The notes under the pieces: model-generated
The model's database searches: none
What the model was told of the DNA's origin: nothing
Seen by the model: only the letters and a program-made list of their open reading frames with translations
Virus record (IMG/VR): IMGVR_UViG_3300037422_000298
DNA from: a virus
Lineage: Duplodnaviria > Caudoviricetes
DNA length: 64,000 nucleotides
Direction: 5' to 3' (one strand)
In this document: positions 1 through 64,000 of the stretch, one piece after another
How positions within the stretch are numbered: the stretch's first letter is position 1
How the letters are laid out: each line of letters opens with the position of its first letter
Made by a program: the position numbers and the translations under genes

Positions 1-37
1 GTTCACGTCCGATATCGCAACCGCGTGGCGCGACGAC

Positions 38-763
38 ATGCGCAAGCGCAAGATCCGGCCAGAGAGCGTGAACGTTGCACTCAACGCGCTTCGCTACGCG
101 GCACAACGTGCAGGCTACACGTTCGTCGAGAATGTCGAGCGACTTCAAGTTCGACGCCGCACGCAATCACGGAGCAAGGACCAGGCGCTCGACTGGAAGG
201 ACGGTCGCAAGCTCGTGGCCGCCTGCGACGGTCCGAAGGGACGTGATCTTCGTGATCGTGCCATCGTCACGCTCGGGCTGCGAACAGGCATGTTGCGCTT
301 CTCGATGTGCCAGCTCGACTTCAAGGACATCACCAAAGGCTCGCTGACCTTCACCAAGAAGGGCGGCGAACAGCACACGATCGCACTCGACGACGTTACC
401 AACGAAGCGCTGCGTGCGTGGATGCGCTGGCTGGCTGCACGCGACGTCAAGGACGGCTTCGTGTTCCGTTCGCTTGGACGACAGCGCGTCAGCCCGAGGG
501 ACGATGTCGCCATCGGCGATCAGCTGACACCAGACGGTCTGTACCGCGCTCTTCGCGAACGCGCACGCAAAGCCCAACTCGATGACCTACACCCGCACGT
601 GTTTCGGAAGACGTTCCTGGCGTGGGTCAAGAAGGTGGGCGCGAAGCCACTCCAAATCGAAGCGGTCACTGGGCACAAGTCAGATGGCGTCGGCGGCGAA
701 GGCGACATCGCGACACCTCCTGCGAACATGCTGCTGCCGTCGTGGGAAGACCGTCTCAAGTGA
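38..763 (+). CDS. Tyrosine-recombinase-family protein, probably catalytically inactive; frame is open to the window start, so possibly 5'-truncated
   Basis: RDRAIVTLGLRTGM, TKKGG, HPHVFRKTF and TGH motifs of the XerC/D fold; no Tyr after GH. Confidence 0.85.
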   Translation: MRKRKIRPESVNVALNALRYAAQRAGYTFVENVERLQVRRRTQSRSKDQALDWKDGRKLVAACDGPKGRDLRDRAIVTLGLRTGMLRFSMCQLDFKDITKGSLTFTKKGGEQHTIALDDVTNEALRAWMRWLAARDVKDGFVFRSLGRQRVSPRDDVAIGDQLTPDGLYRALRERARKAQLDDLHPHVFRKTFLAWVKKVGAKPLQIEAVTGHKSDGVGGEGDIATPPANMLLPSWEDRLK

Positions 764-1014
764 CGGACGATCCCGTCGAACACGCGCGTCAGCGTGCGCG
801 TGAGCGCGTGCGCCAGGAGGACGAGAAACTGGCCGGGCTCGAAGCCGAGATCGCACGGCTCGCGACAACGTTGCCAGGTCCCGTTCTGCTCGCGCTCGTG
901 CGCGTGCTCGTCGAGATGGTCTGCTCGGCACAGGGTCCCACCTTTCGCGTGCACAACAAGATCAAGTTCTACGAAGGCGTCTTGGGGACGTTGCGACAAA
1001 ACGGCGTCGTATGA
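760..1014 (+). CDS. Hypothetical protein
   Basis: GTG start overlaps the upstream TGA; stop overlaps the next ATG. Confidence 0.6.
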   Translation: MTDDPVEHARQRARERVRQEDEKLAGLEAEIARLATTLPGPVLLALVRVLVEMVCSAQGPTFRVHNKIKFYEGVLGTLRQNGVV

Positions 1015-1347
1015 AGCTCCGCAAGCCCTGTGAAAATTGCCCCGTACTGGCATCCAGAACACTTCGAGCAGATCTGGCGCAACTGGCAAGACGACGGCAC
1101 GCACCTCATGCTCTGTCACAAGGCGAACAACATGCCGGAAGGTACGCCGAACCGCGAGAAGCCGATCTGCCAAGGCTGGATTCGTGTGATGGGGTTTGAG
1201 TCGATCGGCGTTCGCATTGCCGCCATGCACGGTGAGATCTCCGTCGAGGAAGTCGAAGACACGACCTCCATCGAGCTGTTCCCGACATTCGAGGCGATGC
1301 TACGCGCGAACAAGATCAAGCTGCCCAGGCGGAACAAGTTCGTATGA
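1011..1347 (+). pseudogene. Zn-binding CxxCP...CH...CxG phage protein (DUF6283-like), split by a frameshift near 1040
   Basis: ATG 1011 gives MKLRKPCENCP; the rest (PYWHPEHF...LCHK...ICQG) is in the 1030 frame. Confidence 0.5.
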
Positions 1348-1664
1348 AGAAGCGTCCCGCCGAGTTCTACATGTATGGCGTGATCTCCAACGAGAGTGCG
1401 TACGTCGGGCGGTGTGTCGAGTTTCCAGAGCTGCGCTACGTCGCGGCATCGCCGAGTGAAGCACTCAGCGGTGTCACGCAACTTGTCGAGAACGAGTTGC
1501 GCATGACGTGCGATCCCCCGGAGCCGTTGTCGCGCAAAAAGTTCAGCGGCAAGATCGCAGTTCGTGTTACGCCGGACCTGCATCGCAGGCTCGTACTTCA
1601 AGCGGCCGAACGTGGCGTCTCGTTGAACAGCCTGATCAATTCGAAGTTGTCGTGGAGTCTGTGA
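1344..1664 (+). CDS. hicB: HicB-family antitoxin with C-terminal RHH; no hicA adjacent
   Basis: YVGRCVEFPEL...SPSEAL...PEPLSRKKFSGKIAVRVTPDLHRRLVLQAAERGVSLNSLI. Confidence 0.85.
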   Translation: MKKRPAEFYMYGVISNESAYVGRCVEFPELRYVAASPSEALSGVTQLVENELRMTCDPPEPLSRKKFSGKIAVRVTPDLHRRLVLQAAERGVSLNSLINSKLSWSL

Positions 1665-1666
1665 AT

Positions 1667-2464
1667 ATGGGTGCGCATCTGATCGACGGAGAATTTCAAA
1701 GCGACAAGTACCCGACGTGCCCGCGCGGCAAGGTCCCGCTCAGCGTCAAGGACAAGACGGCTCAGGATTTGTTGTGGGAGTACGCCCAGCGTCGGCGCGT
1801 CGTCGATGCTGAATTCTCCGACGATCTCGAAACGGCGCTTTGCAATGTGGGTTTTCGTCCACCGACGGTGATTGGACCAATGAAGGCCTATCGCGTGTGG
1901 GTTACGATGCCGGATGGTGTAGAAACGACGGGGTCGGCGCCGTACGAACGACGTGAACGAGCAGACACGCATTGCACCGAGCAGCGAGAACGGCGCGACG
2001 CTCGATGGAAGCACGAAGTTCGTGAAGAGGTACTTCCTCGCGACGATGCGCGGCTGGGACGGGTCTCCTCCATCATCCTTGGCGATGATGAACATTGGAC
2101 CGAGGTGAGACTGAACGAAAAGCGGCCGACGAACGAAAGCGTGCTCGCCATCGCCATTCGGGACGTGCTCAAGGCGTGGGACAGCGGCGAGATGAACAAG
2201 GCCGAGTTCGAGCACAAGATGCGTGAGGTGATCTACCACTTCACGCGGACGTATCATCCGCTTGACAAGGACACCGAGGCGCTCGTGTTCGTGGCGAAGC
2301 TCGCCTACCAGTTCAAACTCCGACACGCGGGCTTTTTCATCGGCGGCACGAAGATCCAGCCGTTCTGGGACGCGATCGACGACTTGCCGAGCGGTTTGAC
2401 GAACGAAGCACACCGCGAGATGGAAGCCGAGATCGCAACATGGAAAGCGGATCGGCCGCGATGA
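1667..2464 (+). CDS. Hypothetical phage protein
   Basis: ORF fits operon packing; start MGAHL at 1667. Confidence 0.6.
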   Translation: MGAHLIDGEFQSDKYPTCPRGKVPLSVKDKTAQDLLWEYAQRRRVVDAEFSDDLETALCNVGFRPPTVIGPMKAYRVWVTMPDGVETTGSAPYERRERADTHCTEQRERRDARWKHEVREEVLPRDDARLGRVSSIILGDDEHWTEVRLNEKRPTNESVLAIAIRDVLKAWDSGEMNKAEFEHKMREVIYHFTRTYHPLDKDTEALVFVAKLAYQFKLRHAGFFIGGTKIQPFWDAIDDLPSGLTNEAHREMEAEIATWKADRPR

Positions 2465-4658
2465 AAACTAAACCTCGCAAGCGCGTCACGTGCTTTTCCT
2501 GTAGCCGTCGGCGAATCAAGTACGCTGACGGCCTGTGTGAGACCTGTCATCGTGTTGCCGTCAACGTCGGCCGCCGTCTTGCGATCATCTTCGATGGCGC
2601 GCGATGGCACGTTCGGTCGATTCGGCTGATCGAACACGATCTGGATCTCGATGAGAAGATCTATCGATGCGACAAGCCGATCAGCAACGATCACCGCTCG
2701 ATCGAAGACGCAGTCGCTTCAGCAAAGAGGTACCAACGTGTCGCGTGACTTCAAGCCGATCGATCCCAACAGCGCCCCATCGACACGCAACGCTCGAACG
2801 AAAGATCCAGGAGAAGCGTGAACCGCTACATCATGAAGCCGCCGATGCGCCTCGACGCGCACGGCCACTCGCTCGAACGCTTCATCGAACGCTGGTGGCC
2901 GTGGACACCCACAGAGCTGCGCCTACGTAGCCCGAACAAGAAGGCTGCAGCGCTGCAGCCGCGACTCGCGGAGCTGAAGATGGCGGTCGCTTCGCGTGCG
3001 TACCACGTCGAGAACATCCCTGACGAAGATCAGAGCATCTGGGCATGGACGGTCTGTGCCGGGCCCAACCAAGGCCGCACGGCGTTGATGGTCGTGTCGC
3101 AAGACGGCACAGTGCGAACCGTGTTGCCGCCAGAAGCGAAACGTCCCGCGAACCGTCGGAGGTCGTCGTGATAAAGAAGGTCTACGAGATCGTTACCTTC
3201 GAAGATGCCGGGTACTGGATGCTGCTCGAAGACGGCATCGGGATGGCCAAGAGCAAGTCACGGAACGCGCTCAAGCGCATCCGTGATGCACTGCAAACGG
3301 CGCAAGAGACCGGCCTGATCGGTTTGACCGTCGAGATCGAGGGCGTGAAACGCGGCATCGTGCAAGCGATCAGCGACCGCGCTGACTTGATCGTTCGGCG
3401 TACGGGCGTCCTGCAGACTGACAATCTCGAAGTCTGGCCAGTGCATGCATGTCGTCTCGTCGAGCCCGACAAGATCGACACGCCGACGCCGTGGAACGAT
3501 CCAGCAATTGGCGTCATTCCGGCTATCAAGTTGCTCGAACGTGTATTGGCGTGCGGCATCGATACGATGGGGCACGAACTTGAAACCGTCGCCGACGACA
3601 TCAAGAAGTTTCTCAAGGCACGAGAGGACGCACAGCCTACGCCATGAAGACCAACCAAGATCAAGAACATGTCGACGAAGAGGCGCCCACGCGCACGGTG
3701 CCGTGTAGCATCCATCCGCTGCATCGCGTGAAAGTTCGCACCGACGGCTCGCGTTCGGGCTGCGTGATGTGCGAAGACGCAATCGCTGACCTGACTCGAA
3801 AGGACGGACGATGACCACTGACTACCGTCGAGCAATGACTGCACTCGCGCTTGAACTACCACAAGAAGTTCATCGGCACATCGCAGATCTGTTCGAGCCA
3901 CTGATCGCCGAACACGAGACGAAAGCGATGTCTGTTCTGCAGCCGTGGGTCATGAAGCTCCCGCTTCGCGCGCAGGGCACACTCCTCACTGGCTTTCGTG
4001 GTTGCGATCTCGCACCGAAGAATCCTGTCACGATCGACGAGAGAAACGGCTGCTCGACGGGCGAAGACACCGTCCCGCGTCAGCTCGTCGCGTACTTGCG
4101 TTTCCTGACGCTCGTAGCTGCGGATCCGCGCGAGATCGACGTCCCCGGCGCGTGGTTTCAATCCAAGCCACCGGAGAAGTGGAAGCCGTCGCAGCTCTCG
4201 CACTATCCACTGCACTGGTACGGCCACCTCATGCACTGCTTCGAGGTCGTTGCCTACCTGCGGCCGATCGACGACGAGCACACCGATCGCGCGATTGGTA
4301 TCTACACGCGGCTCGTGCGCGCGCTGCATCTGAACCCTGAGACGAAGGCGCAGATGCTCGAACGCCTGACCGAAGACCGCATCGCGAAGGGCGACGTCGT
4401 CTCGTGAAGGACGAGAAGAAGGCTGCGCTCGAAGCGAATGGCTGGAAGGTCGGCGACGCTGCGCAGTTCTTGGAGATGTCCGAGGCCGAGAAGCAAGCGA
4501 GCCGTCTCATCCACAAGTACGGCCGCGACGGTGCGCTCAAGGCCGTCAAGCAGAACGTCAAGAAGGCCGTCAGCGAGGCCCAGGAAGAATTCTGGGAAGC
4601 CGTTGGCGACCTGATCGAAGAGACCTGCGAACGCCCCGAACAGGAGAACGTCTCGTGA
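2461..4658 (+). CDS. Run of small hypothetical genes (2461-2748, 2818-3171, 3168-3647, 3644-3814, 3811-4407, 4404-4658)
   Basis: Overlapping stop/start junctions (ATGA/GTGA); consistent codon usage. Confidence 0.55.
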
Positions 4659-5353
4659 CCAAGCTCATTCTCGCGCTCGACGTCCCGAGCTACGACGACG
4701 CGATGCAATTCGTCGAGTCGATCGAAGGCAATGTACACCTCGACTGGGTCAAGGTCGGCCTGGAGCTGTTCATCTCCGACGGTCAGCGCGTGATGGATGC
4801 AATGTCGAAAGCCGGGTTCAACATCATGCTCGATCTGAAGCTGCACGACATCCCGGAGACCGTCGCTCGCGCGACGGCGCGCGCAGCAGACCTTGGTGCA
4901 GACATGCTGACGATTCATGCCGCGGGCGGCCCGGCGATGATCGCAGCGGCGAAGAAAGCTGCGGGTGACACCAAGATCCTCGCGGTGACGGTTCTGACGT
5001 CGCTCGATGAAGACGACCTGGTCAAGATCGGTCACAGCCCGACGCCGCACAAGACGCTCGTACGCGACCTGGTTCTCCGGCGACTCCGACTGGCCGAAGA
5101 CAACGGTGCCGACGGCGTCGTCTGCTCGCCGCTCGAAGTTCAGACCCTCAAGATGAACGTGATCCGCGGGATGTTGTTCGTGACGCCTGGGATCCGTCCA
5201 TCGGGCGGCGACACGGGCGATCAGAAGCGCGTCGCCACGCCAACGGGTGCCCGCGAAGCGGGCGCGAGCTTCATCGTTGTCGGGCGGCCGATTCGTGACG
5301 CGAAAGACCGGGTCGCGGCCGTAAAGGGCATCCTGGCGGAGCTGACCACGTGA
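4655..5353 (+). CDS. pyrF: Orotidine-5'-phosphate decarboxylase
   Basis: LILALD, KVGLELF, catalytic DLKLHDIPETV, VTPGIRP, DQKRVATP, IVVGRPI. Confidence 0.97.
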   Translation: MTKLILALDVPSYDDAMQFVESIEGNVHLDWVKVGLELFISDGQRVMDAMSKAGFNIMLDLKLHDIPETVARATARAADLGADMLTIHAAGGPAMIAAAKKAAGDTKILAVTVLTSLDEDDLVKIGHSPTPHKTLVRDLVLRRLRLAEDNGADGVVCSPLEVQTLKMNVIRGMLFVTPGIRPSGGDTGDQKRVATPTGAREAGASFIVVGRPIRDAKDRVAAVKGILAELTT

Positions 5354-6245
5354 TGACGCTCAGGAAGCTCCTCGACCAGATCGTCGACGACGGCATCAAG
5401 GCCTGTAGCGAGTCGTACAAGGACGACGCGAAGAAGCGCGAGGGCGCGATTGCAGGCTTCGAGGCATGCCGCAACAAGTCCGTGTTCGAGCTGCGACAGA
5501 TACTAGGTGTGGCGAGCAACGCTGCAGACGTGGCACGCGCCGTCGACCGCGAGAACTACTGGTACCTGCGCTGCTTCCACGCCGAGGTCGAGTGGGTCTG
5601 CAACGTCGTATCGGCGTGCCTGCAGAATCAAGGGCTCGATCCCATCGTCACGCCGATGCGCGGCTACTTGAAGGCTGCCGAGATCGTCGGCGTCGACGGC
5701 GACACGACACTCAAAGAGTTCATCGAACGTCGACAAAACTGATGACAAGCGAACGCCACAACACGATCTGGTCGCTCGAAGTTGCCGAGCGGCGCTTTTT
5801 GCGCGCGCACGGTTGGACGCTCGAACCGAACCGCGGTTGGATCCCGCCTGCGAACTTTCCATTCAAGCGTCGAGGTGCGTACTCACGCGGTCACGCCGTG
5901 AATGCGCAGAAGCAGCTTCTGTATAACCCGATGTTTGGCGGCGATCGCCTGGAGCAGCTGTAGGGGAGAACGATGACGTTTCAAGTACGACGCAACACGG
6001 CCGACGGAATCCTCGACGAAGTCGCTCTCGGTGGCGCGATCAAGATGGAGACGCTGCAGGAGTTGCTCAAGCTACTCGGCGAGAAGACGGATTACTTGTT
6101 CCACATCGCCGTCGAGATTCACACGCCGATGATGCTCAAGACGATCGACAACGAAGGCGACGCGCTCGACACGATCAGTCGGCTGCGCGCCGCTCCTGCG
6201 AAGAGCATCAAGCCTGCACCGAAGAAGTCGTCGCGAAAGAAGTGA
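5350..6245 (+). CDS. Three hypothetical genes (5350-5742, 5742-5963, 5973-6245)
   Basis: Coupled ORFs; GGGGAG RBS before 5973. Confidence 0.6.
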
Positions 6246-6265
6246 TCTCTCTTGCGACAACGCTC

Positions 6266-6295
6266 TTGACAAGTCGATCGTGAATCGTCTACGAC
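6266..6295 (+). promoter_or_regulatory. Possible sigma70-type promoter for the RAMP-like gene
   Basis: TTGACA (6266) then 18 nt then TACGAC, in an intergenic gap. Confidence 0.35.
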
Positions 6296-6356
6296 CATAC
6301 TTTCCGCGATGTCACTAGGGGCATCGAGAACAACGAGCAGGGAGAACGAAGAGCAC

Positions 6357-7166
6357 ATGCGTACGCAGCAACAGCATCAGAGCAACGGAAACGGACACGT
6401 CCCCACGCGCGGTGACGTCATGAAGCGCGGGCGCGCAGCACTCGTCGACACCGACGAAGACGCGCCGCCCAAGCGGCGCGGGCGCCCGCCGAAGATGACG
6501 CCGTCGCCGGAAGTGATCGAGCTGCCCGCGGCGAAGGGCAGGAAGGGCAAGGCTGCCAAGGGTGCCGACAAGGGCGAGCTGTCGATCCCGGAGCTGGAGA
6601 CGGCCGAGATCACGTTCACGGTTCGCGGCCTCACGTCGCTGATCGTCCACCGCTTCGGCGAGAAGTCGCGCAAGCAGATGGAAGACAACCAGCAGGGCGT
6701 CGCGCGTCACAAGAAGGCGCCCAAGGTTCCCGAAGACGAATTCCGCAGCTCGCTCTACGTGATCGACGCGAAGAAGGGCATCTACGGCTTTCCGGCGTCG
6801 GGCTTCAAGAAGGCGATGGTCTCGGCGTGTCGCTACGCCGAAGGCGTCACGATGACGAGGATGCTCGGCGCGTTCCACATCATCGGCGATCTGCTGCCGA
6901 TCAAGGGTCCGCCGCCCAAGATGCGCACCGACGTCGTGCGCGTCGGCAAGTTCGGTTCGAAGACCTCGGACATCCGCTACCGCGGCGAGTTCACGGACTG
7001 GAGCGTCGACGTCAAGATCCTCTACAACGCCAGGGTTGTGAACAAGCAGGTGCTCGCTCACCTACTCCACCTCGCAGGCTTCTCCGTCGGCATCGGCGAG
7101 TGGCGTCCCGAGAAGTCGGGACAGTTCGGCATGTTCGAGCTGGCGAACAAGTCGGTCGGTAACTAG
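6357..7166 (+). CDS. Solo RAMP/Cas7-like protein (Vipr-like effector of the adjacent repeat array)
   Basis: TVRGLTSLIVH first strand, YGFPASGFKKAMVSA helix, RYRGEFTDW, C-terminal G-rich loop AGFSVGIGEWRPEKSGQFGMF; disordered basic N-terminus; GGAG RBS before ATG 6357. Confidence 0.8.
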   Translation: MRTQQQHQSNGNGHVPTRGDVMKRGRAALVDTDEDAPPKRRGRPPKMTPSPEVIELPAAKGRKGKAAKGADKGELSIPELETAEITFTVRGLTSLIVHRFGEKSRKQMEDNQQGVARHKKAPKVPEDEFRSSLYVIDAKKGIYGFPASGFKKAMVSACRYAEGVTMTRMLGAFHIIGDLLPIKGPPPKMRTDVVRVGKFGSKTSDIRYRGEFTDWSVDVKILYNARVVNKQVLAHLLHLAGFSVGIGEWRPEKSGQFGMFELANKSVGN

Positions 7167-7182
7167 TACTTCGTCGACGAGA

Positions 7183-7214
7183 AACGCCGTGATCGCAGCA
7201 GCGATCACGGCGTT
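7183..7214 (+). terminator. Perfect 14-bp hairpin between the RAMP gene and the array (terminator or processing site); contains the GATCGC-N4-GCGATC motif
   Basis: AACGCCGTGATCGC-AGCA-GCGATCACGGCGTT followed by a pyrimidine-rich tract. Confidence 0.6.
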
Positions 7215-7279
7215 CGTGTTCGTTCTCTGAAAACCGTTGTTCCATCGTCGCGCAAGCAAGCGCGACGACGTCATGGTGA

Positions 7280-9810
7280 GGCAGTCAAGGTGCGGCGCTG
7301 CAGGGCTCGGCGTATCAGGGTCTGGCTCTGTAGGGTCCGGCAACGGTATGGTCGCGCACGGCAGTCCACGTACGGCACGGCGTTGTGTGTTTCGGCGTCG
7401 CAAGCTACGGCAGTCCAGGTCCGTTGCGGCTTCGTTCGTCGCGGCGCGGAAAGGTCGCGCTCGGCAGTCTCGGAATGTCAGTGCAGGTCTGGGTCAGGCC
7501 GCGTTTGGCCCGGCTGCGTTTGGCCCGTCAAGGTGCTGCAGGGCAGTCATGGTTCGGTGCTGCATCGCACTGCTTGGTGTCGTCGGGCTCGGTCCGACGC
7601 GTCGAGGTTAGGCAGTCTTGGTAGGGCTCGACGTGGTCCGTTCGCGCAAGGATCGTTCTGGCTTGGCGCGGTTTCGCAGTCTCGGTCGGGTGAGTCGCCG
7701 CTTGGTGCCGTTGGGCATCGCGCGGTCAGGCACGTCGAGGCAGTCATCGTTTGGTGAATCAGCGCTTGGTTCGTTGAGGCATCGTGCGGCATCGCAGTCA
7801 GGGAATCGCTGGGCAACGCTGGTCCAGGCAACGCACCGCTCGGCATCGCCGTCGAGGTTTGGCGCGTAATGGTTCGTCAAGGCTACGCATGTTTGGGTTG
7901 GGCCGTCTCGGCATGTTTGGATCCGGCTAGTCAGTGTACGGCTAGGCGCCGCGCGGTATGGAGAGGCAGTCAGGGTCTCGGCGCGGCAAGTCAGTGTACG
8001 GCTAGGCGCCGCGCGGTATGGAGAGGCAGTCAGGGTCTCGGCGCGGCAAGTCAGTGTACGGCTAGGCGCCGCGCGGTATGGAGAGGCAGTCAGGGTCTCG
8101 GCGCGGCAGTGCTGCGCCAGGTAGCGCATGTTCTGGCCGGGCTGTCAGGGTTTCGCATCGCATCGCAGTGCGCGATACGGCAACGTCCGTTTCGGCGGTG
8201 CGTGGTAGGGCAGTCTGGTTGCGGCAGCGTCTGTTCAGTCAAGGCATGTTGTCGTTCGGCAGTCAGGGCAAGTTCAGATCCGGCGTTGCTCGGCTCGGCG
8301 TGCGCCCGTTTCGTCACGGCCAGGTGCGGTTGGGCCGTCGTGTCGAGGCATCGCTACGTCCGTTCCGTCAGGGCGCGGCACGTCGGGGCCGTCCAGGTTC
8401 GGCGCGTCAGTGCTGGGTCCGACTTTGCGGGGCAGTGTCCGGCGGGGCATGACAGTCGAGGACAGGCTGGTCACGGTTGGTTACGGTCGTGCCTGGTTTG
8501 GCAGTCATGGTTTGGTTCGGTACCGCTGGTCTTAGTTGGTCATGCCCGGTCTCGACGTGGTTCGGCAGTCGCGTCTCGGTATCGGCAGTCTTGGTAGGTC
8601 AGCGTCGGTCTTGGCAGCGTTCGGTGTGATCGGGTTCGTTACGGCAGTCTGGGTCCGGCGAGGTTTGTCAACGCAGTGCACGGCAACGTACGTCTCGGTG
8701 GGGCAGTCAAGGCACCGCATCGCGGGTCTAGTTGCGTCTCGGTTCGTTTCATCTCGGCAAGGCATGGCCGTCTTGGCAAGGCATCGCCCGTTGCGGCGCC
8801 GTCCGGCCAGTTCTGGTTTGGTAGTGCGTCTTCATGGCAGTCGTGGCTTGTTCCGGCGCGGCCCGTTGTGGTGTTTCATTGCTTGGTAGGGCAGTCGCGG
8901 TTCGTTTCGGCAGCGCGCGTCTGCGTCCGGCATTTGCTCGGTTGGTCGCGGCAGCGGTATGGCCGTCGTGGTCCGTCGGCGTTTGTTCGGGCTAGTTATC
9001 GTCTCGCGCGGCTCGGCAGTTTCGTCTGGGATCGGTTCGGCCTGCTGGGGCAGCGCGTGGCATCGCATCGCATGGCCGTCTTGGTTTCGCACGTCAAGGC
9101 TCGACAGGTTCCGGCTAGGCGCCGTACGGTGCGGCCGTCTAGTCACGGTTGCGCTGGTCGCGGCAGTTTTCGGTTGGTCGCGGTAGTGCATCGTCCGGCA
9201 TCGGCGCGGCAGTCCCGTCGGGGCGTCGTCTCGCTTCGCAAGGCAAGGTCAGGCGAGGACTCGTTTGGCGAGGCAGTCATCGCCAGGTTCGTCGAGGCAG
9301 TGCGAGGCATGGATCGGTTCGGTGGAGTTCGGCGCGGCAGTCGCGGTAGCGCGGGGAAGTGCCCCGCTAGGCAAGGCGTCGCTCGGCGCGGTCAGGCAGT
9401 CCCGGCGCGTCACGCTTTGGCAGCGCTTGGCGGGGTACTGTGTGTCGAGGCAGGGCCGTCTGGGTTAGGTCCGGCGTGTCGCGGTTCGGTTCTTCACGCG
9501 AGGGTGCGGTACGGCATCGCAGTCTTGGATCGTCTCGGCATGGCCGGTTCCGGCAGAGCAGTTCACGGCTAGGTACGACGCGGCAGTCGGTCATGGTCAG
9601 GTGAGGATTGCATCGCAGTGCGCGGCGCCGCCGGGCGTGGCTGTCTTGGTCAGGCGAGGCTCGGTCTCGTGCGTCGCGGCGAGGTTTGGCAGTCTCGGCG
9701 CGGTGGCGTACGGCTCGACAAGGTTCGGCAAGGCCCTGCAGGGCAGTCATGGTTAGGTCCGTCGGGGCGTGATCCCGTGCGTCGCGGTCCGGCACGGCAG
9801 GCATGGCAAG
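7280..9810 (+). ncRNA. Array of ~42 putative guide-RNA units: GGCAGTC separator + NN + n x (GGY-like triplet + NN)
   Basis: Separators (GGCAGTC, GGCCGTC, CGCAGTC, GGCTGTC variants) at 7280, 7360, 7409, 7463, 7542, 7611 ... 9688, 9742; 31 of 41 spacings are 5n+4 (49/54/59/64/69/79); no credible protein in any frame. Confidence 0.85.
7929..8108 (+). repeat. Exact 60-bp tandem triplication inside the array
   Basis: AGTCAGTGTACGGCTAGG...GCGCGGCA x3. Confidence 0.97.
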
Positions 9811-9839
9811 TCGAGAGTGACTTGTGCTAGAGTTGATCG

Positions 9840-10379
9840 ATGGCGCGCGCAGCAACAAGGCAGTCTCGATCGCGGCAGCGATCTACGCATTGGACGTATC
9901 ACTTCAAGGCCGTCGAGGGCAGCCGGTACACCGATCAGGATGCACAGCGTATCGGTCCCGAGTTGACGCGTATCGCGCAACGCGATGGTGAAATTCGCCC
10001 ACAAGCCGTCGTCGACGAAGCACGCTCGCGGCGCTCGCCGTTTCACCGACATTTCCAATGGGACATCCAGAAGGCCGCCGAACAACACTGGCTCGACACT
10101 GCTGGACGGTTGATCCGCGCGATCAAGATCGAGGTCGTCAGCGGACCACAGCGTGCACCCAAGGAAGTCCGTGCGTTCGTCAAGATCGATCGCGCGACCG
10201 GTTATCGTCCGACCATTGAAGTGTTTCAGCGCGACGACTACCGCAACGCGGTGCTCTCGCGTGCACTCGAAGAGCTGGAAGTCTGGAAGAAGCGCTACGA
10301 GAACTTCGTCGACTTCAGCGAAATCTTCGGCGACGTCGCGCCGATCATTGTACAGGCTCAACAGCGGCTGCGAGCGTAG
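9840..10379 (+). CDS. Conserved phage protein, probable accessory of the RAMP/array locus
   Basis: IRPQAVVDEARSRRSPFHRHFQWDIQKAAEQHWLDTAGRLIRAI motif; immediately downstream of the array. Confidence 0.7.
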   Translation: MARAATRQSRSRQRSTHWTYHFKAVEGSRYTDQDAQRIGPELTRIAQRDGEIRPQAVVDEARSRRSPFHRHFQWDIQKAAEQHWLDTAGRLIRAIKIEVVSGPQRAPKEVRAFVKIDRATGYRPTIEVFQRDDYRNAVLSRALEELEVWKKRYENFVDFSEIFGDVAPIIVQAQQRLRA

Positions 10380-10382
10380 CCA

Positions 10383-12150
10383 GTGGAGCCGCGGAGCGGC
10401 CGTTGGCGTCTCGCGTTGCAGAGTGAGCTGTGCGAGTGTTTCGACTGTGCGAGTCCGACGTGTGACGAGCGCTTGTGGATCGCGTACAGCGTGCTCGATC
10501 GTTTCATCTGCGCGTTGTGCGGCCATCAGGCGAGCGATCGACGTACGAACATCACGGCGTGCAAACGCCGTTGTGGGTACGTGTTCCAAGAAGATCTTCC
10601 GCGCGCTACGGTGGTCCAGCGATGAGCGTTTCCAAGTGTCCACACGGCATCTTCACGCACAGCATCTCGAACCGCTGCCCGATTTGCTTCGGCGTCGACG
10701 CGTACAACAGCGACGCGATTCCGATCGTCGGCCACGGCAACGGTTGGTTGCTGCACAAAGGCGACTTGGTCTGTCCTGAGTGTGGCGGTCCGCGTACGGC
10801 AGGCTGGGGTGCGTACGACAACAGCAAGCGCAGTACGCCACCCGACCCGAAGAATCCGAACGACTGGCCGACGACGTGTTACGCCTGCACGAGCGGCAAT
10901 TCGAAGGCTGCGATCTTGAAACGTACTGCGCACGAAGCTCAGCGCGGCGTTCGCAAGACACCCGGAGCAAAGTGATGGGACGTCGAACCTACGAAGCCAA
11001 GATGATGATCGTCACGCCCGACATGGACACCGGGATGATCGTCTTCGCTAACGAACACGTGCACCGTGACATCGACGAGCTGGGCTCGCGCATGCTGGAA
11101 GACATCCTCGGCAAGCAGCAGCCACCCGATGCAGGCGTCTGGATCTGGGAAGGCAAGCAGGTTTGGTCATCAGGCTACCGCGGTCCTGACGGTGACTACG
11201 ATACCGACGTCGACTACCGCGACGGCACGTGGCGTCGTCCTACGGAGACCGAGATCGCACAGCTCGTCCGCGGCGAATCACCGTGGCCGAGGCCGCCAGC
11301 GGAGGACGCTGATGACTGAAGCAGAACGCGATCTGTTGATGATGGCCAACTACTACGAACCGGACCTCCCTCAAGCGTTGGCCAAAGCGATGGCGAGTGT
11401 CGACGTAGATCAGTTGCGAGCCCTCGCGCTCAAGTACATCAACGCGACCAAGGTGCTCGTCGACGGTGTAGACACCGTGCTGAGGCCGCGATCGTGAAGA
11501 CGTACCGCGCGATGCGCGTCACCCGAGCACCGATCTCGCCACCACTCTGCGCACAACACTTCAAAGAGACCGACGATGTGCTTCTCAAGGCGGATGACGT
11601 TGAAGTCGAAGAGCTAGACGATCCCTACTGCATCATGTGTCAGACAGCTGCTGCGCCCGACCGCACGTGCGGGAGCTGTGGCAAACCGCTCCACCCAAAC
11701 TGGCATGCGGTGTATTGCTCGAACGAGTGCGCGATCGCTGACTTGTGATAAGGTCCGCGGCTCGCATGAGCCCGGGATCTACAGTCGCAGCAGCGATCGA
11801 CGCAGATTGCGAAGCCTTGGAGCTTCTCGCCGTCGAGGTCCAGCTCAACGGCGCGACATCGCTCGCTAGCCAAGAGCTACTTGTGATACTGTCGGCGCAT
11901 GCTCGCCGCCGTGGAATTGCCCGAGAAACTCTGTGTGGTCCGCTGGACCGGACGTGTACGGCTGCACGTGGAAGTGCTGACCGTCTGCGGTATGAAGATG
12001 GACGCTGCTGATGGTGTCGTGCAGGTCCCAGACTTCATCTTCGACGGCCGACCTGTACTCAGCATCAGCGACTTCGGTGGCAAGGGACGTCGCCCGCTCA
12101 AAATCTGCGACGACTGCAAGAACGCAGTCGTCGCAGCGATCAAGGGCTAG
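10383..12150 (+). CDS. Run of small hypothetical/Zn-finger genes (10383-10625, 10622-10975, 10975-11319, 11312-11497, 11494-11748, 11899-12150)
   Basis: Coupled ORFs with CxxC motifs. Confidence 0.5.
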
Positions 12151-12596
12151 AAGCGCCGAGCGCGACTGATCCCGAAGCCGATCGCGGCGATCCCTACAGC
12201 GATCGCGACGCCGATTCCGATCTTGGTTCCGGTCGACAGTCCCGCCTGTCCGCTCGTCACCCCCGCGCTCGTGTTGTTGACGTCCGCGACTACAGGAATG
12301 ATCTTGTCGGCAGCGCCACCCTGTTGAACAGCGAGTAGCCCGACTTCGGTGCGATCGTCAGCCGTCGCGATCGACTGTAAGAGCGTTCGAACGTCTTCGT
12401 TCGATGTCCCGTTGGCCGCTTTCGCGATGCGGTCCGCGAGCTGCGTCTTCTCGTCTTCCGTGAGGCCAAATAGATCAATGCCGCGCACACCGTTCACGCG
12501 GAATCGCGGATCGACTGGCGGCAGGATGTTCTCGACGTAGAACGGGACCACGGCGTACGGCCACGGATACGGTGCGCGAGGTTCGAGTGCGATCAT
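12147..12596 (-). CDS. Membrane-anchored virion protein, paralog of 15254-15862
   Basis: FGLTEDEKTQLADRIAKAAN shared with FGALTEDDKNKLAEQVKNAAN; C-terminal TM + RARRF. Confidence 0.7.
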   Translation of the reverse strand: MIALEPRAPYPWPYAVVPFYVENILPPVDPRFRVNGVRGIDLFGLTEDEKTQLADRIAKAANGTSNEDVRTLLQSIATADDRTEVGLLAVQQGGAADKIIPVVADVNNTSAGVTSGQAGLSTGTKIGIGVAIAVGIAAIGFGISRARRF

Positions 12597-13603
12597 ACTG
12601 CGAGCCTTTCTCGTCGCACGTAGCGACGGCCGAATGCACTTGGATCTGGTTTCACCCACGGTGGTGGCGGTTCGTCCATGTAACGCAGGTGCATCTTGGC
12701 CGCCTTATAGGCGAGGTAGATGTCCTCTTCGGAATACCCCTCGTCGACCAGCTGATCGTGGATCTCTTTCTTGGGCACCTCATACGAGAGCGCTTGGGCG
12801 ATGCGGTTGATCAGTCGCTCGTCGACGATGCCGAGACCTCGGCGCTTTCCGAACGGTGCTTGTGCGGCGCGCCTCGCAGCACGCAGCACCAACCAGCTGA
12901 GTCCGACGAGGCCAACGACGGCAACGACGCCGATCGCGATCTTGGCGCCTGCTGACGTATCGGTCGTCAACGCATCTGGCGGCGTGGTCAGCGCGACGGC
13001 TAGCTGCTTGCCTGCGATCACGGCGCCGGGCTGCGTGAAGTGTACGCCATCGCTAGCGCGCCCCGCGACCGCGGTCAACGGTCGTGCATCGATCGTGCGA
13101 TCGGCGCCGAAGACCGTACGCAACGCGTCCAACATGATCGGCGCGCCTTGCGTGTAGCGGGCGTCTTGGTACGTCGGCGGTCCGATCGCGAAGATTTCGA
13201 CGTTACCGAGCTTGTCGCGGTACGCCTGTTTGATGCGCGTCAAGTCTTGAATCGTCCGTGCGATCGCCGCCGACGACACGCCGTTGTCGATGTCGTTGGT
13301 GGCCAACATGATCACGATCTTGGTCGGCCGAAACGCGACATCGTTGGCGATCAAGTTGCTGGCGTCTTCGTTGATGAAAAAGCTGCGAGCCGATCGTCCG
13401 ACACGTGCGTCGATGCGTACAGCTTGCGCCTGTAGATCTTCGAGCAGGTGTGCTGCCATCACCGCGCCCGGCGCCGATGACAACGCGGGCGCGGTACCAC
13501 TCCGGTCGCCCGCGCGAACATCGATGATCGTGGGGCCTGCATCGGGACCTGAGTGCGAGAGGCTGTCACCGAAGATCAAGATGCGTTCGCCTGCGACGTT
13601 CAC
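12593..13603 (-). CDS. SGNH/GDSL esterase with C-terminal TM anchor
   Basis: ILIFGDSLS block I, VGRS block II, LATND block III, SDGVHF block V; TM segment. Confidence 0.85.
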   Translation of the reverse strand: MNVAGERILIFGDSLSHSGPDAGPTIIDVRAGDRSGTAPALSSAPGAVMAAHLLEDLQAQAVRIDARVGRSARSFFINEDASNLIANDVAFRPTKIVIMLATNDIDNGVSSAAIARTIQDLTRIKQAYRDKLGNVEIFAIGPPTYQDARYTQGAPIMLDALRTVFGADRTIDARPLTAVAGRASDGVHFTQPGAVIAGKQLAVALTTPPDALTTDTSAGAKIAIGVVAVVGLVGLSWLVLRAARRAAQAPFGKRRGLGIVDERLINRIAQALSYEVPKKEIHDQLVDEGYSEEDIYLAYKAAKMHLRYMDEPPPPWVKPDPSAFGRRYVRRERLAV

Positions 13604-14550
13604 TCGTCGCTCCAGTCGCCGTCATCCCAGTCACGCCCGAGGAAACGCCCTGGGTGGCGTTTGGCGACGCGCTTGGAGACCTGCCAGGCGCCGAATGCGA
13701 GTCCGAGCAAGCTGCCGACGAGCAGCGTACCGACCAGGAACTGTTTGCCGGAGCTGGTCGGCGGCGCGCCTGGTGTGCCGCAGATCGGCAGGTTCGCGGG
13801 CCACACCGGGCGCATACTCGCGGCGACGATGCTGCCTTCGTAGACGGGATTGCCGAAGAACGTACGAGCACGCTCGATCAGTTGCTTGCCTTCGAACGAC
13901 TCAGGTTTGAAACCGAACGTGCGAAACTGCGTCGTCTTCCAGTGATCGACGCCGGGAATCGGCCCGACCCAATACTTGCCGTTCTTCGCTTCGCTCAGGA
14001 TGCGGTTCATCGGAACGGGGAAAAATTTCTTGAATTCGAGACCGTCCTGATCGTCGGCGCCGTGGTTGATGTTCTCGCTCTTGCCGCTGATCACGAGGTC
14101 CGCGAGCAGCGCAGACAGGATGCTCGGGTCGCGGCTAGTGGCCGCAAAACGACCGGTATTGCGCCCGCCAGGTACGTTGATCTCGCCGTACAGTTTCGTC
14201 GGCTGCGTGAACAGAAGCAGCCCGTTGACGTCTTGCTTGCGCCGCTTGGCTTGGTTGACCGCAACCTCGCCGACAGCGACGCGTTCTTCAGCGGTACCAC
14301 TGCCGACTTCGCTGTGGATGTAGCGCGCGAGCGTGTACATGTTCAGGTCGAGTGCTTTGCCCTTCGGCCAGAACGTCGACGCTTGCAGTTGTTTCTCGGC
14401 GCTCGCGCGCATGGTCTCGGGCGCGCATCGAATCTCGCCGGTTTCATCCGGTTTGCAGCCCGACGTCAGAATCGTCTTGTCGGCAGGGCCGCCGACCATC
14501 GGCGCGAACGTCGGGTGCCACGACGCATAGCAGTCAGGCGTTGCGGCCAT
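13600..14550 (-). CDS. SleB/Hydrolase_2-like cell-wall hydrolase with C-terminal TM anchor
   Basis: YTLARYIHSEVGSGTAEERVAVGEVAVN; TM + basic tail. Confidence 0.6.
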   Translation of the reverse strand: MAATPDCYASWHPTFAPMVGGPADKTILTSGCKPDETGEIRCAPETMRASAEKQLQASTFWPKGKALDLNMYTLARYIHSEVGSGTAEERVAVGEVAVNQAKRRKQDVNGLLLFTQPTKLYGEINVPGGRNTGRFAATSRDPSILSALLADLVISGKSENINHGADDQDGLEFKKFFPVPMNRILSEAKNGKYWVGPIPGVDHWKTTQFRTFGFKPESFEGKQLIERARTFFGNPVYEGSIVAASMRPVWPANLPICGTPGAPPTSSGKQFLVGTLLVGSLLGLAFGAWQVSKRVAKRHPGRFLGRDWDDGDWSDE

Positions 14551-15250
14551 GTCTCACCCTCCGATGATGCTCGCGACGTCCGAGAGCGACTGCGGCGCGC
14601 TTCGCAAGAACCCACGCGAGCCAGCTGAGTCCGGCGAGACCTCCGACGGCGACCGTACCGATCACGATGTTGCGACCGGTCTTGCTTTCGGGCTGCGGCA
14701 CCGTCGCGAGTGGTTGCGGACGATCGCGGAACAGTGGAATACCCAGCTCGCGTGCGGTCGCGACGACTGTTGACGCATAGTTGTCGACAGGTAGCCATGG
14801 CTCGCTGGGAATGCCCGTCCCGAAGCCGAAATCGTTCGAGAAGCCTGTCGATGGTTTCCCGACGGTCTCGGTGATCGCCGGGATCAACGCCGCGGGCACG
14901 CTCAGATCGAAGTGCAGGTGCGGGCCTTCGGACAGGCCCGTGTTGCCAGACACGCCGATCTGTTGTCCCTTCGTCACGCGTTGTCCGCGCGTGACGAGCG
15001 CGCGAGATAGGTGGAGGTAGCGCGAGACGACACTGTCGTCGTGCGTCAACGCGACAAAGATTCCCGCGTCGCTTGTACCCGTCGGGTCGACGTTCCTGAC
15101 CGTACCGTTGGCGACGGCCAAGATCGGCGTGCCGACCGCGAGTGGAATGTCGAGTGCTGGATGGATTCCCGTCGAACGCATGCGCCACCCATCACCAATC
15201 GTCACGTTGACGTTGGTGGGCGCAACACGGCCGAGCGCGAGGTCGATCAT
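14534..15250 (-). CDS. M23-family metallo-endopeptidase with C-terminal TM anchor
   Basis: HPALDIPLAVGTPILAVANGTV, YLHL, GNTGLSEGPHLHF. Confidence 0.92.
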   Translation of the reverse strand: MIDLALGRVAPTNVNVTIGDGWRMRSTGIHPALDIPLAVGTPILAVANGTVRNVDPTGTSDAGIFVALTHDDSVVSRYLHLSRALVTRGQRVTKGQQIGVSGNTGLSEGPHLHFDLSVPAALIPAITETVGKPSTGFSNDFGFGTGIPSEPWLPVDNYASTVVATARELGIPLFRDRPQPLATVPQPESKTGRNIVIGTVAVGGLAGLSWLAWVLAKRAAVALGRREHHRRVRHGRNA

Positions 15251-15253
15251 GTA

Positions 15254-15862
15254 CTATCCTCGACGACGGTAACGCTTGGAGGTTGACGTGCGCCGACGGC
15301 GACGACCGAAGCCACCACGTTTGGGCTTCGCGAAGCCCTGCGCGAGCGCGATCGTCGGTGTGATGATAGGGAACAAGGCGCCCATCAACCCCCACCAGAT
15401 CGCCCAGCCAACGCTGTCGTTGCGCTTGTAGCCGTGATAGACGCTTGCCGCGAACGAGGCCGTGCTCGCGATACCCCATGCAATGCGAAACGGTGTCGGC
15501 AGCGGCTTGAAGAGCGTCTTGATTTGCGCATCACTCTGGATGTTTTGCAGGGCGGTGTTGATGCGTGTCGCGTCGCCGCCGAGCGCGATTGCTTTCACGG
15601 CGACGTCTGAGCGTTCTTGCGCGTCGGTGATCACCGCGAGGATGGGTTGGACATCGGCGCCGCTGTTGGCGGCGTTCTTGACCTGCTCCGCGAGCTTGTT
15701 TTTATCGTCTTCGGTCAGTGCACCGAACGCGCCGAAGCCGGGGATGTTGAACGGCACGTGCTGCACGAACCCGCCACCGCCTTCGACGATCGCGACGTCG
15801 TGAGGGCGCACCGGGTAGATGGTCTCGTCGCCGAGCGCAGAAGTGGCAAGTGCAGCTAGCAT
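15254..15862 (-). CDS. Membrane protein (2 TM) with Arg-rich tail
   Basis: YHGYKRNDSVGWAIWWGLMG; GFG RRRRR tail. Confidence 0.7.
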   Translation of the reverse strand: MLAALATSALGDETIYPVRPHDVAIVEGGGGFVQHVPFNIPGFGAFGALTEDDKNKLAEQVKNAANSGADVQPILAVITDAQERSDVAVKAIALGGDATRINTALQNIQSDAQIKTLFKPLPTPFRIAWGIASTASFAASVYHGYKRNDSVGWAIWWGLMGALFPIITPTIALAQGFAKPKRGGFGRRRRRTSTSKRYRRRG

Positions 15863-15939
15863 TTGCAGATCCTACACCGAAACAGCCGCTTGATCGCGCG
15901 AGCGATCGCGTTGTAGCGTCCGCCAAAACGGGGGAATCG

Positions 15940-16182
15940 ATGGCCAAATTCAAACCGACCGACGATCCGGTCTGGGGCTACTACGGCAAGCATCCTGCGC
16001 AGGCACGCTCGCAAGAGGAATTCACCGCGCTCGCTCGCGCGACGAAGCTGCGGACGCTGTTCGACATGTCCGAGCGCGAGATCCGCGCGCTGGAGCAGTT
16101 CTACGGCTGTCGCATCGTGCGGCCGGATCGCCCGAAGCGTGCCCGGCGATCGACTGGCGGCGCCGCCGCCGCGAGAGCTTGA
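15940..16182 (+). CDS. Hypothetical protein
   Basis: GGGGA RBS; divergent from 15862. Confidence 0.55.
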   Translation: MAKFKPTDDPVWGYYGKHPAQARSQEEFTALARATKLRTLFDMSEREIRALEQFYGCRIVRPDRPKRARRSTGGAAAARA

Positions 16183-16353
16183 TCCCGGCCGGGATCTGCG
16201 GCTGACCGGGTCTAAATACCCGGAAATCCGCCCGAATCTGCCTTATAGAATCAGCTACTTACGAGTTTACTCTCGCTTTGCTGAATAATGGTGGCTTCCT
16301 GCGCGTCGTACCTGGCACAATTGCCAAGTAGCTCTCGCTAAGGAAAACACCCC

Positions 16354-16830
16354 ATGGCTACGCAAGACACGCAGGACGCTCCCAGGCCCGGTCGACTGAT
16401 GGACGGTGCCCAGGCGCGCAAGTTCGTTCTCGGCGGGAACGCTCGTGTGACGCTGGTCAGCGTCAAGACCGGCACGCGGTTCACGTTTCGCGTCCGTGCG
16501 AAGAACTTCCCGATCCCCAAGGGCGAGGCTGCGGCGCCGCCTTGGTTCGTGGCCCTCCTGACGGGGCGGGACAACAACTCGGACTACACGTTCCTCGGGA
16601 CGATCTTCGAGGACAACTCCTACCGTCACAGCCACAAGAGCCGCGTGACGCCGGATGCGCTGTCCGCGAAGGGTTTCGCGTGGGCCTGGGCCTACCTCGC
16701 CAAAGGCGAGCTGCCGCCCGGCTGCGAGGTGTGGCACGAGGGTACTTGTGGTCGTTGTGGGCGTGGGTTGTCGGTCCCGGAGTCGATCGCTCGCGGGCTC
16801 GGCCCCGAGTGTGCAGACGGAGGATTCTAG
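16354..16830 (+). CDS. DUF6011-like Zn-finger phage protein
   Basis: CGRCGRGLSVPESIARGLGPEC. Confidence 0.8.
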   Translation: MATQDTQDAPRPGRLMDGAQARKFVLGGNARVTLVSVKTGTRFTFRVRAKNFPIPKGEAAAPPWFVALLTGRDNNSDYTFLGTIFEDNSYRHSHKSRVTPDALSAKGFAWAWAYLAKGELPPGCEVWHEGTCGRCGRGLSVPESIARGLGPECADGGF

Positions 16831-16833
16831 GTC

Positions 16834-19800
16834 ATGACGACGAAGTTCAAACACGGCACGTTGGACGAGCACCGCGGCGACGGTGGTCGTTACGTCAAAG
16901 CTGATCGGTGCGACGCCTGTGGCAAGGCGTGCAACGAAGCGACGCGGATGACCGACGACGAGGTGTGCGAAGGCTCGGACGGTCCGGGATTCTTCCTGTG
17001 CGATCGCAAGCGCTGTATGGCGAGCTACGCCGAACTGCCTGTCGAGGCGCGCCGGGAGCTGTTCACCGCGCAACGCGCGAAGAACGGGAGCTGCTAGCCA
17101 TGACGACGAAGACCAAGCTCAAGTGGCATCGCGAGGGTTACGACCGGTACGAGGATCAGTACCTCATTCCAGTCGGGCAGGAGCGCACCGAGGACGACGA
17201 TCTCAACGTCGACGCAGCGGTTGCGTGGATCAAGATCGCGTACAGCCGTGTCCGGTTCTTCAATGGACGCGGCGGTGAAGGCGAAAGCAGGCCTGATTCC
17301 TACGTCGCGTACGTGCAGGACACGGGTCGGCGCCGTCACCTCGGCCGTGCGATCGTCGAAGGTGCAACGGAAACCGCGCATGTCGGAGGGTTGTTCTCCG
17401 ACAAGATGGAGCGTTCGTTCACGACGCTGCGTGCTGCGAAGAAAGCAATCGCGGCCGAACTGGCGAAGATCGAAGCTGAGAGCGCGGCGCACTTCGGCCA
17501 CAAGGGCGGCGAGTGCGAGCGCTGCGACGCCGCTGACAAGATCATCGAGCGCTTGGCGGTCGAAGATGCGCATGGCGGCGCTTGGCAGTCGACGGACGAG
17601 CTTCCCAACGAGCTGTGTATGGATGCTGCGTCGTGCAGTGTGTGTGGCGGTCCGTTGATGCCGCTCGGCGCACTCGGGACGGTCAATCACTTCCGGTGCC
17701 GCAACTGCGGCATGGACTCGCACGCGAGGAGCGCGTCGTGAAGATCAAGCTCGATAACCTCGATCGCGACGACGGCTCCGTCATGATCACGACCGTCGAC
17801 GATCGACCGTTTCTTCTGACTGCCCTACTCGCTGAGGGCTACGACGTCGATGATTCGGAGTACGTCGAGCCAGCTCGTCCAAGGAGCGCGTCGTGATGTC
17901 GTTCTACGTTGCAGTCCCGAACGTGCATCCGATCGTGTATCAACTCGTGGACACGGTGCCCGTGTCGACCGATCGGCACCGGAACTGGCGCGGCTACGCC
18001 TTCGAGCAGACGCCCGAGTTCATCGTCCACAGCAAGATGCACGGCAGCCACGACAAGGCCAAGCCGTACGTCGTGCGCGGCGTCGACAAGAGTGGTCGAC
18101 TGCTCGTACAGACGATCGCCGAGAGCGTGACCGAGTACGACAAGATCGACACCTGGCACGAGATCGACGGCGAGTACACCGTCGAGGGCTACCGCTTCAA
18201 GCGTTACGCGCTCAAGCCGATGCTGACGCTGATCAAGCTCGGCGTGACCGCGGCGAAGACTCGTGCACGCGTCGAGAAGAAGGCCGCGAAGCAGGGCGAG
18301 CGAGACGAGAAGTGCGGTACGTGTCCGTGCTGCTTCGGTGACTACGTCGTGACGACGGCCCACCTTGCAAGGTATCGACACGTGACGACCAAGATGGTTC
18401 ACCACGGCTACGTGACGACCAAGATGGTTCACCACGGCTACGAACGGCCAGGCTACGGCTACATCGTCGGTGATTGTCACGGCGTCGGGTTCGAACCGTT
18501 CGAAGTCTCGTGTGAAGGCACGAAGTCGTGGCTCAACCAGCTTCGTGGCATCTTGAACTACCGCCGCGAGGCGCTGCGACAACTGGATCTCCACGATCAG
18601 ATCACCGTCGAGTACAAGGTTCGTCGTGGCTGGGGCGGCAAGGCGCAGCTCGAAAAGAAGATCATCAAGCGTGGCGAAGATGGCTTCAAGGAGGCCGTCG
18701 AGAATCGTCGATACGAGCTGGAACGCGACATCGAGAAGATCACGCGCGACATCGGCGAGTACGAGAAGCGAATCGCCGAATGGAAGCCGCAGCCGTGGCC
18801 TCGCGTCCAGAAGGGCAAGTGACATGTCGCAAGAGCTGTTGAACTACAAACGCGTCGATCTCATCAACTGCTCGCCGCACCAATGGTGCGAGGTGCTCGC
18901 GCTCGCGGCGAAGATCGGCGTCACCGACGCGATGGTCGGGAACAAGGAGCGTTCGCGCAAAGACCTAGCAGCGCTGCTCGCAACTGACCATCGCGTCGGT
19001 CACGCGCGTGCGCTCAAGAGCGCGTACAGCGCCGGGCGCTTTCACGTCGACGTGATGGGGAAGGACTAAATGAAGCGCGTCGACATCAAGGCAATCCTGC
19101 GCGATCCCGTGCAGCGTCGAGAGCTGTGCGTGCGAACTATCATTGCTACGCAAGCGCGCGAAGGCATCGTCACTACGCGTGCGCAGGCCGAGGCTGCGTA
19201 CGACAACGTCCAGAAGGAGCGCAAGTAACCGTGTCGAATCCAGTCCATCTGCAGCTCGAACGCGAGATCGTCAACATGATCGAGTCGACGATCGAGGACA
19301 CGCGCGTCCCGGATGCCGTTGCTGCGCACGCGGACAAACGTGCAGGTAAGCCGGTTACATCCAAGGACGCTGAGACGCTCGAAGCACAGCTCGGTATCCC
19401 CGTTCGAATTTCGAAGCGCTACGGCATGACACACGTAGCGTGGGCGAAGGGTGAACCGCCCAACCCGTGGCGGGATGAAGGCTCGATCTTGATCTCGAAC
19501 AGCGACACGGGCGTGCGCTGGCCGACCGCCGATGAACTGCGCAGGAAAGAACCAGCGCACTACGGTGCGCGCGACGAGCGCAACCAGAAGCGTCGCCAGC
19601 TTCTGCAGGAACACGTTACGATGCGCGACGCGATCGGTCGCGCAGGCGTTCCCGAGATCACCGACCAGTCGATGATCTATCGTGCCGCGCAGGCAATCGT
19701 CCAGTTTCGCGAGGCGCGCGAAGCACTTCGCAAGCTCTTCGACTACGACGAACCGTTGCACGTCGTGCGCTACAACGTCAGCCGCATGCTTGGAGTGGAT

Positions 19801-20704
19801 GTTCTATGAAAGTTCCGCTGCCAACGATCAATCTGTCTGCCGAGAACATCGTCGAGAATCGACGCATTCTCGTAGACGCTGTCAAGCAGTACAAGGGCGC
19901 GATTCAGGCATGCGAGGGCCTGCTCAAGGCCAATGCCGCGTTGTGCGAGCATCCTCAGAAGGTGAAGCACTACGATCCGGGCTACGGGGGTGGCGGCTAC
20001 TCGCACTCGGAGTGTCAAATTTGCGGCGCGCGGTTGCTGTAATGCCCAAGCTCGATTTGACCGAACAGGAAGTCCGTCGGCTCGAACAGAAGCTGCGCGG
20101 GTCGCCGGAGTATGGTCCCGACAACTTGCCGTACAAGATCTGGCGCAAAGCTGCTGACGAATGCAACAAGCTCGACGACGTCGAGTACCGTCGACTCTAC
20201 GGTGTTGGGCTGCCGTGGAACCTTCGGAAGTGACCCGATGAAGATCAGTGCAGAGGAACACGAGCACCGTATGCGCATCGGCGACGCCGAGCTAGCGCTC
20301 TCGAAAGCTGTCCTCGACATCGAGAAGAAGTACCAACTGACTGTCGACGAGCTAGCAAAGCTACTCGTTGATCGTGCATCACGAATCCTCGAAGATGGCA
20401 TCGCCATCGAGCGGGGACAGGCAAAGTGAGAAGAAAGGCCTATAGACCGCCTGGCTGGGCAGAACAGCCTGTCTCTTGGGCCTTTTCAGTGGCTTTCAAG
20501 AAGCCTCGCGGGAAGCGATTGCTTTGGATTTCAACCGACGCGCAGGATGAAGTGAAGGCCTCACGACAAGCCCAACGCTACGTCGAGGAGAACTATCCCG
20601 ACAACGAATACGGGATCAGTCGAACCTACTGGCGCCACTGGCGCGGATACAGCGAGCCGATCACGAAGGACGAATACGAGTTTGCCTTGCAGCGTCGCCG
20701 CTGA
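16834..20704 (+). CDS. Early-type cluster of hypothetical genes (16834-17097, 17100-17741, 17738-17896, 17893-18822, 18824-19069, 19070-19228, 19231-19809, 19806-20042, 20042-20233, 20238-20429, 20426-20704)
   Basis: Tightly coupled + strand ORFs, several with CxxC motifs. Confidence 0.6.
18381..18440 (+). repeat. Exact 30-bp in-frame tandem duplication (VTTKMVHHGY x2)
   Basis: CGTGACGACCAAGATGGTTCACCACGGCTA x2. Confidence 0.95.
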
Positions 20705-20737
20705 TCTCGCCAGTGAGTGTCGCCGCCGGAGGCGGCG

Positions 20738-21331
20738 CTACTTGAGGCGGATCTCGATAGTGACGGGGCCGATGAAGCCGCTCCGGCCCTGAACTTGGAG
20801 GCGGCGGGTCTCGCCGGTCAGAAGCTGCGCTTGGACGGCATTGCGGGTATTGGGTACCGCGGCGGTGAGCTTGGTCGTCCAGTTGGCGTCGGTCGCGTTC
20901 GTCAAAAACGCCTTGATGGTCGAGTCGGCGCGACAGTCGTCGGCCATCTCTTGCTGCGTACGAGAGGTGGTCGTGTCGCCTTGCCCATCGCTGATCCATT
21001 GGTACTGCAGCGCGTTCGGCAACGTAGCTTTGAGTTCGAGTGCAGCAGCCATATCGCCAGCTTAACACTCCGGCGGCGCGGCTGCGACGATCGCCTGGCC
21101 AACGGCGCCGACGCCGACGATGCTAAGACCGATCACGAGGGGCGCTTTGCTGTCTTTGTTGCTGCTGGTGACCCGCAACAGACCGCCGAGAATGGCGCCC
21201 CCAACAAGTCCAACGATGGCGCCGAGCGCTGCGCCTTCGACAGCTCGTGATGCGCGAGACTGCGGTCGGCAGCTCTGTTCGTCAGCGTGCGGTTCGCAGT
21301 GTCGCGCGAGCGATCGTCGTCGATGGCGCAT
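20738..21331 (-). CDS. Two small genes (20738-21052; 21062-21331 with 2 TM)
   Basis: Coupled minus-strand ORFs. Confidence 0.55.
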
Positions 21332-21807
21332 CAGCACTCCGGCTTGTGCGCGCCAACGGCCAGTCCGGCGATGGCGCCGACGACCGTGATGCCGCTGGCG
21401 ACAACGGCCATGTTTCGGAAGCGTTTGACGGCCTCGACAGGCGCGGTCACGCTGGTTTGCGTTGTCACGACGGCGAGCGCGACACCCCCGCCAATCATGC
21501 CGCCGAGAAGGGTACCGATCAGAAACCCGACGCTGCCGCGCACCCAGCGCGGACTGTCCGAACAGGCGGCGTCTCCGAAACCGTTCTGCTTTAACAGAAG
21601 TTGTTCGTGTCTTACTCCCGTTCGTCGAATGTAGTAAGGACGACCCTTGTTTTCGCACAGGTGATCGAGAGCAATTTCACGTGCGATTCCTCGATCACGC
21701 GTGTGCTCCATTTCGACGTCTGTCCCCAACTTGAGTTGAGCAGGATCGACATCCTTGGCCGTGCAGCCATGCCGTCGAGCGTAGCCGTTGGGTATACGGT
21801 AGCGCAT
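21331..21807 (-). CDS. DUF5661-like domain protein with 2 TM helices
   Basis: QLKLGTDVEMEHTRDRGIAREIALDHLCE...YY. Confidence 0.7.
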   Translation of the reverse strand: MRYRIPNGYARRHGCTAKDVDPAQLKLGTDVEMEHTRDRGIAREIALDHLCENKGRPYYIRRTGVRHEQLLLKQNGFGDAACSDSPRWVRGSVGFLIGTLLGGMIGGGVALAVVTTQTSVTAPVEAVKRFRNMAVVASGITVVGAIAGLAVGAHKPEC

Positions 21808-21844
21808 GCCTCGACGATACCACAGGCGATCGCGGGAGCGATCG

Positions 21845-22081
21845 CTACGCGGCTTCGACGCCGGGCAGCCCCAATCCTGACCGCAGGAGGTCTCGAACCG
21901 CGGCCGACAGGTTCGGCCGGTCGTAGTTCTTGGCACGTGGCGGAATGCCTTCGAGCTTGCGTGCATGCGCTTCGAGCTTCTCGCGTAGCTCGTCGTCGAT
22001 CACGACGTGCAGATGCGAGATGCGATCGTTGGCGCGACTGGCGCTCGATCGCGTACGGGACTGACGTTTGGACTTGCTCAC
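21845..22081 (-). CDS. Ribbon-helix-helix DNA-binding protein
   Basis: HLHVVIDDELREKLEAHARK...NLSAAVRDLLRSGL. Confidence 0.65.
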   Translation of the reverse strand: MSKSKRQSRTRSSASRANDRISHLHVVIDDELREKLEAHARKLEGIPPRAKNYDRPNLSAAVRDLLRSGLGLPGVEAA

Positions 22082-22127
22082 GCGTGCGATTATACTCGCG
22101 CTTTGCGCGAAGTGCTAGTCTTCCGCG

Positions 22128-23523
22128 TTACGTGTCCCACTCGTCGCGATCGCTGGCGCGACTGAGTGATCGTGCTGCGAAGACACCGGCAACTGCGAGG
22201 GCAGCAAGCCCGATTACGCCGCCGAGGATGATCTTACGCGACGTCGTCTTGCGCGTTTCGTCGTCGGTAGCTTGCCCGAGTCCGAATGTCGGCACGCCTG
22301 GCTGTAGGTACATGTTCTGATCGAACAGGTAGTGATAGCGGCCGGTCTGCGCGCGCGGGTAGTGCCGACCGACCACGCCTTGGTAGATTCGGCTCTGATC
22401 GTAGTACATCGGCGCGACAGGAAACCCGGCCGCGTAGAAGTCGGGGAAGCCGTAGCGGTAGCCGCCGACCCATCGCCTGACGAGGTCGTTCGCGCTCTCG
22501 TAGTGAGGCACGTACGGCGCGTCGGGCTCGATCGCGAACTCGGCGGTGAACATCTACGACCTACCAGCTCCGGCTACGGCGGCCTCGACGTCCGCGACCG
22601 AGCGCGGGTCTGTAGCTGTCTTCATACGCCATCGCAGGCTTGTGTCGCGCGGCGGAGACGGCTGCGAGTGCCGTGAGGCCGACCATCGCGGCAGCGGTGC
22701 CGATGATGAGACCGGTCTGCGGCCCTCGGGTTGCGCCAGGCTTCACGAACGGGAGCGCCTCGATCGTCGTCGGATCGAGCGCCGTTTGAACCGGCTGGTT
22801 GTTGCGCGCTTTGAACGCCGTCACCAGCGTGTCGAAGTTGTTCGAGACGTCGTTCAGGTACTCGGCAACCTCCGACGACATCTCGGCGAGAATGCCGTTG
22901 TTCAGCGGATTGATGAACGCGATGGCGACGTTCCGGTTCGGGATCTGTTTGAGCGCGCCCGCAAACGTGATTGCGAGTGCCGTCGGGCCACGCGTGCTGT
23001 CACCGACGATGCCGTCGATGCCGCCACCGCCGCCGGTCGCGATCGGGTTGTCCTGGATTTCACCGATGCGCGCACAGTTGCTGAACGTTCCTGATCCGTC
23101 TTCGCGCGGGAACTCGGCGCAGAGCTGATCGTCGGACAACTGCCCACGCAGACCAGCGTTGACGAGCGTGATGAGGCGATCCACGGCCTGCTGCATGCGG
23201 CGGATCGGCGCCTTGGCGCCGTCGCCGGTCTGGTTCAGGACGCACTGGACACGGTTCGTGTTCGCTTCCTTGTTGCAGAAGACGACATTGCCGAGACCGA
23301 ATCCTGCGGGATCGCCGACGAAGGATGCCGGTAGCGGTTGGCCGTTGTTGAAGGCGTTGAAGTCGCTGACCGGCTGTCCGAATCCGGCGAAGTAGCCGAA
23401 CCCGGTTGGAGGTTGTGGCGCGTTGAAGCGGCTGAAGTACTGCGCGAACGTTGCCGGTTGTGCTTGCCCGAAGCCGTGGCCGTAACCATAGCCCCAACCA
23501 GGAGTGTACGTGCTTGCGAGCAT
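22128..23523 (-). CDS. Two TM-anchored virion proteins (22128-22553; 22561-23523)
   Basis: GFG/GLG motifs, C-terminal TM and short charged tails; DGIVG PG-binding-like motif in the second. Confidence 0.65.
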
Positions 23524-23577
23524 GGATTTTGCCTCTTGACTGAGCCTACCACAAAGTCGATCGCGCAAGCGATCGCG

Positions 23578-25862
23578 CTACCGCTTGGGACGCTTTTCCC
23601 AGCACCGCATGACGACGTTGGGGCTCGACGGTACGTCGCACGGTATCTGTCGAAAGCCTGCTTTGCGAAGTGCTTGCGCGCGACCGGGACGCCGTCCTTC
23701 CCACCATTCCTCGTCGTATCCCAACTCGGCAGTGTGTTGCCGACGGCGGTAGCGGCGCACGGCAACGATCGTTCCGATTGCGGCAGCGGCGATCCCGCCC
23801 GCGATGATCCATACGAACAGCGGCACGCGCGTCGCGTCGCAGATCTCGCTGATCTCGATCGCCTTCGCTTGTTCGGTGCCGCGAACGCTCTTGCACATCG
23901 TCTTGGCGCGCGTGCACGCTGGGCTCGAACGGCTCTCACGACACGCATCGACGACTTGTTGGATGACGGACTTGATCTCCGGCGGCGGCGGTTCTTGCTG
24001 AGTCGCTACGACCTCAGCTGGCGTCGCAGACGACTGCAGCACGCCGACGGCTTCGAGATCGCGCACCATGGCCTGCAGCTGCGTGATCAACTCCGGTGCT
24101 GCTGCAGCTAGCTCCTCGCGGGTCGTCGGTGCTGTCGCGTTGGCGATCGTGGCCGCTTTCTGTGCGGCAGCGAGAGTCTCGTCGCCGATGAAGCCGTCGA
24201 CGATGATCGGCGTGAACTTGTCGCCAAGAGTCGCGAAGCGGTTGATCAACACCTGCAGCGTCTTGAATTGATCGTGAATTGCTCCGATGCCGAAGCAGAT
24301 CGGTAGCGGGTCGCCTGCCTTGTCGACGCACTTGAAGTCGGTGTTGATCGTCAGTGCCACCAGCTGAAGTCCTTGTCGGAGGCGGTACTGTCGTCACCGT
24401 CGAAGTCATCGTCGCCGTCGAGATCGTCTTCGCCGTCGAGATCGTCTTCGCCGTCGAGATCGTCGTCGCCGTCGAGATCGCTATCGTCGTCGCCGTCGAG
24501 ATCGTCGTCGGCACCGAATGCAGGCTGCAGGCGTGTCTTCCGTCGGTAGTACATGAAACCGACACCACCAACGACAGCAACTACTGCGAGACCGCCGAGG
24601 ATCCACGGCAGGAATTTCTTGAGCGTGGATTTGGGAGCCGGGCCGGTGGTTGCTGCGATGATCTCGTCGGCGGCTTCCTTGGGCAACTCGGCTGTTGTGG
24701 TTGTCGCAGTGATCGGATCTACCGGTTGGCCTGGCGGCGCGAGTTTCGCAGAATCGAGCCTTTCTTGTTCTGCGATAAGCCGGTCAAGCCGCGCTGTGAG
24801 TTCGACTGCTTGCGTTGTGAGTTCTTCTTTGGAGTTCGGGGACTGTCCCGACAGCAAAGTGCTTTGGAAAACTTTCTGTACAAACGCGAGTGTTGCAGGT
24901 CCAACGAAGCCATCGACGACAAGCGGTGTCTCGATAGCTTCGGTGAAGGGTAGGCCTACGTTGAGTACAAGACGGAGGCGATTCAGACTTCGCTGCAAGA
25001 GCTGCAGCGCGATGTGGTTGTTGTCGCCAATGCCGAAGCAGATCGGCAGCGGGTTACCTGCGCGGTCGACGCACTTGAAGTCTGTGCCTTGAACGAGCGG
25101 CATCGGCTATCGCCTCGAACGCCGTTTTGAGGTCTTCTTCGAACGCTTGCGTTTCGAGCGCTTCGTGCGGCCTTTGCCGAGCGCCGCCTTGGGCGCTGTT
25201 GTTGCTGGCGGTGGAAGCGTCGACGCGGATCGCGTCGGTGCAGCCTGCGTCGCCTTGTGTCGATAGTAGGCAAAGCCGACGGCGCCGACGATCACAACCG
25301 CTGCGGCACCGCCTAAAACCCAGGGCAGGATGCTTTTCTTTTCGGGCAACGCTGCGACGGCCGCATCGGCGGCTTCTACAGTCGGCGCGGTCGTGCTCAC
25401 GGTGACTTCGTCGGCAGCTTTCGAGGGTACGCCTGCCTGTTTGACGATCTCCGTGGTCGGTTGAACGGGCTCGCCACCTGGCGCGAGCGCCTCGCCGCCT
25501 TCTACGGCGAGCGCTTCGAGCTGCGCGATGATCTCGCGCGCGTTCTGTGCGACCAGTTCCTTGGTTGTTGTATCCGCGCCCAGGTCACTGGCGAGTCTTC
25601 CGAGTGCTGCAACGGTCAACGGACCGATGAAACCGTCGACGATAAGCGGCGTGAACGCACGCGACAGCGAGAACTTATTGATGCGCTGTTGCAGCGTTTG
25701 AAGAAGTGCATGGTTCGCAGCGCCGATCCCGAAGCAGATCGGAAGTGGCTTGCCCGCCTTGTCGACGCACTTGAAGTCGGTGCCCTGCGCGAGCGCCTGG
25801 CCCAAGTTGGCGGGTGCGTAGCCGTACCCGTAGCCGCCGTAGGATGCAGGAACCATGGCCAT
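23578..25862 (-). CDS. Three tandem paralogs with PG-binding-like domain and TM anchor (23578-24360, 24351-25103, 25107-25862)
   Basis: Shared TDFKCVD(K/R)AGxPLPICFGIG...LQ...NR/K...VDGF(I/V)G. Confidence 0.8.
24392..24510 (-). repeat. 18-bp tandem repeat encoding an acidic (D/E)DDLDG tail
   Basis: CGCCGTCGAGATCGTC-type units, ~6 copies. Confidence 0.9.
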
Positions 25863-26003
25863 CCGCCCCCAAACGTGTATCACGCACCGCCTGGATCGGT
25901 CAAAGATCGCGCGAGCGATCGACCGTCAGAATCGCGTCGAAACCTCGATCACGCCCGCGATCCAGAGTAGGATGAACGAGCAAGGCGCATCGTGACGAAC
26001 TCC

Positions 26004-26315
26004 ATGAACCCCAACGGATCGCGCGTGGTGGTCGTGCTTTTCACGATCCCCGGTTGCGACGCGTGCCGCGAGTACAAGCCGCGCTTTCAGCGCGTCGCGC
26101 AGCATTACCAAGGACACGTGCCGGTCATGATGCTCGATGCAAACGATCCGCGGTGTGCAGACCTCGCGAATCGTTTGAATGTCACGAACGTGCCTGCGAC
26201 GTTCGCGTTGCGGCGCCCTACAGGCATGATTCGCATCGAAGGCGCAATTCCTGATTCTCAAATCGCGTGGCTGTTCGGTATTGCTGCGCGCGAAGCTGCA
26301 AGTCCAAACTACTAG
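26004..26315 (+). CDS. Thioredoxin-fold protein
   Basis: FTIPGCDAC (CxxC), VTNVPATF cis-Pro loop. Confidence 0.8.
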   Translation: MNPNGSRVVVVLFTIPGCDACREYKPRFQRVAQHYQGHVPVMMLDANDPRCADLANRLNVTNVPATFALRRPTGMIRIEGAIPDSQIAWLFGIAAREAASPNY

Positions 26316-26328
26316 AGGAGATGACCAC

Positions 26329-27312
26329 ATGATGTACGCCAGTTTTCGCGGCGCTGACGGGCAAGTTCTCGGTCAGGTCGCTGTCGATCCGTCTGCGGCC
26401 GGTGGCCTGCAGGGAGCGCTCGCCGATGCCGTCGAGAAGCTGCAGCGGACCGGCAACCTGCCAATGAACGCGCGACCGATCCCGCCCGCGTTCTTGCCGC
26501 CGGGACCGCCGCAACCCGTCTCGCAGTCACGGCCGTTCGTGTGCCAGCTACGCTACCTGACGCGCGCACCGAACGGTCAAGTGCTGTGGGCGGTCCGCTC
26601 GATCAACTGCCCCGTCGGCCTGCCGCCCGGCACGTACATCCACACGCCGTAGCGGCGGCGCTCAGTAGTAGCCGTAGCCGTAGCCACCGTAGTAGCCGAA
26701 CGTCGACACCGTGTCTGGCGGCGTCGGCGTCGGCGTGACCGGCGTCGGCGTGACTGGGGCAACCGGCGGCGTCACTGTCGTTGGAGTCTCGGCCTGCTTC
26801 TTGGCCTCGTCGGCAGCGGTCTTTGCCGCGACAGCTGCCGTGATCAGGCCACCGACCGTCGTCATCGCGCCGAGCCACAACGCGGGCGCCCACACGCGCT
26901 CGGTGCGCGCGAGACCGAACGCAGCAGCGAACGTGAGCATCGTGATCGCGCCGCTACCAACTGCGATGGGCACGCCGAGCGTGACCATCTTGTTGCGGAT
27001 GGCTTGAACGCGCTCCGCAACGGTCTGCGTGATCGTCGCTTGCATCAGTGCGCCATCGGCGCCAAGACCGAACATGCGCCGTGCGGCAGTTGCTCTTGCT
27101 GTGGCAACAGACGCTTTGCGCGCAAGCTGCCAGCGTCGATTGGCCTGCATGAGGGCTTGAGCAGCAGCGCCTTCCTTGGGAACGCTGATGCAACATGTAT
27201 CGACGCAATATGTTCCCTCCGAGTCCTTCCCCCATTTACAGCAGTAGCAAACCGTCTGGGTCTCCACTGCGTTAAAGCCGGAGAATGAATTGTTCGATTG
27301 GATGGCGAGCAT
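26329..27312. CDS. Hypothetical 26329-26652 (+) and 2-TM virion protein 26662-27312 (-)
   Basis: GAGGAG RBS before 26329; ML...GF start and TM segments in 26662-27312. Confidence 0.6.
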
Positions 27313-27385
27313 GGTGCGATCTCCACCGGGTAGTGTCTTTTACACTAACCGATCGCGCGAGCGATCGCGAGCAGTTGCTTGCCGT

Positions 27386-28149
27386 TCAAGCGCCGTTTTT
27401 ACGCGTGTCCGGGAACTTCCGGTCTGCGTACCGAAAGGTGACGTAGAACAAGCTGCAAGACAGTAGATCGATCCCGAGCACTGTCGCAGTCGGCCACGAG
27501 GGCGGGAACATGCCCGCGATGTAGACCGGGATGTAGATCGCGAAGAAGATCAGCGCGCAGATCGCGAGGCTGATCGGGTTGCTACGTGCGCGCCACGAAC
27601 GCACGAAGCGGATGAGCACTGGCAGCCACGCGAGGGCGAGGGCGCAGGCAATGCCGAGGGGTACAGCGGTTTCTGGCACGTGGATGTTTCACGACTTCGA
27701 GACGACCCGGTGGCCGGTGCCGTTCATGGTGTCGGTGAGATCAGTGCTCGCGCGCCCGAACCGCTGTACGTGTCGCCGCTGTGCGACCTCGGCGGCGTCG
27801 TGAATGCGCTGATCGACGATGGCCGTCTCCACCTTGATGGAGCGTCGTTGACGGTATTGCCACAGTCGTAACGTCACGACGAGGACCACGAACACGATCA
27901 CTGAAGCGATGAAGGACCACATGTTGTTCACTTCTCCTTTTCAGGATCGAGGTCTGGTTCTTTGCCCTCTTCGAGGGCGGCAACTTCGGTCGGGACGTCG
28001 AGCGTCTTGGCCATGACAGCAACGGCGATCGCGATTCGCTTTAGCTCACTGCGCATGTCTCGCAGCTCGCGCGTGTACATCTTCATGAGCCACACCGAGA
28101 AAGCGATTGGGAACCCCCATCGCTCGATCAGTGTTTGAAGGATGTCCAC
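27386..28149 (-). CDS. Three small membrane proteins; 27928-28149 is YvrJ/BhlA-type holin-like
   Basis: ERWGFPIAFSVWLM followed by a coiled coil. Confidence 0.55.
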
Positions 28150-28167
28150 GGCTCACGTCGACGCAGA

Positions 28168-28594
28168 TTACATCTTGCTCGCGACGCAGCTGCGGAACTG
28201 CCGTCCGTGCTTGCCGCGGCACGCGCGCGAGGCCTTTGCGAGAGCGCGCTTGTATGGCGCGAGGTGCCGCGTCGATGGCTTCTTGCGCGGCGAACAACCT
28301 GCGCCGGTCTTGCCGCGGAACGAGATCACCTTGCCGCGTTTGGTCTTGAAGCGAACGATGCCGGTACGGCACCCACCACGGCTCTTGCTGCGCTTCCTCT
28401 TGCGTGCACCGAACATACTGTTCTCCTGTTGCGCCTTAGCGCTTGACGAAGGGATTCGGACGGACCGCTGGGCGCACCGCCGGACGAGCCGGTTGTTGAC
28501 CCGGAACCGTGCGCACGCAGCAGTTGCTGTTCGCGCCGGGACGCGGACCTACTACGGGACGCACAGGTACTTTGGGAGCACGACGACCGAACAT
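28168..28594 (-). CDS. Two small basic proteins starting MFG (28168-28416, 28436-28594); possible DNA-condensing core proteins
   Basis: Very Arg/Lys-rich; the 52-aa ORF was translated by hand; AGGAG RBS before 28416. Confidence 0.55.
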
Positions 28595-28716
28595 GCCGCC
28601 ATCCTAGCACGATCCCAAGAGCGATCGCGCAAGCGATCCGCGCGAGAACGTAGACGATCCCGACAGCGACTGTTTGACCGTTTCGTTGGGTCCTCGTACA
28701 GTCGAGCCCAAGCGCC

Positions 28717-29730
28717 ATGGCTCAGATCAACCCCCGTACGTTCGCGGATGCCAAACAGCTCGGGGACGGAATCTACGAGTTGATCCTGACGAACTGGGGC
28801 AACCGCGGTCAGCGGCGCGATCCGAACAACGGCTCGTTGCAGTATCCGCCAGTCAAGAACCTTCCCGGGACAGCGACGCCGTTCATGCTCGAAGGTGCGA
28901 TCCCGATCGTTCCTCCCGATGGCAACTTTCTACTGCCGCCGATTCCGAGCTTGTTTGGAATCGCCATTGCGCCTCGTAGTACGGTAGACCGCTGCATTTT
29001 GAACTTCCCAGCGCTGCCGGGTGTTCCCGCCGACGAGACGCCGTTCCCAGCGGAGGGCGCGGACACAACTTGGAATGTCGCCACCGACAAGATCATCACG
29101 ATCCCAGAAGGCTTCGTGAACTACGGCGGCATCCTTGCTACCGAGCAAATCCTGAGCACGCACTCACCGCTTGTCGGTCAACTCGTTGGTCCGATCCTCA
29201 TTCGCGCGCATACGTCGACGCAGTTCGAGGACAGCTACTTCGCGCTCGATCCTGCAGGTACGGATACGTTCGGAACGGCGCTCAACGAGTTTCCCGGATC
29301 GCTCGGTCCAGGATTTTTCTACACGCCCGAGCTGCGACTTTTGCTCTACATGACGAGCAAAGGCGTCCTGCCGCCAACCAAGCGCGCGCCGTCAAACTGG
29401 GTTGGAAGTCTTCTTGCGCTCTATCCGTTGGCGGGCGGGATTGCACCACGGGTCTTCCCGATCATGGGAAGACGACACATCACGATCACGCTCGTCAATC
29501 CGACGGGCGGCGCGGCGACTGTCAACGCACGCGGCACGTTCAATGATCTGTCGAATTTCCCGAGCACGTTCGACCTCGGGACGTTGGAAGCAGATCTCGG
29601 GACGGCGGCTCTTGCGGCAGGGCCATCAAGCGCTGTCATCAACATCGAGAATCCAGGCTGCGCGTTTCTGACGCTGACAGCCTCTGGTGGCCTCTTCAGC
29701 GTCCGTTTCAGCGTTACTGCATTCGATTAG
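28717..29730 (+). CDS. Beta-rich structural protein
   Basis: Follows a palindrome motif; beta-strand-rich C-terminus. Confidence 0.55.
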   Translation: MAQINPRTFADAKQLGDGIYELILTNWGNRGQRRDPNNGSLQYPPVKNLPGTATPFMLEGAIPIVPPDGNFLLPPIPSLFGIAIAPRSTVDRCILNFPALPGVPADETPFPAEGADTTWNVATDKIITIPEGFVNYGGILATEQILSTHSPLVGQLVGPILIRAHTSTQFEDSYFALDPAGTDTFGTALNEFPGSLGPGFFYTPELRLLLYMTSKGVLPPTKRAPSNWVGSLLALYPLAGGIAPRVFPIMGRRHITITLVNPTGGAATVNARGTFNDLSNFPSTFDLGTLEADLGTAALAAGPSSAVINIENPGCAFLTLTASGGLFSVRFSVTAFD

Positions 29731-30188
29731 GGAAAACAGATCCCGTATGGCTCACGCCCGGCCGGTACCGTGTAGAGCGTGCACTTGTTCTGAGTACTCG
29801 GGAACGCTGAGCACTCAGCATCGACGAGGCACAGCTTGTAGCACCTGAAGAAGTTGCCGAAGTCGTCGCCGAGGCAAGTCGTTCCGGCGATGCAGTCTGT
29901 GTCTACACCGCATCCACCGCCGAGCGGCATCGTGCCTTCGGCCTTGCACGTCGTGACCATTCCGTTGTCGTTGGGGTGACAGCCCTGATTTGCACCGCAA
30001 TCCTGCGCGATCGGATCGCAGCAGGCGTCACACGGTGCATAGGAGACAGCTGGGCCGTCGGGCCTCGCGTCGCCGCCGCCATCGTTGGACGGCGCGTCGG
30101 TAGAACCGTCGTCGATGGTGTCATCACCACTTGTCCCTGAGCTTCCACAACCGATCGAGATCGTCGCAACCAAAATCACGCTTCGCAT
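29727..30188 (-). CDS. Cys-rich lipoprotein of myxobacterial type
   Basis: Lipobox ISIGC, Asp/Gly linker (DGG, DARPDG), CDPIAQDCGANQGC. Confidence 0.7.
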   Translation of the reverse strand: MRSVILVATISIGCGSSGTSGDDTIDDGSTDAPSNDGGGDARPDGPAVSYAPCDACCDPIAQDCGANQGCHPNDNGMVTTCKAEGTMPLGGGCGVDTDCIAGTTCLGDDFGNFFRCYKLCLVDAECSAFPSTQNKCTLYTVPAGREPYGICFP

Positions 30189-30275
30189 GTTACTCTCGGC
30201 TTGTTTGTACGCTAGAGAGACGCGCGATGCTGTGAGGTTGTTCACGAAGTCTTTTTCGTGAACAACTTCAGCTTG

Positions 30276-31500
30276 TTAGAGATTGCTGAACGACAGGATC
30301 CACCAATCGGTCACACCATCCGAAACGACGAGCATCGCATCGTACTGGTCGGGCAGCGACTGTGAAACTGCACCGTCGATCAGGTCACCGACACTCGGCG
30401 CGATCGTCGTCGCGCCCGCAGCACCGACGTTCTTGATGTAGAACGCCTTGCCACGATTCTCGTTGGCGGGCGGTAGCGTGATCGTGATGGCGCCTGTTGC
30501 GAGGATGACACTGTCGCCGCTGTCTTCACCTGCCGCAAACGCCGCGTTGACTGCAATCACGCCGTAATGCAGGTACGGATGGTTGATCAAGTTGTAGCGA
30601 TCGTCCCAAGTCTCTCCGTCTTTCATGGCGCTGTCCTTTCGATCATTGAAGCGGTAGAGCCTCGGAAGCCGTCACTGACATGATGCCGCCGACTGCAGCA
30701 CCGACGGCGTACAGGCCTTGTTTGGGTGCGAGGATGAAGGAGTGCTGCTCGCCGGGGAACACCCGATACGACGCTGTCGTCGGAACCGGTGAGAGATCAT
30801 TCACCGTGAGGCTGATGAAGATCACGACGGGACCAACGTTGTTCACCAACACGCGCAGTGGATGCGTCGCCGCTTTGGCAAGCGTCGTCGGCGACGTCGA
30901 ACCAACTGGTTGGATGGTGTAGGTCTCGAAGTTCGTGTTCTGCATCGTGCGCTCGCGCCGCTACTAACGGACTTCGCTCGGCGGACCGATGATGTCGAGG
31001 TAGCCCTGGAAGTTGACTTCGACGCGGACGAACTGAACTGGCACACGCTCGGGTTCGATGTTGTCGTCGAGAATCACGACTGCCGGAAAGTCGAGCGTGT
31101 CGATCTGGACCTGGAAGCCCTCGCTGCGAACGATCGTGTAGGGCTCTTCGAGATCCCACGCGCCCGTGTTGCGCGCGAGCAGAAGGCTGACGAGCGTCGC
31201 CGACTTCGTGAGGTTCTCGTTCTTCGAGAAGTCGAGGATACGAAGCCGAACGCGCCGTTCCATCGTCGTCGGCTGCGGTTCGAGGATCGTCGGGTTGACG
31301 AAACCTTCGGGCGTGCCCTTGGCCGTGAGCCCGATCTTGGCGCGATGGATCTCGAACGGCTTGTCGACGTTGTGGAGGAAGCTCGCTTCCGGGAAGACGA
31401 TGCCGGAGAGATTCGGGCCGACGTCGAGTTCTGCTGCGATGTTGTACGGGATGCGGAAGGTGATGTCCTTCCCGGCAAATTGCAGTGGTAGACGGCCCAT
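30276..31500 (-). CDS. Three beta-rich structural proteins (30276-30626, 30643-30945, 30964-31500); the last is a candidate small jelly-roll capsid protein
   Basis: PFEIHRAKI...PYTIVRSEGFQVQID...VRVEVNFQGY strand pattern. Confidence 0.5.
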
Positions 31501-31620
31501 GTGGTCTCCTCGCGAGGTCGATCGCAGCAGCGACTGGTGTACGCACACCATCACGTACCTGTCGGATCTCCGCAAGACCGTTTGCTATTTATCAGATACG
31601 AAGGATTGTAAGCTCTGATC

Positions 31621-32001
31621 GTGCCTCGTCGAATTGCCAAGACCGTGTTGCCCGTTGAAGGTCTGTTTCGCTTCGATGTCGTCGTTCGCCGCGAAGGCGA
31701 CGGCGGTTTGCGCGTCGCAGTCCCAGCCGCGATCGTGCGCGGTCTCGTGCACGTTGGATGGGCGGGACGTTGGCTCGACGTCAAGCTCGACGACGAGCAT
31801 TTCAAGGCAGCTGTTCGACCGCACCCGACCTCGGTGATGTTTGCACTACCGAAGCGTCATCGCGGCGGAGTGCAAGCCGGAGATCGCGTCGTACTCGAAA
31901 TCCAGAAAGCCAACGGGCCGCGCGCGCCGAAGGCGCGACGCGTCCGTGGCGAGTGGCGTCCGGCGACTGCGACGTTGTCGTTGCCGTGGCTGCGTAGCTA
32001 G
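31621..32001 (+). CDS. Possible AbrB/MazE-like (swapped hairpin) regulator
   Basis: LRVAVPAAIVR; FALPKRHRGGVQAGDRVVLEI. Confidence 0.35.
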   Translation: MPRRIAKTVLPVEGLFRFDVVVRREGDGGLRVAVPAAIVRGLVHVGWAGRWLDVKLDDEHFKAAVRPHPTSVMFALPKRHRGGVQAGDRVVLEIQKANGPRAPKARRVRGEWRPATATLSLPWLRS

Positions 32002-32041
32002 CGCAGTTGTGTCGCGCAAAAAGCCTTAGTATGTTGACTTC

Positions 32042-33650
32042 GTGCCTGTACGCGGCCGTCGACATCCGCCACGGCTAGAGCCGCGAGACCACGTGTGGCT
32101 GGCGCGTGTCCGGCAACTTGCGGCTGAGGACGCCCTTCGGACTGTCGAGGACGCCGAGTTCGAAGATCATCCACAGCAAGCGTTGGTCGCGCGGCGTCAA
32201 CGTGCTCTCGCGACGGCCGACCCCGGCGCGGCTGCAACGGTCGTTCGAGAGTCCTCGCCGTGGACGCCTCTCGCGATCGGGATCGGCATCATCGCCGTGA
32301 TCGGCTTGGCGGGTGTCATCGTCTATCTGCTCGTGCGCAACAAGGATGGCAAGACGACCGTGCTCGGTGAAATCGACCCGCGCCTGTTGCCACAACCGGT
32401 CGTGGCGCCTGCGCCGCAGGTGTACTTGATCAACACCGGTAATGGGCAAGCGCAGGTCGTGCGCGCGGAACCAGTGACGCCGCCGTCTCCAGCGTTCGAT
32501 GACAGCAACATGCTCTCGATGCTCGGTCGGATCGAGAGCGGCATCGGCGCGCTCGTGAACCACAACAAGGTCCCCTACAACCAGTCGACGATGCGGACGT
32601 ATCGACTGCCGTGGCTCGCCGACGCGAGCAATCCGGCAGTACGTATCGCAACGGCAGGTAACGTCTCGATGGAAGCAGTCGTGCGTGTCGTCGCGCCACC
32701 GGGCGCGTTGGCAGCGTTCTCCTTCTCGCCGAACGAGTTGAACATCACACAGGCCGTGGTTGCACCAGGGCTGTCCTCAGTGCCCGCAGGTGACACGCTC
32801 GTCGTGCCTGCAGGGCAACAGCAACCGATCCATATGAACCCGCGGCAGGTGTTGTACGCCAAGGGCAACATGTCGCCGACGAACCCAACAGGCGCCGTTG
32901 TTGTTTCTATCAGCACCGTCGACAATTACATCTCGCGATGACGTTTGGACGCGCGTGATAGGCTGAGGCATGGACCCGGCTCGGGCGCTAGTCACGTCGC
33001 CGACGATTCGCGACGATACGCCCGCGGCGCCCGACGACTGGGCGATGGTCGTCCTGATCAAGGGCGGCGGGATTCCGGTCGTCGTTTCGATCGTCGGCCC
33101 TACAACGGGTGTCACGACGACGATCGCCGCGTCTGTTGTCCCGGCCGTCTATCTGGCAGCGAATCCAGCACGCCTCGGCGCGACGATCAACAACAACTCA
33201 GTGGGGCGTTTCCTCTACGTACAACTCGGCGCTGGCGTCGGTCTCGGCAGCTACTCGGTACGCCTCGGACCGCATAGCTACTTCGAGTTGCCGTTTCCGG
33301 CGTACACAGGCGTGATCGAAGCCGTCTGGGGGCCGGGCGTTGGCGGGTTCGCGACTATCACCGAGTTGACGTAGGATGAAGCTATGCCCGTTCAAGCGTT
33401 GATTCGGAACCTGACGCGCCCCCAAGTCGAAAAGGCAATCGCCGACTCAAAACAGAAGCTCGTGATCCAGGACTATCACGGCACGTTGCTGGTCCTCGTC
33501 GAAAGCAAGGCCGAGGGTGGAGATCCTGCCGCGAATGCAGCGCTGCAGAAGATCGCCGATGCCGACGCGGCTATCACGCACAAGCAGCGCGAGGAGCGTT
33601 TGGCAGCAACAGCCAAAGCGAAGGCTGATGCTGCTGCGAACAACACCTAG
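32042..33650 (+). CDS. Structural genes 32042-32941 (TM + beta domain), 32970-33374, 33384-33650
   Basis: 32970 shares RLGA..NN...SY(F/Y)E.PFPAYTG..TELT with 34619. Confidence 0.6.
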
Positions 33651-34531
33651 CGGCGCGCGCGACGTGTCGGGCGCTTTACAGCGTTCTTGATGGGCCTGGC
33701 CGTACGCTGTGCAGCTGTCGCACGCTCGACGAGGCTTGGTGGATTCTCTGGTAGTGGTGTTGGTTCGGGTGGCGGGTTCGCGTTATAGCGCGCGAGCGCG
33801 ATGATCTGTTGCACCGTCGCAATCAGCGGCTTCGGCGGATGTTCAGCGTCGTACCAATCGACGCTCTCCCACGTCGGGTCGAGAGGCGTTGGGTGACCCC
33901 CCACGTACTGTGTTGCCATCACGAGCGTAAGAAAGTGCTGTCCAGCTTTCTCGACGAACGTCGAGACATATGGCGCGTGTTTCGAGACTGAGACCTTGCC
34001 GACGTCGAGCCCCGTTGAGACTTTCACGGCGCGAAACACAGCGCTCTCAGCTGACTCGCCGACTTCGAGTGCAGTCTCCGGCAGCACGTACATACCGCTC
34101 TTCTTGAGCTTGCCGAGGAGGACTTTCCCTTCATGGAGCATGAGCGCAGTGACAGCCACGCGAACAACCGGTTTGTCGGTGGCGTCGATCTCGCCGATCT
34201 TGAATTCGTAGCCGCACGTCGGTGCCCATTTTTCGGCCGCGGACTTCTCGAAGAACGTGGCAAGCGGCTCTTGGCTTTCAGGTGGCGCGAACACGCCATG
34301 CACGCGGCGACCGCCGATTGCTAGCTCTGGTGGTTTCGAACCGATCGTTAGATAGACAGGCTTGTCGTCCTTACCTTGGTCAAGTATAAGCAGCGCGTCA
34401 TCGCCAAATTCTTCGCGGCGCGTCGAATACGCTTCGGCGAGCATGCGAACGGCGAGCGTAGGCAATTTTTCTGCGGCGATTCGCTCGGGTGAGTCTGCAG
34501 CGTGAGGGCTGATGCGAATGATCGTCTTCAC
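33647..34531 (-). CDS. Nudix-fold protein with degenerate Nudix box
   Basis: VRVAVTALMLHEGKVLLG...LPETALEVGESAESAVFRAVKVSTGL. Confidence 0.7.
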   Translation of the reverse strand: MKTIIRISPHAADSPERIAAEKLPTLAVRMLAEAYSTRREEFGDDALLILDQGKDDKPVYLTIGSKPPELAIGGRRVHGVFAPPESQEPLATFFEKSAAEKWAPTCGYEFKIGEIDATDKPVVRVAVTALMLHEGKVLLGKLKKSGMYVLPETALEVGESAESAVFRAVKVSTGLDVGKVSVSKHAPYVSTFVEKAGQHFLTLVMATQYVGGHPTPLDPTWESVDWYDAEHPPKPLIATVQQIIALARYNANPPPEPTPLPENPPSLVERATAAQRTARPIKNAVKRPTRRARR

Positions 34532-34618
34532 GCGTGGACGGTAACACAGCCGAATCGGGGACAATTCAGGTAGACTTGTAGGACGATCGCTGCTGCGATC
34601 GACGAGGAGTACAGACGG

Positions 34619-37368
34619 ATGTCTCTAACGAACGCCTATACGGTTCTCTACGATTCTGCTGACGTCGAGACCGGTACCGCCGCCAATCCGTTGCGCGTCG
34701 ATCCGACTGGCACCACACCGCAACCAGTGACGGGTACCGTGACGGCAAACCAGGGTACGGCCGCCGCGGTCGCGAGTGCATGGCCGATCCTCGTTACGGA
34801 TGGTACTGACACTGCCGAGGTCACCAACGCAGCGCCGGGTGCCGGTGCGTTCGGCCTCGTGGTTCGTGTTGCGGGTTCGGTTTCGACGACGTTCACGCAA
34901 CCAACGACAGGAACGATCACAGCAGTCAACGTTGCGGTCGCGACCACGACGATCCTCGCGGCGAACGCGAGCCGCCTGGGCGCGATCTTGTACAACAACG
35001 ACGGTACGACGTACGTTGCGCTGGCAGCGGGCGCGACGAGCGCCAACTTTACGGTGCGCTTGACGGCGAACTCGTACTACGAAGTGCCGTTTCCGGCGTA
35101 CACAGGCATCATCACGGGCTCGGCTAGTGCGGGCACCAATACGGTGTACGCGACCGAGCTGACGTAAGATACGGCACGCGTGCCGGTCGATCTCAACGAA
35201 GAACACGTACTCCTCTACGACTCCAACGGAGTCGAGATGGCCGTGCAAAACGGCATTGCGATCCCAGTCGACACGCGGGCCTACCTACTGGCAGGACGCG
35301 ATAGCAGCAACGTCGCCCGTGTCCTCGCGACAGACTCAAGCGGCAATCTCGCGATCTCACCAGGCACAACGTATTCGTCGTTTTGGGTTGTGTACGATCG
35401 GATCGCGCCCGCCGCGAACAAGTACATGGCGACGCTCTTCAACACGAGCGCCACGCGCAAGGTCGTTGTTCAGAACATCTGGCAGTACAACTGGCAGTTC
35501 ACAGGTGTCGCTGACAACTTGCTCGAACAGGAGTTGTGGAAGATCTCTGCGCGAACGGCCGGTACCTCGATTACACCGCGTGCTGAAGACACAAATGACG
35601 TGCTCTCGGCAGGGATCACTGCGGATACAAACTCTTCGGCAGTCACGCAGGTCAACTTGATCATGCGTATCATCACTGGCAGCGCCGAGGCGTCTATCGC
35701 TGGCGGTGAAGCTGGACTCAAGATCATGCGTACGACCGAAGCCCTGGCGCTGCTCTACTCACGCAAGGATGCTACGCGAGGGTGGACGCTGCGTCAGAAC
35801 CAAGGTATCGCCGTTCGCAACATCACCAACATCACCGTCGGCACGTGCAGCTACGTGATTGAGTTCACCGACGAGGCTGCGTAGATGCCACTTGTAACGT
35901 TCAACGCCATCGGCTACACGACGACCGTCGGTACGACGTTCACACCGATCGTAGCGACGACGTACGTCGAACAAGCGGTCAACGCACAGCGATCGATCGT
36001 TTCGTCCAGCCCCGTTGACTTCTCAGCAGGTACCGGCGCGCGAACGCTGCGGCTTACCTACTTCGATCAGACAATGGCAGGACCGTTCACGGAAGATGTC
36101 GTGCTCAACGGTACGACACCCGTCAATACAACGAACGTGAACATTTGCTTCATCGAGAGCATGGTGATTCTGACTGTCGGTGCGCAACTCGGCAACGTTG
36201 GTACGATCTCCCTCAAGGCTGCTGCAGCGGGTGCAGGTGTCACTGTCGGATCGATCGCGCCCGGTGACAATCGCACGCAGTGGGCACACCACTACATCGG
36301 TCTGAACCGTGTTGCGTCGATCACCAACGTGATCGGACTGATCAAAGGTTTGGCGGCCGGAGAAGTCCACATGCGGGCTGCAACACCGACGGTCGCCAAT
36401 ACGCCCGAGCAGACCATTGCGCCTATCTTAACGCTCGCCCCAGGTGTGCAAGGTGATCTGACGTTTCCATCACCCATCGTCGTGTTCGGTCCGACGCGCG
36501 TGGTGCTCTACGCGAAGAGCGTACTCAGTGCAAATCAAGATTGGTTTGCATCCTTCGGATACGGTGAAGGCTGATGTCGATCACAGATCGTCCTGTCGTC
36601 AATGCTGTCGGTTTTGCGGAGGGGGCGCTGATCGCAGCGGGCAAGAGCACGGGCGCAGCAGGTCTTGTTGCAGCGTATACTTCCGCTGCGCTTGCGCCGA
36701 TCACAGTTGTTCGCGCGACGGCTTACACCGAACGAACAACAGCTGCACAGCTCGAAGTGCTATCTAGTGACGCTAACGACGATGGTGCACCTGCTGGTAC
36801 AGGCGCACGCACGCTACGCATCACGTACTACGACGGTAACTGTCTCGGGCCGTTCACGACTGATGTCGTGATGAACGGAACCGCGGCGGTTGCAACAACA
36901 GCCACGAACATTCGATTCGTCGAGGGTATGCACGTTCTCACCGTCGGTAGCAACGGCACCAACGTTGGGACGATCACGTTACGCGCGCTCGGCGGCGGTG
37001 CCGTCGTCGGAACAATCGCAGCGAGCGACGGGCGCACGTACTGGGGACATCACTATGTCGCGACGGGGCGCATCAGTCAGATCATCGAGCTGACTGCCGC
37101 GATGACACTTGCGAAGGGTTCCATATTCCTACGTCAGATCGATGTCCTGACGGTGGATGCTTTCGAGCGCCAAATTACAGCATCGTTGCGTCTCGGAGCG
37201 GCTGCAGCAGGTGCTGCTGCGACGCCATCGCCGTTTCAGCCTTCGCTGGTCTTCCCGTTTGGGAGTCTGTATGTTCCCGGTCCAGCTCGGGTGACCACAT
37301 ACGTTGATCCGGATGCAGCCGTCGCGAACAACGTCGCGCACGCGAGTTTTAGTTACCTCGATGTTTAA
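34619..37368 (+). CDS. Spike/vertex-type structural operon (34619-35167, 35180-35884, 35885-36574, 36574-37368); the last two are paralogs
   Basis: Thr/Ala/Val-rich; shared GTGARTLR.TY.D...GPFT.DVV.NGT...NVGTI...HHY. Confidence 0.7.
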
Positions 37369-38320
37369 AAAACTCTGGCATCTACTCGTGGGGAAACCAA
37401 TGGCCGTCAATCCGCTCACCAATCGTCCCGTCCCGCCCAACAGCAACCTCGCTCGCGCGATGTTCGTGTGGGTCACCGCGAGCGCGTCGCAAGACCCGCT
37501 CGACAACGACACCGATCAGCAGGCGCTGATCAATTTCCTCGACGACACCAACGTCGGCTGCAATGTCATCTTCCTCGACATCTGGCAGTATCTCGGCGGC
37601 TCGAACTGGACGAACGCGAAGCGCGACAAGATGCGGCAGTTCATCGACCGCGCGAAGCGTTCGGGCTGTAAGGTCTACGCGCTCTGTGGCAACGTCGACT
37701 GGGCAGTCAACCAGAATTGGGTGACGAAGAACATTCTCAACCCGATCATGGCATTCAACTCGATGTGCCAGGACGTTTCGGGACGGTTCGACGGCATCTG
37801 CTACGACGTCGAGTACTGGACCGACGAGAACACGTACCCGCCGTCGACTAACCTGCCAGGCTTCTGCGACCTCGTGAAGGCGACAAAGCAGATGACCAAC
37901 CTCGAAGTCGGCTGCTTCGCGGCGTTCTATCTCAAGGACAGCACCGGCACGCGTCCCAGTGTCAGCTACAACGGCAAGAGTGCACAGGACGGCGAGCACA
38001 TGATGGACGTCTGCGACTTCGTCGTCGTCGGCGCGTATCGAGATCACGCCGAAGACGGTGGCTCCGAGAGTGGCCCTGGCCAGATCTCGCTGTTCCAGCC
38101 CTGGTACGACTATGCGAGTGCACAGGGTCGCAACTTCGGGCTCTACTGCGGCTCGGAGACGATCGACGTCTCGCCGTCCTACGTGACGTACTACGGCGCG
38201 TCGAAGGCCACGATGGAAGCGCAGCACACGATCATCTCGGACACGTTCCGTGTAGCTGGCAACGCAACGTTCCTCGGCCAAGCCGTCCATAGCTACGACG
38301 GCTGGAAGGTCATGACCTAG
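37361..38320 (+). CDS. Putative TIM-barrel glycoside-hydrolase-like protein
   Basis: VIFLD, KVYALCG, RFDGICYDVEYW, DFVVVGAYRD. Confidence 0.55.
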   Translation: MFKKLWHLLVGKPMAVNPLTNRPVPPNSNLARAMFVWVTASASQDPLDNDTDQQALINFLDDTNVGCNVIFLDIWQYLGGSNWTNAKRDKMRQFIDRAKRSGCKVYALCGNVDWAVNQNWVTKNILNPIMAFNSMCQDVSGRFDGICYDVEYWTDENTYPPSTNLPGFCDLVKATKQMTNLEVGCFAAFYLKDSTGTRPSVSYNGKSAQDGEHMMDVCDFVVVGAYRDHAEDGGSESGPGQISLFQPWYDYASAQGRNFGLYCGSETIDVSPSYVTYYGASKATMEAQHTIISDTFRVAGNATFLGQAVHSYDGWKVMT

Positions 38321-38412
38321 ACCTTGATCTCGATCTCGCGTAGCTCGCACGTGCCGACGACGTCTTGCTTGTCGATCTTGACGGTCAGCGTGTTCTCGTC
38401 GAGCGACTTGAA
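38317..38412 (-). pseudogene. Displaced original 3' end (31 codons + TAG) of the vWA gene
   Basis: FKSLDENTLTVKIDKQDVVGTCELREIEIKV*, 24/31 identical to the current C-terminus at 38892-38987. Confidence 0.9.
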
Positions 38413-38413
38413 T

Positions 38414-38914
38414 TTAGTAAGGCTTGTACTGGCCTGCCTTGATACGGTTGATCGTGCTGCGTCCAACGCCGTATTTCTTAGCAAGCGCTACAGCGCTACA
38501 GGACCGCGCGAGTTTGGTATACCGGTCACTGCGTTTCAGTGCTGCACGAATGCGTGAAACCTCGCGTGCCGAAAACACGCGTTCGGAACGCGTCCTCGCG
38601 AATGCTTCACGAATGTTGTCGCGCGACGTCCCTGCTGAAAGATGCTTCGGGTTCACGCAGCGTTTGTTGTCGCACGAGTGCTTGATCAGCTTACCGTGCG
38701 GTACGGAAATGCCGCCGTTCTGTAGTCGCCACGCGTAAACATGTGCAGGCATGACTCGACCGTTGACGCTGAACATGCCGTACCGATCGCGCTTGGTGGC
38801 CGTAACACGGCGAACGTTGTGCCATGTCCAACAACCACGTGACTTCTCCACGTGCGCGTAGAAGCGCGCCTGTACGGCCGCTGTGAGCAAGCTAGATCTT
38901 GATTTCGACTTCAC
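38414..38914 (-). mobile_element. Free-standing HNH homing endonuclease (HNH_3-like)
   Basis: CWTW...YG...AHVYAW...HSCDNKRCVNPKHL..GT..DN. Confidence 0.9.
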
Positions 38915-41237
38915 GGAGTTCTGTTACTCCGACCACTTCTTGTCCGTCGATCTTCACCGTTAACGTGTTTTCGTCGAGAGAAGAAAACTCCTTGAACCAG
39001 ACTTGCCCCACCAGAATGCCGAACTTGATCTGCGCGGCTTGGTAGATCAGGCCGCGCGTCTTCGCGATCTGCGCCTGCGTCTGTCCGGTCAGCCACTTCT
39101 CGTGGAGGTTCTTCGGGTTCTTCTTGACGAACTCGTCGACCTCTTCGATCGCGTTCGACATGAACGTGTCGCACGGGTTGAGCTTCTTACCACCCTTGAT
39201 CTTCTCCTTCACGGCCTTGACCGAATCGAGCTTGCTGCAGCCCTTGATCTTGATGTCCAGCTCCTTGCCCATGATGAAGTCCTTCGACTCGGCTTGGACG
39301 GACTTCGGCGAGAAGCCATTGTCGGTGAGGCCCTGCTCCTTCAGCCACGCCGCGCCGTCGTCACCATACTTCGAGGCGAAGTTCGCATGACGAACGCCGG
39401 GGAACAGTTCTTCCTGGTAGGCCTTGTAGACCTTCTGTGCGCCGCGCGCCTTGAGCAGCGACCACTCCAGCTCGATGACGTCCTTCGCGTTGACGGCCTT
39501 CACCATGTTGCGATTGATGATCGGCAACGGCTTGACGTTGATGACCGTATGGACGTGGCCCTTTTGCATGCCGACGTGTCCTGCGCCGCTGGTCGAGACG
39601 CCAGCAGCAACGAGCGCGTCGTACGTCGCCTGCGAGACCTGAACCGGCAGTTTCTCGACGTTCACGAGACCGTGCGCGACGATCGAGTAGTTCCGCCAGA
39701 TGTGCGTCTGGAACTCGGTCGGGATGCCCTTGAACTTCTTGTGCTCGGGGCGCGACGACAAGTCGACCTTGCCCGTCTTGCGGACGCGAACGCTGATGTT
39801 CGGGCTGCATTCGTTGAACACGAGCCCCGAGACCTCGTAGCCGTTCGGTGCTTCGTCGGCGGCGAACTTGAGTGCGTCGCGCTTCGCGGCGAGGATCGTG
39901 TCCAACTCGCCTTGCAGCTCCTTGAGCCGCTTCGCCGACTTCTCGCCCGCCATCTGGTTACGGATGACTTCGACTTGCAGCGCCTCGTCGGCGGTCAGGT
40001 TCTCGTCGGCGTCGACACGCTTGCGACCGATGCGCGAGTACTTGAAGTCGGGATGATCGAGTAGAAGCCGCGTGCTGTCGTCATCTGCCAACGTGCGCAG
40101 CAGATCGAGCACCGTGAAGGCGTCGTCGGCCGGGACCTTGTTCGGGTCGTAGCCTTCGGTGCAGCGGAGCTTTGGATCGAAGGCCGCATGCTTGGCGGCG
40201 TCCATGAACTCGCTGTACTTTTGTTTGCCGAAACAGACACTGAACGCGTTGATGAAGCGAACGTCACCGAGCGCCTTCAGCACGGGGTAGACGACGTCGG
40301 GTTTCATGCGAACCGCGAACAGTGACATCGCTGCGTAGGCGGCAGCAGCGGCTGGTGTCGCGTCGTCGCCGAACACACCGCGGCGGCTCTGCGAGCTGAT
40401 CGGCGGGACTGCATCGCCGACGCTGGTCGGCGACAGATAGAAGATCTCCGTCGTGTTCTCGGGTACGAGCGCTTTGCTCGTGCTGGCGTCGTACGTCGTG
40501 ATCTCGCCGTCGGCGAGTGCGAATGCGAAGCCGCCGATCGGGTCGCCACCGACGTCGACTTCAATGCGCTTGCCGCCCATCGGGCGCTTCTGCATCGCGG
40601 CTTCGAACGTGACTTCGTACTTGTCGAATGCGTCGGCGTGGATGTGGACGCCGCCTGCCTTCTCGGCCATCGCCGCGAGCAGTGGTCGATCGGCGTAGTA
40701 GCCGTACTCGACGAACGTCGAGGATGCGAGCACGCCCGCGGTCTTCTCGACGACCTTGAGGATGTCTGCGCGGTTCCATTGATTGTCGCAGCCGTCGGAC
40801 ATGAAGAACAACGCGAACGGGTTCTTGTTCTTCTTGCTGACGCGGCCGACGAGCTTCTCGACTTCGGCGAGCGGTTCCTTGAAACCCGTCAGGCCGATCG
40901 GTTTGAGCCACCGATCGATCGCTTTGTTGACGTCGGCGAGATCGGCGAGCGTGGCGACGGGCTCGGCTTCGAGTAGCGCACCGAACTCGCCGCGACCGCT
41001 GAACCAGACCATCGACAGCGTGTCGCCGTCGCGCAGTAGCTTCGGCAGCTTCTTCTTGAGCTGCTCGCGGATGCGCGGCAGGTCACTGGTCATGCTGCCC
41101 GAGCAGTCGATCACAGCGATGTGGTTCGTTGACGTCTCGACGGGCTTTGCCGGTGCAGACTTCGCGACTGTCTGGTGAACGAGATAGAGGTTCTTGGTGA
41201 TGTTGTGCGAAACAGCGTCGATCTTGCTCTTGCTCAT
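38892..41237 (-). CDS. vWA (MIDAS) domain protein, 781 aa
   Basis: IAVIDCSGSM, WFSGRGEFG, FFMSDGCDN. Confidence 0.85.
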   Translation of the reverse strand: MSKSKIDAVSHNITKNLYLVHQTVAKSAPAKPVETSTNHIAVIDCSGSMTSDLPRIREQLKKKLPKLLRDGDTLSMVWFSGRGEFGALLEAEPVATLADLADVNKAIDRWLKPIGLTGFKEPLAEVEKLVGRVSKKNKNPFALFFMSDGCDNQWNRADILKVVEKTAGVLASSTFVEYGYYADRPLLAAMAEKAGGVHIHADAFDKYEVTFEAAMQKRPMGGKRIEVDVGGDPIGGFAFALADGEITTYDASTSKALVPENTTEIFYLSPTSVGDAVPPISSQSRRGVFGDDATPAAAAAYAAMSLFAVRMKPDVVYPVLKALGDVRFINAFSVCFGKQKYSEFMDAAKHAAFDPKLRCTEGYDPNKVPADDAFTVLDLLRTLADDDSTRLLLDHPDFKYSRIGRKRVDADENLTADEALQVEVIRNQMAGEKSAKRLKELQGELDTILAAKRDALKFAADEAPNGYEVSGLVFNECSPNISVRVRKTGKVDLSSRPEHKKFKGIPTEFQTHIWRNYSIVAHGLVNVEKLPVQVSQATYDALVAAGVSTSGAGHVGMQKGHVHTVINVKPLPIINRNMVKAVNAKDVIELEWSLLKARGAQKVYKAYQEELFPGVRHANFASKYGDDGAAWLKEQGLTDNGFSPKSVQAESKDFIMGKELDIKIKGCSKLDSVKAVKEKIKGGKKLNPCDTFMSNAIEEVDEFVKKNPKNLHEKWLTGQTQAQIAKTRGLIYQAAQIKFGILVGQVWFKEFSSLDENTLTVKIDGQEVVGVTELREVEIKI

Positions 41238-41450
41238 GTGCTCTTGCTCCTTGAAAAGACGCTACCAACACGGTCTGACGAAGCCACGTAAGTGCTTGTT
41301 TCAACTGTGAAAAACGCCAAGCAGAAACTCAGCAAGCACGCGGATAGTCATCCTGCGTTTGGGTACCGCTGAAGTTCTTAACGAGTCAAGAGCTTCATGC
41401 GGCTGAATAGTGCAGTCGCTACAGCGATCGACGATCGCCGTAGCGATCGT

Positions 41451-42068
41451 CTACCGAATCAGTGTGTGCTCGTTGGAAAGCTCGATCACCCATTCACCGT
41501 CGAGCGCCTGGCTGCTCAACAGCAACTCGGCGCGACTGAATGCATCGTCGTTGGCATCGATCTGCAACCACTCAGCGTTGCCGACCCGCCAGCAGATCGG
41601 ATTCGCATCCCACGCTTGTGGGCCACGATAGATCGTACGCCACTGGTGTTCGAATTCTTCGCGGTGCGTTCGACCTCCCGTTGGGAGCATACCCGCTGCT
41701 TGTGCGCTTTCTTCGGTGACGCTGTGAAGCGGCGCAATCTGAAGCTCCGTGACGCGCAAAAACAGTTCAGCGCGTTCACGCGGCAGCGGCGTCAACTGAC
41801 CTTTGAGTCCACCGATGGGCGTCAGCGCCGCGCGAAATCCTGGCGCGGCCAACTCACCGAGGAAGTGCACGTGATTGTCCGCATCGAGTGCCCACGGCTC
41901 ACGAACCCACAGCGTGTCGTTGACGATACCGAATGGCGAAGTCGGCTGCGCGCCGCTTCGGTAGGCTTCCATGTCGGCTTGCGAGAACGGCTTCCACGTC
42001 AGCGTCTTGATGCCATCGCGAACCGCACGCGCGAGGTGCGTGCAGAATTCGACCATGTGTTCGGCCAT
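41451..42068 (-). CDS. ASCH/PUA-like phage protein
   Basis: LWVREPW...LFLRVTELQIAPLHSVTEESAQAAG...W..NP. Confidence 0.6.
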   Translation of the reverse strand: MAEHMVEFCTHLARAVRDGIKTLTWKPFSQADMEAYRSGAQPTSPFGIVNDTLWVREPWALDADNHVHFLGELAAPGFRAALTPIGGLKGQLTPLPRERAELFLRVTELQIAPLHSVTEESAQAAGMLPTGGRTHREEFEHQWRTIYRGPQAWDANPICWRVGNAEWLQIDANDDAFSRAELLLSSQALDGEWVIELSNEHTLIR

Positions 42069-42113
42069 GCTCTGTACGCTATCACGATCGCGGGAGCGAT
42101 CGGCTTGTCGTGA

Positions 42114-42503
42114 CTAGACCGTTTCGGCGTTGATGACCGCGAGCTGCATCGGCAGAATCTGTGCGGCCATCGTCGGCGAGTAGAGAAACCCGGTGATGAC
42201 CTGAATCCCTGCTTCGGTGAAGACAGCTGTCTTGGGAGTCTTGGCGGCGTTCACCAAGAACGTCCAGTCCTCCTCGGCGATGTCGAAGGTGCCTTCCTTC
42301 TTTGAGACGGCGTCCTGATACGCGCGTGTGATCGACTGTTGTGCCTGTCCATGCTTCCACGACTCGTTCCAGAGCGGGTTCGCGAACAACTTGATCAGGA
42401 AGCCTTGGAAGTCGAGTGTGCCGATCGCGCCTGGGATCGGCAGGCCTGTCAACAGGTCTTTGAAATGGATCGGCTCGGGGATCTTGATGCGACGCTGGGG
42501 CAT
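42114..42503 (-). CDS. Hypothetical protein downstream of the fibre gene
   Basis: ORF context. Confidence 0.55.
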   Translation of the reverse strand: MPQRRIKIPEPIHFKDLLTGLPIPGAIGTLDFQGFLIKLFANPLWNESWKHGQAQQSITRAYQDAVSKKEGTFDIAEEDWTFLVNAAKTPKTAVFTEAGIQVITGFLYSPTMAAQILPMQLAVINAETV

Positions 42504-42552
42504 GTCGCGACTATAGTGCCACGCGTACGAATGACGCCAGCTTCAAACGCAC

Positions 42553-44958
42553 TTAGCCAGCGATGAGTCCGTGTCCTGTTGAGGCACGCACGCGCGCCAA
42601 GAGATCGTTGATGGCTGTACGTGCCTCGGCGTCGACCGTGGCACCGCCCGCGGCGTCTGCCACGGCGGCGCCCTGGGCACCGACGACCTTGGTGCCGCCG
42701 CGAAGCAGGGACGTCGTCATATTGATCGAGCCGGTGACATCGAGTGCTTCGGTGGGCGCGGCGTTGCCGATACCGAGACGGTTGGCGGCGTCGTCGTAGA
42801 AGAGGTTCGCGTTGTCCTGCGCGATGCGCCCTGATGCATTCGCGAACAGAACTGATCCGGTTGTGAGCGCGGCTTCGAGCTGCGGCAGATTGAAGTACGC
42901 ACCCGCGTTGAGTGAGGTCTGGAACTGGTCCGTCGTCTCGTTGTACCGAAGTCGACCCGTGTCCGCTGCGCTGACTGCTGCGGCGGCGCCGCCTGCAAGC
43001 TGGTAGAACGCCGACCCGCCTGTCATTCCAAACGAGTGCTCGTTCCTCGTGATGTTGGCGAACACGATGTCCGACGCGTTCGAGAACCAGTAGAGTCGGC
43101 TCTGCAAGTGAGTGATGGCGACGCTCGCATTCGCCCACCCGAGTGACCCACGACCTGCGCTGACGTTGTCGAGGTACTGGATCGCCGAGTACCCGGACGT
43201 CGACAGGTTGCGAAGGTTCATCGCAAGATTGGCGGTCAACGAGTGCGAGATCAGAAACGGGTTCGGCGACGACGCGCCATCGATATAGGACGTGTCGCTA
43301 GAGTTATCGTGCCCGACCCCGAGAACGAAGGTTCCGATCTCGTTGACGAAGTTGATCGTCGAGAAACCGGTCGCGCTGGTGTTCTGGATCAGTGCAACGC
43401 CCTGTGCACTGACCGTACGGCGAACGTGAAGCTGATAAGCGGCATCTGGCGTAGACGTGCCAATCCCGATCTGACCGGTTGTCGTGATCGTCATCCGGGT
43501 GTTGGTGTTGCGAGCTGCGTCTGTACTGACGTCACCGGTCGCGAACTTCATTTTGATCGCGTCAGACTCGTCGATGAAGATCGCCGAGTCGCCCGGCGTG
43601 AAGGATCCAAGAATCAGCACGGCGTCGCTCGCCGCAGCGAGCGAAATGATGGACGCCACACAGTGACTAGTAGTGCTGTGAACCTCCAGCTTGGTGTCGG
43701 TAAACAGTCCCGGTGTGCTGGTACCAACGCCAAGTGCATTGGTGGTGTCGTTCCAGAAGAGTTGCGCGTTGTCCTGTGCGATGCGCCCTGACGCGTTCGC
43801 GAACAGTACCGAGCCGCTAGTCAGTGCAGTTTCGAGCTGTGGAACATTGAAGTACGCAGCGCCGTCGAGCGACGATTGTAGCGCAACAGCTGTGTCGTTG
43901 TAGCGAAGACGCGCTGTATTGACGGCGCTGACGGCTGCCGCGGCGCCATTCGCCATGGCCAAGAACGTCGAGCCCGCCGTCATACCGAACCGGAAGGCAT
44001 TTTCGGTGGCGCTGGCGAGTGCGATGTCCGCGCCGGTAAATGCCAACCAACCGTTCAGATTTTGGAGGTGTGTAAAAGCGTAAGCACTGGGAAAGAACCC
44101 GACATACGACTGAAACACGGCTGCTTGATTCAGAAATCCAAGCGCGCTTGGACCTGTGTTTGCGCCGTTGTTGTTATGAAGGAAGGCGACGCCGTCGGTG
44201 GCGTGGTTACGGCGTACATAGAGTTGTGCATCTAAAAAATCAACATTGCCGCCCAGCGTAGTCAGCAAGTTGGTCGGCGTGTTGGTTCCGATGCCGAGTC
44301 GATTGTTCGTGTCGTCCCAAAAGAAGTTCGCGTTGTCCTGCGAAACTGCGCTTCCGGCACCTGCAAACAGTACCGAGCCTGCGCTCAACCCTGAGAGCAC
44401 CGACACGGTCGCGACGCCAAGAACATCGGTCGCGGTGACGTTCGGCCCGACGAAGTCGATGTTCGTGTATGGACTGCCTGGCAGGATCACGCCGTCGTCG
44501 AGGACGTTGATGCCCGCGATACCGCCGCCGCCGGGGATCGTGATACGCGCGACGCCACCGCCCATGTCGGTCGCGATTACGCCCGCGCCGACGAAATCGA
44601 AAATCGGGTGGGGATTATTGGGGATCGCGAGGCCCTCGTCGCGCACGTCGACGCCAGCCGTGCCGCCGCCGGAGGCGTTGAACGGTTGAGGGCTGAGGTC
44701 CGTGATCTGTGAGGAGCCGAGCTGGCGTGGGATCGTGTGTTTCAGTTCGAGCCAAACGTCGACGCTGGCCGGTGCCGCGTTGTTGTTGGTAACGGTGACG
44801 GTGGTAGTCGTGACGACAACAGAGAAGCCCTGTGCGCTCAGCGCGGTGAAGTCAGGGCGTTTGGGTACGCCGTTGACGTTGATCTGGTGGACCAACATCG
44901 CGTTGCCGCTCGCGGGAACGTTCGCGAACGACAGGACTTGTAAAAGCCTCGTCGCCAT
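42553..44958 (-). CDS. Fibre/spike (receptor-binding) protein with internal repeats
   Basis: Three GSVLFA...QDNA.(F/L)F(W/Y)...N.LG(I/V)G repeats; GIGTxTP motifs. Confidence 0.75.
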   Translation of the reverse strand: MATRLLQVLSFANVPASGNAMLVHQINVNGVPKRPDFTALSAQGFSVVVTTTTVTVTNNNAAPASVDVWLELKHTIPRQLGSSQITDLSPQPFNASGGGTAGVDVRDEGLAIPNNPHPIFDFVGAGVIATDMGGGVARITIPGGGGIAGINVLDDGVILPGSPYTNIDFVGPNVTATDVLGVATVSVLSGLSAGSVLFAGAGSAVSQDNANFFWDDTNNRLGIGTNTPTNLLTTLGGNVDFLDAQLYVRRNHATDGVAFLHNNNGANTGPSALGFLNQAAVFQSYVGFFPSAYAFTHLQNLNGWLAFTGADIALASATENAFRFGMTAGSTFLAMANGAAAAVSAVNTARLRYNDTAVALQSSLDGAAYFNVPQLETALTSGSVLFANASGRIAQDNAQLFWNDTTNALGVGTSTPGLFTDTKLEVHSTTSHCVASIISLAAASDAVLILGSFTPGDSAIFIDESDAIKMKFATGDVSTDAARNTNTRMTITTTGQIGIGTSTPDAAYQLHVRRTVSAQGVALIQNTSATGFSTINFVNEIGTFVLGVGHDNSSDTSYIDGASSPNPFLISHSLTANLAMNLRNLSTSGYSAIQYLDNVSAGRGSLGWANASVAITHLQSRLYWFSNASDIVFANITRNEHSFGMTGGSAFYQLAGGAAAAVSAADTGRLRYNETTDQFQTSLNAGAYFNLPQLEAALTTGSVLFANASGRIAQDNANLFYDDAANRLGIGNAAPTEALDVTGSINMTTSLLRGGTKVVGAQGAAVADAAGGATVDAEARTAINDLLARVRASTGHGLIAG

Positions 44959-45224
44959 GTCTTCAACGTAACACGATCGCGGGAGCGATCGCTCGTGCTT
45001 GAGCAGCGACCGCCGTCGTCATAGAACGTAGGCATGGCGATGAAACGCTGCTCTTGGACGCTCGCGAAGGGTCCTATAGGACGTCGAAAGTTTTCAGGTT
45101 GTTTCAGCTCGCACGCTGAAGCGGAACGCGCAGCGCAAGACGAAGGTCCCGGCTGGACGCCTACGGTCGTTCCACCGCCGGGTGTACCGCTACAGTCGCG
45201 ACGGCGTACGAAGCGGCGGCGTCG

Positions 45225-46160
45225 CTAGCGTACCGGCTTGTAGCTGGGCGCATCGAAGTACCCGTACGGTGAACGCGTCGGGTCGTTGGGAAACCATTCG
45301 CGCGGGTTCGGGTACCCGCCGTCGGGACCGCCGAGCACGAAGCCCGGACCACCATCGGTCAGCCCGAGCTTCTTCATCATCACCGCGACGATTTCCTGCG
45401 CGACCTTTGATCCAGGATCGTTGCGGCGATTTGCGCTCGACTGTCGGTGCGTGTTGAGCGAGTGCATCTTGCCACCGAGGCGCAGCGTCTCGTAGTACCG
45501 CCACTCGATGAGCTGACAGGTCGACTCGATCTGCTTGTCGGTGACGCTGACAGCGGTCTCTTTGTACGGCGTCTTGGGATCGTCCCAGACCGTGCGGGGG
45601 TCACCTTCGATCCCGGCGAACAGTCCGTCGATCTCCGCGCCCCAACACTGCGTGTTCCACTCGTTGCCGTGGATGATCCGTCGCGTGTCGTCGTGCAACC
45701 AAATCACGTCGCCGTCGCTGTAGTAGCCGCCAGCTGGGCGCATGATGGTGTAGTGCGCGCCGATGTCATCACAGCGTGCAGGGTCTTTGGAGACGGACAA
45801 GATGCAGGCCGTCTGGTGCATCGTTGCACCACGAACTTCCGTGATCGGCCGCGGACCATAGTCGTAGGTGCGGCCTGCGAACTTGCGGCGATCGATCAGG
45901 CGATCGGGCGGCTTGCAGGTGTGCGGCGTGTTGAGCAGTGTGATCAACGAATCGACCCACGCCAGCTCAGCGTCGGAGATCATTTCGGGATCGGGGTCAG
46001 GTGCACGACTGTGTGCGAGCGACAGCATGTTGAACGCTGCGAACGTCTCGTTGCCGAGATCACCGTCGGCACCCCAGCGCGGCAGTTTCATCCCGAGCGC
46101 GAGTAGCTTGTTCTGGAAGTCTTGGACGTTCTGGCCCTTGTCGTTTCGCTTGAGCGCCAT
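45225..46160 (-). CDS. Endolysin: PG-binding domain + N-acetylmuramoyl-L-alanine amidase
   Basis: LKRNDKGQNVQDFQNKL...GADGDLG; MHQTA, GAHY, HGN, EIDG, THRQ...DPG. Confidence 0.85.
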   Translation of the reverse strand: MALKRNDKGQNVQDFQNKLLALGMKLPRWGADGDLGNETFAAFNMLSLAHSRAPDPDPEMISDAELAWVDSLITLLNTPHTCKPPDRLIDRRKFAGRTYDYGPRPITEVRGATMHQTACILSVSKDPARCDDIGAHYTIMRPAGGYYSDGDVIWLHDDTRRIIHGNEWNTQCWGAEIDGLFAGIEGDPRTVWDDPKTPYKETAVSVTDKQIESTCQLIEWRYYETLRLGGKMHSLNTHRQSSANRRNDPGSKVAQEIVAVMMKKLGLTDGGPGFVLGGPDGGYPNPREWFPNDPTRSPYGYFDAPSYKPVR

Positions 46161-46206
46161 ACGTACATGATAGGCGATCGCGTGCGCGATCGTAGGCGCT
46201 GTCGAC

Positions 46207-46246
46207 AAACGAAAACGGCCCGGTCCGAAGACCGAGCCGTTTCGTT
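46207..46246 (-). terminator. Intrinsic terminator (cUUCGg loop)
   Basis: AACGGCTCGGTC-TTCG-GACCGGGCCGTT then TTCGTTT on the minus strand. Confidence 0.75.
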
Positions 46247-46249
46247 CAT

Positions 46250-46311
46250 CGCTTCGTCGAAGCGACCGTCGTGGTTAGCACCGCTTCGTCGAAGCGACCG
46301 TCGTGGTTAGC
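46250..46311. repeat. 30-bp direct repeat x2 (period 32)
   Basis: CGCTTCGTCGAAGCGACCGTCGTGGTTAGC at 46250 and 46282. Confidence 0.9.
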
Positions 46312-46541
46312 GCCGTTTCTTGGTCCGCTTTTTGACCTTGGCCCAGCGATCACCGTCCCAAACTTCGAGCGCAGATCGATCCGGTTTCGGCGTGCTTCGG
46401 CGTGCTTCACGCATCGCTTCAGTCGTCGAATTCGCACAGAGATGGATGTACCCGCTGTAGCGCGAAGGGATGCGGTAGTTCGTCCAACCGGCAGAACATC
46501 GCACTCCGGGTGGTCCGGGCTTCGTCATGAGCGTCATCCTA

Positions 46542-47333
46542 CTACAAGTTTTTGCGCTTCAGATAGTTCTGGTACGCCTCGGTCGACGTCCAGCGTCGGC
46601 GGTCTTTCAGCGGACAGCGGCCGAACCCGGGCGGCGTCCCGAGCGCTTCGTCGAGCGGCCAGCTGTAAGTTACGACGCGGCTCTTGACCGTGTCGTAGCG
46701 AATGTCGGCGATCTCGGACCACTCACCGAGCGCGCGAAACTCACCTGCAAGTTCGTAGAGCTTGGTGCCTTGACGGTTGCGGTTTTGCTCTTCAGGTGTG
46801 GCCCATCGAATGTTGCCGGGAACGTAGCCCTTGTCGTTGTTGATGCGGTCGATCGAGTGGCGCCGAGACACGCGCGGCCCAAGTTCTTTTTCGACGTAAT
46901 CACGAAACGCTTCGAAGGTGTTCGCCCATGATTTGTGCATCGTAATGCCGCGACCGCCGTACCACTTGTACGGCCGACTGCGTGGGTTGAAGCACCGCGT
47001 CTTGATCGCTGACCACGCACGGTAGAGGTCGTTGACCTTGTGACCGACTGCAGCACCATGGCGTGTCGCTGCGACGTTTCGTGTAGTGACCTCTTCGCTG
47101 TGGACGCAGCCACATGATGTTGTCGCACCCGATGTCAGGCTGGTCTTCATGACGTCGACGAACCAGCCGCAGCTACAACGGCACGTGACCATCTTCTGGC
47201 CATGCTTCGTAACGACACCTGTGAAGCCGATGACGACGAGCCGACCGAACGGCGACTTCGCGAAGACATCAGTCCACGATGCAGGTGCAGGCTGCGTTGG
47301 CGCGCAGGTTTCGCGGCGGTTCCCAGATCTCAC
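46542..47333 (-). mobile_element. HNH homing endonuclease
   Basis: CRCSCG, SCGC, YGGRGI, HSIDRINNDKGYVPGNIRWAT..EQ.RN. Confidence 0.88.
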
Positions 47334-47376
47334 GGTTCGAGAACATCACGTACTCATAACAAAACGTCAAGACATG

Positions 47377-47406
47377 AAAAAAGCCACCGATTTCTCGGCG
47401 GCTCTT
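47377..47406 (-). terminator. Intrinsic terminator after the putative major capsid gene
   Basis: AGCCGCCGA-GAAA-TCGGTGGCT then TTTTT on the minus strand. Confidence 0.85.
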
Positions 47407-47439
47407 CCAACTAGGCGACTGATTTCGCCTAGTTAGGCC

Positions 47440-48189
47440 TCACACAACCGTCCTCTTGATGAGGCCGTACTTGTACAGCTTCACGTCGGCGAAGTTCAGC
47501 GCGGTTGCACCGTCGCTGGCCGCCTGAGCGATGCGGCAGGGGGCTTCGGGCTGGAAGATGCCCTTGTAGCCGAGGTTCTCGCGCTCGTGCACGGGGAGCA
47601 CGAGAGCGACGCGATCACGCGGGCTCGGGACGCCGTTCTGCGCGAGTTCGAACGCCGTGTTCGTGGAGAACACCCAGTAGCCGTGGCCCTGGGGGTAGTC
47701 CTGTAGGACGCCCTGCGTGTAGAACTTGGCGTTGTACTCGTACTGGAAGAACGTGACGCGGTCCATCTGGAACAGCGTCACCAGGCTCGGCGGATCCGAG
47801 AGCGCGAACGGCGCGATCGGCGCGCCCGCACCCGGGATGACCGTCGAGAAGTTGTCCGCGAGGGTCGGACGATCTGGCGAGGTGTCCGGCGCGCGCATCA
47901 CGCGCGTGACCATGATGCCCCAGCCGTAGACGAGCATCTCCCAGTCCTTCGGCAGACCAGAGTCGCCGTTGCGGGGGATGTTGGTGTCGACGCGCGTCTG
48001 CACGCGCTGACCGCCGGGGATCGGCTGGCTGCGACCCGAGCTGTACGCTTCGAGCGGCGTGGTGAGCCCGTTCTGGAACTGGACCGAGCCGTACAGCTTG
48101 TCGTCGATCCAGTCCGCGAGGGCGATGGTGCTGCCGTCGGGCAGCGTGAGGGTGGTGGTTGATGGCGCTACGCCAACTGCTCCGGCCAT
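47440..48189 (-). CDS. Candidate major capsid protein (single jelly-roll type)
   Basis: 249 aa, beta-rich, DTNIPRNGDSGLPKDWEMLVYG motif, strongly C/G-ending codons, own terminator. Confidence 0.55.
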   Translation of the reverse strand: MAGAVGVAPSTTTLTLPDGSTIALADWIDDKLYGSVQFQNGLTTPLEAYSSGRSQPIPGGQRVQTRVDTNIPRNGDSGLPKDWEMLVYGWGIMVTRVMRAPDTSPDRPTLADNFSTVIPGAGAPIAPFALSDPPSLVTLFQMDRVTFFQYEYNAKFYTQGVLQDYPQGHGYWVFSTNTAFELAQNGVPSPRDRVALVLPVHERENLGYKGIFQPEAPCRIAQAASDGATALNFADVKLYKYGLIKRTVV

Positions 48190-48377
48190 GGTCTCTTGTC
48201 CTTGTCGAGAGTGAACGGCTCAACGCCGTCTGGATGGTCGCGCCGAGGATTCGGCGTGAACCGGTGATCGCCGACCAGCGATCGTCGAAGCGATTCAATC
48301 GCGCGAGCGACTCAATCGCTTCAGCGACTCTGGGCGCTAGTTGCCGCCTCCGTTGCGGTTATCGGCCCGCACGCTGT

Positions 48378-50349
48378 TCAGTTCCCTCCGCCGCCGAAGA
48401 GCGTTGCACCGAAGTGCATGCCCATCGACGAGAGCGCCGGACCGCCGAGGATCTTGGTCTGCTGGACAGCCGGGTTGTCGTTCATGCCGTAGTCACCGGC
48501 ACCGACGAGAGTCGGCGGGCCGACCAGCTCGGGTCGAGCAGCACCGAAGCCGCCACCGTTCTGGATCGAACCCGGCACCGGGAAGGCCGGTTCGATCGCA
48601 ACGGCACCGAAGCCGTTCTGCATCGCCGGGAGGTTTGCCGGGACGACATAGCCCGGTTCGATCGTGGCGATGCCGAAGCCGTTACCGGCACCCGGCTGGA
48701 TCACCGCCGTCGGATCGATCACGACGCCGTTCCAACCGAACGTGCCCGGCTGTGCGGGAACCGTCGGCGTCACCGTCGGCGTCACCGTCGGGGTCACCGT
48801 CGGGGTCGCGGCAGCAGGCTTGAACAGCGACTGCTCCAGCTGACGCATGCCGTTGGTCACGAACGCGGTCGCGATCGCGGCGAGGCCCATGCGGCGCGTT
48901 CCGGGGAATGCCATCATGACGCCGCCTGCGATTCCGCCTGCGAGCAAGCCCGTCAGTTCGCTGAACTGGTGGAGCTTCGATGTCGGCTGTGTCATCGCAC
49001 GAGCGATGATCGCGGCGCCGGTACCGACACCACCGCCGATGACCGCGCCCCACATGGAGTCGCCGCCCGCTGGCTCGCCGAACTCGTCGAGACCGAACAT
49101 GTCGACCTCGCCGACGTCGGAGAAGCCGTCGGTGTCACCCAGATTGCCAAACGTGTCTTGCTTCATGACTATCGACCTCTCTTTTGTCGTTTTGTTCAGC
49201 GCCGCGTCGGGCAGCGCGAAGACCCTTCTTGGAATTCCCACCCGGTGCGGCTCTTCTTGCCGTTTCGGGTACGCGTACCGACGCCGACGTAGCAGAGCTG
49301 CATCGAGCATCCCGTGCGCGGGTTCTTGACCGTCTTGCAGTCGCCGACGGCTGCGACAGCACCAAGTGCCTTGCGAGCGTGCTTGGGCTTTTTCGCCTTC
49401 GCCTTCTTCGTCGGCGTGTCGGTGCCATCGATGGTGAATACGCTCGGCATCAGCGCCTCTGCTCCGGGCGAACGGCAATGGAGTTCATTGCCTGCATCGG
49501 GAACACCGATTCCGGCGTCGGCCACCGCTTCATGACCATTGGCGGACGCGTATCGAGCGGAACGCGCGCTTGGCGTTGAGCGTCGTGGATCGGAACGCGC
49601 GTCGCCTGGTTCATTTGCGCGATCGAGTTCGGCATGAACCGGTGCGCGATCGACGCTTGGAAGTTGCGCCGCGCCCACACGTTGTCGTCGTAGTTGAGCT
49701 TGCGGTAGTAGAACCCGTAGTCGAGGTACGGGTACTGCGGCACGTGACCAGGCCGTACTTGATGCGGCAACACTTCGTTGGCGAGCAACGGAATGCCGAA
49801 GCCGCTCTTTTTCTGCTGATCGACCGTCATCGGCGTCTCGCGTACTTGGACTTCGGTCGGTTTTCCGGTGGCCGCAATCGGGGCCGGTCCTGGCATTGCT
49901 GGAGCAGGAGGCGCGACAGTCACGCTGGGCTCACCGCCGGGGCCGTTGCAGACGATCACGCGACGAATGCCGATTTGGATCGCAACAGGTGAACCCTTGG
50001 CGAGCTGTTGCGCGGCTGCGGTGATCGTACCGACGACACCGCCGCCGGGCGGTGTATTGGGCGCGACGCGGATCTTCGACGTACCCATGCAGATCACGGC
50101 AGCCTGGCCGCGGCGGAACTGCTGCGCGACCTTGCCCGCTGCGTAGGCGATGTCCTCGGGTGCGGGATATGGCGAGACCGCCGGTCCAGCGCCGCGAACG
50201 CTGGCGATGAACGGATCGATCGTGTGCGTCGCCATGTCGACGGGTGACAGCTGACGGATCCACATCGGCTCGATCACGCTGGTCCGCGTGATGGCGTCGG
50301 GACGCCAGTGCATCGAGACGTGTTCGCTACGCGTCCACGGGACCATCAT
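48378..50349 (-). CDS. Genes upstream of the MCP: 48378-49166 (TM, many FG motifs), 49196-49450 (basic), 49450-50349
   Basis: Coupled ORFs; strong codon bias in 48378-49166. Confidence 0.65.
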
Positions 50350-50505
50350 GCAAACAACGTAGTCGATCGCTCGCGCGACTGCAATACAAAGCACAACGAT
50401 TTCACTGAGTTAGCCTGCAAATCGCTGCGCATCGCTGATCACTTCTGATCACGTTGGCGCCTTGATCGCGCGAGCGACTGCGCGTACGTTGCTAGGTGAG
50501 AAGAG

Positions 50506-50730
50506 ATGGCAAGACGTCGACGTCCACGTGCGTTGGGAGACATTGCAGTTCCGCAAACAGTTGAACGGCCAGTGACTCCGCGCGAGCTTGCACACTTTCT
50601 GAAGGTCAGCCCTGCGACGATCCGTCGACGTCTTGGCGAGCTACCGCATTTTCGCATCGGCAACCGGGTTCGGTTCATGCCGAGCGCGGTGCTCGCGCAC
50701 TACGCCAAGAAGACGAACGGCAGCGACTGA
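50506..50730 (+). CDS. Excisionase-like HTH_17 DNA-binding protein
   Basis: VTPRELAHFLKVSPATIRR...LPHFRIGNRVRF. Confidence 0.8.
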   Translation: MARRRRPRALGDIAVPQTVERPVTPRELAHFLKVSPATIRRRLGELPHFRIGNRVRFMPSAVLAHYAKKTNGSD

Positions 50731-51676
50731 TGCTGACTGCTACGCACTACAGAAGGCGTCCGCAACTCGGGCAGTCGATCGAGCCAAGCGTTACTGTTCC
50801 GACGGAAGTAGCCACAGCTATCGACAAGCTGACTGCAGCAGCAAACACGCTCGTCGCGGCCGTCTCGAACTTCAAGCTCAAGATCGAACATGACGTGATC
50901 TTGCCGCCGCCGAGTGACACCGTCGCGCGTTTGCTGCCCGTTGCGCTCACGCTCGCGATCTTCATGACCGGTGCGGTGATGTTGACGAAGAAAGTTCTGA
51001 CCGCAGATCCGGGACCGGTACGCAGTCGTTAGTCTGCAATCGCGTCGATGCGACGAAGAATGCCTTCGAGGTCTTCGATCGTCGTTAGCAGATCCAAGTA
51101 GTCGTCACCGTCGATCCGTGCACCGCTACTATCAGCCAGTGCTGCCGCGTAGCGCAGCTCGCCGAGCGTGCGACGGAGATTGCGGTATGAGAAGTCGCTC
51201 GACATCAGCCGGTAACAGGGACTGTTCTGTCCGCCGTGCCAGTCACTGCAGATCTCGACGGCGCTCGCGAGGTCGCCGTCCCACACGTGCACGACTTTCC
51301 CTGTGCGCGTGTTCTCGTAGACGACGTAGCCGTTTTCGTCTTGGTAGTAGCGAATCGGCATTACTCACCGACGACGACGTCGACGCGGGCTGGTGATTGT
51401 ACAGCGGGCTCGAAACGCATCCGAGGCGTGACTGTACCGTCGAAACTGTTCTGAATCGAACGCTGCACCACGCTGATCGGCGCCAATCTCTTCCGCTTCG
51501 AGCACGCCCATCCAGTACGCAAGCGCGCTGAACTTGTCGAACGCCGTTCTGCACTGACCGGCGCGAGCCGTCGCGATGGTTTGCCGCGATAGATTCTTCA
51601 CGGCGAGGTTCGCCGTCTTCATGCGCGTGACATGATCTTCTGCAGGCGAAGCGAAGTTGCGGCGGCGACGCTTCAT
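50730..51676. CDS. Small genes 50730-51032 (+, TM), 51029-51361 (-), 51365-51676 (-)
   Basis: Coupled ORFs. Confidence 0.55.
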
Positions 51677-51686
51677 CGAAGCGCCT

Positions 51687-53888
51687 TTAGCGGCGGCAGA
51701 GTCGAACTGCTGTGCGCTGACTACGCGTTGCACGTCGGACGAGCGCGCGCGCTTGCTGCACGAGGCTGTCTTCCATCGCTTGCTCACCTTGGACCGTTGC
51801 GACGGTGCCTTCGGCGATCGCATCGGTGTAGTGCTCGATCGAACCACAGCGGTTGCGCTTCGAGATGCGATCGGCCGTCTTGAGGATGTTCGACGCCGAA
51901 CGGTACCAGCCGCGCGACTCCTCAGCGTGCTCCTGTGGAGCCAGGCCGAGACCGCCGCGCCGAGCGCCCTTGACGACGGAGCCGACGACGACTGCGCCGA
52001 CGACCGTGCCGCCGATCGCGACCCACATCATCGGATTCTTGACGTCGAAGAACTTCTTCTTGATACCCGATGCTGTTGCTTGCTGCGGGAACTCCTTGGC
52101 GAGCGTGTCGATGTCGGCTTGCGGAAGACCCGCGGTACACGACGCGAACGAACCGGCGCCACGAAGACAGATGCGCGCGCTGTCGATGGTAGGCGCGGTC
52201 GTGAGTAGAGCCTCGACATCGGACTTCGCCGCTTGGTCGGGAAACTCTGTGCGAAGCTGATCGATATCGGGCTGAGGCAGTCCAGCTGTGCACGACGCGA
52301 ACGAACCGGCGCCGCGGATGCAGATACGCGCGCTGTCGATCGTCGGCGCTGGAATTTGCCCGAACCCGGTCGTGTAGTGGCTGATCAACATAGGCTGACC
52401 CTATCATCGATCGCGTGCGCGATCGACCGTGTCGATTGGCTAACGGCGCGCACGTCGCCGACGTCGGCGTCCAACTGTGGCAGCGGGTGCGGCTGCAGCT
52501 GCAGGTGCCGCTGCTGCCGGTGCTGCGGCAGCGGCACCCGCCGCTCCACCTTTCACGAGTGCGCCAATGACGACGACACCGAGAATGCCGCCGCCGATCG
52601 CGACCCACATGACTGGGTTGTTGACGCGGAAGAACTTCTTCTTTTTGGCAGCCTCGGCGACAACTTTCTTGGCGGCCTCTTTCCCGGCGGCCTTCTGCTC
52701 GGGAACCGACTTGCCTTCTGCTTTGGCGACCGCGACAGCATTGTTGGCCGCGATGGCAGCGTCGCGCGCGACAGCAGGATCCTTGAGCAGCGAATCGTCG
52801 ACATCCTTGATGACGTCGTTGTCACGTTGAACTTCGGTGAGCGCTTCTTGAACGACCTCTTTGTTGTCGGGAGCGACGACTTCATCCAAGATCGTCGAGG
52901 CGCACCTGTGCGACGGATCGTCCCAAACGGTGCCGAATGGACAAACGCAGATGCCGCTGGTGTCGAGCGCCGCACCCGTCGATGGATCGATGTTCTGCCC
53001 CGTTGCGCATGCGACTGATGGCGGTTGCGGGACAGGCGTGGACGGCCCCGACTGTGTGAAGAACGCCTTGATCTTGTCGATGACGCTGTCTTCCTGCGCG
53101 GGTTGAGCTGGCGCGCCGCCAGTCAGAGCAATTGTTTCAGCAAGGGCTGTCGAGAGCGCGATGACAGTGTCTGCGTCGAACGCGAGCCCTTCTGCGGTCA
53201 GCTGACCGGTTGCGGCGCGGTTTAGGACAGGATTGACCTTTTGTCCGTTCTCTAACAGAAGATCGATCGCGCGGCGCGCAGCGATTGGAAGTTGCCCCAT
53301 CGTTTCGCTCGTCAACTGACCGTTGACGGTAACGTGGCTTAGTGGATCAGCGATGAACGCGTTGATGTTCTTCTGCAGAAGTGAAACCGTCTCGGCGGTC
53401 GGCGTGCTGAACTGCCCGAACGGCTGCACGTAGCTGATGCTCAACATGCCACGACCCTATCACCGATCGCGTGCGCGATCGAGTTACGCCTATCGTCGCC
53501 GCGATCGGCGACTCATCGTCGACGCGCGCGCTGCATTTGCTGAACTCTTGAGCATCGAACCGAGGACGGTGACACCGACGACAGCGCCACCAATCGCGAT
53601 CCACATCATCGGGTTTTTGACGTCGAAGAACTTTTTGGGAGTGACGCTCGGTGTCGTGTCCGTGTTGACGGTCGGAGCGTCAGCTGGCTGCGGGACGGTG
53701 GGGGCAGCAGCTTGTTGCGGAAATTCCTTGGCGAGCTGATCGATGTCGGCTTGCGGTAACCGTGCTGTGCACGTCTTGAACGACGTGCCGAGTCGAAGAC
53801 AGTCACGTGACGTCTCGATGTTGGGCGCGTCAACTTCGAATTCGATCTCGTTTTGACCGAAATTTGACGTGAACGCGATTGCCAACAT
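51687..53888 (-). CDS. Three paralogous TM-anchored virion proteins (51687-52391, 52440-53447, 53490-53888)
   Basis: Shared ML...FGQ start and KKFF.V.NP.MW.AIGG; AP.I..(A/S)R.C.R...F..CTA.LPQ.DID repeats. Confidence 0.8.
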
Positions 53889-54403
53889 GATTTCTACCGG
53901 CGACGGCGTTTCGTACGCCGTCCGGCAATCGGCGGCGTTGGATGGTCTGGATCACCGACGCTTTCGATCGAACACGCGACGTATTCGCGGCCTGTCGAAC
54001 TTTTTCCTTGGCTGCACTGATACATCGGAATCCGTCCGCCCTCACACTCCAGATCGACGAGCGCGAGCCACTTGCCGGGGCCGCTTGCGATGCTGCGAGC
54101 GTCACGTGCAGCTGCAGACCAGCCGCTACGACTCAACGGGTGCGTCCGGTTGTTACCTTGGACGGTTCCGACGAGGATTTTGCACTTTGCTGCTGCCACG
54201 TCACTTCCTTCTGCGCTTCGCGCGACGACCTGCAACGGTCGAGCGTGTACGTGGAATGATCTGCAGGTAACGCTCGCGGCGTGCATAGCGCTTCGCGGCT
54301 TTCTTCGTCTTGAAGCACGTCACGAGCCGCGCAGGTGTCTGACCCGGCGGGACGGTGTACACACAGAATTCTTTCTTGGCTTGCGGCATTTCGCTTTCAC
54401 AGC

Positions 54404-55204
54404 TCAGGCAACAAAATCCATGTGCTTGGCATACGGCGCTTCGCGACCGAACATGCTGCCGGGCAGCGTCGTATCGAGCGGTACCCATCGCGACGGACGT
54501 GTCTTCGGGAGACCGGCCATGCCGTAGATGTGCGCCCAGTCGCTGCTCTTCGTCGGTGCCGTGATGCGAAACTTCGCCGGGATACCGTTGAGCGTGAGGA
54601 GCGTCGTCGACACGATCGTATGCCCGTCGCAGTCTTCACCACCGAATTCGACGGTGCGCCAAGGCGCTTGGAACAAGTCGACACCCTCGACGTCGCCGCC
54701 GGGCATCTTCACGGGCGCGACGTCACCCGTATAGCGGATGTTGTTCTTCGTCCAGTTGTAGACGGCTTCGCTCTCGCAGAGTCCATCGCGTGCAGGACAG
54801 TTCGCGCCCTTCACACGGAACTTGCGTTTGCCAACCGTGACGTCGCGGGTACCGTTGCCAGTGATTGCGAGCGCCAGCTCGCGCATCTGTGGATTCTGGA
54901 CGCCCTTCCATACGAGGTCTTGCAGGATGCCGACGCGCTGCTCGATTGGCATCTCTGGATCGTAGTGGTGTGTGAGCGTCATGCCGCCCTGTTTCACGCG
55001 CGCCTGCACACGGCCGAGCGTGTCGCGCAGCGTAGCGGTCCGGCGTCGAGCAGCGATCCCGTATGCGATCGCTCCTCCGATCACAGCGATCCCGCCAGCG
55101 ATCATCGCGGCGATAGCGATCTTCTCGCTGTTGGTCGTCGTGAGACCGTCGGTGGCGGCGAGCGCTCCGTTGGTGCGCCTACGCGCGAGCGCGCTACTGA
55201 TCAT
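54404..55204 (-). CDS. Transglutaminase-like cysteine enzyme with N-terminal TM
   Basis: GEDCDGH (Cys), WAHIY (His), PLDTT (Asp) triad; NNIRYTGD. Confidence 0.85.
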   Translation of the reverse strand: MISSALARRRTNGALAATDGLTTTNSEKIAIAAMIAGGIAVIGGAIAYGIAARRRTATLRDTLGRVQARVKQGGMTLTHHYDPEMPIEQRVGILQDLVWKGVQNPQMRELALAITGNGTRDVTVGKRKFRVKGANCPARDGLCESEAVYNWTKNNIRYTGDVAPVKMPGGDVEGVDLFQAPWRTVEFGGEDCDGHTIVSTTLLTLNGIPAKFRITAPTKSSDWAHIYGMAGLPKTRPSRWVPLDTTLPGSMFGREAPYAKHMDFVA

Positions 55205-55208
55205 GCGC

Positions 55209-55766
55209 TCAAGCTATCACAGCTTGAGGAGAATCGGGTAGCGCGTGAATGATCGCGGACGCGATCGATGCATTGGATCGTAGGTATGTAAGGGCTCGGC
55301 ATAACAGCCCAGGATCGTCCTGGAAGAGCCCAAGCCCTGTGTTGCACGTGTTGCAAAGCAGGCCGCGGACCTGCCTCGTAGCGTGATCATGATCGACGTT
55401 TAGCGGGCTCCGCTTGCCTTCATCGACGAGAAGCGTCCGCTGACAGATCGCGCAACAATTCTGCTGGAAGTCAGCGAGACGTAGAAGTTCCACAGCAGTG
55501 ATGCTGTACCGCTGTTTGAACATGTACACGTTCATCGGGCCGAAACGTTTTCGCGTCTCGACGTTTGCAGCACGGAGCTTGCGCGCTTGTTGGCTTCGAG
55601 CTTGCCGCTCCTTTTTGGAAAGCGGTTTCTGTTGCCGTCGACGCTCTTGACGGTAGGTCGTGGAGCAGCTTCGGCACCAAACGAAGAGCCGATCTGGTCG
55701 GTGCTGATCTGGGCCGAACTGATCAAGCGGCTTCTCCTGTCTACACTTGAGGCACTGTTTGCGCAC
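55209..55766 (-). mobile_element. Endonuclease VII-family (homing) endonuclease
   Basis: CAIC...NVDHDHATRQVRGLLCNTCNTGLGLFQDD. Confidence 0.9.
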
Positions 55767-55859
55767 GCATCTAGCATCGCATGTTCATTTGACAACGCGC
55801 GCATCCGACGGGTAGCTTGAAAGTGTCGAGATCGCGCGCGCGATCGACGTGGAGCCCAC

Positions 55860-58800
55860 ATGCTTTTCTCACAGTTGAACGGTCGAGAGCGGCCTGTCAC
55901 CGACTCGTCCGAGGTTGACGTACTGCAGAACGTGGCATGTGGGATCGGCCCGGCAGTCGATGGAGTTCGCGCGCCGCAAGTTCTGCCGCAAGCAATGGGC
56001 GCGTTCGTGACAGCGGGTGCGCAAGGTGCCTGCGCGGGACGCGGCCAGCAGCAAGAACAACACACATCGACGACGACAATAGGTTTGGGGCAGACAGTGA
56101 CGTTGGCCCCGACGGACACGACAACGCCGCCTCCAGCCCCCACGACGCCGGGAACGGGAAGATTCTCGATCATCAAAGCGTCGTCGATCCTTCCTACACT
56201 CCAACCTGCTGTGGCGATCGAACCGTCACGGACGGACGTGCCGTTGCAACCGCCGACGACAACGACACCGACGACGCCGACGACCGGCATGCACCCACCC
56301 GGGACAATCACGGCGTTCAGTCCCAAGCTCAACATGTGGCGCGTGGCGTTTCCGATCGGCGCGCAACCCGTAACGCCCGTGACGCCCACGGCAGGACTCG
56401 CAGGCGCGCTTGGGTTGGGTCAAACAACGCACGTCGAGCAGCCGCCGCAGCCTGCACCTGATCCGGCCGACACGCAGGTCAGTGAAACGGAGCTGCAGAA
56501 AAAGACCGGGCAGTTGCCGATCTACAAGAACCCGCTGTTCTGGGCAGCGATCGCGGGCGGCGTCGTCGTTCTCGGTGGCGGCTTCTACTTCATCCGTCGT
56601 CGACGTCGTGCTCCTGCGGCAGCTGCACCTGCGCCTGCCGCTACGCCCGCTTCAGGTTTCGGTATGACCAAGGCCGAAGCCGTGCAGCAGTTCAACGATC
56701 TCTATCCACCAAAGACCTTTCGCCGATCCAGCGGCTACATCGATCGCCCGATGCGTAGAGAAGCCTGGAACAACTTCACCGATATGCTCGCAAAGGACCG
56801 CCAGATCACGATGAAGCAGTACAACGAGTGGACGCATCCCTGGCGGGACTGACGCGACATGATTCTCACGCACTACGATAGCGGTGGCTTGCTCGGCGGT
56901 GTGACGGCCGTCGGCGGCACCGTCGGCGTGAAACAACTACAAGAGCAGCTTCGTCGCATCGCGTACGTCACTCAGAAAACGAAGCTCGATCCCGCGCAGT
57001 ACGACGGGAAGATGACGCTCTCGACGATCATCGCGCTCGCGAATGCGGCACCAGTGGTCGGGACAGCGATTCACCCGATTGTTGGCGAAGCTCTCAATGT
57101 CGTCGGACTGATCAAGGCGCCGATCAAAAAGATTCCGTACGGCGATACGGTGATCGAGTTCGTCCTGTCACCGTGGATCATCGATCAGATCTACGACGCG
57201 ATCTTGGGCATCATTCGGGTGATTCCCGGCGGCAGCGGTCCAGCGTCGGCGATCGACAAAGCAGTCAAGGCCGTCAAGGAGGCGCTCGCGAGCGCTGCAG
57301 CACCGATCGCGGCAGCGCTCGTAGCTTTTCGCCCGAAGTCGAGCGGCTTTTTTGGCGTCGAGACGGGCTTCGTGTACTCGGGCGGCTTCGGTATCGCTAC
57401 GACACTGAACACGGTGGCGATCCAAGCCGTCGCGATCCCGTCGATCGCGACAGCAGTTCCTGACTCGAACAAAGGACCGAACCCGCCTCCGGGATACACG
57501 TGGGTCGACAATCCGCCTGTACCTGGTCACTGGGAGCGCGTACGCGTCGGTCAAACGCCGATGCCCGGACCTGGAACCGCGACGGTCGTGATCCGTGAAC
57601 ATCCGCCGGGCGCGCCGAACGTTGTTTTCAACGCGCCAAAACCGTTGCCGCCACCGGTACCGGGCCAGCCGGGCGTCATTCGCAGCCATCAAGAGTGGCC
57701 CAAAGGCAAAGAGATCGTCTCTGCAGACTGGGGCAAATCGAAGACGTATTACGGTCGCGCGCTCAAGGAGAATCTCGCGAAGCGTGATCGCGACATGTGG
57801 GAGAAGTACAAAAACAACAGTGCGGCCTCGATCGGCAAACCAGAGATTAGTGTCCGCAACGGCGTGATCGCGTTCTTGGTCTTTCAGGGTTTCGACAAGT
57901 CACGTATGGGCGCGTTCTGGGACGAGCGCACGCAGATGCTCAAGATCACCCCAGTGCCCGCACCGTCATCGTCAGGGCCGCTAGATTTCGTTTCGGATGC
58001 GGTGTCGAGCGCAGCTGACGCTATCAGTGACGCCGTCGGCGCTGCGGCTGGTGCGATTTCCGAGATTGCCCAAGACACATGGAACTGGATCGCCGAAAAC
58101 GCCGATGACGTTTATGCAGCGATCAAGAAGTACGGCTGCGTGCTCGTCAACAATGACATCGTGGTCGCGGCTACAGCTGCTGGAGCAGGTGTGGTTGCGT
58201 CACCCGCCGCAAGCGCGGCTGTGATCACAGGCGCGCAAGCAGGTAAGGCAGCCTGTGCAGTTCTTGAAGTCGCCGAGGCACTCTACGCTATCTACAAGCT
58301 GCTCTCGATGGAGTTTCCGAAGCCGCCGCCGTTGACTACGCCGACTCCACCATTGAAGATCGCCGACAAATTCATCGGCAAGCTCGGATTCTTCCGGCCG
58401 TTACTGCAACTCAAACCTGACGTCCCGCTTGCGAAGTCGCGTTACCCAGACGGTGCGATCGCGGCATTCGATGAGAAGATCCAGCGCTACCGAATCGCGA
58501 TTCCGGTCGGGACGAAGTTCGTGCCGCTGTCCACGACGCCAGGTTTTGGTGACGCTACGCCATTCGGTGCTGACGCTTCGCATTTCGAGGTTGATCAAGC
58601 GGACAAGGCGCCGATCAAAGTGCCGGTGGTGCCGTTGACGGTGTTCCAGCATCAGACCGATACGTTGCCGATCACCAAAAATCCGTTGTTCTGGACCGCG
58701 ATCGGTGTTGGTGTTGTGGCTGTTGGTGGCGCGAGTTACGCGCTCTACCGGCATCGGCGACGTTTGACAAGGTAGCAGCTGACCGCGTAGCTTGAAGGTG

Positions 58801-61800
58801 TCAAGATCGCGCGCGCGATCGACCCAAGGAGCACTGCGGATGCTGACCACTCAGTTCTATGGACCGTCGAGCGCATCCGGCTTCTACGGTGCTTCCGGTT
58901 TCTACGGAGCACACCTCTCCGGTGCAAGTTTCTACGGCTTCCACGACTACTACAACGCAGGCTTTGGCGCGATCCAATCGACGCCTGCGACGGCCGCGCT
59001 GCAGAAGTACTTGGTGAGCGTCAAGAAGCTCCCGGCCGACAAGGCTACGGGCGTGATGAACGACGCCACGATGGCGGTGATCTTCAATCTGCTGATCCAA
59101 GCCGCCGATACGGTCGCCAAAATCCCACTGCTGCCGCAGGACGTTCGCGACGGCATCAACACAGTCGTCACCGCGCTCAAGGACGCCGACAAGAAGATCC
59201 GAGACGTCACGTTCGGCCAAGCATCACTCTCGACGGTGATCAGTCAGTTCACGAACATCCAGGCGATCGTGCGCCAAGCAGGCAACGCGATCTCGTCGGG
59301 TGCTGGTGACACTGCTGCTGACGCCATGTTGAAGGCACGCGACGCAGTCTACAACGCGGTCGCAGGCAAAGCGGCGCTCATCCAGAAGGCGATCCCGATT
59401 CTCATTCCGGGGCTGAAACCGGCTGCGACGACAGGGTTCACGATTCGGCCAGACATCACAAAGATGATCATCGGGTCGAAGTTTGTCGCGACGACAACCA
59501 AGCCAGCTGCGAGCGCGGTCAAACCCGGCACGATCTACGCGCTCAGCAAGAAGCTCACGAAGGCAGCAGGTGGTCAACCGCGATATCGCATCGCAGTCCC
59601 GCGCGGCGCTGGTTCTGGATTTGGGGGCATCGGCGTCATGGAAGACGGCGTGCTCGGGAGCTGCATCTTCGGTGACTGCGGTCTCGGTCAGGTAGCACCG
59701 CTCGTCGAGAGCACGCCGCCCGGCGGGGCAGTAACACCGCCAGCGACACCTGGTCGATCGGTCACCGAGACCGAGTTGGAGAAGCAGACTGGAACGCTAC
59801 CGTTCTTCAAAAAGCCGCTGTTCTGGGTAGCAGTCGTCGGCGGTGTCGCTGTTGCAGGTGGCGGTTACTACTATGTGCGCCGTCGCAAGAGCGCTGCACC
59901 TGCTGCCGCAGCAGCACCAGCAAAGGCGGCATACTGATGCTGGCGCAGATGTTCACACCGGCTACGGTTTCGACGCAGGCACCGTCGACGCCGGGGACGG
60001 TGCCGGGGACGACGCCGCCATCAACGCCCTCAACACCGCCGCCGTCACACGGGTCTGCCTTCACGGCAATGCCAGGTGTGTTCACAAAGCTACCTGCACC
60101 ATCGGCACCGCCAGCGCTCACGTTCGTATGTACGCGCAGTGCGTGCACGAGCACCCACGCAGCAACAGATCTCGCGTTTCGTACGCTGCAGACGCTGATC
60201 AACATGGCCAGCGAGAAGATCGGAAGGTCGGTCTTCGGCGTCAATGTCAGCAGGGTCGTGATTCCCGTCGACGGACGAATCACTGCGGCGACGCTTCAAG
60301 CGTATCTGCCGATCTCGCGCGCTATCGGTGGAAGACTCGCGATCTTCGACTTCACGCCCGATACCAAGTACCTCGCTACGAACGCGCAGATCTTCGCGTA
60401 CGAGATCGCAAAGTACCTCGGCGTCACGTGGGTCGAGAAGACCGCAACGGTCGCAGGTCACTGGGCGCGTCTGCCCGCAGGACAATCGCCCCGGTTGCCG
60501 ACGCTGCCGACGGCATCATCGCGTCCGATGCCACTGCCATTGCCAACACCGGCTACGCCCACGGCGCCACCTCCACTCTGTCCGATGTCGTGGATGATTC
60601 CGACGTCAGCAGGATGTCTCTATCCGATCGGGACGATCGCGACGTACAGCGCGTCACGCGGAAAGTGGCGCATCGCCGTGACGCTCGAAGCGCTCCAGAA
60701 CATTCCCCAGCAGATCATGACGGCGCCTCCTCCACCGCCGCCATCACCGCTGATCACGAGCGCAGCTGGTCGCGCGAGCTTCGGTTGGGCGTTTCACGGC
60801 GCGACACACCAGGCAGTAGCTGAATCGGATCAGCCGCCGCAAGGCGTGCAGCAGGTCGATGAAGTCACGTTTGCTACGGCGGTCGGTGAACCGGTCACGC
60901 AACAGCCCGTGCCGCAGCCGCAACCGCCACAGCCGCAGCCTCCACAAGCGGAGCCGTCACGCGTCGACGTGGGACCGACGACAGTGGGGCCGACGGCACC
61001 TGGACCAACGACGGTCGAACCGACGGTGATCCAGCCGGTGATCCAGCCGGTGATCCAACCAACTGTGCCGAAGCAGCGCTACGCGGGATGCATCGCGCGC
61101 TTCAACAAGACACGCCGCGTGTTCTCGATCTACTGCCCTATCGGTACAGCAACGGCAACGCCGGGTCTCGGTGTTGCAGACGAAGAGGGGTTTCGTTGCC
61201 TCTACGGCAACTGCTACGGGCTCGGCGCCGATCCTGTCACGCCCCCAGTTCCAGCAGGCTTCACCAAGGTCGCCGAAACGACTTCGCTGCCTGGTGCAGG
61301 TGAAACGCCTGCGGGTGAAGAGAAAGACAAGTTCTTCCGTGCGAACAATCCACTCATGTGGTTTTTGTTCGTGGGTACTGCTGCGGCCGTCGGCGGCGGT
61401 AGTTACTGGCTCATTCGTCGACGACGGGCAGCCAAGGCGGCCTGGTAACACCACAACCAAGGATCGTTGACCATGCTGGCACAGTTCCTTCCACAGCAGC
61501 AGTTCCCGCAACAGCAGTTCCCGCAACAGCAGTTCCCGCAACAGCAGTTCCCGCAACAGCAAGCAACTGCCGCGGGCTCGTATCCACCAGGTACGGTCGT
61601 CGCACGCAGCGCCAAAACCGGACGGTTCCGCGTTGCGATTCCGACGGCGTTGATGTCGCAATATGTGGCGCCGTCGGCGACGATCGCGACGAGCACGACC
61701 ACGCCACCGGGTTTCGATCCACAGCGATTCCCGGCACAGCAGAACATGCAGTTCCCCCAATCGGGGTTCCCACAGCAGCAGTTTCCTCAACCAGGATTTC

Positions 61801-62261
61801 CGCAGCAACAGTTCCCGCAACAGCCGTTCCCGCAGCAGCCGTTCCCGCAGCAGCCGCAGTTCCAACCGGGATTCTTTCCTGACGAAGAGGAATTCTTTGG
61901 GCTCGGTCAGACGCCCGGCGTCACGGCGGACTCGACCGAAGTTCCGACGAACGTCTCAACTCCACCCGTCACGACGACAGGAACGGTTGCACCGACCATC
62001 ACCGAAGCGGACTTCGAAAAGAAGACCGGGCAGGTTCCGTTCTTCAAGAAGCCGCTGTTCTGGGTCGTCGTTGCAGGTGTCGCGATCGTCGGTGGCGGGA
62101 TCTGGTTCATGCGGCGCAAGACTGTCGCCGCTGGACTCGGTGGCGCGTGCCCCGAGGGTCAGCTCTGGATCGAATCGCGCGAAACCTGCGTCAACGCCAA
62201 GAAGTACTGGGATGATCCAGAAGGCACACTTCGCAAGCTGGGGCCGCGTCGGAGGCGCTGA
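55860..62261 (+). CDS. Five paralogous TM-anchored virion proteins (55860-56852, 56859-58775, 58840-59937, 59937-61448, 61473-62261)
   Basis: Shared P.GTI...S...(W/Y/F)R(I/V)A.P module and TG.(L/V)P..K.PLFW..V.GG...RRRR anchor. Confidence 0.8.
61491..61562 (+). repeat. 15-bp tandem repeat encoding PQQQF; a related tract lies at ~61750-61865
   Basis: CAGTTCCCGCAACAG units. Confidence 0.9.
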
Positions 62262-62264
62262 ACC

Positions 62265-64000
62265 GTGGCTGCGATCGAAGAACGTAAGGGCGTGCTGTTG
62301 GGGATCGCTGGTCTCCTCCTCTCGGCAGGCATCATGATCGCGATGGGCTTCCACAAGCCCGTCCGACGACACGCGCGTACGCGGCGCTAACCTGCGATCG
62401 CGCGCGCGATCGTGATACAGTTACCGCGTGTTTCAGGCGTCACGCATGCCGACGTTCGCGACGTCAGTCGGGGTTGCACCGTCGACTACGACGATGCAGC
62501 TTTCTGATGCCTGTGACCCTGTAACGGCGTGCAGTCCTGCGGCGACTGCAATTTGGCGGTCACAGAGAAGCGGCATGCCGATGTTGGTGCCCGCGGCCGT
62601 GCCGCAAGCACCGCCAACGCCGCGACCTGCGCCTGAAGCACTGCCGATGTTCCTACCGGAACCGGAAATCACTCGCGCCCATCCGAGGTTCTATATGCCC
62701 TACGCATCACTCGAAGATCTGCGTTCCGCTGCTGGCCTCGGGATCATCAACGAGTCCGACGCATGGCTGACCGGACGTCCGTACGGCCTGCCGGGGACCG
62801 CCACCGTGCGGTTGATGCAGCGTCCGGGTGGCTATCACAGCCCGAACGGCTACCACTACGACGCCACGATGGTCGGCGGTGGATTCGGCGACGCCGATAC
62901 GCAAGCAATCAACACGACGATGCAGCAGCTCGTCGTCGCGCAGCAAGCACAGCAAGCGCATCTCAAGCGCATCGCGTTCTGGCAGGCCTTGACGGGTGGT
63001 CTCGTCGTCGGCTCGATCGCAGTCGGTACGGTTCTCGGGATCGTCGGCGCTGTTCGTCAGCAGCGTCGTCGTGGAGGTCGGTGATGCTCGGTATCTACGT
63101 CAACGAGATGCAACGCAGTGTCGGCTTCGGCAATGCGGGCGGCTACTACCGAACCCGCATCGTTCCGTACAGACACTTCGCGCCGTACCGCCCCGGCGCG
63201 ATCGCCGTCGATCGCCGCACGCACCTCGGTGACGTTCCCAACGACTTCGAAGCATCAGTCGATCTGCAGTACATCCCCGTTCGACAGGGTTGGTACTACG
63301 GGCAGCCGGTCGACGGTCGCGGGTACCCCGACAGGTCCAATGGGTTCGGTCAAGCGCCACCGACGACACCTACGACGTCCACCGAGCTGGATCGCATTGC
63401 GAAGCTCGAACGCACGCAGACGATCCTTCAAATCGTCTCGACGATTTCGATCGCGGCGATTGCATCACTGACGATCGCCAAGGCCGTCGTCTCCGTTCGA
63501 CGCCGTCGATTCGGGCTCACGGCGGAAGAAGATTGATCGTTATGCCACGACGTAAGATCAAAGGTCAGTTCTGTGAAAAGACGCTCGCGCCCAAGACGGC
63601 GTTCGACAAGCGGAGCTTTCGCTATAAGAAGTCCGGCAAGAGCTGGCTGCTCGTCGGTTGTCCAACAGGCAAGTGGAACGCGAAGACGAACTACTGTCGT
63701 GTTGGGACACGTGCGCACAAACTTCTCGCGGCTCGCCGCGGTACAAGTTGTCCAACCAACGCCAAGCGCGTCGTGAAATAAGGAGATCTGATGCTCACCG
63801 TCAACTACAGCGGTTTTGGTACGACTCTCAGTCCTTCGCAGCAGGCCGCGCAGCCGCGATACACGTGCGCCGAGCGAAACACCAAGGGTCGATGCATGAG
63901 GTGGGTCCAGAGAGCATCAGGGTTTGGATGGGGGTTCGGCGCAGCACTCACCGAAGACGAGATCATCAAGCTCGCGCAAGAAGTCTCCGAGAAGGCGAAT
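62265..64000 (+). CDS. Further small TM/basic virion genes (62265-62390, 62446-63084, 63084-63536, 63542-63781, 63791->64000 truncated)
   Basis: GFG motifs, TM + RRRR tails; AGGAG RBS before 63791. Confidence 0.6.

What the first reader, a model, noticed from the sequence alone, without database searches (positions are those of the whole stretch)
6357..10379. Viral RNA-guided-type system: solo RAMP/Cas7-like gene + 5-nt-periodic guide array + accessory gene, with no cas1/cas2
Seen: a RAMP-like ORF with a C-terminal G-rich loop, a hairpin, then ~42 units separated by GGCAGTC. Inside a unit, a near-constant triplet (GGC/GGT, also CGC, TGC, GTC, GTT) alternates with a variable dinucleotide. Example unit 9688: GGCAGTC tc GGC gc GGT gg CGT ac GGC tc GAC aa GGT tc GGC aa GGC cc TGC ag. 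31 of 41 spacings are exactly 5n+4 nt. Knowledge: Cas7/RAMP proteins polymerise along guide RNA with a fixed nucleotide step. Inference: each subunit grips one triplet and presents the NN bases for target pairing. This matches my recollection of recently described VIPR-type (GGY/NN) phage systems, which I could not verify here. This copy is long and has degenerate linkers.
Basis: partly seen in the sequence, partly recalled or inferred. Interest (0 to 1): 0.96.

Follow-up and report, generated by a model that had tools for sequence, protein, structure and literature searches.

The report
Phage VIPR system, 40-guide array
This is a genuine copy of the recently described phage VIPR system (a small Cas7-like protein, a partner gene and guide RNAs built from five-letter GGY-NN repeats), here with an unusually long array of about 41-43 guides, one of which spells a conserved motif of a widespread prophage gene; it is real and striking but belongs to a family published in 2026.

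Summary
Window 7280-9815 has a strong 5-nt period and no 3-nt period. It parses into 41-43 head-to-tail units, and 32 of 40 spacings are 5n+4. The pentamer logo is G, G, Y, then two near-uniform positions.

The gene at 6357-7166 is a Vipr protein. It matches SUSP1 Vipr (PDB 36pp) by sequence, keeps the residues that hold GGY, and its model has a Csm3/Cas7 fold. The gene at 9840-10379 lies beside vipr in every relative examined, including Gordonia phage ODay, so it is the system's accessory gene. It is unrelated to SUSP1 vap1 and has no recognisable fold.

One guide (9455-9518), read by the published 1-nt-skip rule, matches 24 of 24 guide bases in P63C-family genes. There were at least 81 viral contigs and at least 120 bacterial genomes with matches, and the skipped base is the codon wobble position. 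Eight other guides gave no convincing target.

The unit boundaries fit the preprint's "staggered" arrays, whose vrRNAs overlap by 1 nt. That architecture has not been tested experimentally.

VIPR was described in 2026 bioRxiv preprints, so this is a new member of a known kind. This scan has found VIPR arrays, GGCAGTC-headed ones included, on other DNA before.

The parts
6357..7166 (+). vipr gene (269 aa): a single-RRM RAMP protein with a disordered basic N-terminal extension of about 80 aa
   Evidence: phmmer against PDB 36pp_D 'SUSP1 Vipr protein' gives E 1e-5; the family profile gives E 2.9e-12; hhalign against the SUSP1 gene product gives probability 97.8%. AF2 model pLDDT is 82. Top Foldseek hits are Csm3/Cas7 chains at E 5e-6. 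Matches phrog_4652; more than 550 homologues.
6471..6494 (+). AT-hook-like KRRGRPPK motif in the N-terminal extension of Vipr
   Evidence: Read from the translation. Similar RGRP or GRPRK motifs recur in the extensions of several relatives and are absent from the 195-aa SUSP1 Vipr. A role in DNA binding is inference only.
7077..7130 (+). G-loop of Vipr (GFSVGIGEWRPEKSGQFG)
   Evidence: Aligns with the SUSP1 G-loop GVGDWRP. E248, W249 and R250 correspond to the G1/G2/Y3 contacts D177, W178 and R179. R209 corresponds to thumb R138 and H98 to H17 (residue roles from bioRxiv 10.64898/2026.04.26.720927).
7183..7214 (+). 14-bp hairpin between vipr and the array. Its core is the genome's recurrent palindrome GATCGC-N4-GCGATC. 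It is terminator-like and could also be an operator.
   Evidence: Terminator-like site; RNA fold z-score -3.7 for 7167-7290; the palindrome occurs 19 times in the window against 0.04 expected.
7245..7268 (+). Second 9-bp hairpin in the array leader, 11 nt before the first delimiter
   Evidence: RNA fold. The leader is 91% conserved in L002.
7280..9815 (+). vrRNA array of 41-43 head-to-tail units of 49-80 nt. Each unit reads GTCnn-(GGYnn)m-GGCAG, and neighbouring units share one G.
   Evidence: Period-5 autocorrelation; phase parse with a -1 register shift at every unit; logo and spacing statistics; no Rfam family; same grammar in relatives L002, L006 and L008.
7924..8108 (+). Recent tandem triplication of one 60-nt unit, 99% identical
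   Evidence: Tandem Repeats Finder: period 60, 3.1 copies.
9455..9518 (+). Guide whose 12 NN dinucleotides, read with a 1-nt skip, match the IVALVDEATGYQ motif of P63C-family genes on the opposite strand
   Evidence: The inner 20 bases gave at least 81 exact hits in IMG/VR, and 54 of the 81 also match all 24 bases, in frame, with the skip at the wobble position. The full 24-base pattern hit at least 120 GTDB genomes. The target proteins are PF10546 P63C and phrog_2384. Shuffled guides and skips of 0, 2 or 3 reach at most 19 of 24 on the same loci.
9840..10379 (+). vap-type accessory gene (179 aa, phrog_15946), function unknown
   Evidence: tblastn finds it beside vipr in L002/L003, L005, L006, L007, L008 and Gordonia phage ODay gene 20. 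No Pfam, PDB-sequence or PDB-fold match. Not similar to SUSP1 vap1 (hhalign probability 0.05%). Atlas neighbours are 88-97% viral.
9868..9883 (+). Second copy of the GATCGC-N4-GCGATC palindrome, just past the array and inside the 5' end of vap
   Evidence: Pattern search.

Best explanation
This is a VIPR (Viral Interference Programmable Repeat) locus of an uncultured virus of about 241 kb.

The proposed mechanism is as follows. The array is transcribed on the + strand and cut into RNAs of about 50-80 nt. Vipr protomers polymerise along each RNA, one per pentamer. They sequester the GGY triplets through H98, R209 and the G-loop E248-W249-R250, and they present the NN dinucleotides. The filament then binds double-stranded DNA that reads NN-x-NN-x, and it blocks transcription of rival mobile elements. 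The skipped base usually falls on the codon wobble position.

At least one guide is aimed at the invariant IVALVDEATGYQ motif of P63C-family prophage genes. Neighbouring units share one G: one ends in GGCAG and the next begins with GTCnn. This gives the 5n-1 spacing and matches the preprint's 'staggered' array type.

Shown here: homology and fold of Vipr, the array grammar, synteny of the accessory gene, and the code match for one guide. Inferred from the SUSP1 work: RNA processing, filament assembly and silencing. The role of the accessory protein is unknown.
For: - Vipr homology.
- GGY-contact residues are conserved.
- RAMP fold.
- Period-5 GGY/NN array with unit lengths of 9-15 guide pentamers, within the published 9-16.
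- The same gene-array-gene module and delimiter occur in relatives down to 55% Vipr identity and in cultured actinophages.
- Guide 9455-9518 matches P63C genes 24 of 24 under the 1-nt-skip rule, in frame, in hundreds of records. Seven of the other eight patterns of the same size gave 0 hits in the same collection, so the chance background is about zero.
- The 90%-identical phage L002 keeps this guide's NN bases while four scaffold bases changed.
- There is no self-target in the window.
- Published description of VIPR: bioRxiv 10.64898/2026.04.26.720920 and .720927.
Against: - There are no expression or binding data for this locus.
- Only 1 of 9 guides tested has a convincing target.
- About a quarter of the G1 and G2 positions are not G, and 8 of 40 spacings are off-register, so some units may be decayed.
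- No sigma-70-like promoter was found, and a terminator-like hairpin separates vipr from the array.
- There is no structured 3' tail like that of the characterised type II vrRNAs.
- The staggered architecture was not confirmed experimentally in the preprint.
- The accessory protein has no recognisable DNA-binding or nuclease fold.
Confidence: 0.92

Rival explanations
1. The array is a decaying or non-functional relic. The Vipr gene is intact, but most units no longer work as guides, and the P63C match is the only live guide.
For: Eight of nine tested guides have no clear target. Triplets are degenerate, with 27% non-G at positions 1 and 2, and 8 of 40 spacings are off-register.
Against: The same degree of triplet degeneracy occurs inside the guide that has a perfect 24 of 24 target (triplets TTC and GCG). 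Orthologous units in L002 conserve the NN bases at least as well as the scaffold, with 6% against 10% substitutions. Arrays of 20-45 units persist in several relatives. The searches here demanded exact matches, whereas the preprint accepted 80% or more NN identity.
Confidence: 0.05
2. The array encodes a repetitive Gly/Arg/Ser-rich protein, or is a structural DNA repeat such as an origin, a packaging site or a minisatellite, and is unrelated to the neighbouring RAMP gene.
For: Mechanical ORFs of up to 298 aa run through the array. The region is G-rich with strong GC and AT skew.
Against: The period is 5 and not 3, and the register slips by one base at every unit, so no reading frame is maintained. 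The array always travels with vipr and vap in relatives. One unit matches a foreign gene only under the VIPR skip rule.
Confidence: 0.02
3. It is a degenerate or minimal CRISPR-Cas (type III or type I-like) remnant and not a VIPR system.
For: The best structural matches of the protein among solved structures are Csm3/Cmr/Cas7 subunits.
Against: There is no repeat-spacer array and there are no cas1, cas2, cas10 or other cas genes nearby. By sequence, the only PDB match is SUSP1 Vipr. The protein has a single RRM.
Confidence: 0.01

Closest known systems
VIPR systems with 'staggered' vrRNA arrays (bioRxiv 10.64898/2026.04.26.720920, fig. S18 legend)
   Same: Both have a Vipr protein, an accessory gene and GGY/NN pentamer guides. 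Units lie head to tail, and the end of one marks the start of the next with a 1-nt overlap. Here GGCAG and GTCnn share a G, which gives the 5n-1 spacing.
   Different: The figure and data tables are not held in the library, so identity of delimiter, type number and vap class could not be checked. The preprint did not confirm staggered arrays by sRNA-seq. This array is long: 41-43 units over 2.5 kb.
Type II VIPR of Escherichia phage SUSP1 (Vipr, vap1, four vrRNAs; PDB 36pp)
   Same: The Vipr proteins are homologous, with conserved H, R and (D/E)WR contacts for GGY. Both use GGY/NN pentamers with about 9-16 repeats per guide, target by the 1-nt-skip rule with the skip at the wobble position, and aim at other mobile elements.
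   Different: Each SUSP1 vrRNA carries a structured 3' tail of about 35 nt and stands apart from the others. Here the units are contiguous and have no tail. The accessory proteins are unrelated. This Vipr has an extra basic N-terminal extension of about 80 aa with an AT-hook-like motif. SUSP1 has 4 guides against about 42 here.
CRISPR-Cas type III backbone subunit Csm3/Cmr4 (Cas7 RAMPs)
   Same: Both have an RRM core, a G-loop and a thumb, and both polymerise along a guide RNA with a fixed nucleotide step (Foldseek E 5e-6, TM about 0.5).
   Different: Here there is a single small protein. There are no Cas10, Cas5, Cas6, Cas1 or Cas2 genes and no repeat-spacer array. The step is 5 nt with non-contiguous pairing, against 6 nt with contiguous pairing in type III.
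Gordonia phage ODay genes 19-20 and mycobacteriophages such as Saal and Donkeykong (annotated as hypothetical proteins)
   Same: They carry the same Vipr family (35-37% identity) and the same accessory family. ODay has a GGC-nn pentamer array between the two genes.
   Different: ODay has an array of only about 170 nt, and these are small tailed temperate phages. The window comes from a contig of about 241 kb.

Membership tests
VIPR system | Vipr protein: a small single-RRM RAMP with G-loop and thumb, homologous to characterised Vipr | tested here: met
   PDB 36pp SUSP1 Vipr: E 1e-5 for the single sequence and 2.9e-12 for the profile. hhalign probability 97.8%. tblastn hits the SUSP1 vipr gene itself (H54). 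The model has a RAMP fold.
VIPR system | Residues that hold GGY in the SUSP1 structure (H17, R138, D177, W178, R179) | tested here: met
   They align with H98, R209, E248, W249 and R250. D to E is conservative, and some clade members have D.
VIPR system | vrRNA made of tandem YNNGG/GGYNN pentamers (at least 4, typically 9-16 per guide), with conserved GGY and hypervariable NN | tested here: met
   Period-5 autocorrelation of 0.39. Logo G 73%, G 73%, Y 96%, N, N. Units hold 9-15 guide pentamers.
VIPR system | Minimal locus of vipr plus one accessory (vap) gene, mostly viral, without a CRISPR array or adaptation genes | tested here: met
   The accessory gene is syntenic in 7 loci. No cas Pfam families appear in the flanks of L002, L005, L006, L007 or L008. 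Relatives include cultured phages. The viral nature of the 241-kb source contig rests on PHROG hits, absence of cellular genes and Atlas taxa, so it is moderately supported.
VIPR system | Guides match natural targets by the 1-nt-skip rule (NNxNNx), with the skip at the codon wobble position and targets in mobile elements | tested here: met
   Guide 9455-9518 matches 24 of 24 bases in frame in P63C genes of at least 81 viral contigs and at least 120 genomes. Eight other guides gave no convincing exact match.
VIPR system | vrRNAs are expressed, processed and co-purify with Vipr; the complex represses transcription | not testable with these tools
   This needs sRNA-seq, pull-down and reporter assays.
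Type II VIPR (SUSP1 / P. fulva clade) | Each vrRNA ends in an invariant structured 3' tail (a pseudoknot in the SUSP1 clade) | tested here: not met
   Units are contiguous. Only the heptamer GGCAGTC separates guides, whereas SUSP1 has tails of about 35 nt.
Type II VIPR (SUSP1 / P. fulva clade) | vap1 accessory protein | tested here: not met
   hhalign of the accessory-family profile against SUSP1 vap1 gives probability 0.05%.
VIPR 'staggered array' architecture | Adjacent vrRNAs overlap by 1 nt, so the end of one marks the start of the next | tested here: inconclusive
   The 5n-1 spacing and the shared G in GGCA-G-TC fit the fig. S18 legend. The figure itself and processed RNA ends are not available.
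CRISPR-Cas | Repeat-spacer array plus cas1/cas2 or a multi-subunit effector | tested here: not met
   There are no CRISPR-type repeats and no cas families in the homologous flanks. The only similarity is RAMP fold similarity.

The most novel reading that the evidence does not exclude
The staggered, tail-less array together with its own accessory family (phrog_15946, unrelated to vap1) may form a VIPR subtype whose guide biogenesis and accessory function are still undescribed. Under this reading, the accessory protein or Vipr itself would cut at the shared G of GGCA-G-TC. The 40-plus guides of this giant virus would form a broad-spectrum library aimed at invariant peptide motifs of rival elements, and possibly of host genes. 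The P63C guide alone would recognise prophage genes across many bacterial phyla.
Probability: 0.25. Interest if true: 0.6.

Novelty: new member of a known kind. Interest (0 to 1): 0.45.

Why it matters
VIPR is a very recent discovery, and only the type II form (SUSP1 and P. fulva) has been characterised experimentally.

- This locus is a clean, large example of the untested staggered array form. It shows the exact unit grammar: GTCnn, then (GGYnn)m, then GGCAG, with one shared G between neighbours.
- It shows that the accessory gene of this clade differs from vap1.
- It gives a concrete natural target. A 12-codon invariant motif of P63C-family genes is read through codon positions 1 and 2, so a single guide matches that gene in genomes of many bacterial phyla.
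- It shows that cultured Gordonia and Mycobacterium phages carry the same module, so the staggered form could be tested at the bench.

It does not change what is known about how VIPR works.

Tried and rejected
Nine guides were tested by exact 1-nt-skip pattern scans, and only guide 9455 gave a clear target.
- Guides 7676, 8837, 9743, 9519, 8141, 9337 and 8388 gave 0 hits in IMG/VR.
- Guide 8837 can be read as a Walker-A-like peptide. It also gave 0 hits in the metagenome collection.
- Guide 9743 gave 3 metagenome hits, about the number expected by chance. One lies in a GTPGYMSPEQ kinase motif, so this is a lead only.

Other target searches also gave nothing.
- Scanning all guides with mismatches allowed found nothing above shuffled controls apart from guide 9455. 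The scans covered the window, the related loci, 81 target loci and five complete P63C-bearing viral records.
- No guide is shared with the more distant relatives L005-L008.

The accessory protein could not be assigned a function.
- Pfam, a PDB sequence profile, Foldseek against PDB and VIA-align wide gave nothing informative.
- BFVD and the ESM Atlas returned only uncharacterised viral proteins and one DUF4494-named cluster.

The P63C target family has no PADLOC defence match and no functional literature. Neighbouring genes in one provirus were uninformative.

Rfam found no ribozyme or other family in 6000-10600, so this is not the hammerhead-interspersed array type. No sigma-70-like promoter was found.

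Megablast of 25 kb of the window against GenBank phages found nothing. No whole genome is held for this window. The host could not be identified. The preprint's supplementary tables and figures are not held, so the VIPR type number (I-VII) could not be assigned.
Full report
**1. Observation**

The sequence at 7280-9815 is not ordinary coding or intergenic DNA. Same-base autocorrelation is 0.39 at lag 5 and stays at 0.34-0.40 at all multiples of 5 up to 40. Every other 2.5-kb block of the window gives 0.23-0.26 at lag 5, and lag 3 is not raised inside the array.

Exact GGCAGTC occurs 27 times between 7280 and 9859 and only 6 times in the remaining 61 kb. A Viterbi parse of pentamer phase shows runs of GGYnn pentamers. 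At every delimiter the register shifts by exactly -1.

With degenerate delimiters (GGCCGTC, CGCAGTC, GGCTGTC and others) there are 41-43 units of 49-80 nt. Of 40 spacings, 32 are 4 mod 5.

The logo of 371 pentamers is as follows:
- position 1: G in 73%
- position 2: G in 73%, T in 22%
- position 3: C or T in 96%
- positions 4-5: near uniform

One 60-nt unit is triplicated at 99% identity at 7924-8108.

**2. The protein**

The ORF at 6357-7166 (269 aa) has no Pfam family. It matches phrog_4652 and has more than 550 homologues in metagenomes, all unnamed.

Several results tie it to the characterised Vipr protein:
- Among all PDB sequences its only match is 36pp, 'SUSP1 Vipr protein' (E 1e-5). 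A profile of 26 family members raises this to 2.9e-12.
- tblastn with the C-terminal 71 residues hits the vipr gene of Escherichia phage SUSP1 and its Felixounavirus relatives.
- hhalign against that gene's product gives probability 97.8%.
- In a MAFFT alignment, the SUSP1 residues shown by cryo-EM and mutagenesis to hold GGY are H17, R138, D177, W178 and R179 (bioRxiv 10.64898/2026.04.26.720927). They align with H98, R209, E248, W249 and R250 here. All five positions are invariant or nearly invariant in this clade.
- The AlphaFold model (pLDDT 82, and above 90 over the core) finds Csm3/Cmr/Cas7 subunits as its best solved-structure neighbours (E 5e-6, TM about 0.5).

Residues 1-80 are disordered and basic, and they contain an AT-hook-like KRRGRPPK motif. 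Several relatives have the same kind of motif, and the 195-aa SUSP1 protein lacks it.

**3. The accessory gene**

The ORF at 9840-10379 (179 aa, phrog_15946) lies beside vipr in every related locus fetched, although its position relative to the array varies:
- vipr-array-gene: the window and L002/L003
- vipr-two units-gene-array: L006
- vipr-gene-array: L008
- also present in L005, L007 and Gordonia phage ODay (genes 19 and 20, with an array of about 170 nt of GGCnn pentamers between them)

This synteny makes it the vap of this clade. It is not related to SUSP1 vap1 (hhalign probability 0.05%).

It has no Pfam family, no PDB sequence match and no convincing PDB fold match. Its nearest neighbours in BFVD and the ESM Atlas are uncharacterised viral proteins. 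Its function remains unknown.

**4. Array grammar and relatives**

Relatives with 60% (L006) and 55% (L008) Vipr identity use the same delimiter and the same 5n+4 spacing. The 90%-identical phage L002 has 45 units.

Read in the upstream register, each unit ends with a constant pentamer GGCAG. Read in the downstream register, the next unit starts with a constant GTCnn. The two share one G, so the spacing is 5n-1.

This fits the legend of fig. S18 of the discovery preprint. It describes 'staggered' arrays whose vrRNAs derive from positions overlapping by 1 nt, so that the end of one marks the start of the next. I could not see the figure, so the equivalence is an inference. The preprint states that the hammerhead and single-vrRNA architectures were confirmed by sRNA-seq, but it does not say this for the staggered form.

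No ribozyme or other Rfam family lies in the region.

**5. Evolution of the guides**

Between the window and L002, only 15 units pair up at equal length with 75% or more identity. The arrays differ by whole-unit insertions and deletions, while the flanks are collinear at about 90%.

Within the paired units, substitutions are commonest at the Y position (16%) and lower in the NN positions (3% and 9%). Overall the triplets differ at 10% and the NN positions at 6% (Fisher p = 0.055). The NN bases are therefore hypervariable between guides but not between orthologous guides, as expected if guide identity is under selection.

No guide is shared with the more distant relatives L005-L008.

**6. Test of the targeting code**

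The preprints show that the NN dinucleotides pair with DNA while skipping one base, so the target reads NNxNNx. The skipped base usually falls on the codon wobble position.

I turned nine guides into such patterns and scanned public collections for exact matches. Seven patterns of 20 specified bases gave 0 hits in IMG/VR. This sets the chance background at about zero.

- Every hit lies in the same conserved coding motif on the opposite strand, IVALVDEATGYQ, with the skipped bases at wobble positions.
- 54 of the 81 also match the two outer dinucleotides, giving 24 of 24.
- The full 24-base pattern hit at least 120 species genomes. They span Acidobacteriota, Pseudomonadota, Actinomycetota, Planctomycetota, candidate phyla and others.
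- The target protein carries the P63C domain (PF10546) and belongs to phrog_2384. It has a weak similarity to anti-repressor Ant, no PADLOC defence match and no functional literature.
- On the target loci, shuffled guides and skips of 0, 2 or 3 nt reach at most 19 of 24. These loci had been selected with the 1-skip pattern, so this control is only supportive.
- In L002 the orthologous guide keeps its NN bases, loses one pentamer and has four substitutions in scaffold triplets.

The other guides gave little.
- Guide 9743 gave three metagenome hits, about the chance number. One lies in a Ser/Thr-kinase GTPGYMSPEQ motif, which is a lead only.
- The Walker-A-like guide 8837 had no exact match in either the viral or the metagenome collection.
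- No guide other than 9455 matches five complete P63C-bearing viral records.
- No guide matches the window itself above chance.

**7. Context**

The exact accessory protein is on record on a contig of 241 kb. The window has few PHROG or Pfam hits: OMP decarboxylase, a GDSL-like lipase, and the unknown-function families phrog_2426 and phrog_5906. It has no megablast match in GenBank phages.

Relatives of the module occur in temperate actinophages and in contigs with phage integrases. A viral origin is likely but rests on indirect evidence. Earlier notes of this scan call the genome a giant, possibly tail-less virus. I did not test that.

The palindrome GATCGC-N4-GCGATC occurs 19 times in the window against 0.04 expected. 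One copy forms the core of the hairpin between vipr and the array (7191-7206). Another lies just past the array, inside the 5' end of vap (9868-9883).

**8. Verdict**

All testable defining features of VIPR are met. The features specific to the characterised type II form, a structured 3' tail and vap1, are not met. The locus is best filed as a VIPR system of the staggered-array kind, with its own accessory family.

The mechanism (processing, filament assembly on GGY, non-contiguous pairing, transcriptional silencing) is inferred from the SUSP1 work and was not shown for this locus.

VIPR was published as preprints in April to October 2026, and this scan has already met similar arrays on other DNA, including GGCAGTC-headed arrays and arrays of more than 50 guides. 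The finding is therefore a new member of a known kind. Its particular points of interest are:
- the length of the array
- the explicit grammar of the untested staggered form
- the distinct accessory gene
- a natural target read through an invariant peptide motif

Noticed in passing
window, 19 sites, for example 7191-7206, 9868-9883, 15892-15907, 55830-55845 and 62396-62411: The 16-nt palindrome GATCGC-N4-GCGATC occurs 19 times, all listed on the + strand as the pattern is its own reverse complement. Dinucleotide shuffles expect 0.04. Two copies bracket the vrRNA array. It may be a shared operator or promoter element of this virus.
   Followed up: partly
window 6471-6494 (Vipr residues 39-46): There is an AT-hook-like KRRGRPPK motif in a disordered extension of about 80 aa at the N-terminus of Vipr. 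Similar RGRP or GRPRK motifs recur in some relatives, and SUSP1 Vipr lacks them. It could add non-specific DNA affinity.
   Followed up: partly
window 4655-5353 (+): A full-length orotidine 5'-phosphate decarboxylase (PyrF, PF00215, E 4e-59) is encoded about 1 kb upstream of vipr. It is conserved at the same place in L002-L004. This is an unusual auxiliary metabolic gene for a virus.
   Followed up: no
window 12593-15250 (-); L002 11711-14365: A GDSL-like lipase gene lies two genes from a Peptidase_M23 gene. The M23 family was called by Pfam in L002. This may be a lysis cassette with an esterase, as in phages of hosts with a lipid-rich envelope. The host is not identified.
   Followed up: no
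L010-L089 and L091-L170 (P63C genes), for example L012:1055-2080 and L014:8698-9744: The P63C-family motif IVALVDEATGYQ is conserved at codon positions 1 and 2 in prophage-like genes across many bacterial phyla. The family (phrog_2384) has no known function and no PADLOC match.
   Followed up: partly
L001 4983-6248 (Gordonia phage ODay genes 19-20): Cultured actinophages carry the same vipr-array-vap module, annotated as hypothetical proteins. Examples are ODay, Ecliptus and UmaThurman, and mycobacteriophages Saal and Donkeykong. They offer a tractable system for the staggered-array form.
   Followed up: partly
L007 7650-12050: A relative with 49% Vipr identity has several separate period-5 arrays (about 7650-7950, 9526-9950, 10350-10750 and 11700-12050) interspersed with small genes, one of them upstream of vipr. 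This is a different locus layout from the single long array here.
   Followed up: no

What the first reader, a model, noticed from the sequence alone, without database searches (positions are those of the whole stretch)
7280..9800. The NN dinucleotides form a wobble-skipping code: reverse-complemented they read as codon positions 1-2 of protein genes
I decoded about 30 regular units by hand: collect the NN pairs, reverse-complement, read each pair as NNx. Ambiguous pairs (D/E, K/N, I/M, F/L, H/Q) were resolved by eye. Most give protein-like strings: 7847 QQIYLEIAKS, 8140 LTPEGLVALIMKL, 8500 ETERIQKQVEKI, 8584 VERTELKRLLK, 9272 AEPEEISLSEWI, 9336 WAETLYGLPLA, 9688 LGLELEVPAE. The common NN pairs TC, AG, AT, GC, TT and AC correspond to the prefixes GA (D/E), CT (L), AT (I/M), GC (A), AA (K/N) and GT (V). 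Inference: the guides are antisense to coding sequence and skip every third base in register with the wobble position, so synonymous mutation cannot give escape. A few units (9208, 9639) read equally well in the sense direction.
Basis: partly seen in the sequence, partly recalled or inferred. Interest (0 to 1): 0.97.

Follow-up and report, generated by a model that had tools for sequence, protein, structure and literature searches.

The report
Large phage VIPR guide-RNA array

Summary
Window 7280-9812 (+) is a non-coding array of about 514 Y-N-N-G-G pentamers in about 37 units. Each unit opens with a 4-nt C(A/C)GT punctuation.

The decoding is real. The unit at 9456-9519, reverse-complemented and spaced NN-x, matched 54 viral contigs exactly (about 4e-4 expected by chance). 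All 54 matches are in frame and read IVALVDEATGYQ in P63C-family ORFs.

NN composition tracks codon positions 1-2 only in the antisense reading (r=0.78). 28 of 33 units favour pairing with the sense strand.

The upstream gene is a Vipr-family RAMP protein (E 5.8e-12 to the solved SUSP1 Vipr; Csm3/Cas7 fold). The residues reported to read GGY are conserved.

This is therefore a VIPR system (bioRxiv 10.64898/2026.04.26.720920, .720927 and 2026.10.15.759431). Those papers already report the one-base skip rule, the alignment with wobble positions and the block to escape by mutation.

It is a new member of a known kind. It differs in having a very large array without 3' tails, a pan-phage P63C target and a strong strand bias.

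Nine other guides found no real target by exact search. The scan's first-stage readers also noted this locus in an overlapping window of the same genome.

The parts
6309..7166 (+). vipr gene: 285-aa Vipr-family RAMP protein (disordered basic N-terminus, RRM core, thumb, G-loop GIGEWRPEKSGQFGMF)
   Evidence: The profile of 36 homologs hits PDB 36pp_D 'SUSP1 Vipr protein' at E 5.8e-12. The AF2 model (pLDDT 80) matches Csm3/Cas7 RAMPs by Foldseek (E about 1e-6, prob 1.0). At least 894 homologs exist and none has a Pfam domain. It also matches phrog_4652.
7183..7214 (+). 14-bp G+C-rich hairpin followed by a T-rich run, between vipr and the array; terminator-like or a processing element
   Evidence: Found by the consensus scan. 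Its function is not tested.
7280..9812 (+). vrRNA array: about 514 YNNGG pentamers in about 37 guide units, mostly 9-15 pentamers each. Units abut directly and are separated only by a 4-nt C(A/C/T)GT step (GG-CAGT-C). There is no 3' tail.
   Evidence: No Rfam family or ribozyme matched. No ORF with coding periodicity is present.
9456..9519 (+). Guide unit (CCGT + 12 pentamers) whose NN series is complementary to codon positions 1-2 of IVALVDEATGYQ in P63C-family phage genes
   Evidence: 54 exact gapped matches, all in frame. The orthologous unit is retained in the close relative L079 at 8614.
9210..9273 (+). Guide unit that by composition reads in the sense direction, so it would pair with the template strand
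   Evidence: The antisense-minus-sense log-likelihood is -7.1 bits, the clear outlier. An exact scan of viral contigs found no target.
7924..8108 (+). Three exact tandem copies of a 60-nt stretch inside the array (recent unit duplication)
   Evidence: TRF reports period 60, 3.1 copies, 99% matches.
9840..10379 (+). vap-like accessory gene, 179 aa, with a conserved SP(L/F)HxxF(E/Q)WD...AAE motif
   Evidence: Homologs (26-88% identity) lie next to vipr in all 12 related loci that hold a full-length vipr match, and in Gordonia phage ODay (gp20). It matches phrog_15946. It has no Pfam domain and no informative fold match.

Best explanation
The region is the guide array of a phage-encoded VIPR (Viral Interference Programmable Repeat) system. 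It is probably transcribed from the + strand and cut or initiated at the GG-C(A/C)GT-C steps into vrRNAs of about 50-65 nt (inferred).

By homology with the solved SUSP1 system, one Vipr protomer (gene 6309-7166) binds each pentamer. It sequesters the GGY triplet through the thumb arginine and the G-loop, and presents the NN dinucleotide.

The filament then pairs NN-by-NN with a DNA strand in which every third base is flipped out. This blocks transcription of the bound gene (mechanism taken from the literature, not tested here).

Because the skipped base coincides with the codon wobble position, one guide can cover synonymous variants of a conserved protein motif. The guide at 9456-9519 matches IVALVDEATGYQ of P63C-family genes on phage contigs whose sampled stretches run from 35% to 67% G+C.

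The array is therefore most likely a weapon of a large phage (its genes are seen on contigs up to about 241 kb) against competing phages and prophages. The function of the downstream vap-like gene is unknown.
For: Array anatomy matches the published vrRNA definition of 9-16 YNNGG repeats (bioRxiv 10.64898/2026.04.26.720920).

The Vipr homology is significant: E 5.8e-12 to the SUSP1 Vipr chain 36pp_D. In that alignment SUSP1 R138 corresponds to R225 here, and D177/W178/R179 correspond to E264/W265/R266. R225 and R266 are invariant in the family alignment. The model has a RAMP fold.

The 1-nt skip rule with the wobble register is demonstrated for one guide: 54 of 54 hits are in frame against about 4e-4 expected. 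Eight other gapped patterns of 20-26 specified bases returned zero hits, so the background is essentially nil.

The skipped positions in the 54 targets have a mean pairwise identity of 0.38 and form 43 distinct 36-mers.

The module (vipr + punctuated YNNGG array + vap-like gene) recurs in related loci L055-L062, L079 and L082 and in Gordonia phage ODay, across GC 39-66%.
Against: Only 1 of 10 guides tested found a real exact target.

No sigma-70-like promoter was found.

The array lacks the approximately 40-nt 3' tail and pseudoknot of the characterised type II vrRNAs, so biogenesis must differ.

The strong sense-strand bias is not predicted by a purely double-stranded-DNA, strand-indifferent mechanism.
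Confidence: 0.93

Rival explanations
1. It is the same VIPR-type ribonucleoprotein, but this tail-less subtype acts mainly on mRNA, or needs the non-template strand exposed in a transcription bubble. It would not bind either strand of duplex DNA indifferently.
For: 28 of 33 guides are by composition complementary to the sense strand. The mean log-likelihood (3.3 bits) is at least as high as expected if all were (2.1-3.1 bits across unit lengths 9-13). The one validated guide is complementary to the coding strand in all 54 targets. The structural preprint shows that Vipr-vrRNA can pair with ssRNA, though the filaments are then mostly incomplete (10.64898/2026.04.26.720927).
Against: The published systems silence from either strand and require a DNA third strand for complete filaments. 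Natural SUSP1 and P. fulva targets lie on both strands (10.64898/2026.04.26.720920). Strand here is inferred from composition for all guides but one.
Confidence: 0.15
2. The array is a protein-binding RNA scaffold or sponge in the manner of TRAP or CsrB. The GGY triplets would be the only functional part and the NN merely spacers, so the protein-like decodings would be pareidolia.
For: Triplets spaced by two bases recall the 11 (G/U)AG repeats bound by TRAP (my own knowledge). Nine of ten decoded guides found no real exact target.
Against: A 24-base gapped pattern from one unit hit 54 independent phage contigs, all in frame on one conserved motif. NN composition follows codon positions 1-2 only in the antisense reading. 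In the close relative, NN diverges less (10%) than the Y position (16%), so NN is under constraint.
Confidence: 0.02
3. It is a degenerate CRISPR array or a protein-coding pentapeptide-type repeat.
For: A RAMP gene lies next to a repetitive array.
Against: There are no 20-40-nt direct repeats separating spacers. There is no lag-3 periodicity and the period is 5, which is coprime to 3. Gene calling with a GC3 criterion found no cas1- or cas2-like gene, and no CRISPR-type direct-repeat array lies near the locus.
Confidence: 0.01

Closest known systems
VIPR systems (Vipr protein + vrRNA), as described for Escherichia phage SUSP1 and a Pseudomonas fulva prophage (type II); bioRxiv 10.64898/2026.04.26.720920 and 10.64898/2026.04.26.720927
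   Same: It has a homologous Vipr RAMP protein with the GGY-reading residues. Its guides are YNNGG tandem repeats of 9-15 units. Targets follow NN-x with the skipped base on the codon wobble position. It is phage-encoded, has one accessory gene, and targets other phages.
   Different: There is no conserved 3' tail or pseudoknot of about 40 nt. Guides abut head to tail with only a 4-nt C(A/C)GT step. There are about 37 guides in one 2.5-kb array, against 4 in SUSP1. The Vipr has a long basic N-terminal extension. Guides are almost all complementary to the sense strand. Relatedness of the accessory gene to vap1-6 could not be tested.
'Staggered' vrRNA arrays with 1-nt overlapping vrRNAs (fig. 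S18 of 10.64898/2026.04.26.720920)
   Same: [quoted passage not shown] That fits the 4-nt step, which breaks the 5-nt register by one base at every GGCAGTC.
   Different: The figure and its loci are not available to me, so identity of architecture is an inference. According to the text, that architecture was not among those the authors confirmed by small-RNA sequencing.
SUSP1 vrRNA4 targeting of the F5 satellite recombinase (10.64898/2026.10.15.759431)
   Same: A guide reads only codon-determining positions of a conserved protein segment, so synonymous drift does not give escape.
   Different: That footprint is 6 units (18 bp) within one satellite family of E. coli. Here it is 12 units (36 bp) matching a motif shared by phages of very different base composition (35-67% GC).
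Class 1 CRISPR Cas7/Csm3 backbone filaments
   Same: The RAMP fold matches (Foldseek E about 1e-6 to Csm3). One protomer binds each guide segment, and a thumb breaks the duplex periodically.
   Different: The guide period is 5 nt with 3 bases sequestered and 2 paired, instead of a 6-nt period with 5 paired. There are no repeats and spacers, no cas1/cas2 and no nuclease partner.

Membership tests
VIPR system | Vipr protein: a minimal RAMP homologous to characterised Vipr | tested here: met
   The profile A1 matches PDB 36pp_D 'SUSP1 Vipr protein' at E 5.8e-12. The AF2 model matches Csm3/Cas7 chains.
VIPR system | Residues that read GGY in SUSP1 Vipr (thumb R138; G-loop D177, W178, R179) | tested here: met
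   In the HMM alignment they correspond to R225 and E264/W265/R266. R225 and R266 are invariant and E264 is at least 90% conserved among 36 homologs. D to E is a conservative change.
VIPR system | vrRNA made of 9-16 tandem YNNGG repeats with variable NN | tested here: met
   There are 470 clean pentamers, with Y 95%, G 75% and G 76%. Units are mostly 9-15 repeats.
VIPR system | Natural targets obey the 1-nt skip rule (NN-x) | tested here: met
   The unit at 9456 gives 54 exact matches with a single skipped base. Skips of 0, 2 or 3 bases were tested only inside the window and gave nothing above shuffled controls. Nine other units gave no real exact hit.
VIPR system | Skipped base falls on codon position 3 of coding targets | tested here: met
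   54 of 54 hits are in frame and translate to IVALVDEATGYQ.
VIPR system | An adjacent vap accessory gene | tested here: inconclusive
   A conserved 179-aa gene travels with vipr in all 12 related loci that hold a full-length vipr match, and in phage ODay. No sequence of vap1-6 was available for comparison. It has no Pfam domain or fold match.
VIPR system | vrRNAs are expressed, processed and co-purify with Vipr; the complex binds dsDNA and silences transcription | not testable with these tools
VIPR type II (SUSP1-like) architecture | Each vrRNA ends in a conserved 3' tail of about 40 nt with a hairpin or pseudoknot | tested here: not met
   Units abut with only a 4-nt step. No structured RNA family was found. 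This is therefore not the type II architecture.
CRISPR-Cas | Direct repeats of 20-40 nt alternating with spacers, plus the adaptation genes cas1/cas2 | tested here: not met
   There is no such repeat family. The flanking genes examined have no cas domains.

The most novel reading that the evidence does not exclude
This tail-less, GGCAGK-punctuated VIPR subtype may be strand-specific. Nearly all of its roughly 37 guides pair with the sense strand, which would mean it acts on mRNA or on the non-template strand of transcribed genes rather than on either strand of duplex DNA. It may also be specialised in 'family-wide' guides aimed at invariant protein motifs shared by unrelated phages. That would be a broad-spectrum interference strategy beyond the clade-specific targeting published so far.
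Probability: 0.2. Interest if true: 0.6.

Novelty: new member of a known kind. Interest (0 to 1): 0.42.

Why it matters
The principle (a non-contiguous, wobble-skipping RNA guide code) is already published, so this finding does not open a new field.

It does independently confirm that principle on unrelated DNA. It also adds a striking natural example: one 12-unit guide matches the same conserved motif in 54 phage contigs that share only 38% identity at the skipped bases.

With about 37 guides the array is many times larger than the four-vrRNA SUSP1 locus. It belongs to the tail-less architecture that the authors did not verify experimentally.

Its strand bias poses a testable question about mechanism. 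Cultured relatives with the same module give a route to experiments: Gordonia phage ODay (module inspected here) and the mycobacteriophages that carry Vipr homologs.

Tried and rejected
1. Self-targeting. All guides of at least 9 units were scanned against the window with skips of 0-3 bases. The best sites were no better than for shuffled guides.

2. Convergence of other guides on the P63C-bearing phages. Scans of the 54 target loci (521 kb) and of five complete GC-rich target contigs (228 kb) were at background. Only the 9456 unit matched.

3. Exact gapped-pattern scans of nine further guides.
- Viral contigs: 8502, 8585, 8892, 9210, 9274 and 8142 all gave 0 hits.
- Metagenome contigs: 8389 and 8963 gave 0 hits.
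- Genome contigs: the 'Walker A' unit 8837 gave 3 hits. All lie among stop codons outside ORFs, so they are chance matches.
- These scans cannot allow mismatches, so the absence of hits is weak evidence.

4. TRAP-like scaffold. This was my first working hypothesis and it was dropped.

5. Fold of the vap-like protein. Foldseek on the PDB found nothing at E <= 0.001. VIA-align found only generic helical-hairpin matches with Z of 6.3 or less. Pfam and the PDB sequence search found nothing.

6. Rfam. No match, and no hammerhead between units.

7. Whole genome and sequencing runs. Neither was available.

8. Other YNNGG arrays elsewhere in the window. None was found at 21 of 24 consensus positions over 8 units.

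Full report
**What is in the sequence**

Between two + strand genes (6309-7166 and 9840-10379) lies a 2.5-kb G/T-rich stretch. It has no coding periodicity but a strong period of 5. Identity at lags 5, 10 and 15 is 0.38-0.40 against about 0.25 at other lags, whereas the flanks show the lag-3 signal of coding DNA.

Dynamic-programming segmentation gives 470 five-mers, 37 four-mers, 6 six-mers and 1 three-mer. The five-mers have the consensus Y-N-N-G-G (Y 95%, G 75%, G 76%), and all 16 dinucleotides occur at the NN positions.

The four-mers are almost all C(A/C/T)GT within GG-CAGT-C. They divide the array into about 37 units of mostly 9-15 pentamers. A 60-nt stretch is present in three exact tandem copies.

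**Is the decoding more than pareidolia?**

Three tests bear on this.

- Composition. Reverse-complemented NN frequencies correlate with the codon position 1-2 frequencies of 51 genes of the window at r=0.78 (permutation p about 1.5e-4). The sense, complement and reverse readings, and readings against codon positions 2-3 or 3-1, give r between -0.64 and 0.52. Part of this signal could come from mononucleotide preferences alone, so I did not rest on it.
- Targets. The unit at 9456-9519 gives the pattern ATNGTNGCNCTNGTNGANGANGCNACNGGNTANCA (24 specified bases).
  - An exact scan of viral contigs returned 54 loci where about 4e-4 are expected.
  - All 54 are in frame in open reading frames of 163-477 codons and translate to IVALVDEATGYQ, within a conserved block ...GIVALVDEATGYQ..R.
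  - Five of six such ORFs carry Pfam P63C (PF10546) just downstream of the motif.
  - The target stretches range from 35% to 67% G+C.
  - The 12 skipped bases have a mean pairwise identity of only 0.38, and there are 43 distinct 36-mers.
- Background. Eight other gapped patterns of 20-26 specified bases returned no hit at all. A 20-base pattern gave three hits in 596 Gb of genomes, all outside ORFs. The background is therefore essentially nil, and the 54 in-frame hits cannot be chance.

**Orientation**

A per-unit log-likelihood compares the antisense reading with the sense reading. It is positive for 28 of 33 units of 9-15 pentamers, with a mean of 3.3 bits.

Simulated guides cut from the window's own genes give 78-83% positive and a mean of 2.1-3.1 bits when all are antisense. 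The data therefore fit nearly all guides pairing with the sense strand.

**What the system is**

The upstream 285-aa protein belongs to a family of at least 894 unannotated proteins. A profile of 36 members matches one solved chain, 36pp_D 'SUSP1 Vipr protein', at E 5.8e-12. The AF2 model (pLDDT 80) matches Csm3/Cas7 RAMP subunits (Foldseek E about 1e-6).

This led to three 2026 preprints.

- 10.64898/2026.04.26.720920 describes VIPR systems.
  - They consist of a Vipr RAMP protein plus vrRNAs of 9-16 YNNGG repeats.
  - Targets follow a 1-nt skip rule, with the skipped base overwhelmingly on wobble positions.
  - The complex binds double-stranded DNA and silences transcription; natural targets are competing phages and satellites.
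  - There are seven types, including 'staggered arrays' of vrRNAs overlapping by 1 nt.
- 10.64898/2026.04.26.720927 gives the structures. One protomer binds per repeat. GGY is sequestered by thumb R138 and G-loop D177/W178/R179, NN is presented, and the third target base is flipped out.
- 10.64898/2026.10.15.759431 shows that the codon register prevents escape by mutation.

In the HMM alignment the SUSP1 residues correspond to R225 and E264/W265/R266 of this protein. These are invariant or nearly so in the family.

**Comparative evidence**

Nine viral contigs encode Vipr relatives (36-49% identity over the best segment, GC 39-66%).
- In seven of them (L055, L056, L058-L062) a GGCAG(G/T)-punctuated YNNGG array lies next to the gene.
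- L057 ends before the array would begin, and L063 holds only a partial match.
- Related contigs share some units and differ in others, so whole units are gained and lost.

A homolog of the 179-aa downstream gene (26-88% identity) is found next to vipr in all 12 related loci that hold a full-length vipr match. It lies either before or after the array.

A 95%-identical Vipr (L079) sits beside an array of about 47 units.
- Many of these are orthologous to units here and differ by single NN changes or by insertion or deletion of whole units.
- Across aligned pentamers the Y position differs most (16%), NN less (10%) and GG least (7%). NN is therefore constrained, as expected if the targets are conserved.

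Cultured phages carry relatives too (Gordonia, Mycobacterium, Escherichia and others). In Gordonia phage ODay the Vipr homolog is gene 19. It is followed by a tail-less three-unit array and then gene 20, which is a homolog of the 179-aa protein.

**How this member differs from what is characterised**

- There is no 3' tail or pseudoknot; units abut with a 4-nt step. This probably corresponds to the published 'staggered' architecture, but I could not see that figure.
- There are about 37 guides in one array, against four in SUSP1.
- One guide targets a motif shared across very different phages.
- Guides show a strong sense-strand bias, whereas published targets lie on both strands.
- The accessory protein has no recognisable fold or family.

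**Limits**

- Nine of ten guides tested found no real exact target, and the collection scans allow no mismatches.
- No guide targets the window itself or converges on the P63C-bearing phages.
- Expression, processing and binding could not be tested.
- No promoter-like site was found.
- The VIPR type could not be assigned.

**Verdict**

The phenomenon is already known (VIPR, 2026 preprints). This locus is a new, unusually large member with some features worth following up.

Noticed in passing
window 4655-5353 (+): A phage-borne orotidine 5'-phosphate decarboxylase gene (Pfam OMPdecase, E 4e-59) lies three genes upstream of vipr. It is conserved in the same place in the close relatives L079 and L080.
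   Followed up: no
window 9840-10379 (protein P0121): The protein collection records this exact protein on a contig of 241,025 bases. The element is therefore probably a jumbo phage of about 240 kb. No whole genome is held for the window.
   Followed up: no
window 12593-13603 (-): A GDSL-lipase-like gene (weak Pfam hits, below cut-off) lies a few kb downstream of the VIPR locus. It is conserved in that position in L079 and L082.
   Followed up: no
L087 (Gordonia phage ODay MW534375.1, record 10343-11608): In this cultured phage the vipr-array-vap module lies between the tail assembly chaperone genes and the tape measure gene, next to two HTH genes. The genes are annotated only as hypothetical proteins and the array is unannotated.
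   Followed up: partly
L055, L056, L061 (arrays at about 5118-5530, 7518-7950 and 1478-1950): In low-GC relatives the NN pairs GA and TA (TGAGG, TTAGG) are very frequent. Several units begin with the same first two or three pentamers (for example TGGGG TGAGG). This could be a conserved 5' segment rather than guide sequence.
   Followed up: no
window 7183-7214 and 9859-9880: A perfect 14-bp hairpin follows vipr. A further GGCAGTC lies just inside the start of the downstream gene. Neither role is known.
   Followed up: no

What the first reader, a model, noticed from the sequence alone, without database searches (positions are those of the whole stretch)
8836..8889. One unit decodes to a Walker A motif (L-K/N-M/I-T-T-G-A-G-K/N-T); others resemble restriction-system motifs
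NN series gt tt cc gc cc gt gt at tt ag reverse-complements to CT AA AT AC AC GG GC GG AA AC, i.e. LKMTTGAGKT. This is the xxTGxGKT motif I of SF2 helicases such as restriction Res/HsdR subunits. Weaker matches: unit 7675 SVWAIQAKA (Mrr-like QxK), unit 8702 IFDDEDAYPIVF (type IIG methyltransferase-like), unit 9518 AVYVLLG (GIY-YIG-like). Inference: the array may silence host anti-phage genes at conserved motifs, acting as programmable counter-defence.
Basis: partly seen in the sequence, partly recalled or inferred. Interest (0 to 1): 0.88.

Follow-up and report, generated by a model that had tools for sequence, protein, structure and literature searches.

The report
VIPR guide matching a helicase motif
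The flagged 54 bases are one guide in a 2.5-kb phage array of the recently described VIPR RNA-guided silencing system, and its code best fits the ATP-binding motif of a rival prophage's replication helicase, not a host restriction enzyme.

Summary
The decoding is arithmetically correct. Unit 8840-8893 has ten NN dinucleotides between GGY-type triplets; reverse-complemented they read L-[K/N]-[I/M]-T-T-G-A-G-[K/N]-T.

The locus is a VIPR system, already described in 2026 bioRxiv preprints. It has a Vipr RAMP gene (6309-7166), about 43 vrRNA guides in a "staggered" array (7284-9799), and a conserved partner gene (9840-10379).

The published rule (pair two bases, skip one, the skip falling on codon wobble) holds in this array. 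Unit 9458-9521 has 54 exact in-frame hits on the IVALVDEATGYQ motif of phage P63C-domain genes.

The flagged unit has no exact in-frame target in any collection searched. The best in-frame viral match (19/20 bases) is LKMSTGAGKT. This is motif I of a ResIII/DEAD "DNA helicase" that sits next to a primase in a 42.7-kb provirus. Three homologous Sphingomonas-type prophage loci match 18/20. A second guide (8647-8705) hits another gene of the same prophage family (family-wise p about 0.012).

A rival reading is the tail-fibre repeat NITTGAGNT, which also reaches 19/20.

The Mrr-, type IIG- and GIY-YIG-like units gave no exact viral hits. No matched gene is a defence gene, so the counter-defence idea is unsupported. 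Earlier scan notes on this same genome had proposed the same code.

The parts
6309..7166 (+). vipr gene (RAMP/Cas7-like Vipr protein, 285 aa as the longest ORF; the true start may be 6357, giving the 269 aa of its 95%-identical relative)
   Evidence: A profile of 55 homologues hits PDB 36pp_D 'SUSP1 Vipr protein' at E 1.9e-12. The single sequence hits at E 1.1e-5, and the G-loop GIGEWRPE aligns to SUSP1 GVGDWRP. The AlphaFold model (pLDDT 81) matches Csm3/Cmr4/Cas7-11 chains in Foldseek at E about 2e-6. It belongs to phrog_4652.
7284..9799 (+). Staggered vrRNA array: about 43 guides of 9-16 (NN + GGY-type triplet) repeats, joined by a 1-nt spacer (GGC-a-GTC)
   Evidence: 5-nt periodicity and unit parse. 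Junction words: GGCAGTC x26, GGCCGTC x8. The architecture matches the 'staggered arrays with 1 nt overlapping positions' of the VIPR preprint. No Rfam match.
8840..8893 (+). The flagged guide: 10 NN. Target pattern CTNAANATNACNACNGGNGCNGGNAANAC, reading L[K/N][I/M]TTGAG[K/N]T
   Evidence: Decoding. Kept as VLKMTTGAGKT in a related phage. Exact matches: 0 viral, 0 metagenome, 3 spurious genomic. Helicase motif I matches 19/20 in provirus G001 and 18/20 in L129-L131.
9458..9521 (+). Validated guide: 12 NN reading IVALVDEATGYQ, the P63C-domain motif
   Evidence: 54 exact in-frame matches in IMG/VR contigs with GC 0.36-0.67. The genes are PF10546 P63C / phrog_2384.
8647..8705 (+). Second guide converging on the same prophage family: 11 NN reading P[D/E]V[F/L]VL[F/L][K/N]SG[H/Q]
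   Evidence: 19/22 in frame on AEVFVLSDSGQ in a 322-aa early-left gene of L131. The relative's variant scores 20/24 at the same site. Skip 1 beats skips 0, 2 and 3 (19 against 16, 15, 15). Family-wise permutation p = 33/2698.
9840..10379 (+). Conserved partner gene (candidate vap, 179 aa, phrog_15946)
   Evidence: It is found next to vipr homologues in metagenomic viral contigs (L002, L007) and in Mycobacterium phage Donkeykong (gp50, beside gp49). No Pfam, PADLOC, PDB-sequence or Foldseek match.
7924..8108 (+). 60-nt guide unit in three identical copies
   Evidence: TRF finds period 60, 3.1 copies, 99% match. A second metagenome contig of the same phage (L069) has two copies.

Best explanation
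The window carries a VIPR (Viral Interference Programmable Repeat) system of a roughly 241-kb freshwater phage. Bases 8840-8893 encode one vrRNA guide of its staggered array.

By the published mechanism, one Vipr protomer binds each GGY triplet and presents the two neighbouring N bases. These pair with double-stranded target DNA, skipping every third base, so a guide reads codon positions 1-2 and tolerates synonymous change. Binding silences transcription.

This guide most likely pairs with the sense-strand sequence encoding motif I (Walker A, L-K-M-[T/S/A]-T-G-A-G-K-T) of the replicative SF2 'DNA helicase' of competing lambdoid temperate phages of Sphingomonas-like bacteria. That would block the rival's replication.

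Shown here:
- System membership.
- The skip-one code at work in this array.
- Near-perfect in-frame matches to that helicase family.
- A second guide hitting the same prophage family.

Inferred:
- That this helicase family, rather than some unsampled sequence, is the true target.
- That the guide is expressed and that binding represses.
- The identity of the host.
For: 1. System identity.
- Vipr homology to the solved SUSP1 Vipr, and a Cas7 fold.
- Repeats of 9-16 units with pyrimidine at triplet position 3 in 96%.
- The same gene-plus-array association in nine IMG/VR loci, Mycobacterium phage Donkeykong and Gordonia phage ODay.
- The published description of VIPR.

2. Code validated in this array.
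- Unit 9458-9521 gives 54 exact 24-base gapped matches, all in frame, in P63C genes.

3. The flagged unit.
- Relaxing one base (ACN to NCN) gives a single IMG/VR hit: LKMSTGAGKT of a helicase in a complete 42.7-kb provirus with GC 0.65.
- The gene is ResIII/DEAD/Helicase_C and phrog_16, followed by a primase.
- Homologues in a Sphingomonas sp. genome and two metagenome contigs match 18/20, against shuffled-guide means near 14-15.
- Among 115 of its 120 best homologues, motif I reads L[Q/K][L/I/M][P/A/S]TG[A/G]GKT. The non-motif residues L-K-M of the guide therefore fit the clade.

4. Convergence.
- Guide 8647-8705 matches another gene of the same prophage family 19/22 in frame, family-wise p about 0.012.

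5. Other points.
- The unit is retained, one repeat longer, in a phage whose Vipr is 95% identical.
- No self-target in the 64-kb window, as published for VIPR.
Against: - No exact 20/20 in-frame target exists in IMG/VR, the JGI metagenome collection or one genome per 185,579 species.
- None of the 120 closest helicase homologues has T at the fourth position.
- Six of the ten codons lie in a superfamily-wide motif, so any TGAGKT helicase scores at least 12/20. Only the four codons LKMT discriminate. One 19-base hit in IMG/VR is not in itself beyond chance; my rough expectation is about 0.2.
- The 9-NN sub-pattern returned no P-loop protein at all. It did return about nine tail-fibre genes with NITTGAGNT, one reaching 19/20.
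- Other guides show no significant hit on the provirus G001. The 15/16 hit of unit 8894 has family-wise p about 0.06.
- No RNA data were available for expression or processing.
Confidence: 0.6

Rival explanations
1. The guide targets a tail-fibre or tail-spike gene of a competing phage. The same NN read L-N-I-T-T-G-A-G-N-T, a unit of the (AL..NTTG..NT..G) repeats of fibres that end in a Peptidase_S74 chaperone domain.
For: The 9-NN sub-pattern gave about nine independent in-frame NITTGAGNT hits in genes matching phrog_4636 tail spike, phrog_23837/6002 virion proteins and Pfam Peptidase_S74. One (L085...aaLNITTGAGNT...) matches 19/20. No P-loop protein appeared in that scan.
Against: The residue before N varies in these fibres (Y, N, V, L, F, P, S), and there is no exact 10-NN hit. 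Fibre repeats are very numerous, so family-level chance hits are expected. No second guide was found converging on these contigs. The helicase clade fits the non-motif positions L-K-M consistently, in four of four members examined.
Confidence: 0.15
2. One reading: the guide silences a host restriction or defence helicase (Res, HsdR, Cas3-like) at motif I, making the array a programmable counter-defence.
For: Motif I of the form xxTGxGKT is shared by Res/HsdR-type enzymes. The matched helicase carries the Pfam 'ResIII' domain and has partial PADLOC similarity to type IV/I restriction helicase domains, E 1.7e-21 over 355 of 945 profile positions. The host genome is unknown and could not be searched.
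Against: The exact pattern has no in-frame match in one genome per 185,579 bacterial and archaeal species. The three hits there are out of phase or intergenic and are not defence genes. The matched helicases sit in prophage replication modules next to a primase, with no nuclease or methylase partner. The validated guide targets a phage gene family with no PADLOC hit. Published natural VIPR targets are satellites, prophages and other VIPR loci.
Confidence: 0.07
3. The guide has no living target in reach (an obsolete or drifting guide, or a target not yet sequenced), and the resemblance to a P-loop is partly coincidence.
For: No exact target was found anywhere. Three other guides tested also had none. 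The motif was recognised after the fact among about 36 decoded units read in two directions.
Against: TGxG[K/N]T arises in only 0.08% of NN shuffles. The unit is conserved in a related phage. The four non-motif codons fit one prophage helicase clade.
Confidence: 0.15

Closest known systems
VIPR systems (Vipr + vrRNA), bioRxiv 10.64898/2026.04.26.720920, with the companion papers 10.64898/2026.04.26.720927 and 10.64898/2026.10.15.759431
   Same: A Vipr RAMP homologue. Guides of 9-16 pentamers with GGY scaffold and variable NN. One-base skip aligned to codon wobble. An adjacent small partner gene. Phage-borne. Targets in other phages. No self-target.
   Different: There is no conserved 3' tail or pseudoknot after each guide, as in the studied type II (SUSP1, P. 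fulva). Guides abut through a 1-nt junction, the 'staggered' architecture that the paper shows only as a supplementary figure. The array is very long (about 43 guides, 2.5 kb) and sits in a jumbo-sized phage. Only 47% of triplets are strict GGY; GTC, CGC, GTT and CGT are common. At least one guide is aimed at an invariant peptide motif shared by very diverse phages rather than at one element. The VIPR type (I-VII) and the vap class were not assigned.
Class 1 CRISPR Cas7 backbone (Csm3/Cmr4) with crRNA
   Same: RRM/RAMP fold with G-loop and thumb (Foldseek E about 2e-6). One protomer per RNA repeat, with periodic unpaired positions.
   Different: 5-nt RNA period against a 3-nt target period, instead of 6-nt with one flipped base. 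No CRISPR repeats. No cas1/cas2 or other cas genes were noticed around the locus (only a few neighbouring ORFs were profiled). Guides are hard-wired in the array. Action is by silencing dsDNA according to the literature.
SF2 helicase motif I (Walker A) of ResIII/DEAD-family phage DNA helicases (phrog_16)
   Same: The decoded string fits the clade consensus L[Q/K][L/I/M][P/A/S]TG[A/G]GKT.
   Different: The array encodes no helicase; it carries only the antisense codon-1-2 image of the motif. The fourth residue (T) was not seen in the 120 homologues examined.

Membership tests
VIPR system | Vipr protein: minimal RAMP with RRM core, G-loop and thumb | tested here: met
   Profile hit to PDB 36pp_D SUSP1 Vipr, E 1.9e-12. 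SUSP1 R138 and D177-W178-R179 align to R225 and E264-W265-R266; R225 and R266 are invariant and E264 nearly invariant in 55 homologues. Cas7/Csm3 fold.
VIPR system | vrRNA made of 9-16 tandem YNNGG (GGY/NN) pentamers beside the vipr gene, same strand | tested here: met
   About 43 units of 9-16 repeats at 7284-9799. Pyrimidine at triplet position 3 in 96%, G at position 1 in 76% and at position 2 in 71%. Strict GGY is only 47%.
VIPR system | Target recognition by NN with a one-base skip, the skip falling on codon wobble | tested here: met
   Unit 9458-9521: 54 exact in-frame matches in P63C genes. Unit 8647: skip 1 gives 19/22 against 15-16/22 for skips 0, 2 and 3.
VIPR system | Conserved 3' tail (pseudoknot) capping each vrRNA, as in type II | tested here: not met
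   Guides are separated only by GGC-n-GTC. This fits the published 'staggered array' variant, so it argues against type II, not against VIPR.
VIPR system | vipr-accessory (vap) gene in the locus | tested here: inconclusive
   A 179-aa partner (phrog_15946) is conserved next to vipr in distant phages. It has no detectable domain or fold match, and its relation to vap1-6 was not tested.
VIPR system | No self-targeting by own guides | tested here: met
   Best matches in the 64-kb window equal those of shuffled guides, at most 78%. The rest of the roughly 241-kb genome was not available.
VIPR system | vrRNAs expressed, processed and bound by Vipr; binding silences transcription | not testable with these tools
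   No RNA run is listed for this DNA. This rests on the literature.
Anti-defence (counter-defence) system aimed at host restriction genes | Guide targets lie in host defence genes, with enrichment over all guides | tested here: not met
   The genes identified are a P63C phage gene, a prophage replicative helicase, a prophage early gene and tail fibres. PADLOC gives no hit, or only a partial helicase-domain hit. Exact genomic hits are non-defence and out of phase. Only six guides could be scanned, and the host genome is unknown.
Target = SF2 helicase motif I | In-frame match to xxTGxGKT of a gene with helicase motifs II/III and a Helicase_C domain | tested here: met
   G001 helicase: LKMSTGAGKT, then VIIDEAH and SAT downstream, with Pfam ResIII, DEAD and Helicase_C. 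The match is 19/20, not exact.

The most novel reading that the evidence does not exclude
Part of this 43-guide array is aimed at host immunity genes (for example SF2-helicase-containing restriction or Cas3-like enzymes) rather than at rival phages. VIPR would then double as a programmable anti-defence weapon. My searches could not exclude this for the roughly 37 guides not scanned, nor for an unsequenced host.
Probability: 0.06. Interest if true: 0.8.

Novelty: new member of a known kind. Interest (0 to 1): 0.38.

Why it matters
This is an unusually large natural VIPR arsenal, and the rule published this year can be checked in it directly. One guide matches an invariant 12-residue motif in 54 phage contigs spanning GC 36-67%. 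Wobble-skipping guides can therefore be aimed at peptide motifs shared across very different phages, not only at one competitor. The flagged guide and a neighbour point to a family of Sphingomonas-type temperate phages as rivals, which also hints at the host of an uncultured jumbo phage. For the scan, the lesson is practical: decoded strings are real leads, but K/N-type ambiguities and superfamily-wide motifs make naming a target by eye unreliable. Here a 'restriction' label came from a domain name that replication helicases also carry.

Tried and rejected
- Rfam on 6500-10500: no family.
- blastn of the array against 50,697 phage records: no match.
- Own genome not held. The genome search could not reach the Sphingomonas record, so no taxon-wide mismatch search was possible.
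- Protein-coding reading of the array rejected. Units are 5k+4 nt long, and the long ORFs follow from the lack of A on this strand.
- Early ideas dropped once the Vipr homology appeared: a TRAP-like RNA-binding array, Chi or primase-site clusters, G-quadruplex DNA, an iteron origin.
- Convergence of other guides on the 54 P63C-bearing loci: none above shuffled controls.
- Convergence on provirus G001. Units 7743, 8144 and 9276 gave 73-80% matches, but similar scores occur in unrelated loci. Unit 8894 (15/16) has family-wise p about 0.06. None of these counts as support.
- Exact scans for units 7679-7742, 8706-8769 and 9522-9585 in viral contigs: 0 each.
- More distant relatives' arrays (L117, L119, L122) do not contain a homologue of the flagged unit, and their arrays are cut by contig ends.
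- Partner protein: no PDB sequence hit and no Foldseek match at E <= 0.001.
- Sequencing runs: no RNA holder is listed. The DNA is held by one freshwater metagenome run that may be its source.
Full report
**What is in the sequence.**
Between a 285-aa ORF (6309-7166) and a 179-aa ORF (9840-10379), both on the + strand, lies 2.5 kb with no convincing gene. Its composition is skewed (G over C, T over A). It has a strong 5-nt period: autocorrelation is 0.38 at lags 5, 10 and 15, against about 0.25 in a coding control.

A phase-tracking parse resolves it into pentamers of two free bases plus a triplet:
- The triplets are GGC 154, GGT 89, GTC 89, CGC 49 and others.
- The third triplet base is a pyrimidine in 96%.
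- About every 10-16 pentamers the spacer is one base instead of two (GGC-a-GTC, 26 times; GGC-c-GTC, 8 times).
- This gives units of 49, 54, 59, 64, 69 or 79 nt. Of 45 constant-phase segments, 35 are 5k+4 nt long.

**What the system is.**
- The upstream protein has no Pfam domain but belongs to phrog_4652 and has at least 894 relatives.
- A profile of 55 of them hits one solved structure, 36pp_D 'SUSP1 Vipr protein', at E 1.9e-12.
- The single-sequence alignment places the window's GIGEWRPE on SUSP1's GVGDWRP G-loop, and R225 on R138. These are residues the structural preprint shows holding the GG of each repeat.
- The AlphaFold model (pLDDT 81) matches Csm3, Cmr4/6, type VII Cas7 and Cas7-11 chains.
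- The same protein, a phrog_15946 partner and a G-rich 5-nt-periodic array recur together in IMG/VR contigs. The vipr homologue and array also occur in Gordonia phage ODay, inserted among tail genes, and the full trio occurs in Mycobacterium phage Donkeykong, where the array lies under an annotated CDS.

A literature search then showed that this is the VIPR system described in 2026 preprints:
- Vipr protomers bind each GGY and present the NN.
- The NN pair with double-stranded DNA while every third target base is skipped.
- The skipped base usually falls on codon wobble.
- Binding silences transcription.
- Natural targets are satellites, prophages and other VIPR loci.

The junction seen here, with no conserved tail between guides, corresponds to the 'staggered arrays' of that paper's figure S18.

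**Does the code hold in this array?**
Yes. I turned units into gapped patterns and scanned public collections for exact matches.
- Unit 9458-9521 has 12 NN, that is 24 specified bases. It gave 54 matches in IMG/VR.
- Every match was in frame and read GIVALVDEATGYQ, in contigs with GC 0.36 to 0.67.
- The genes carry the P63C domain (PF10546) and belong to phrog_2384.
- The match begins and ends exactly at the unit's borders. This fixes how the flagged unit should be read.
- No guide matches the window itself better than shuffled guides do.

**The flagged unit.**
The exact 20-base pattern has no match in viral contigs and none in the metagenome collection. It has three matches in one genome per 185,579 species. 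None of the three is a plausible target:
- One lies out of phase on the opposite strand of a cytochrome c peroxidase gene.
- One is intergenic.
- One lies out of phase in a DUF3299 gene.
- None hits PADLOC.

Dropping the first NN gave 5 viral and 38 metagenome matches.
- None is a P-loop protein.
- About nine are tail-fibre or tail-spike genes reading NITTGAGNT, matching phrog_4636 and the Peptidase_S74 chaperone domain. One of them reaches 19/20.
- So the K/N ambiguity allows a quite different reading.

Relaxing only the first base of the fourth codon gave a single viral match.
- It reads LKMSTGAGKT, in frame, 19/20 bases.
- It lies in a 514-aa gene of a complete 42.7-kb provirus with GC 0.65.
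- The gene has the ResIII, DEAD and Helicase_C domains and a DEAH box. It belongs to phrog_16 'DNA helicase'.
- A Zn-ribbon/DUF7146/Toprim primase follows it directly, in an element with integrase, terminase and portal genes.
- At least 6,736 homologues exist, several named from Sphingomonas genomes.
- In 115 of the best 120, motif I reads L[Q/K][L/I/M][P/A/S]TG[A/G]GKT. The closest clade reads MLK[L/M][S/A]TGAGKT.
- Three such prophage loci have integrase, AlpA, a CI-like repressor, helicase, primase, terminase and capsid genes. One is from a Sphingomonas sp. assembly. Each matches the guide 18/20.

The non-motif part of the guide (L-K-M) therefore fits this clade. The one misfit is T where the clade has S, A or P, a single-base change.

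A phage whose Vipr is 95% identical keeps the unit, one repeat longer, as VLKMTTGAGKT.

**Convergence.**
VIPR arrays are reported to aim several guides at one element. I scanned 35 other guides against 107 kb of these four prophage sequences.
- Unit 8647-8705 matches 19/22, in frame, on AEVFVLSDSGQ in a conserved 322-aa early-left gene of L131.
- The relative phage's version of this guide matches 20/24 at the same place.
- Skip 1 is better than skips 0, 2 and 3: 19 against 16, 15 and 15.
- Only 33 of 2,698 whole-array NN shuffles give any guide an equally improbable hit, so p is about 0.012.
- The 15/16 hit of unit 8894 does not pass (p about 0.06). Other 73-80% matches are no better than background.

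**Weighing the readings.**
That the unit is a VIPR guide is close to certain. For its target I give these odds:
- Motif I of a rival temperate phage's replicative helicase: about 0.6.
- The tail-fibre repeat: about 0.15.
- No reachable target: about 0.15.
- A host restriction or defence helicase: about 0.07.

The caveats are these:
- There is no exact match anywhere.
- Six of the ten codons belong to a superfamily-wide motif.
- The single 19-base IMG/VR hit is not in itself beyond chance.
- The motif was picked out by eye. Shuffles give TGxG[K/N]T in 0.08% and GxG[K/N][S/T] in 1.9% of cases.

**The rest of the finding.**
The 'Mrr-like', 'type IIG-like' and 'GIY-YIG-like' units (7679-7742, 8706-8769, 9522-9585) have no exact match in viral contigs and none at 80% or more in the prophage loci.

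None of the genes identified as matched is a known defence gene. P63C genes, the 322-aa early gene and the tail fibres have no PADLOC hit. The helicase shows only helicase-domain similarity to restriction enzymes. The counter-defence interpretation is therefore not supported. It cannot be excluded for guides that were not tested, or for an unknown host.

**Novelty.**
The system and its code are already described, so this is a new member of a known kind. Features worth noting:
- The size of the array (about 43 guides).
- The staggered, tail-less architecture.
- Copy-number change of one guide between samples.
- A guide aimed at a peptide motif conserved across very diverse phages.

Earlier first-stage notes of this scan, all on this same genome, had proposed the RAMP-plus-array system, the wobble-skipping code and the P63C match. 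I tested these here, and they hold.

Noticed in passing
window 9458-9521; loci L015-L068: This guide matches the invariant IVALVDEATGYQ block of P63C-domain proteins (phrog_2384, function unknown) exactly, in 54 viral contigs with GC 0.36-0.67. A single guide could therefore reach very diverse phages.
   Followed up: yes
window 7924-8108; L069: A 60-nt guide unit is present in three identical copies here but in two copies in another metagenome contig of the same phage (otherwise 99.99% identical). This shows recent gain or loss of guides by unit duplication.
   Followed up: partly
L010 5490-5850 (Mycobacterium phage Donkeykong, NC_051648): A clear (NN GGC) array with GGC-a-GGC junctions lies under the annotated CDSs gp47/gp48, just upstream of gp49 (Vipr homologue) and gp50 (partner). 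The 'hypothetical protein' calls there are probably vrRNA array.
   Followed up: partly
L011 6612-6826 (Gordonia phage ODay, MW534375): A Vipr homologue (gene 19) plus a short vrRNA-like array are inserted, with two HTH genes, between the tail assembly chaperone and tape measure genes. This is a moron-like position.
   Followed up: no
window 8144-8212: The unit decodes to LTP[D/E]G[F/L]VAL[I/M][I/M][K/N]L. From memory this resembles the 'LT.dGf..L.m' block of Rha/KilA-N-type phage regulators. The best match found is only 19-20/26, on a 190-aa gene next to the G001 integrase.
   Followed up: partly
window 7186-7214: A perfect GC-rich hairpin followed by a T-rich stretch lies between the vipr stop codon and the first guide. 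It could be a terminator or a processing signal.
   Followed up: no
window 4655-5353: The phage encodes an orotidine 5'-phosphate decarboxylase (PF00215, E 4e-59), conserved in its relatives L071-L073.
   Followed up: no
L071 6172-9131 against window 7284-9799: Orthologous guides of the two related phages differ by single NN changes that look like conservative residue changes (L/V, V/A, I/L, A/G), or by one added repeat at the guide's 3' end. This is as expected if guides track allelic variants of protein targets.
   Followed up: partly
L010 9520-9790: Donkeykong gp58 contains a 15-nt tandem repeat (GAGCGCCGCA..GG). It lights up in the 5-nt periodicity scan but is a coding 5-residue repeat, not a vrRNA array.
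   Followed up: no

Follow-up and report, generated by a model that had tools for sequence, protein, structure and literature searches.

Described VIPR systems and the locus compared

Three preprints from 2026 describe VIPR, a system related to CRISPR that silences DNA under RNA guidance (bioRxiv 10.64898/2026.04.26.720920, also PMC13142463; 10.64898/2026.04.26.720927; 10.64898/2026.10.15.759431). The protein, Vipr, is a minimal single-RRM RAMP with a G-loop that is encoded beside its guides; these guides (vrRNAs) are composed of 9–16 YNNGG repeats, in which the NN pairs recognise double-stranded DNA (dsDNA) with one skipped base that is mostly aligned to the codon wobble position. According to the cryo-EM structures in these preprints, one protomer covers each repeat, the GGY bases are buried, the NN bases are presented, and an R-loop triplex is formed on the target. 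Natural targets reported in the same texts include satellites, prophages, and other VIPR systems, and binding represses transcription. The characterised example is a type II system from Escherichia phage SUSP1. The third preprint describes a guide placed on invariant codon positions of the active site of a satellite recombinase; because these positions are the ones that are read, escape from this guide requires an amino-acid change. Staggered arrays with a 1-nt overlap are also listed, while small-RNA sequencing confirmed two other architectures but not the staggered one. The main texts of these preprints, as far as consulted, do not mention P63C among the targets.

The 64 kb stretch of DNA analysed here (the window), from an uncultivated virus of ~241 kb whose contig seems to derive from a freshwater metagenome, carries a module (Table 1) whose membership in VIPR is well supported, because its Cas7-like protein shows homology to the SUSP1 Vipr in the C-terminal G-loop region (residues 222–285; 36% identity; pairwise BLASTP E 5e-11) and because the SUSP1 locus itself has one vrRNA upstream and three downstream, as published. 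As the locus matches published VIPR, the kind of system that it represents is already known. Features shared with published VIPR include (i) a lone RAMP/Cas7-like gene together with a putative accessory gene in a virus, (ii) units of 9–15 pentamers, as compared to 9–16 YNNGG repeats, and (iii) NN pairs with one skipped base at the codon wobble and predicted targets on other phages or prophages. VIPR systems avoid self-targets at ≥80% NN match, and no self-target with up to three mismatches was found in the 64 kb window. Unlike in the SUSP1 system, ~40 guides follow one another without a break over 2.6 kb, between vipr and the vap-like gene; they lack the conserved 3′ tail or pseudoknot of SUSP1 and are joined by a 4-nt GCAG junction instead. 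The accessory protein of the window is unrelated to vap1 of SUSP1, to which it shows no similarity, and the window Vipr has an extra basic N-terminal stretch of ~90 aa. With a junction of 4 nt, successive guides are staggered by one base, in agreement with the “staggered arrays” of the preprint. What is new here is a staggered-type array of ~40 guides in a virus of ~241 kb, as well as P63C as a target class.

With the backbone of type III and type VII CRISPR-Cas complexes (i.e., Csm3/Cmr4/Cas7 on crRNA), the window system shares the RAMP fold; in it, too, each protomer would cover a short stretch of RNA, and base pairing would be interrupted in a thumb-like manner at regular intervals. The period is 5 nt with two bases read in the window system, whereas it is 6 nt with five bases read in the type III/VII backbone; the window system also differs in being virus-encoded and in having a gapped target. 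No cas1, cas2, cas6, cas10, or cas11 gene was found in the window, and the only repeat element is the 4–7 nt junction, with no CRISPR repeats of 20–40 nt. RNA anti-CRISPRs (Racrs) and phage solitary repeat units (Nature 2023, PMC10651486) are likewise non-coding RNAs that phages encode and that are loaded onto RAMP proteins. However, Racrs mimic host CRISPR repeats and poison host complexes (PMC10651486), whereas the window phage brings its own RAMP and its RNA carries the target information.

The module, its array, and its relatives

Table 1. Positions of the module's features within the 64 kb window.
Feature	Positions	Strand	Basis or description
vipr (Cas7-like RAMP)	6357–7166	+	AF2 fold, Foldseek, homology to SUSP1 Vipr
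Perfect 14-bp hairpin between vipr and array	7183–7214	+	Terminator-like site
vrRNA array	7281–9815	+	~40 units of junction plus pentamers; period-5 signal
Tandem guide copies	7924–8108	+	Tandem Repeats Finder: period 60, 3.1 copies, 99% match
P63C guide	9455–9518	+	GCCG (9455–9458) plus 12 pentamers, 64 bases; NN antisense to codon positions 1–2 of IVALVDEATGYQ
vap-like accessory gene (179 aa, phrog_15946)	9840–10379	+	Conserved partner of vipr homologs

The longest open reading frame (ORF) of vipr starts at 6309; its homologs start at M17, which corresponds to 6357, and the gene ends 115 nt upstream of the array. An AF2 model of Vipr (pLDDT 81 overall and >90 in core residues 95–280) matched Csm3/Cas7 of type III and type VII complexes in Foldseek (prob 1.00, E 4e-6, TM ~0.5). 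Approximately 900 homologs were found, and none of the Pfam families covers the protein. The N-terminal ~90 aa (window 6309–6600) are basic, modelled with low confidence, and without counterpart in the actinophage homologs; this extension contains an AT-hook-like sequence, KRRGRPPK. The model of the accessory protein (pLDDT 66) had no match in the PDB, and PADLOC includes no family for either Vipr or the accessory protein. Neighbouring ORFs showed no Cas families in Pfam, and megablast found no match among GenBank phages for 25 kb of the window. The virus also carries, at 4655–5353 of the window, an ORF similar to orotidine-5′-phosphate decarboxylase (PyrF), which may represent an auxiliary metabolic gene; a gene of identical length in a metagenomic relative, L179, carries the Pfam domain OMPdecase.

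The array extends over ~2.6 kb, is G/T-rich on the + strand, and shows autocorrelation values of 0.38–0.39 at lags of 5, 10, and 15, as compared to ~0.25 in control DNA; this period-5 signal is restricted to ~7250–9815, a region in which no convincing ORF was found. Splitting of the region at GCAGT yielded a simple unit grammar, in which a 4-nt junction (GCAG, less often GCCG) is followed by 9–15 pentamers of the form K-Y-N-N-G, equivalent to the YNNGG repeats of VIPR; unit lengths therefore follow 5n+4 (i.e., 49, 54, 59, 64, 69, and 79). Within the array, the + strand contains GGCAG 40 times, whereas the − strand lacks it. An Rfam search of the array gave no match, and hammerhead ribozymes are thus absent from it; a scan for σ70 promoters found none. 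The hairpin between vipr and the array is followed by a T-rich stretch ahead of the first guide, and may possibly represent a terminator, an attenuator, or the 5′ boundary of the array transcript. One guide unit is present in three near-identical 60-nt tandem copies (see Table 1), suggesting a recent duplication within the array.

Homologs of vipr are found together with a phrog_15946 gene in Gordonia phages ODay, Ecliptus, UmaThurman, and Pipp, in ~27 Mycobacterium phages (Cheoctovirus group), and in cyanophage Cy-LDV1. In the Gordonia phages, the Mycobacterium phages, and Cy-LDV1, an NN-GGC array with GGCAG junctions adjoins this gene pair, and the full module of vipr, array, and partner gene was seen in ODay, UmaThurman, Donkeykong, and Cy-LDV1. 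The array is located upstream of vipr in Mycobacterium phages and between vipr and the partner gene in the other phages. Two annotated coding sequences for a “hypothetical protein”, gene 40 of UmaThurman (L176:4625–4948) and gene 48 of Donkeykong (L177:2480–2866), consist of nothing but NN-GGC pentamers, with GGCAG at the junctions; because of these pentamers and junctions and the adjoining vipr homolog, both are most likely vrRNA arrays rather than genes. In Gordonia phage ODay (L175:3159–5700, genes 17–21), the VIPR module and two HTH genes lie within the block of tail genes, between the tail assembly chaperone gene and the tape measure gene, and the ODay module looks like a mobile cassette.

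Arrays of metagenomic relatives are 1–3 kb long. Comparison with L179, a relative whose protein is 95% identical, showed that most guides are common to both arrays and that whole units have been gained or lost; window units 7543–7675, 8891–8934, and 9689–9742 are missing from L179. Across orthologous guides, 5.6% of NN positions differ between the window and L179, as compared to 10.3% of GGY positions (Fisher p 8e-4); NN positions are more strongly constrained than GGY positions. In the P63C guide, all four substitutions that separate the window from L179 are at GGY positions, and one pentamer is deleted.

The P63C guide and the genes that it matches

The original prediction had placed a unit at 9454–9517 and derived from it a series of NN pairs; this series (tg ta cc gt gc tc tc ac ag gc ac at) was confirmed letter for letter, with the unit itself shifted by one base (Table 1). 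The pairs are found at 9461–9462, at 9466–9467, and then every 5 nt up to 9516–9517. The border of this guide is ambiguous, as it could also be read as GCAG (9450–9453) followed by 13 pentamers; under this alternative, the first pentamer (GGCCG) departs from the consensus and would be a mismatch to the target. The code that had been proposed, with wobble positions skipped, is the 1-nt skip rule given for vrRNAs in the VIPR preprints.

Reverse complementation of the 12 NN pairs, with one free base allowed after each pair, gives a gapped pattern with 24 fixed bases (AT GT GC CT GT GA GA GC AC GG TA CA). A search for this pattern, as had been suggested along with the original prediction, yielded at least 120 exact matches in genomes of bacteria and archaea, plus 54 on viral contigs of IMG/VR, while ~0.004 would be expected by chance (596 Gb, both strands; 1.2e12 sites / 4^24). 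All 174 listed matches are in frame, as [I/M]VALVD[E/D]ATGYQ; 170 of them read IVALVDEATGYQ, three read MVALVDEATGYQ, and one reads IVALVDDATGYQ, and among these listed matches the motif mostly has G in front of it and xxR behind it. The phyla represented among the listed matches include Acidobacteriota, Actinomycetota, Pseudomonadota, Planctomycetota, Chloroflexota, Bacteroidota, and Deinococcota, as well as candidate phyla. The skipped positions vary almost freely (frequency of the commonest base 0.30–0.67), with 157 distinct 36-mers among 172 sites; the matches are therefore not copies of one element. Across the same 172 sites, the footprint of the guide stops where conservation falls off.

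Ten ORFs around matches, taken from diverse genomes and viral contigs, all scored above the gathering cut-off of Pfam P63C (PF10546; 26.1 bits), with 88–128 bits and E values of 1e-25 to 1e-37. The pattern scan and Pfam together identify the IVALVDEATGYQ block as the most conserved block of P63C-domain proteins. The description of this motif as a hallmark of P63C proteins thus stood with regard to the proteins tested but not with regard to the Pfam model and logo: the motif ends ~10 residues short of where the model starts, and the logo alone would therefore not show it. That the guide spells the P63C motif is a solid conclusion, and the case for this guide is about as strong as sequence alone can provide.

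Because only exact matches count towards these totals, targets that match a guide at 80–95% of NN positions escape the scans. An unbiased sample of 400 further genomes of one phylum contained P63C genes in nine (one of these genes, L196, is from an unpublished genome, G388); seven of the nine genes match 19–23 of the 24 NN bases, six of the nine reach the 80% threshold of the preprint, and the motif is absent from the two weakest Pfam P63C matches among them.

The other guides behaved differently from the P63C guide in the same kind of scan. Guides 8136, 8501, 8837, 9134, 9273, and 9743 had no exact gapped match in IMG/VR, and guides 8388 and 8837 had none in metagenome contigs, so that the P63C guide is the only one of eight guides examined with an exact public match; since the seven others gave zero, the scan does not produce matches by default. 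The original prediction had also read a Walker A motif in guide 8837–8890 and a kinase motif in guide 9743–9796; neither reading was supported by exact search, as the former found no exact gapped match in IMG/VR or in metagenome contigs, and the latter found none in IMG/VR. When all guides of the array were compared with the 174 P63C neighbourhoods, no second guide rose above shuffled controls.

Over their whole length, P63C proteins belong to phrog_2384, a family with unknown function, and the C-terminal part of one of them weakly resembles Ant anti-repressors. PADLOC includes no family for P63C proteins, and a literature search for P63C returned only unrelated papers on p63 and on crystallography. 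In an Enterobacter lambdoid prophage (L007:5809–7352), the P63C gene is located directly downstream of a gene for a CI-like repressor, on the same strand, with the CII, O, and P genes lying opposite, in the immunity region. Similarly, in a viral contig (L121:2355–3549), a P63C gene is located directly downstream of a gene encoding an XRE-type regulator, on the same strand. This rex-like position hints at expression of these two P63C genes in lysogens; in four other loci, the neighbours of P63C genes were uninformative. The original proposal that the guide is directed at a competing phage or prophage fits these observations, given the matches in IMG/VR, the phrog_2384 assignment, and the location in the immunity region of the Enterobacter prophage. 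In the published VIPR systems, it is likewise competing mobile elements that are silenced.

Proposed mechanism, competing readings, and implications

We conclude that the unit at 9455–9518 is very probably a VIPR vrRNA, which would act by silencing the P63C gene of a resident prophage or of a competing phage. If the array behaves as published for VIPR, its + strand (7281–9815) would be transcribed, and cleavage or termination at the GGCAG/TC junctions would yield ~40 guides. Following the structures in the preprints, Vipr would assemble into a filament on each guide, with one protomer on every pentamer, GGY buried and NN presented, and this filament would bind dsDNA with every third base skipped. 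The 24 presented bases of the P63C guide would then pair with the coding strand over the 12 codons of IVALVDEATGYQ, the skipped bases being the wobble positions. The likely outcome would be transcriptional silencing of the P63C gene on the resident prophage or competing phage.

How widely such a guide is meant to act can be read in more than one way. We consider the chances about even that this VIPR guide was selected against one P63C gene of one competitor and that its wide match is a by-product of a near-invariant motif. The motif is nearly invariant in the P63C family, so that any guide placed on this block would match widely, and no public match was found for the other guides tested, which is what guides against specific, unsampled elements would be expected to show. 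The argument made in the preprints is that wobble-aligned guides on invariant codons block escape; this is compatible with the single-competitor and the broad readings alike. A further-reaching interpretation, in which the guide is a deliberately escape-proof, family-wide weapon, with one RNA silencing P63C genes in prophages of many hosts because it reads nothing but codon positions 1–2 of a nearly invariant 12-residue block, seems unlikely to us. If it were true, P63C proteins would be lysogen-expressed exclusion or defence factors worth disarming. Any benefit of silencing P63C genes is conjecture.

P63C mRNA as the target of the guide, in place of DNA, is quite improbable. The NN pairs of the guide are antisense to this mRNA, and the nearest structural relatives of Vipr, Csm3 and Cas7-11, are RNA-targeting backbones, both of which would suit an RNA target; however, the published VIPR complexes bind dsDNA, on either strand, with formation of an R-loop triplex, and no nuclease or catalytic partner is evident at the locus. 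Finally, although gene callers do place ORFs over such arrays (e.g., UmaThurman gp40, Donkeykong gp48, and ORFs in L179), the idea that the match is a coincidence or that the region is degenerate protein-coding or repeat sequence without guide function is refuted and retains practically no probability, given an array periodicity of 5 rather than 3, at least 174 in-frame matches against the 0.004 expected, the comparison of guides with shuffled controls, the stronger constraint on NN than on GGY positions, and the persistence of the array beside a Cas7-like gene across phyla.

The P63C guide, read in this way, gives an independent confirmation, from raw sequence and on a distant clade, of the published gapped VIPR code. 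It also provides a very clean natural target, with 24 of 24 read bases present in at least 170 genes from many phyla. The finding raises the questions of how processing takes place in “staggered” arrays that lack a tail but have a conserved GCAG junction, why a virus of ~241 kb keeps ~40 guides, and what makes P63C proteins worth silencing. UmaThurman and Donkeykong are well-studied actinophages and would be tractable laboratory models.

Follow-up and report, generated by a model that had tools for sequence, protein, structure and literature searches.

A probable mobile cassette with a foreign gene end and a free-standing HNH endonuclease gene at the 3' end of a vWA-type gene in a large uncultured bacterial virus

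Fungal mitochondrial mORFs are known to form "gene hybrids", described for atp6 of Allomyces macrogynus and for atp6, atp9, cox2 and nad3 of Glomus sp. (PMC3630166), and C-terminal duplications of atp6 and cob occur in Endoconidiophora resinifera (PMC6279837). In Glomus the native copy of the duplicated end is 91-98% identical to a close relative, compared with 64-81% for the inserted copy (PMC3630166). The WHO elements at the yeast FBA1 locus combine a nuclease gene with an upstream 3' end of the target gene that confers resistance (Coughlan et al. 2020, eLife, PMC7282813); the old 3' end is displaced downstream and is proposed to act as a homology arm, the tree of the gene tail conflicts with that of the gene body, and for WHO6 resistant and sensitive alleles have been demonstrated (PMC7282813). 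Among phages, the Seg and Mob proteins of T4 are free-standing endonucleases of intron-less homing, reviewed in PMC2988022. That review describes no replaced gene end and does not contain the word "duplication", Barth et al. 2023 describe no gene-end replacement by a homing endonuclease, and our search of the literature for such a replacement in a phage gene found no description.

The locus that we describe here lies in a 64,000-nucleotide stretch of DNA (the window) from a virus of the Caudoviricetes, and its features are on the minus strand except where noted. The host gene (38892..41237) encodes a vWA-type protein of 781 aa that is covered over its full length by phrog_2426 in a PHROG profile search (1e-175, profile positions 15-736 of 736). 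A MIDAS-type motif, D-x-S-G-S, at residues 44-48 is invariant across 27 relatives, and relatives carry precomputed matches to PF13768, PF00092 and PF13519; a Pfam search with the window protein itself returned nothing at E<=0.01. When phage GenBank records were searched, the DNA of this locus found no match and the protein found only ∼34%-identical homologs, including those of Ackermannviridae and other phages. Paired genes beneath some of these ∼34% matches were considered as a split vWA gene and rejected, as they are just small upstream ORFs.

Beside the 3' end of this gene is a free-standing HNH endonuclease ORF (38414..38914; maximal ORF 166 aa), which matches Pfam HNH_3 (PF13392) with a score of 33.5 bits that clears the curated threshold of 24.8 (E 3e-8); in PHROG it matches families of endonucleases and HNH proteins, the best at 1e-23. 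The catalytic block H-x-C-D-N..C-x-N-P-x-H (H79, C81, D82, N83, C86, N88, P89 and H91) is invariant among six homologs. Translation probably starts either at TTG 38890, two bases past the vWA stop, or at GTG 38914, which would give a 23-base overlap with the vWA tail, and the homologs begin at a conserved R-F-F/Y-A-H-V block; the gene caller had cut the ORF short to 120 aa. At 18.2 bits, a weak match to HTH_3 at the C-terminus falls short of its cutoff (23), and the predicted model (pLDDT 76) is helical at residues 116-159. Foldseek with this model gave only weak matches, headed by I-PpoI (E 0.08) and Smad MH1; I-HmuI ranked 27th, no match reached E<=0.001, and a sequence search of the PDB gave no match. 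One homolog, P0002, is 67% identical to the window HNH protein. IMG/VR searches with either protein found nothing above 37-39% identity, and a JGI metagenome scan with a generic CDN..CVN pattern showed no close HNH among the matches listed, although it missed a known 65%-identical JGI homolog.

The earlier note on this DNA had reported that the last 31 codons of the vWA gene occur twice, flanking the HNH ORF, with the second copy one base after the HNH stop, and all of its coordinates and counts hold. The in-frame copy (31 codons and the stop TAG) occupies 38892..38987. The other copy, unjoined from the gene and hence called the orphan, is also 31 codons long with its own TAG stop (38317..38412), and it is separated from the HNH stop TAA (38414-38416) by a single spacer base at 38413, the right-hand junction of the insert. 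The insert between codon 750 and the orphan measures 575 bases. The two copies agree at 64 of 93 bases (67 of 96 with the stop codon) and, on recounting, at 24/31 residues, and the codons that differ comprise 13 synonymous and 7 non-synonymous changes. Their similarity is far above chance (tblastn E = 2e-12; blastp E = 1e-11 in an all-against-all comparison of the window's stop-to-stop ORFs), and that comparison identified the vWA tail as the sole gene-end duplication beside a nuclease gene in the window. The order of gene body, foreign C-terminus in frame, endonuclease ORF and displaced native C*-terminus is the same as in the fungal mORFs. There, the nucleases are LAGLIDADG or GIY-YIG enzymes, the hosts are organelles and some mORFs are fused in phase, whereas here the enzyme is an HNH_3 His-Me finger protein in a bacterial virus and is encoded by a separate ORF.

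Many phage HNH genes reside in group I introns, and the orphan has kept an uninterrupted reading frame that is closed by a stop codon, so that the insert might be read as a self-splicing intron or intein-like element whose mature product is joined to the orphan tail, the in-frame copy being incidental. We consider this extremely unlikely. As the earlier note had held, there is no sign of an intron: when both strands of 37800-39600 were searched against Rfam, no family matched at E<=1. The HNH gene is a separate ORF in a reading frame different from that of vWA, whose in-frame stop comes no later than the HNH start; the hybrid gene covers the PHROG profile through to its last position and then terminates in frame, and a homologous in-frame tail would serve no purpose in an intron.

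The codon usage of the two tails differs in the manner that the earlier note had remarked on, with the A/T-ending codons TTT TCT TTA GGA GTA ACA present in the in-frame copy. GC3 is 0.52 in this copy (0.53 with the stop codon), compared with 0.94 in the orphan and 0.635 in the HNH ORF, so that the in-frame tail and the HNH gene, the proposed cassette, lie at 0.52-0.64. In a 32-codon sliding scan of the vWA gene, the minimum falls in the last segment, and the remainder averages 0.85 (sd 0.067) and is always >=0.72; the gene as a whole has a GC3 of 0.84. HNH-less relatives have vWA tails that are GC-rich at the third position (GC3 0.84-0.94) and of the orphan type, as had been predicted, rather than the A/T-rich form that would have spoken against the proposal. 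The orphan matches the HNH-less loci L001 and L002 at 80/93 and 76/93 bases and at 27/31 and 24/31 residues, on a par with the 81-86% identity of the 300 bases upstream in the vWA body, whereas the in-frame copy matches the same two loci at 60/93 and 62/93 bases. To the tail of a sibling protein, P0129, which is 95.5% identical to the window vWA protein, the orphan is identical at 31/31 residues. Compared with all three HNH-less loci (L001-L003), the in-frame copy agrees at 60-65/93 bases, or 65-70% to every available relative, and its peptide shares 26/31 residues with the tails of two other vWA proteins, P0015 and P0022.

Position points the same way. A convergent neighbor ORF on the plus strand (37304..38320) has a stop that overlaps the stop of the orphan; in the HNH-less L003, the vWA stop directly adjoins this same convergent-gene sequence, and window DNA past the orphan is in register with L003. 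Judged from these alignments, the convergent ORF marks the ancestral vWA end, and homology with native tails begins at 38412. We therefore read the downstream copy as the native tail, because of its GC3 of 0.94, its match to the relatives, its position beside the neighbor gene and its identity at 31/31 residues to P0129, and the in-frame copy as foreign, because of its GC3 of 0.52 and its 65-70% identity to every available relative. This resembles the Glomus mORFs, where the native copy is likewise nearer to relatives; the corresponding values here are 82-86% for the orphan, with the 31/31 peptide match to the sibling, and 65-67% for the in-frame copy.

The foreign tract is longer than the duplicated part. 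Of the 35 residues at which the window vWA protein and P0129 differ, 10 fall within the final 41, whereas 695-740 contain no difference (Fisher p=3.7e-6), and the atypical codons ATT and CAA appear from 39017 on. The minimal foreign tract comprises the last 41 codons and the stop (38892..39017) and so reaches upstream past the repeat by 10 codons or more, to codon 741 at 39017. The earlier description of the replaced stretch as the last 31 codons stands for the duplicated part but falls short of the tract as a whole. Similarly, its view of the in-frame end as a replacement C-terminus is upheld, but "recoded" is better put as a foreign tail allele, as its peptide type is the normal one in P0015, P0022 and L003. 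We refer to this tail as A-type and to that of the orphan as B-type.

These observations bear on a scenario in which the vWA 3' end was first duplicated in tandem; the two copies would then have been separated by the arriving HNH gene, and the upstream one would have diverged in place. The flanking of the HNH ORF by two copies would be expected from such a history, and the in-frame copy is barely nearer to the P0015 tail (26/31) than to its own orphan (24/31). We nevertheless judge it very unlikely: with the orphan still identical to the sibling at 31/31 residues, it is implausible that the expressed copy came in the same time to differ at 29/93 bases and to fall from a GC3 of ∼0.9 to 0.52, the foreign tract reaches upstream of the duplicated part, and other lineages carry the same tail type, including identical tails on 89%-identical bodies.

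This last point comes from a second set of vWA proteins. The sibling pair P0015 (A-type tail) and P0127 (B-type tail) has 14 of its 40 differences in the last 41 residues (p=1e-9) and repeats the tail swap found between the window and P0129. The bodies of P0015 and P0022 are 88.9% identical, but their tails agree at 41/41 residues, a chimeric history in which tail and body are of different descent. Three stand-alone 37-aa ORFs (P0130, P0131 and P0132) have B-type, orphan-like tails; these ORFs had been called as proteins, and the right junction of the P0130-type orphans is unlike that of the window orphan. The longest contig, in each case from Logan, measures 32,920 nt for both P0130 and P0022, and 65,659 nt for P0132, P0015 and the HNH homolog P0002; judged by these equal lengths, 37-aa orphan-tail ORFs appear to lie on the same contigs as P0015 and P0022, and P0002 on that of P0015. 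Such a chimeric host-gene history, seen here in P0015, P0022 and P0127, is also a feature of the WHO elements. Those, unlike the single HNH gene and single orphan of the window, have intein-derived LAGLIDADG-zinc finger nucleases, are meiotic and accumulate clusters of old fragments, and the resistance and sensitivity of alleles, demonstrated for WHO6, are here presumed.

We also weighed whether two strains might have been joined in error during metagenome assembly to give this layout, as the window is part of a 241-kb contig that was assembled from a metagenome. This we find hardly credible at all. The copies are 69% identical and not near-identical strain variants, and other assemblies hold analogous orphan ORFs. 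Both the HNH protein and the vWA protein with the A-type tail occur on 2-3 contigs each (JGI and Logan assemblies), with the A-tailed protein, its 406-aa fragment and HNH recurring on separate contigs, and because of this recurrence we do not regard the layout as an assembly artefact.

An HNH gene downstream of vWA is absent from L001-L003 and from ∼40 further related loci (IMG/VR and GTDB MAGs), which also contain no further orphan tails; the MAG labels of the related GTDB loci are taxonomically scattered and point to no one host. P0129, encoded on a Logan contig of 10,928 nt and compared as protein, presumably lacks the HNH gene as well, given its native in-frame tail. If the ancestor of this virus group had instead already carried the insert, relatives without the HNH gene would have lost it by recombination between the tail copies. 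The family is indeed old, with HNH variants 67% identical, comparable to the backbone divergence of 77-79%, and with A-type tails that agree at 34/41 residues, and deletion can run via direct repeats. But the repeats are just 69% identical, the tails of the siblings are B-type across all 41 residues with no A/B chimeras, the vWA stop of L003 directly adjoins the neighbor gene and none of the ∼40 loci has a second tail copy. Moreover, an old unselected orphan should decay, yet this one is still an intact frame with native codon usage that encodes the peptide of the sibling's tail. We therefore hold ancestral presence and later loss to be improbable. The anatomy of the locus, the foreign or native status of each tail, the presence or absence of the insert in close relatives and the recurrence of the tail swap elsewhere can all be read from these sequence comparisons.

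The reading that we consider highly likely is that a mobile cassette, consisting of the foreign last ∼41 vWA codons and the free-standing HNH gene, homed into the vWA 3' end. In a mixed infection, the HNH enzyme would cut or nick the native, sensitive tail of a cassette-free virus, and the break would be repaired from the cassette-bearing genome with the vWA body as the left homology arm and, probably, the orphan tail and downstream DNA as the right arm. The recipient would afterwards have a hybrid gene (its own body with a foreign tail), the HNH gene and its old tail as an untranslated orphan downstream, and the foreign tail should escape recognition by the enzyme. Cleavage itself, protection of the new tail from it and use of the orphan as a recombination arm are all inferred, and the cleavage site would probably lie near the 5' edge of the orphan, around the codon 750/751 boundary. 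The A/T-ending codons may reflect either the composition of the donor or selection for immunity of the cut site. We assume that the cassette is co-transcribed with vWA, because no sigma-70-like promoter or intrinsic terminator was found around it. As with T4 Seg and Mob, a free-standing nuclease gene lies beside a conserved viral gene and its presence varies between relatives, and spread via double-strand-break repair with co-conversion of flanking markers would be expected; the reviewed T4 cases differ in lying between genes or in splitting a gene into two working pieces, as in Aeh1 nrdA and T4 gene 60 (PMC2988022).

The window element thus appears to work like the mORF and WHO systems with a nuclease that, by its sequence, is not homologous to theirs. 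Work on fungal mitochondria and yeast has already established the principle, of which the locus in the window is a clean example and not a new form; here the host is a large uncultured bacterial virus, and a phage case of terminus replacement was not found published. If the unit of terminus-replacement homing is defined as a free-standing nuclease gene that travels with a spare end of its target gene and leaves the old end stranded as recombination arm, then we see an even balance for and against a broader proposal: that such homing is an autonomous, recurrent element class in bacterial viruses, with the HNH version in at least three lineages of a group of large uncultured viruses, and that selection, for nuclease escape and less repeat-mediated loss, may account for the A/T-shifted synonymous codons in the spare end, and not inheritance from a low-GC donor. 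Natural before and after alleles are available, as the 95.5%-identical sibling has a tail with the peptide of the orphan; one target that is presumably sensitive can therefore be set against one that is presumably resistant, a defined pair useful for characterizing a new HNH specificity. Together these data suggest how a selfish nuclease gene can settle within the coding sequence of a conserved viral gene and leave it undamaged, with neither an intron nor an intein to carry it. The vWA tail would then differ in ancestry from the body, which bears on phage phylogenies, pangenome clustering and gene calling.

The vWA-type gene is an ORF of 781 aa on the minus strand (38892-41237) that matches PHROG 2426 over its full length, reaching the last profile position, and keeps the invariant D-x-S-G-S MIDAS-type motif, with no Pfam match at E ≤ 0.01. 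Homologs with ∼34% identity occur in Ackermannviridae and other phages, several of them annotated as vWA proteins, and at this level the family connects the window's uncultured virus group (IMG/VR contigs of 91-448 kb) with those phages; binning yields no host for the group, as related GTDB contigs bear MAG labels from scattered taxa. One 47%-identical homolog, on the 529-kb viral contig L149, carries ∼580 extra bases where the family is variable, between the positions that correspond to residues 274 and 309 (L149:3810-4497); they may be an insert or an expanded linker.

An HNH ORF (maximal extent 38414-38914, minus strand) lies 3′ of the vWA-type ORF and is followed, after a single base, by an open frame of 31 codons ending in TAG (the orphan, 38317-38412, minus strand), a second version of the last 31 codons of the vWA-type ORF (the in-frame copy, 38892-38987, minus strand). 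The two tails share 67 of 96 bases, including the stop codon, and 24 of 31 residues, with 13 synonymous and 7 non-synonymous codon differences, and the repeat is highly significant, with tblastn E = 2e-12 and, when all stop-to-stop ORFs in the window are compared with one another, blastp E = 1e-11. The duplicated tail flanking the HNH ORF, as described in the earlier note, is confirmed, and nowhere else in the window did the all-ORF comparison show a duplicated gene end next to a nuclease. An assembly repeat would not have diverged this far (69% identity between the copies), and the proteins recur across independent assemblies. An intron is likewise opposed by the hybrid vWA ORF being complete with an in-frame stop, and a search of both strands of 37800-39600 gave no Rfam match at E ≤ 1, the group I and II intron families included. 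Beyond the orphan lies a convergent ORF on the opposite strand (37304-38320), whose stop overlaps that of the orphan. Two adjacent plus-strand ORFs of 229 and 264 aa (35885-37368) are paralogous, sharing 42% identity across 188 residues (E = 7e-30); the 229-aa ORF has a sub-threshold match to a K1 capsule lyase C-terminal domain.

The small ORF encodes an HNH_3 nuclease (Pfam 33.5 bits, cutoff 24.8) with a weakly matching C-terminal helix-turn-helix; its catalytic block is invariant among homologs, the nearest of which are 64-67% identical (P0002-P0004). In the public gene call (P0001, 120 aa) an internal ATG serves as the start, leaving out a conserved N-terminal block common to the homologs. 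Because this block lies upstream of the called ATG, translation must begin at a TTG or GTG, probably TTG 38890, which follows the vWA stop by two bases, or GTG 38914. No promoter or terminator motifs were found at the cassette, so the vWA transcript probably also carries the HNH gene, whose translation may be coupled. A distant homolog (∼30% identity, E = 3e-11) lies at 1111-1638 of the relative locus L003, ∼2.4 kb upstream of its vWA gene; hence these viruses carry HNH genes at other sites too.

Four independent lines of evidence (composition, DNA identity, position and a sibling protein) concur that the downstream orphan is the original vWA tail. GC3 is 0.94 in the orphan, 0.52 in the in-frame copy and 0.84 in the vWA gene, and when GC3 is scanned in sliding stretches of 32 codons, the lowest value of the gene is that of the final stretch, the remainder averaging 0.85 (sd 0.067) and never falling below 0.72. 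Duplication in place followed by divergence cannot account for an unaltered orphan next to a copy whose GC3 has moved from ∼0.9 to 0.52. The orphan matches HNH-less IMG/VR relatives at 80/93 (L001) and 76/93 (L002) bases, equal to the 81-86% identity across the 300 bases that precede the duplication, whereas the in-frame copy reaches only 60-65/93 with any relative. DNA past the orphan stop runs in register with that past the vWA stop of L003, where the vWA gene adjoins the counterpart of the convergent ORF. The sibling protein P0129, of the same length and differing at 35/781 residues, ends in a tail that agrees with the orphan peptide at 31/31 residues. Of the 35 differences, 10 cluster in the final 41 residues, and residues 695-740 have none (Fisher p = 3.7e-6). 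This pile-up indicates that the foreign tract starts no later than codon 741 (39017), ∼10 codons ahead of the duplicated stretch, as a co-conversion tract from homologous repair would look. These lines support the earlier reading that the HNH gene invaded the vWA 3′ end and left the old tail as the orphan.

By its sequence, the replacement-tail peptide (F-S-S...G-Q-E-x-V-G-V...) is not an invention but an existing tail type of other lineages: it matches the tails of the related proteins P0015 and P0022 at 26/31 residues, and at 34/41 across the extended tract. The tail of HNH-less L003 is close in peptide but has GC-rich codons. The proposed replacement C-terminus stands, with one correction: it is a foreign allele, of a type normal in P0015 and P0022, and not demonstrably recoded. 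All the closest relatives by gene body (77-79% identity) have the orphan-type tail. A second sibling pair, P0015 with the in-frame tail type and P0127 with the orphan type, shows the same pile-up: of its 40 differences over 783 residues, 14 fall within the final 41 (p = 1e-9). Had HNH-less genomes lost an ancestral cassette, chimeric tails would be expected, and the siblings have none. Although the bodies of P0015 and P0022 share only 88.9% identity, their tails agree at 41/41 residues; the vWA tail therefore has a separate, horizontal history. In the 52%-identical relative L008, a near-repeat of the last ∼9 tail codons (E-M-K-E-V/I-Q-V-K; 6287-6380) lies ∼20 codons past the stop in the same frame, and may be the eroded remnant of an orphan left by an earlier replacement.

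The orphan-containing ORF also retrieved 37-aa stand-alone ORFs encoding the orphan-type tail (P0130, P0131 and cluster member P0132). Their longest contigs, of 32,920 and 65,659 nt, match in length those of P0022 and of P0015 with the nuclease P0002, which strongly suggests that the three-part layout is present in at least two more lineages. The cassette is rare in the collections examined: in some 40 related loci (IMG/VR and GTDB MAGs), no HNH gene follows the vWA gene and no second tail occurs.

We propose that the mobile unit comprises the spare tail and the HNH gene. During co-infection, the enzyme would cut or nick the native tail of cassette-free genomes, and repair off the cassette-bearing genome would copy spare tail and HNH gene into the recipient, leaving its old tail downstream; in later rounds the stranded tail and neighboring gene could act as the right homology arm. 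New and native tails differ at 29/93 bases, 6 of them among the 24 that follow the boundary, differences that would plausibly abolish the recognition site and lower repeat-mediated deletion.

The same layout occurs in fungal mitochondrial gene hybrids with mobile ORFs (Allomyces atp6; Glomus atp6, atp9, cox2 and nad3), where the native C-terminus is nearly identical to that of sister species and the inserted one 64-81% identical (PMC3630166; also PMC6279837), and in WHO elements at yeast FBA1, for which resistant and sensitive alleles have been demonstrated, cleavage has been placed at the edge of the fragment, and the fragment is proposed to act as homology arm (PMC7282813). The HNH_3 nuclease is of a different family from those of both, and the window element would therefore work like them without being a homologous member. 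Phage intron-less homing and endonuclease-split genes are well known (PMC2988022), but we found no description of phage gene-end replacement by a homing endonuclease in the literature, that source included. The locus adds a clean new example to an established type of selfish element, in a setting that has been little described.
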